The notes: generated by a model from the letters alone, not told the origin. 12,274 nucleotides of DNA from Candidatus Omnitrophota bacterium (GCA_043803685.1 JAZDJU010000105.1:1-12274); one strand, 5' to 3'; positions 1 through 12,274 are shown, numbered from the stretch's first letter. Program-made: numbers and translations.

Positions 1-954
1 CTTGTCACTTCTGCAGGCGACATCCAGGCGAAGACCGACACCATTAATTGGGCGGATGTGACTGCGGTGAAGACGAAGACTGACACAATCGCATGGGGCG
101 ATGTGACGGGTATTAAGGCGAAGACCGACACGATCACTTGGGCAGACGTTACGACCGCGAAGAACAATATCGCGACTCTTATTACGGAAGTCGGCACCGG
201 AAATATCGCCGCTATTAAGACTAAGACGGACGACATCGTTTGGGCGGATGTGACAGGGCTTGTCACAAGCGCAGGTGACATCCAGGCGAAGACCGATACG
301 ATCAATTGGGCGGATGTCACGGCGGTCAAAACGAAGACCGATACGATCGCGTGGGGCGATGTGACGGGTATCAAGGCCAAGACCGACACGATCACTTGGG
401 CAGACGTTACGACCGCAAAAAACAATATCGCGACCTTGATCACAGAAGTCGGCACGGGGAATATTGCCGCCATTAAGACCAAGACCGACGACATTGATTG
501 GGCAGACGTCACGGGACTTGTCACTTCTGCAGGCGACATTTTGGCCAAGACCGACACCATTAATTGGGCGGACGTCACAGCCGTGAAGACGAAGACTGAC
601 ACGATCGCATGGGGTGATGTGACGGGGATCAAGGCTAAAACCGATACGATCACATGGGCGGATGTCACAACCGCGAAGAACAACATCGCGACCCTTATTA
701 CAGAGGTTGGCACGGGGAATATCGCCGCCATCAAGACGAAGACCGACGATATCGACTGGGCAGACGTCACAGGACTTGTGACGACGAGTGGCGACATTCA
801 GGCCAAGACCGACACCATTAACTGGGCGGATGTGACTGCGGTGAAGACCACGACTGATACGATCGCATGGGGCGATGTGACGGGGATCAAGACAAAGACT
901 GACACTATCACATGGGGTGATGTCACTGCGATTAAGACCCAGACAGATAAGATC
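1..954 (+). repeat. Intragenic hierarchical tandem repeat: 258-bp (86-aa) super-units made of 45-bp (15-aa) sub-units
   Basis: LVT(S/T) unit starts at 1, 259, 517 and 775 (exact 258-bp period). Each unit comprises three 15-mers (AKTDTINWADVTAVK / TKTDTIAWGDVTGIK / AKTDTITWADVTTAK), a 19-mer (NNIATLITEVGTGNIAAIK) and a 22-mer (TKTDDIxWADVTGLVTSAGDIQ). The fourth copy is partial and decays at about 950. Confidence 0.97.
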
Positions 955-1989
955 ACGACAGACGTGCTGGTGGATCTGGGGCTTATCAAGGGTTATACCG
1001 ACAGTGCTGAATCTGCGATCGCGACCTTGGACGGAAAGGTTGTGGATGTTAAAACTGTCACAGATGCAACTCTTGCCATGCTTGGCACTATCAATACCGA
1101 TGGCATTGCGTCGCTTTCCGGGAAAATGGACGCGCTACAGGCGGATACGGATACGGCGCTTATCGATCTCGGGATCATTAAGGGGTATACCGATGAGACA
1201 AGAACACAGGTCACGACTCTGGACGGGAAGGTGGTGGACGTGAAAACCGTCGCAGATGCGATCAAGAGCCAAACGGATAACGTTGCCGCGGTGCTTGCTA
1301 ATGTGAATATTGCGAACGGCAAGGCGGAGGAGATCGTCGGATTAGTCAATGATGTTTTGAATAAGTGGGATGGTTATACGACCCAGGATATCATGCAATC
1401 GTTCGAAACCCTTGGGGCCCAAAGTATCGGTTCAGCCACGGATGCTACTACCTCGAACACCCTTTTTGGGAGATTGTCCTTTCTTATCTCGCAATTCGAT
1501 ACCGTGACATCGTCTCAAGTTAGCACCGTGCAGTCTGCTTCAGCGAGTAGTTTACAGCCAGCCTTGGCTGTTTCGACGACAATCGCAAAAAGCGCTCTCC
1601 AGGATGTTCAGAATTCTTACCAGGAGATCAGGTCTGCCCGCGAAATGCTCCGTGCCTCGGGGAAAAGTGAGGCGGCAAGAGCCGGCATGATGCAGGCTCA
1701 GAATTCATTGACCGGGATCAGCGGGACTCTCAGCAAGATCGAGGCTGCGCTCAACAATCCTCTCTACGGAAGGATCTTGAACATTGCCGAACAGGTCAAG
1801 AGCACGGGCATGGTCACCGGGGGTGAAACTGTTAATCAGCTCTTCGACATACCTGCCGATAAAGCAAATGACACACAGTTTATACAGGGGAAACTGCGTG
1901 AGCTTAAGGCTGCAGCCGAACTAAGCAAAGAGATAGCCGTTGCGCAGAAGGAAGCGAGTCAAGCCCCGATCATTAAAAAGGGATGGTAA
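1..1989 (+). CDS. 3' part of a large tandem-repeat protein (putative fibrous surface/secreted protein), 5'-truncated by the window
   Basis: Frame 1 is open from base 1 (ctt gtc act tct gca = LVTSA...) to TAA at 1987-1989. The track's 'start' at 58 is an internal GTG (Val) inside a repeat. Repeat copies differ almost only at synonymous positions, which supports coding in this frame. Function is inferred, not recognised. Confidence 0.9.
   Translation, partial: LVTSAGDIQAKTDTINWADVTAVKTKTDTIAWGDVTGIKAKTDTITWADVTTAKNNIATLITEVGTGNIAAIKTKTDDIVWADVTGLVTSAGDIQAKTDTINWADVTAVKTKTDTIAWGDVTGIKAKTDTITWADVTTAKNNIATLITEVGTGNIAAIKTKTDDIDWADVTGLVTSAGDILAKTDTINWADVTAVKTKTDTIAWGDVTGIKAKTDTITWADVTTAKNNIATLITEVGTGNIAAIKTKTDDIDWADVTGLVTTSGDIQAKTDTINWADVTAVKTTTDTIAWGDVTGIKTKTDTITWGDVTAIKTQTDKITTDVLVDLGLIKGYTDSAESAIATLDGKVVDVKTVTDATLAMLGTINTDGIASLSGKMDALQADTDTALIDLGIIKGYTDETRTQVTTLDGKVVDVKTVADAIKSQTDNVAAVLANVNIANGKAEEIVGLVNDVLNKWDGYTTQDIMQSFETLGAQSIGSATDATTSNTLFGRLSFLISQFDTVTSSQVSTVQSASASSLQPALAVSTTIAKSALQDVQNSYQEIRSAREMLRASGKSEAARAGMMQAQNSLTGISGTLSKIEAALNNPLYGRILNIAEQVKSTGMVTGGETVNQLFDIPADKANDTQFIQGKLRELKAAAELSKEIAVAQKEASQAPIIKKGW
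973..1260 (+). repeat. Second intragenic repeat family: two 32-aa copies 192 bp (64 aa) apart
   Basis: DLGLIKGYTDSAESAIATLDGKVVDVKTVTDA (973-1068) vs DLGIIKGYTDETRTQVTTLDGKVVDVKTVADA (1165-1260). Confidence 0.9.
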
Positions 1990-1992
1990 AGG

Positions 1993-2970
1993 ATGCCTAA
2001 GAGGGTCTTCCTCTTTTTCTTGTTAGCGTGGGGTGTGTTCGCGGGGCATTGTGTGTTTGCTGACGATCCGCGAACCGTCACTCTGAACGTCTCCGTAACG
2101 AACCCTTCTCCGGATCAGACCCGGGAGATGGATTTTAAAACGGATCTGCCTGCAGAGCTCAAACGTAACGACATTATTTCTTCGGATAACCTTAATGTGG
2201 CCTATGACTCTGGGGCCAAGGCTTTTGCGGTCCAAGGGAAGGTCAATCTTCGGCCGGGAGAAACGATATTCTACCGGATCATTGTCCGCGATGTCTGGCT
2301 CGTTTCAGAGGACGATTTCGCTGCGCTTGAGACGAAAGCCAAAAGCCTGAGATCTCCTAGCCAACGGGATTCGGTTCTTCAGCTTCTTGGCAAGATTAAG
2401 GCCCGTCAGGAACAAGGGTACGACGAGGTCCTTGATCACATAGCGATTTACAGGGAAAATTTTAAAGAACTGGATTCGATTCGGAATGAGCTTTTGACAG
2501 AACCCTTTGCCATGTCTTTCGATACCGCGACGAACCATTCGGGGTCTTTGATCGCCGTGGTTGCTTTTGGGATCTTGACCGCAGCCTCTGTAATGTTTTT
2601 TCTTGGCAAGAGCCGTAAGCCGTCAAGGCGTTCTCCCGGGAATTTCCTGGTATTATCCGAAGATGTCAGGGTGGATTGCGTTTTGCTGCCTCAGGGCAAT
2701 GTCTTGCCGTCTCCACACAGGTCCCAGGTTAAAGAGCGAGGGATCTCCATGGTTTTGGATGAGCGATACCTGGAACATGCCGCCATTGAAATGAAGGTCT
2801 TCCTGCCGGGGAGTCAGGATGCGTTCGCATTTACTGGTTTCGTGGTGCAACAATCGCCTTTGACGGGCGGTGGTAAAGATCGTTTCGAGACGCTTGTCAG
2901 CCTGGTCGAGGCCGGCGAAAACAGCTATGAAACATTGAGTCAGTACATTCAAACCCGCCCGAAGGATTAA
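1993..2970 (+). CDS. Bitopic membrane protein: signal peptide, exported domain, one TM helix, cytoplasmic degenerate PilZ-like domain
   Basis: ATG 3 nt after the upstream stop. N-terminus MPKR + hydrophobic stretch + VFA|DD looks like a Sec/SPase I signal. TM LIAVVAFGILTAASVMFFLG (2548-2607) is followed by basic KSRKPSRR. The C-terminal pattern 'GISMVL...IEMKVFLPG...F.FTG.VV....RFET.V.L......E.LSQYI' follows the PilZ barrel plus terminal helix pattern. Confidence 0.75.
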   Translation: MPKRVFLFFLLAWGVFAGHCVFADDPRTVTLNVSVTNPSPDQTREMDFKTDLPAELKRNDIISSDNLNVAYDSGAKAFAVQGKVNLRPGETIFYRIIVRDVWLVSEDDFAALETKAKSLRSPSQRDSVLQLLGKIKARQEQGYDEVLDHIAIYRENFKELDSIRNELLTEPFAMSFDTATNHSGSLIAVVAFGILTAASVMFFLGKSRKPSRRSPGNFLVLSEDVRVDCVLLPQGNVLPSPHRSQVKERGISMVLDERYLEHAAIEMKVFLPGSQDAFAFTGFVVQQSPLTGGGKDRFETLVSLVEAGENSYETLSQYIQTRPKD

Positions 2971-2976
2971 CGGATC

Positions 2977-5316
2977 GTGCCGCAAAAAAAAGTTCTCATT
3001 ATCAACGGTGACGAAGGTTTTGTCAGGATCCTCAAACTTCGCCTTGAGCCCAAGGGGTTCGATGTTTTTTACGAATATAAAATGCTCAATTCGTTCGCGA
3101 GAGTTTTCGAGATCAAACCAGATTTGATCATTCTTGATTCCTTCTTCTCGATACCGGATGGAGTGGAGGCGTTCCTTCACATCAAGAGCAATGCGCTTCT
3201 CAAGAATACGCCAGTCTTATGTATGGTGAACTCTGACGCGGAAAAGGAAGATCTTGAAGGTCTCGACATCCATCCCGAGGGGCTTCTTGTGAAACCTTAT
3301 GAATCTGAAGAGCTCTATGGATTGATCGATAGCTTGACCGCTCGCTCTGTGGAAATCCATCCGCCTGAAGAGCCTGAGGGGGGAGACGAAATTAGTGACA
3401 GCGCAGAAGCGGCTCTCGCCCACAGTTTGATCGCGGGAGGCGTGGTGGATCGTGACAAAATGAATGAATTGCTGGTCAAGACACGGGAGGGGAAGGGATC
3501 GCTTTCCAGAGAAATTGTACGGCAAGGTTTGGCCACGGAGGATGTCCTCCTATCGTTCATGGCCGAGGCTTATGGTTTGAAGTATGCCGAGATCCGGGAG
3601 GAGGACATTGAACCGGAGGCGATCAAACGGATCCCGGTCAAACACGCATCTTATTACAAGATTATGCCCGTAAAAATCGAAGATGACAAGTTGCTATGCG
3701 CGATCTCCGATCCGCTTTCTATCACCCAAGTGAAAGATGATATTCGGGTCCAATTGAACCAGAAGCTTGAATTTATCCTGGCTTCGGAAGAAAAAATTGA
3801 AGAGTGGATCAAAAGTTTCTATGGGATCGGGACCGAGACGATTGAACAGATCCTTACGACGGCTGACGGTGAGGCGGGAAAAGGAAAGACTTTAAGGCCG
3901 GAGTCGGATGAGGACATTGCGAAACTCGCGGACACTTCTTCGGTGATCAAGTTGGTGAATCAGATCCTGATCGATGCGCAGGACAGGAATGCTTCGGATA
4001 TCCATATCGAACCTTTTATGGGGAAGACCAAACTGAGGTACAGGATCGACGGTGTTCTTGTTGACGCGAAGGTTTCGCCCGAGATCAACTATTTTTTGAG
4101 CGCTATCATTTCTAGGATCAAGATCATGTCGAACCTGAATATTGTTGAGAGGAGGCTTCCTCAAGACGGTAAGGCGCGGGTCAAGATCAATAACGAGATG
4201 TTCGATCTCAGAATCTCGACATTGCCGGCCGCGCACGGGGAAAGTCTGGTGATCCGTATCCTGCCGACGCGGATGCTCTTCAGCCTGGCGAAGCTAGGAC
4301 TTTCGGATCGTGATCGGAAGCTCTTTGAGGATCTGACCCGTCGGCCCCACGGGATCCTCTTCGTGACCGGTCCGACGGGAAGTGGCAAGACGACCACTCT
4401 TTACGCATGCCTTTCGAAAATCCAGGAGGAGAAACCCGGCTATAAGATCATCACGATCGAAGACCCGATCGAATATGAGTTGGATGGGATCACGCAGCTT
4501 CAGGTCAACTCCGACATCAATTTTACTTTTGCCCGGGGACTGAAGAACATGTTGCGTCACGATCCCAACATTATGATGATCGGCGAGGTGCGCGATCTTG
4601 AAACGGCCGAGATCTCCATCCAGATGGCGCTCACCGGTCATCTTCTTTTCTCAACGTTGCATACCAACGATGCGGCGAGCGGCATTACACGATTGATCGA
4701 TATCGGGATCGAGCCGTACCTTGTAGCGTCTTCGGTCGAGGCGTTTATCTCCCAGCGTTTGGTGCGCGTTATATGTCCGCAATGCAAGTGTGAGGTCCCT
4801 CGCAACGAGGAGACAGCTCTGCAGATCACCAAGATCTGCGAGAAGATCACGACCTCCGGGGATAAACGACGGCTCGAGGATCCTGATGCTCACTTGTACC
4901 CGCGCTCCAAGCCACCCCTTTCGGCTTCTTCGTTGTCCGGGGAACGGCGACGCCTTGTGGATCCCTATGCTCATTTGTATAAGCAACCAAGTGCGACTCT
5001 GTCTTCTTCGTCCATGCACTGGCTCAGGGCTGGGGAGTCCTGTTTCAAAGGAAAGGGGTGCAAAGCATGCAATTTTACAGGTTATAAGGGAAGGACGGCG
5101 ATCTATGAGATCCTTCCCATGACGGAAAAGATCAAAGCGCTTATTCAAGAGAAAGCGACCGCGCAAGCCATCAACAAACAGGCAGTCCTGGAAGGCATGA
5201 GGACTCTCTATCAGTGCGGATTTGACAAAGTCATTTCGGGGATCACCACCTTCGAGGAAGTCCTGCGTGTGACAAAAGAGGATGTTGCCGGTCCGGATAG
5301 GATGAAAGAGCGATGA
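2977..5316 (+). CDS. gspE: GspE/PulE/PilB-family secretion ATPase with N-terminal receiver (REC)-like domain
   Basis: GTG start. Conserved motifs: ASDIHIEP, RYRIDGVL, ERRLPQDG, Walker A GPTGSGKT (4369-4392), Asp box TIEDPIE, Walker B IMMIGEVRD, His box TGHLLFSTLHTND, Zn motif CPQC...CKAC and GYKGRTAIYE. The first ~120 aa carry REC motifs (KKVLII, KPDLIILD, DG, TPV, VKPY). Confidence 0.93.
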   Translation: MPQKKVLIINGDEGFVRILKLRLEPKGFDVFYEYKMLNSFARVFEIKPDLIILDSFFSIPDGVEAFLHIKSNALLKNTPVLCMVNSDAEKEDLEGLDIHPEGLLVKPYESEELYGLIDSLTARSVEIHPPEEPEGGDEISDSAEAALAHSLIAGGVVDRDKMNELLVKTREGKGSLSREIVRQGLATEDVLLSFMAEAYGLKYAEIREEDIEPEAIKRIPVKHASYYKIMPVKIEDDKLLCAISDPLSITQVKDDIRVQLNQKLEFILASEEKIEEWIKSFYGIGTETIEQILTTADGEAGKGKTLRPESDEDIAKLADTSSVIKLVNQILIDAQDRNASDIHIEPFMGKTKLRYRIDGVLVDAKVSPEINYFLSAIISRIKIMSNLNIVERRLPQDGKARVKINNEMFDLRISTLPAAHGESLVIRILPTRMLFSLAKLGLSDRDRKLFEDLTRRPHGILFVTGPTGSGKTTTLYACLSKIQEEKPGYKIITIEDPIEYELDGITQLQVNSDINFTFARGLKNMLRHDPNIMMIGEVRDLETAEISIQMALTGHLLFSTLHTNDAASGITRLIDIGIEPYLVASSVEAFISQRLVRVICPQCKCEVPRNEETALQITKICEKITTSGDKRRLEDPDAHLYPRSKPPLSASSLSGERRRLVDPYAHLYKQPSATLSSSSMHWLRAGESCFKGKGCKACNFTGYKGRTAIYEILPMTEKIKALIQEKATAQAINKQAVLEGMRTLYQCGFDKVISGITTFEEVLRVTKEDVAGPDRMKER
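4855..5016 (+). repeat. 81-bp (27-aa) imperfect tandem duplication inside gspE
   Basis: SGDKRRLEDPDAHLYPRSKPPLSASSL (starts 4855) vs SGERRRLVDPYAHLYKQPSATLSSSSM (starts 4936). DNA similarity is visible (tccgggga...ggatcc...atgctca.ttgta). Confidence 0.9.
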
Positions 5317-6509
5317 AATTCGATTATGTTGCTAAAAAAGGCCGCAAAACAGTAACAGGCGTTATCGAGGCCCCGGACAAGGAAATGGGCATTGCCCAGC
5401 TTGAGTCCTTGGGCTATCTCCCGGTTCAGATCGAAGAAGTGGGGCCGCGGGTTATGACCGTAAAAAGTTTTTTCCCGAGAAAGATATCTCAAGAGGATAT
5501 CAACGGGTTCATGCGGGAACTGGCTATGCTGGTGAAGTCTCGCCTTCAATTGGTGAAGGCTCTGGAAAGCCTCAGTCGCGGCACCCTCCATCCGGGACTT
5601 CGAGATCTGATCGGGAGTCTTGCGGCCGAAGTGAGTCAGGGGAAGCCCTTATCTGTGGCGTTGGCCGATCACCCAAAATATTTTTCGCGCGTTTCAGTCA
5701 GCATGATCGCTGCGGGTGAACGAGGCGGCACGCTCGACAAAGTGTTGCTTCGTCTGGTGGAATATGCCGCCCGGGAAGATGATATCCGGAACAAGATCCG
5801 GTCGGCTATGGCTTACCCGCTTTTGATGGCGGCGATGGGTATTCTCACGGTTGTGGTCATGATCACGTTTGTGATGCCTAAACTCACCAAGCTGTTCTCG
5901 GATATGCAGCAAAGTCTCCCGATGCCGACCAAAATACTCATGGGGCTGAGCGCGTTCTTCAATGCGAATTGGTACTGGATGGCGCTTGTCCTCGGGGTCC
6001 TGATCATCCTGGCCAAAAAGAACCGCGTGATCGAACGGAACAAGGCCTCGATCGAAAAGATCATTTTCGATCTTCCTCTCGCCGGGAACTATATGCGTAT
6101 GAGAGGGGGCGCGCAGTTCTGCTACACGTTGAGCCTGATGCTCACCAACGGGATCCCGATCCGGGATGCTATTTCGGCGACGATCCCCACGATCGGGAGC
6201 CGCATCATCGAAGAAGAATTGAAGGCGCTTAGTTCCGGGCTTGCGGATGGCGCTTCCGTGGCCGACTGCGTTTCCAAAAGCTCGTTTTTTCCAGAGCATG
6301 TGATCAGTCTGATTAAGGTCGGCGAGGAATCCGGGCGGTTGGACGAGGTGTTGCTTGAGATCGCCACCTCCTATGACAAGAAGGTCGACGTTTCACTGAA
6401 AACGTTTAGCGCGCTTCTGGAGCCGCTCATCATCCTTGCGGTTGGTCTTGTCGTCGGGTTTATCGTGATCTCCATGATCCTTCCCGTGTTCGAATTCAAT
6501 GTGCGATAA
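5313..6509 (+). CDS. gspF: Type II secretion system F / PilC family inner-membrane platform protein
   Basis: ATGA overlap with the gspE stop. 398 aa with two GspF repeats (AGERGGTLD; VGEESGRLD), SAMAYP + TM1, TM2, and LLEPLII...SMILPVF TM3. Confidence 0.95.
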   Translation: MKFDYVAKKGRKTVTGVIEAPDKEMGIAQLESLGYLPVQIEEVGPRVMTVKSFFPRKISQEDINGFMRELAMLVKSRLQLVKALESLSRGTLHPGLRDLIGSLAAEVSQGKPLSVALADHPKYFSRVSVSMIAAGERGGTLDKVLLRLVEYAAREDDIRNKIRSAMAYPLLMAAMGILTVVVMITFVMPKLTKLFSDMQQSLPMPTKILMGLSAFFNANWYWMALVLGVLIILAKKNRVIERNKASIEKIIFDLPLAGNYMRMRGGAQFCYTLSLMLTNGIPIRDAISATIPTIGSRIIEEELKALSSGLADGASVADCVSKSSFFPEHVISLIKVGEESGRLDEVLLEIATSYDKKVDVSLKTFSALLEPLIILAVGLVVGFIVISMILPVFEFNVR

Positions 6510-6924
6510 CCGCGGACGATCCTTTAGGCGTTTTTCAAAAGGGTTTACGCTGGTCGAGCTGATGCTTGCGTTCGTGATCCTTTCCTTCGGCATCGTTTTC
6601 GTTCTCCGTTCTTTTGGTACCGCCCTGACGGCCCTCCGGAAGGTGGATGACGTCAAGACACTTTCCTGGCTGATGGAACCTCAGATGGATCAGATGATCC
6701 GAAGGTCCTGGGAGGAAATGGGAGCCAGCGAAGGGATGGTGGCGGGGGATCTGACGGCCGAGGACGGCAAAGTCTATCCCTGGAGGCTGGCGGTTGTTCC
6801 AAATTCTTTATATCCGACTTTAAATGAGGCGATACTCATTCTCTCAAAGGGTTCCGGACGTCCCGCGAGCCTTATGTCCTCCACCTATCTTCTAAAGCGC
6901 GAAGGCGATGAGAAAAAACAATAG
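6499..6924 (+). CDS. gspI: Minor pseudopilin, GspI-like
   Basis: Class III signal peptide RRFSKG|FTLVELMLAFVILSFGIVFVL with Glu+5. 141 aa, immediately before the J- and K-like genes. The 'G......YPWRL.V' pattern is typical of GspI. Confidence 0.72.
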   Translation: MCDNRGRSFRRFSKGFTLVELMLAFVILSFGIVFVLRSFGTALTALRKVDDVKTLSWLMEPQMDQMIRRSWEEMGASEGMVAGDLTAEDGKVYPWRLAVVPNSLYPTLNEAILILSKGSGRPASLMSSTYLLKREGDEKKQ

Positions 6925-7513
6925 TCGCATCTTTCGATGCCGCCAGGGATTTACGATGATAGAGCTTCTGATCACCGCTTCTCTGGTCGCGGTGCTCAGC
7001 GTGGCTGTCTTTTCCGTGCTCATGCGCGGAATGGACGTTTGGAAACGCGTCCGTTCTATGGATAGGGCCGAAGATGACGTGCGCCTCGATCTTGACAAAT
7101 TCTCGAGAGAACTGCGCACCTCTTTCGATTTTACTCCGATCGTTTTTACGGGGGAAAAAGGCCAGATCATGTTTTCCACCTATCTCCGTGCGTTTGATGG
7201 GGAAGGGCTTCCCATGGAGGCTCTCGGGAAGGTGACCTATTTTTACAGCCCTGAGGAAAAGACGCTATTCAGGCGTCAGGAGAATTACAGCGATCTTTTC
7301 CATCCGAAGCGGGCGACCTTTGAGAAGTTCATCGCGCCGGTCGAGGAAGCGGTGTTCACCTATTACGCGTTCAATCCTGCCAAACAAAAATTTGAATGGA
7401 AGGAAAAATGGAATGAGCCTTCTCGCCCTGCGGGCGTCCGGCTCACCCTTGCGATCCCAGACCATGAAAACAAAAAAAATAAACACATCGACAAAACAGT
7501 CTATTTCCAGTAA
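6908..7513 (+). CDS. gspJ: Minor pseudopilin, GspJ-like
   Basis: Class III signal RCRQG|FTMIELLITASLVAVL. Motifs 'LDKFSRELR', 'VTYFY....LFRR' and 'W..KW....P.GVRLTL' are characteristic of GspJ/PulJ. 201 aa. Confidence 0.82.
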   Translation: MRKNNSRIFRCRQGFTMIELLITASLVAVLSVAVFSVLMRGMDVWKRVRSMDRAEDDVRLDLDKFSRELRTSFDFTPIVFTGEKGQIMFSTYLRAFDGEGLPMEALGKVTYFYSPEEKTLFRRQENYSDLFHPKRATFEKFIAPVEEAVFTYYAFNPAKQKFEWKEKWNEPSRPAGVRLTLAIPDHENKKNKHIDKTVYFQ

Positions 7514-8465
7514 TCGCGGCGGAGTGCTCATCTATAGCCTTTGGGTGCTTTGCTTTCTGGCCATATTTGCGGCGGCGGTGGGGAACGCGGTGAGTCAATA
7601 TATCCGGATCGGAGCCTATTTTCAAAATAGTCCCCGTGCCCGTTACGCGGCCCAGGCGGCTCTCAAGGCCGCGGTCGATGTGCTGGCGCGTGACAAGAAC
7701 GAATATGATGCCATGACCGAGGCGTGGGTGCTCCATAACGTTTCCGAAGATCCTTTAGCCCCGAGCCTGCGGAGCGTTCCTTTGGGACAGGGAACATTCT
7801 CTTTTGAGATCATAGATGAGGCGCGCAAGATCAATCTTCGCACGGCTTCAGCAGAAACGTACGAACGCCTACTGATGCAGGTGGGGCATGCGGACGCTCA
7901 GACCGCCCATACCGTTGCTAATTCGATCCTGGATTGGCAGGATGCCGATAGTGGCACGCGGGAAGGGGGCGCGGAGAGTTTTTATTACCGCGCCTTGAAG
8001 GATTCCTATGATCCTTCCAATCGAAAGCTTGAAGTTCTCGAAGAGCTCCTTTGGATCAAGGGGATGACGCCCGATCTTTTCCGAAAGATCAGGGATTTTG
8101 TGACAATCTGGGGTGACGGGAAAATTAACATTAACACCGCTTCCCGTGAAGTGCTATTATCCGTCGGCTGTACGGCATCGCTCGCGGAAAAGATCATCGT
8201 CTATCGCAGCGGACAAGATAAGACTCCGGGTACCGAGGATGACAAAGTCTTCGATCGCATTGAGTCGATCCCGACCATGCTTTCGAGCGGGGCTTTCTTG
8301 GGCATGGAAGACGAGGCATCTCTCCTTAAATTGTATTCCATGAGCGCATTAACGGTGTCATCGATCTATTTCACGGTCAAGGCGCGTGGGACCGTGGGCG
8401 GCCGCACTGAAAGGATCGATTGCATCCTCGACAGGTCCGGAAAACTTTCTTCATGGAGAGAGTAG
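7464..8465 (+). CDS. gspK: Minor pseudopilin GspK/PulK
   Basis: Start reassigned to the in-frame ATG at 7464, giving leader MKTKKINTSTKQSISSNRG|GVLIYSLWVL without Glu+5, as in GspK. Motifs: IIDEARKINL, ILDWQDAD, EELLWIKGMT, GKININTAS..VL, L.V.S.YF.V. Overlaps the gspJ end by 50 bp. Confidence 0.9.
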   Translation: MKTKKINTSTKQSISSNRGGVLIYSLWVLCFLAIFAAAVGNAVSQYIRIGAYFQNSPRARYAAQAALKAAVDVLARDKNEYDAMTEAWVLHNVSEDPLAPSLRSVPLGQGTFSFEIIDEARKINLRTASAETYERLLMQVGHADAQTAHTVANSILDWQDADSGTREGGAESFYYRALKDSYDPSNRKLEVLEELLWIKGMTPDLFRKIRDFVTIWGDGKININTASREVLLSVGCTASLAEKIIVYRSGQDKTPGTEDDKVFDRIESIPTMLSSGAFLGMEDEASLLKLYSMSALTVSSIYFTVKARGTVGGRTERIDCILDRSGKLSSWRE

Positions 8466-8472
8466 CGTTCTG

Positions 8473-9882
8473 ATGGGAAAACGAACCGCGGTTATCGAAA
8501 AATGCGACAGCTTCATGAAGGTTGCGCTCGTTCACGGTCGGGGGCCCGGCGTGACCGTCGAACGCGTTTTGAAGGTGGATCTCGGGCCACGCTCGACCAT
8601 TGGAGAAGTTCTTCAGACGGCAGATCTGTCGTATGATGACATTATTCTTGTGGCTCCTCGCAACAACGTCATCGTCAAGCAGTTCGATCTTCCTACGACC
8701 GATCCTAAAGAAGTAAGCCAGATCATCGATATCAAGGTCGGCCGCCTTACCCCGTTCCCCAAGAAAGAATTCGTTTATGGATTCGAGGCTATTCCTGTGG
8801 AGGGGGGCGTCAGCACCAAAGCTCTTGTCGGGATCGTGCAGAATACCGTGATCAACATGTGGGTGAGTCAATTCCGCGGAGGAAGCGTTCCCGTCCAGCG
8901 TATTGTTTTCGGGTCGGAATGTTTTGCCTTGCTCGCGCCTGTCATTACGCAAAAGCTTTGTACCGAAACGTTCGCGATCTTGGATCTTGATTCCGATTCT
9001 GCCGATTTTTGCGTGATCTCCGGTTCGCGGCTTATTTTTACGAAACTGGTCCACTTCGGGACGCACGATTTGGAGCGTGGTCACTGGGAGGAACGATTCG
9101 TTGAAGAGATCCATTCCGTCTACGCGGAGTTTAAGACGCAGAATTTCCGGGTCGAGTTCAATAAGGTCATGTTTTTCAATCTTACGGATACGCAGGGCGA
9201 GGCTTTGACGGAAGTTCTCTATCAACGGTTCCAGTTGGACGCATCTCCGAGTGGGGAATCTCTCGGGAGGGTCCTTTGGACCGGTTCGGCCGAACGTAGT
9301 GTGAAGGAGCTGTATGCCCAGGGGGTCACGTTCACCAAGCTCTTTGCGGCGGCTCTATACGGTGACCGTACTGCGATTGATTTTTCGCCAGCCAATGTCA
9401 AGCAAGAGCGCGTTGCCGGAACGCAGCGAAAGGAATTCAGCAAAGTCCTCTTTCTTTTTATGGCAGTGATCGCGGCCGTGATGCTGATCGTAGGCGTTAA
9501 AGCCTATGTCAGTGAACTGCGCCTGAAGAATCTTGATGATCAGATCGCTCTCTATGAAGTCAAGGCGGCGCCTGTCAGGACTATGCTCAAGCGCATTCGT
9601 TTGGTCGAGGATAGTCGAGCGAAGTCTCATTCTGTGGTGCGCGCCATTCGCGATGTCCCTCAGAAGGTTCCCGCAGGCGTTTATCTTTCCGAGATCTCGT
9701 GTGCGCGGGATTCTGCCTTATCCATTCGCGGTACATCCCGAGACAATGCTCAGGTCTTTCTTTTCGGGGAATCACTTAGAAAGGAGCCATTGTTCCGGGA
9801 CGTCCAGGTGAAATACGTGACCAAACGAAATGATGTGAATGATTTTGAGATCTTATGTCTCATGGCGGGATCCTCGAAATGA
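8473..9882 (+). CDS. gspL: GspL-like protein (cytoplasmic PilM/actin-like domain + TM + PilN-like periplasmic domain)
   Basis: Likely start ATG 8473 (GGAGAG at 8455-8460; avoids overlap with gspK). PilM-like motifs: VIVKQFDLP..DPKEV..I......LTPF, ILDLD and LIFTKLV.FG. TM VLFLFMAVIAAVMLIVGV is followed by a coiled segment and PilN-like VP.GVYL.EI.....L.I.G and F...L...P.F..V. Confidence 0.8.
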   Translation: MGKRTAVIEKCDSFMKVALVHGRGPGVTVERVLKVDLGPRSTIGEVLQTADLSYDDIILVAPRNNVIVKQFDLPTTDPKEVSQIIDIKVGRLTPFPKKEFVYGFEAIPVEGGVSTKALVGIVQNTVINMWVSQFRGGSVPVQRIVFGSECFALLAPVITQKLCTETFAILDLDSDSADFCVISGSRLIFTKLVHFGTHDLERGHWEERFVEEIHSVYAEFKTQNFRVEFNKVMFFNLTDTQGEALTEVLYQRFQLDASPSGESLGRVLWTGSAERSVKELYAQGVTFTKLFAAALYGDRTAIDFSPANVKQERVAGTQRKEFSKVLFLFMAVIAAVMLIVGVKAYVSELRLKNLDDQIALYEVKAAPVRTMLKRIRLVEDSRAKSHSVVRAIRDVPQKVPAGVYLSEISCARDSALSIRGTSRDNAQVFLFGESLRKEPLFRDVQVKYVTKRNDVNDFEILCLMAGSSK

Positions 9883-10439
9883 AAAAACATGAGAAAGGCG
9901 TTCCTGCGATCTTACGGTTCCCCGTCCAAGGGAGAAAGTTGCTGCCGGTTACTGCCGGTCTGGTGTGCCTGGTAGCTTTGGTCCATTTTGTGTTTTGGCC
10001 GCTTCTTGCGCGTATTAATAATGTGCGCCAAAAAATTGAGGTTCGGGAGAAAATCCTCGAAGAGCTCGTCAATTTAACCGGCAATGCGGAGGAAATCGCA
10101 AGGCAATTCCCACCTTACGCGCAGTATGTTCAGGGCGGTCTCACTCAAGAAGAGCAGGAAGGGCTTTTTATGAAGGGGGTTGAAACGATCGCGAAATCAT
10201 CTGGCGTTGTGATCGTGAAACAGCAACCCTATGTGGTGAAGAACGGTGGGGATTTTCTGGACATCGATCTTCAGATCGAATTGGAAGCGCAGCTCCGAGA
10301 CATCCTTTCATTCCTTTATTCGATCGATCATTCCGATGATCTGATGCATGTCCTACAAATGCGTCTTATCCCGAAACCATCCACGGGCGCGCCATTGTTT
10401 CGATGTCAGGTGGATATCTCCAAGCGTTATATCAAATAG
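9879..10439 (+). CDS. gspM: GspM/PilO-like inner-membrane protein
   Basis: Likely start ATG 9879 (ATGA overlap with the upstream stop). N-terminal TM ending FVFWP, a coiled segment, 'VETIAKSSGV' and 'LRDILSFLYSID....M.V..M.L' ferredoxin-like PilO/GspM pattern. Position after gspL fits. Confidence 0.75.
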   Translation: MKKHEKGVPAILRFPVQGRKLLPVTAGLVCLVALVHFVFWPLLARINNVRQKIEVREKILEELVNLTGNAEEIARQFPPYAQYVQGGLTQEEQEGLFMKGVETIAKSSGVVIVKQQPYVVKNGGDFLDIDLQIELEAQLRDILSFLYSIDHSDDLMHVLQMRLIPKPSTGAPLFRCQVDISKRYIK

Positions 10440-10609
10440 CGTTCTGTTTGTATGCGGGAGATCCGTTCCGCGCAAAGCACACAACGTTTTGTCTAGTAAT
10501 TCGAAGCATTGACGAGATAGGTCCGACGAAATTGAGTTTGTGAAAACTAGAAGCGCTTTCATGGGATGGAACTCCTCCGGAAAAGTGCGAAACCCTGATT
10601 TGTTTTGGT

Positions 10610-10624
10610 CCCGAATGATTCGGG
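10610..10624. promoter_or_regulatory. Perfect palindrome upstream of recN, candidate operator or 5'-UTR hairpin
   Basis: CCCGAAT-G-ATTCGGG (7-bp arms, 1-nt spacer) ends 13 nt before the recN ATG. The palindrome is seen directly; its function is inferred. Confidence 0.35.
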
Positions 10625-10637
10625 CATTTGGAAAACT

Positions 10638-12274
10638 ATGCTGACTCAACTTCACATCAAAAATTTCGCGTTGATCGAAGATCTGAAGCTCGAATTCTCC
10701 GGGCAATTGAATGTGCTTACGGGGGAAACGGGCGCGGGGAAGTCCATTTTGATCGATGCGATACGGTTCGTTTTGGGCGAACGCATGGAAGGACTCAGGG
10801 TCGAGTCGAATGATAAACCCTGTCAGGTGGAGGCCGCGTTCGAGCTTTGCGAGGATCTTCTAAAAAAACAGTCCGTTTTTGAACCGTATCTCGCCGAAGA
10901 AGGCCTGCTCGTCCTGCGTCGGGAATTTTCCAACGGAAAGACTCGCGCGTGGATCAATCACCGGTTGGCGCCGCTTTCCGTTTTGAAAGAAGTCGGCGCT
11001 TATCTGGTCGATATCCACGGCCAGTATGATCACCAGCGGCTTCTCGATAGCGCGTCCCATCTGGATCTCCTTGACCGTCTCGCGAAGATCGACCCCTTGA
11101 GGGAAGGTTACCGGGTCCTTTATGAGCAGTATTCCCGGCTGACCAAGGAACAGGAAGATCTCACGGCGCTTGAGGAGCACAAGGAGCGGGAGATGGACGT
11201 GCTGAAATACCAGGTGGATGAGATCGAGCATGCGGAGATCCAGGATCTCGATGAAGAGGCTCTGGAGCTTGAACGGATGCGGCTTGCCAACGCTGAAAAG
11301 CTCGCGGAGATCGTGTCTCATGCGCTCGCGGTGCTGGATGAGAATGACACGACCGCGGACAGCTTTTTGTCCGAAGCCGTGCGCGATCTCAAAGGCCTGG
11401 TCAAATTCGACAGTTCGGTTGAAAAAGTCAAAACCGATTGCGAGAACGTTCAGTATTCCTTGCAGGAAGCGGTCCGCGCGTTGAGGGATTACAGGGATAA
11501 GCTGACGTTCGATCCGGACCGTCTCCGGGAGCTTGAGAAAAAGGCGGACCTTCTGGCCCATCTCAAACGGAAATATGGCGGTACCCACGCCAAGGTGCTC
11601 GAATTCTATCAGAGCGCCAAAGCGAAATACGATAAGCTGATCGACGTGGATATGGCGAAAAGCGACCTTCAAAAAGATATTCGCGACCTGGAACCGAAGC
11701 TCCGTGAGGCCGCTCTTAAGTTCTCTGAGAAACGGAAAAAGGCGGGGGCATTCCTTAAAAGGACCATTGAATCCGAATTGAAGGATCTCCAGATCGCGCA
11801 CGCTGAGTTCGAGGTGCGGATCGAAGAGACGGATTTCTCGGCGGAGGGGATGGATCGCGTGGAATTCCTGGCACGAATGAATCCGGGCCAGCCGATGCTC
11901 GCGATCGCGAAGATCATTTCCGGAGGCGAGGCTTCTCGTGTGATGCTCGCCATGAAAAAAGCGCTCATGCAGGTCGACTCTGTTCCTGTGCTCATCTTTG
12001 ATGAGATCGATACTAATATCGGTGGCCGCTTGGGCCATGTCACAGGCCAAAAACTCAAAAGTATTTCGGGCGAGCGGCAAGTGTTGCTGGTGACCCATCT
12101 TCCGCAGATCGCGTCTTTCGCGGACCGGCATATCAAAGTGACGAAGTCCGTTCAAAAAGGGCGGACGCTCGTTCAATATCAATTGCTGGAGGGAGAGGAC
12201 AAGGTTCGCGAGCTGGCGCAGATGATGAGCGGCCAGAAGGAAAGCGAGATCTCGCGTCGCCATGCTGAGGAAAT
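10638..12274 (+). CDS. recN: DNA repair protein RecN (3'-truncated by the window, close to its C-terminus)
   Basis: ATG 10638: MLTQLHIKNFALIEDLKLEFSGQLNVLTGETGAGKSILIDA (Walker A). Further motifs: LVDIHGQYDHQRLL (Q-loop), coiled coil, NPGQP, IISGGEASRVML (signature), LIFDEIDTNIGG (Walker B/D-loop), VTHLPQIA and ELAQMMSG, all in the same frame. Absent from the ORF track because there is no stop in the window. Confidence 0.97.
   Translation, partial: MLTQLHIKNFALIEDLKLEFSGQLNVLTGETGAGKSILIDAIRFVLGERMEGLRVESNDKPCQVEAAFELCEDLLKKQSVFEPYLAEEGLLVLRREFSNGKTRAWINHRLAPLSVLKEVGAYLVDIHGQYDHQRLLDSASHLDLLDRLAKIDPLREGYRVLYEQYSRLTKEQEDLTALEEHKEREMDVLKYQVDEIEHAEIQDLDEEALELERMRLANAEKLAEIVSHALAVLDENDTTADSFLSEAVRDLKGLVKFDSSVEKVKTDCENVQYSLQEAVRALRDYRDKLTFDPDRLRELEKKADLLAHLKRKYGGTHAKVLEFYQSAKAKYDKLIDVDMAKSDLQKDIRDLEPKLREAALKFSEKRKKAGAFLKRTIESELKDLQIAHAEFEVRIEETDFSAEGMDRVEFLARMNPGQPMLAIAKIISGGEASRVMLAMKKALMQVDSVPVLIFDEIDTNIGGRLGHVTGQKLKSISGERQVLLVTHLPQIASFADRHIKVTKSVQKGRTLVQYQLLEGEDKVRELAQMMSGQKESEISRRHAEE

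Follow-up and report, generated by a model that had tools for sequence, protein, structure and literature searches.

A candidate split, membrane-anchored surface fibre encoded directly ahead of a T2SS-like gene cluster in Candidatus Omnitrophota

In a contig of a Candidatus Omnitrophota bacterium (GCA_043803685.1 JAZDJU010000105.1), a large repeat protein (ORF1) and the small membrane protein encoded directly after it (ORF2) can be read, with moderate confidence, as the two parts of a split, membrane-anchored surface fibre, which the adjoining T2SS-like machine likely extends, exposes or moves; the two proteins are read in this way because fused and split forms of the pair occur, because of the position of the anchor in relatives, and because of a model of the complex. 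A large Sec-exported repeat fibre, a single protein in many relatives, would here be split over ORF1 and ORF2, with the C-terminal tail of ORF1 docking as an extra strand on the outer beta-sandwich of ORF2. The REC-GspE, GspF, GspI/J/K-like and GspL/M-like proteins would then extend, expose or move the anchored fibre, and the secretin and major pseudopilin that the window lacks would come from other loci of the genome. The machine may also export or assemble ORF1, and the REC and PilZ-like modules may regulate it, as had been proposed. The giant genes of this phylum have been taken as means of attaching to other cells or preying on them. The locus offers a testable answer to how one class of such giant proteins is held and handled at the cell surface, namely by a conserved anchor module, a conserved C-terminal tail predicted to plug into it and a fixed place before a motor, and the split form reduces the matter to an 11-residue tail and a 150-residue domain, small pieces instead of a giant protein.

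The window analysed covers contig C105 in full (12,274 b), at the start of which the 5' end of ORF1 is open (Table 1). The initial annotation had described a single run of closely packed genes, a putative operon, and the junction coordinates agree: the ORF1 stop codon (TAA, 1987–1989) and the ORF2 start codon (ATG, 1993) are separated by 3 nt, and the ORF2 stop (2968–2970) and the GTG start of gspE (2977) by 6 nt. Further downstream, overlaps of 4 nt (GspE/GspF), 11 nt (GspF/pseudopilin) and 17 nt (pseudopilin/GspJ-like) are followed by a GspK-like frame that overlaps the GspJ-like gene, a GspL-like ATG (8473) located 7 nt past the GspK-like stop, and a 28-nt overlap between the GspL-like and GspM-like genes. 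The affiliation with Omnitrophota is in line with the Atlas neighbours. An independent metagenome contig (L018) has the same order from the ORF1 homologue (61% identical to ORF1) through the GspM-like gene, and the genes downstream of gspM differ, with a release-factor gene occupying the position of recN.

Table 1. Features of the 12,274-b window
Feature	Position (nt)	Strand	Remarks
ORF1	1..1989	+	C-terminal 662 aa of large repeat protein, 5'-cut
ORF1 C-terminal tail	1954..1986	+	residues 652–662 (...ASQAPIIKKGW), predicted ORF2 dock
ORF2	1993..2970	+	325 aa, anchor with degenerate PilZ-like tail
REC-MshEN-GspE ATPase	2977..5316	+	779 aa
GspF-like platform protein	5313..6509	+	
GspI-like minor pseudopilin	6499..6924	+	141 aa, prepilin motif KGFTLVE
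GspJ-like minor pseudopilin	6908..7513	+	
GspK-like minor pseudopilin	7464..8465	+	start uncertain: 7320, 7464 or 7524
GspL-like protein	8473..9882	+	PilM-like cytoplasmic part, TM helix, PilN-like part
GspM/PilO-like protein	9855..10439	+	last gene of the module
recN	10638..12272	+	outside the module

The part of ORF1 carried by the window consists of 86-aa super-repeats of 15-aa KTDTIxWxDVTxxK units (nt 1 to about 960; tandem repeat of 258 nt in 3.6 copies, with 84% matches, a TRF score of 1237 and a 45-nt sub-period), followed by long helices and a free tail. Its N-terminal part was not recovered, the assembly ending at the contig start, and its signal peptide and size are therefore taken from homologues of at most 71% identity. 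Longer homologues reach 2,000–4,250 aa, carry LamG (including LamG_3), DUF2341, FG-GAP and Ig-like domains, and have a clear signal-peptide-like N-terminus in 4 of the 16 termini listed, which fits the earlier expectation that ORF1 is neither short nor cytoplasmic. Large pilus-associated adhesins of the MshQ/PilY1 type have a LamG/DUF2341-type head and adjoin pilus genes.

ORF2 comprises a signal peptide (residues 1–23), an outer part made of a beta-sandwich and three helices (residues 24–172; nt 2062–2508), a TM helix (residues 183–206; nt 2539–2610) and a predicted degenerate PilZ-like beta-barrel (residues 213–325; nt 2629–2967); in the predicted topology, the ectodomain would lie outside the inner membrane and the PilZ-like tail in the cytoplasm. 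Of the 401 genomes sampled across the phylum, 194 have the outer domain, which takes two forms, either a small membrane protein or a domain fused at the end of a giant protein. Thirteen of the 67 ORF1 homologues have the anchor domain directly after the ORF1-like end (HMM of ORF2 residues 23–172, E 4e-17 to 5e-28); for example, the ORF1-like part of P0022 extends to residue 3631 and the anchor domain spans residues 3648–3799. The same HMM matches the end of a 5,861-aa giant protein on contig C75 of the same genome, and in relatives the domain is found within open frames of 6,958, 3,194 and 3,167 aa. The initial description of ORF2 as a TM/PilZ-like gene is borne out by its fold and by a homologue in G238 that scores as PilZ, but signalling does not appear to be its main role; ORF2 is probably in the main a detached membrane-anchor module, which in many relatives forms part of the giant protein itself.

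Contact between the ORF1 tail and the anchor is predicted by a complex model, in which the last 11 residues of ORF1 (652–662) pair with residues 30–40 of ORF2, its first strand, and the tail would become an added strand of the ORF2 beta-sandwich. The model scores 0.66 against 0.01 for the best of three controls, was built on custom alignments and may do no more than copy the contact made within the chain of the fused forms. Among solved complexes this mark is attained in 116 of 157 cases, among mismatched pairs in 2 of 215; the runs share at least 88% of contacts, the partner pLDDT is at least 71, and mean pLDDT is 67 in the ORF2 model and 68 in the ORF1 model. A hydrophobic C-terminal stretch with a closing aromatic residue occurs in ORF1, its L018 homologue, the giant protein of contig C130, 14 relatives and G220, the aromatic being W in most and Y in G024 and the fused G015, and relatives' giant proteins encoded upstream of anchor genes share this ORF1-type tail.

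ORF2 itself has no Pfam match at E 0.01 or better, PF07238 included. Its G238 homologue, which aligns with ORF2 over residues 15–322 (27% identity, E 2e-31), matches PilZ at 40.2 bits against a cut-off of 22.5. Foldseek comparison of the ORF2 tail with 5vx6, 7lkm, 3dsg and 4fou gave probabilities of 0.98–1.00 at E values of only 0.018–0.13, and in VIA eight PilZ entries aligned with model residues 211–325 over 81–99 residues (Z 6.6–7.6, rmsd 3.1–3.9); Atlas rows with PilZ clusters also back the PilZ fold. The c-di-GMP motifs of PilZ domains are RxxxR and (D/N)xSxxG. Both are absent from ORF2 at the aligned columns, which read PGNFLV and QVKERG against RRAFAR and NISEGG in G238, and RxxxR is not kept in ORF2 orthologues either. 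The degenerate tail would serve as an adaptor towards the ATPase rather than as a c-di-GMP sensor.

Among the components by which a T2SS is recognized, a GspE-type ATPase and a GspF platform protein are both encoded in the window. The ATPase carries a receiver domain (REC; residues 6–116, nt 2992–3324) matching PF00072 at 32.0 bits against a cut-off of 30.2 (55.8 bits in the REC of the G238 GspE homologue), and residues D12, E13, D54, S86 and K106, which presumably include the acceptor Asp and the conserved Lys, are invariant in all four orthologues. In addition to MshEN and T2SSE domains (PF00437, 418.7 bits), GspE retains Walker A and both Cys pairs, with a 29-aa insert between the pairs, and GspF matches T2SSF (PF00482) at 192.5 bits. 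TIGR02533 for GspE (547.7 bits, cut-off 630) and TIGR02120 for GspF (303, cut-off 424) are the best matches, yet both lie below equivalog cut-offs. Other domains matched in the window are N_methyl, T2SSJ, T2SSK_1st and PilN. The minor pseudopilins GspI/J/K and the GspL/M pair, including the PilM/PilN fusion, are also recognizable, with every match below its curated cut-off (NCBIfam GspI 26.8, GspJ 26.1, GspK 124.9 against a cut-off of 130), and the GspM assignment is weak (T2SSM_b E 0.0019; NCBIfam GspM 47.8 bits, cut-off 60). No window protein matches T2SSG, the family of the major pseudopilin GspG, which is present in the C130, G220 and G238 loci; the 141-aa pseudopilin corresponds to GspI and to the C130 pseudopilin that is not of G type. 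The window likewise contains no secretin GspD and no prepilin peptidase gene, and GspC was not found by Pfam scan, and a complete T2SS could therefore not be built from the window alone. Elsewhere in the genome there are five secretins, one of them about 5 kb beyond the C75 locus, and one Peptidase_A24 gene (contig C79).

In relatives, the anchor recurrently sits after a giant gene and before F1-like ATPase and T2SS-like genes. In 18 of 21 related genomes with the ORF2 domain, the domain precedes the closest GspE paralogue by 5–7 kb, both being on one contig and in one orientation, and one long same-strand frame (383 to more than 4,954 aa) was found in all 14 upstream regions examined. The 13 phylum-wide loci with enough downstream DNA include nine with anchor, F1 alpha and beta, GspE and GspF, one (G238) with anchor, GspE and GspF without F1 genes, and three sampled anchor genes with neither a GspE nor an F1 gene within 15 kb. 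In G088 and G220, an ORF1-like protein and F1-like ATPase genes precede GspE, GspF, pseudopilins, GspK, PilMN and GspM, and the G088 locus also includes a secretin; together with L018, these genomes provide the linkage of ORF1-type proteins to gsp-like clusters that the initial annotation had anticipated. Within the same genome, the C75 and C130 loci have F1 b/delta, alpha, gamma and beta genes before GspE and are paralogous to the window gene by gene (E, F, pseudopilin, J, K, L and M). No ATP-synt family match, and hence no F1-like ATPase gene, was found in the window. The phylogenetic placement of GspE, proposed at the outset, puts the window protein within the F1-linked clade (SH-aLRT 95 and 96 in a quick, midpoint-rooted tree), and the suggested co-occurrence of the ORF1 C-terminal region, ORF2 and REC-GspE was seen in L018. 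The G238 locus encodes an anchor with a true PilZ domain, REC-GspE, GspF, GspG, a further pseudopilin (N_methyl only) and GspJ-, K-, L- and M-like proteins. The window locus appears to be a derived copy of the phylum's giant-gene/F1-like ATPase/T2SS-like locus, and the window, L018 and G238 represent a derived subtype that lacks F1-like ATPase genes and has a receiver joined to GspE and PilZ joined to the anchor. The lineage of the window probably lost the F1-like ATPase genes and gained the receiver domain. This subtype also shows that fibre and T2SS-like machine stay linked when the F1-like ATPase is absent, and two roles that are confounded in published loci are thereby separated.

A possible alternative, though a doubtful one, is that the genes build a conventional type IV-like pilus or pseudopilus with which the cells attach or move, and that this machine is co-regulated with an anchored adhesin but does not handle it. 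The homologues have their own Sec signal and anchor, so on this explanation the fibre needs no further export; secretin and GspC are absent from the window, and in the available parts of Seymour et al. the clusters are T4aP for attachment and the giant ORFs are treated separately (PMC10066038). However, the anchor is found directly before the machine even without F1 genes (the same order in the window, L018 and G238), the only pseudopilins of the window are GspI/J/K-like tip proteins with no major pilin gene, and regulatory domains (PilZ, GGDEF) occur on either the anchor or GspE.

A bolder form of the anchored-fibre reading, offered tentatively and rather unlikely as a whole, is that a secretion motor has turned into a fibre-deployment machine. 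A dedicated anchor family would hold the giant fibre at the inner membrane through a C-terminal strand-insertion dock, the cytoplasmic tail of the anchor (a degenerate PilZ here, GGDEF or nothing elsewhere) would couple to GspE, and a pseudopilus tip of GspI/J/K only would push or rotate the anchored fibre through the envelope, with receiver phosphorylation replacing the F1-like ATPase and c-di-GMP input.

It is improbable that ORF1 is a soluble T2SS cargo released through a secretin, with ORF2 as a periplasmic membrane-bound chaperone or pilot. Gsp families are the best matches of the machine genes (except the GspL-like gene, PilM), secretins are available in the genome and in the G088 locus, and ORF1 and ORF2 are separate proteins in the window; all Gsp matches nevertheless fall below curated cut-offs, and release is ruled out for the many homologues in which anchor and TM helix belong to the same polypeptide. 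A prophage tail-fibre-like ORF1 placed beside gsp genes by accident, which would suit its repeat-rich, fibre-like character and weak Phage_BR0599 matches in two distant homologues, is very hard to credit, since ORF1 and ORF2 match no PHROG family, the window has no phage genes and different families of the phylum retain the machine as neighbour, a synteny that contradicts a prophage origin.

Giant genes beside T2SS genes, mentioned in the initial annotation, are indeed in the literature: such genes beside T2SS/T4P-like and F1-like loci have been published for Omnitrophota (PMC10066038; bioRxiv 10.1101/2023.11.21.568195), as have PilZ genes after giant genes (bioRxiv 10.1101/2023.11.21.568195) and flank counts (bioRxiv 10.64898/2026.06.07.730766). 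The pairing of giant gene and motor is therefore known, whereas the available parts of these accounts describe neither the anchor module and tail docking nor the F1-less REC/PilZ motor variant. The machine genes of the window share common descent with the "symbiotic" type-2/3 F-type ATPase and T4aP loci of Seymour et al. (2023), which are defined by type-2/3 F1-like ATPase genes lying at most 10 kb from pilus-type genes; such genes are present in the C75, C130, G088 and G220 loci, whereas the window falls outside the definition, L018 and G238 also have no F1-like genes, and the GspE of all three has a receiver domain. In the available text, those loci are not tied to an upstream giant gene or anchor protein, and Omnitrophota loci are compared with the gliding machinery of Mycoplasma mobile (PMC10066038). 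Similarly, West-Roberts et al. (2023) show, in the part available, a large gene beside gspE/gspF-type genes with a PilZ-type gene directly after it (bioRxiv 10.1101/2023.11.21.568195); that machine is upstream of the giant gene, with gspD, rcpC and PPIase, whereas in the window it is downstream and of GspE-F-I-J-K-L-M type, and what corresponds to the "PilZ gene" encodes a membrane anchor whose outer domain is the predicted dock.

The canonical T2SS (Pul/Gsp/Xcp) has the same tight cluster of GspE, GspF, I/J/K minor pseudopilins and GspL/M-like proteins; in contrast, the window has no GspD, GspC, GspG, GspH or GspO, its ATPase carries a receiver domain, and a giant protein and anchor precede the cluster. 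An inner-membrane-anchored protein is in itself an odd T2SS cargo. In the Xanthomonas PilZ-PilB(-FimX) system (PDB 7lkm, 3dsg, 4fou), a PilZ fold, probably not binding c-di-GMP, also stands beside a PilB/GspE-type ATPase, whereas the PilZ-like domain of the window forms the predicted cytoplasmic tail of a membrane protein whose outer domain is large. The gliding machinery of Mycoplasma mobile comprises both an F1-like ATPase and giant surface "leg" proteins. The paralogous loci likewise encode a non-respiratory F1-like ATPase alongside a giant surface protein; in contrast, the window copy has no such ATPase, and none of these loci is without a T2SS-like machine.

The ten genes of the window are co-directional and fill contig C105 (12,274 b) of a 2.89-Mb genome assembled in 133 contigs, and those from ORF1 to the GspM-like gene probably form a derived subtype of a giant-gene/F1-like/T2SS-like locus, in which the large repeat protein ORF1 and the putative anchor module ORF2 precede a GspE with a receiver (REC) domain. 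The tight spacing described in the initial annotation is confirmed, with 3 nt between the ORF1 stop and the ORF2 start, 6 nt between the ORF2 stop and the REC-GspE start, and overlaps or 7-nt gaps among the later genes, which encode GspF, GspI-like and GspJ-like pseudopilins, and GspK-, GspL- (a PilM-PilN fusion), and GspM-like proteins; recN, which passes the TIGR00634 cut-off, lies ∼200 nt past the GspM-like gene. The best NCBIfam family is a Gsp family for the machine proteins with a match, except for the GspL-like protein (PilM), and all of the Gsp matches are below the curated cut-offs. The window holds no secretin, GspC, GspG, or prepilin peptidase, and five secretins and one prepilin peptidase are encoded elsewhere in the genome. 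The assignment to Omnitrophota is based on Atlas neighbours; a contig scan with GspE gave only an Oligoflexia relative.

Positions of the ORF1 locus and of the two paralogous loci in the same genome (G000)
Feature	Position	Strand	Description
ORF1	window 1-1989	+	open at contig start, 662 aa
ORF2	window 1993-2970	+	325 aa, putative anchor module with PilZ-like tail
REC-GspE	window 2977-5316	+	GspE with receiver domain
C75 locus	G000:C75 9,000-41,900		5,861-aa giant gene; GspE with C-terminal PilZ
C130 locus	G000:C130 1-26,200		3,017-aa giant gene and 645-aa GGDEF anchor

ORF1 starts with a 258-nt repeat (3.6 copies, 84% matches, TRF score 1237) built of 45-nt units, which in the protein gives 86-aa super-repeats composed of 15-aa KTDTIxWxDVTxxK units. 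The three full 86-aa copies (window 1–774) are ∼83–85% identical in DNA and nearly identical in protein; pairs of them differ synonymously at 34–40 codons and non-synonymously at only 1–2, with 34–40 differences at third positions and 1–3 at each of positions 1 and 2, a pattern that points to very strong purifying selection acting on every copy or, alternatively, to selection favouring divergence of the DNA. ORF1 has no match in Pfam, NCBIfam, or PHROG, and a search of 1.84 billion representative proteins returns 67 homologues, among which the long ones span 2,000–4,250 aa and carry LamG_3, FG-GAP, DUF2341, MG2, Ig-like, or SH3 domains. A clear signal-peptide-like N-terminus is seen in four of the 16 homologues with termini inspected (P0014, P0050, P0072, and P0058), and P0014 and P0050 end in ...NEPVVKTWFEAGY, with ORF1 ending in ...QAPIIKKGW. 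ORF1 is thus probably the end of a large exported protein, and the lengths and N-termini of its homologues speak against a short or cytoplasmic one, as does the absence of phage genes from the window (Pfam, PHROG), together with the lack of a PHROG match, against a prophage protein. In an AlphaFold model of ORF1 (mean pLDDT 68), the repeats form short strands and helices, followed by long confident helices at approximately residues 350–650, and the last dozen residues are free; a fold search with this model gives generic helical bundles only.

The N-terminal part of ORF1 is absent from the assembly: none of the genome's other contigs carries its repeat, and no LamG giant gene stands at a contig end there. 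A search for ORF1 in 40 relatives gives one weak match, and the only syntenic metagenome contig (L018) also breaks inside the repeats. In all 14 upstream regions retrieved from relatives, there is one long same-strand frame of 383 to >4,954 aa, of which one (1,288 aa) is whole, 11 run off the contig, and two run off the retrieved DNA. In seven of these 14 loci (L040, L042, L046, L048, L049, L051, and L053), the giant gene is interrupted by the contig end only 1.3–1.7 kb before the anchor gene; the window and L018 are broken likewise, and giant genes of this kind of locus are therefore systematically truncated in assemblies.

ORF2, to judge from its relatives, is most probably an anchor module and not primarily a sensor. 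Its model (mean pLDDT 67) has five parts, namely a signal peptide, a beta-sandwich (residues 28–99), three helices (106–168), a TM helix (183–206), and a C-terminal beta-barrel with a final helix (218–320); the beta-sandwich has no specific fold match, and a PDB sequence search with the ORF2 profile gives nothing below E 0.2. Six full-length orthologues are 47–68% identical. The outer domain is present in 21 of 41 related genomes and, phylum-wide, in 194 of 401 sampled genomes (172 of 341 high-quality genomes; 136 of 282 genera), where it occurs in small proteins of 235–480 aa and also at the extreme end of open frames that reach 12,861 aa. The small anchor proteins inspected in relatives consist of a signal peptide, two domain copies, a TM helix, and a short tail. 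An HMM of the outer domain matches 13 of the 67 ORF1 homologues, in each case immediately past the ORF1-like end, and also the end of the giant C75 protein and, twice, the C130 protein that ends in GGDEF. Because the anchor domain is fused to the giant protein in these homologues and in C75, ORF1 and ORF2 appear to be the split form of a protein that other loci encode as a single polypeptide.

The tail of ORF2 can be compared with an anchor protein from another family of the phylum (G238), which combines a single copy of the outer domain with a TM helix and a true PilZ domain that scores 40.2 bits. ORF2 aligns with it over residues 15–322 (27% identity, E 2e-31), and the ORF2 tail is therefore a PilZ homologue, with which its fold matches agree; the profiles of ORF2 and of the GspE-PilZ of C75 show no similarity when compared. 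The columns that hold RRAFAR and NISEGG in G238 hold PGNFLV and QVKERG in ORF2, and, judged by the c-di-GMP motif definitions, ORF2 has probably lost c-di-GMP binding.

Large proteins encoded upstream of separate anchor genes end in a helical stretch and then a short hydrophobic strand that an aromatic residue closes (typically AIVKSWLE or PIIEGWLEQG, with W replaced by Y in G024 and in the fused G015). This tail type is common to ORF1, L018, the C130 giant protein, 14 loci of relatives, and G220, a member of another family of the phylum, and in the fused C75 protein four residues separate the tail strand from the first strand of the anchor domain. When ORF2 residues 24–172 and ORF1 residues 540–662 are modelled together, the complex scores 0.66 and the best of three controls 0.01, the mark for such scores being reached by 116 of 157 solved complexes vs two of 215 mismatched pairs; at least 88% of contacts are shared between runs, and the partner pLDDT is 71 or higher. 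The predicted contact places ORF1 652–662 against ORF2 30–40, including the invariant SVTNPS. The model supports binding of the ORF1 tail to ORF2 without proving it, and it may reflect the contact made within one chain in the fused forms.

The link between giant gene and machine recurs outside the window. L018 repeats this gene order: its ORF1 homologue (61% identity) is likewise cut inside the repeats, and ORF2 (61%) and REC-GspE come next, ahead of GspF, a pseudopilin, and J-, K-, L-, and M-like genes. ORF1, ORF2, and REC-GspE are thereby found together on a second contig; a release-factor gene follows gspM there in place of recN, and the module therefore ends at gspM. The paralogous C75 and C130 loci (L013–L016) match the window gene by gene. 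In C75, the giant gene fused to the anchor is followed by F1 b/delta, alpha, gamma, and beta, GspE-PilZ, GspF, an MA-superfamily peptidase, pseudopilins, and K-, PilMN-, and M-like genes, and C130 has the same order, including the peptidase gene between GspF and the pseudopilins, but its anchor-GGDEF protein is separate, and it also encodes an epsilon subunit and GspG. In at least 18 of the 21 related genomes that have the anchor domain, the domain and the closest GspE paralogue among the matches listed share a contig and strand, with the domain 5–7 kb upstream; the remaining three assemblies are fragmented. In two other families of the phylum (G088 and G220), ORF1-like proteins are encoded upstream of the same F1-like and Gsp-like set, to which the G088 locus adds an AAA_22 protein and a secretin; together with L018, these loci answer the concern that ORF1 homologues might be unlinked to gsp clusters. 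In the G088 locus (L038 17049–17420), a 23S rRNA intervening sequence protein gene (PF05635, 98.5 bits) also lies between the ORF1-like giant and the F1-like genes. Fifteen anchor loci, one per genome, were taken from the best 45 entries of the phylum survey, with downstream room favoured, and are not a random sample; of the 13 with at least 13 kb downstream, nine read anchor, F1 alpha, F1 beta, GspE, GspF, one (G238) reads anchor, GspE, GspF, GspK without F1 genes, and three have none of the F1 or Gsp genes.

In a quick maximum-likelihood tree of GspE with a midpoint root, the window and L018 proteins pair (SH-aLRT 100) inside the F1-linked clade (95), as sister (96) to a subclade that includes C75; five of the eight GspEs of this subclade have a C-terminal PilZ, and the other three are partial sequences. 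The G238 anchor gene is likewise followed by REC-MshEN-GspE, GspF, and GspG, after which come another pseudopilin (N_methyl only) and GspJ-, K-, L-, and M/O-like genes; F1 genes are absent. Its REC domain scores 55.8 bits, and its GspE is 49% identical to that of the window (main 608-column alignment, from residue 1). A word-index search with GspE residues 1–320 finds three REC-GspE orthologues, and among the matches listed in a phylum search with two candidates per genome, which missed the window's own gene, only the G238 gene covers the REC part. D12, E13, D54, S86, and K106 of the REC domain are kept in four of four orthologues, and the ATPase motifs of the window GspE are intact. This GspE also has a 29-residue insert relative to three orthologues (window ∼4870–5007), which lies between two Cys pairs of the zinc-site region and duplicates an RRLxDPxAHLY unit. 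A distant PilB/GspE paralogue (35–38% identity) in G011:C65, G001:C4, G014:C6, G006:C120, and G008:C76 matches REC-GspE from residue 3/4 to 604–605 with 1–2 internal stops, and a receiver gene seems to precede it directly as a separate gene.

Taken as a mechanism, ORF1 would be a large Sec-exported fibre held at the inner membrane by ORF2 through a predicted insertion of its tail strand, and the adjacent T2SS-like motor would act either on this fibre in its anchored state or on the way it crosses the envelope, with GspE presumably controlled via its receiver domain and the degenerate PilZ tail of ORF2 possibly serving as an adaptor. The main alternative is a machine that makes an ordinary pilus and has no more than its regulation in common with the fibre; because the synteny survives the loss of the F1 genes, we infer that the motor acts on the fibre. 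Non-respiratory F-type ATPases have been described as co-located with 'T4aP' clusters in all Omnitrophota classes, with giant ORFs treated separately in the parts of that paper available (Seymour et al., 2023; PMC10066038). Giant genes beside T2SS genes have been reported in Omnitrophota, and the accessible text describes T2SS-like loci that precede giant genes, with small PilZ genes immediately downstream of the latter (West-Roberts et al., 2023; bioRxiv 10.1101/2023.11.21.568195); a 2026 preprint gives, in its accessible part, counts of T2SS/T4P flanks and SP+TM topologies (bioRxiv 10.64898/2026.06.07.730766). The available portions of these three papers describe neither the anchor domain with its split and fused arrangements, nor the tail, nor the REC/PilZ/F1-less subtype, and the supplements may list such loci.

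Scans of the window for promoters (10 found vs 8.2 expected) and terminators (14 vs 13.2) are at chance level, and a hairpin at 1999–2015 is not kept in L018. A 467-aa open frame opposite recN (window 10860–12263, minus strand) has no family match and is read as a shadow frame of recN. ORF1 and ORF2 share a reading frame, with only TAA AGG before the ATG between them (window 1987–1995; also L018 1996–2004); read-through at the ORF1 stop would regenerate a fused ORF1–ORF2 protein, yet ORF2 has its own conserved signal peptide.
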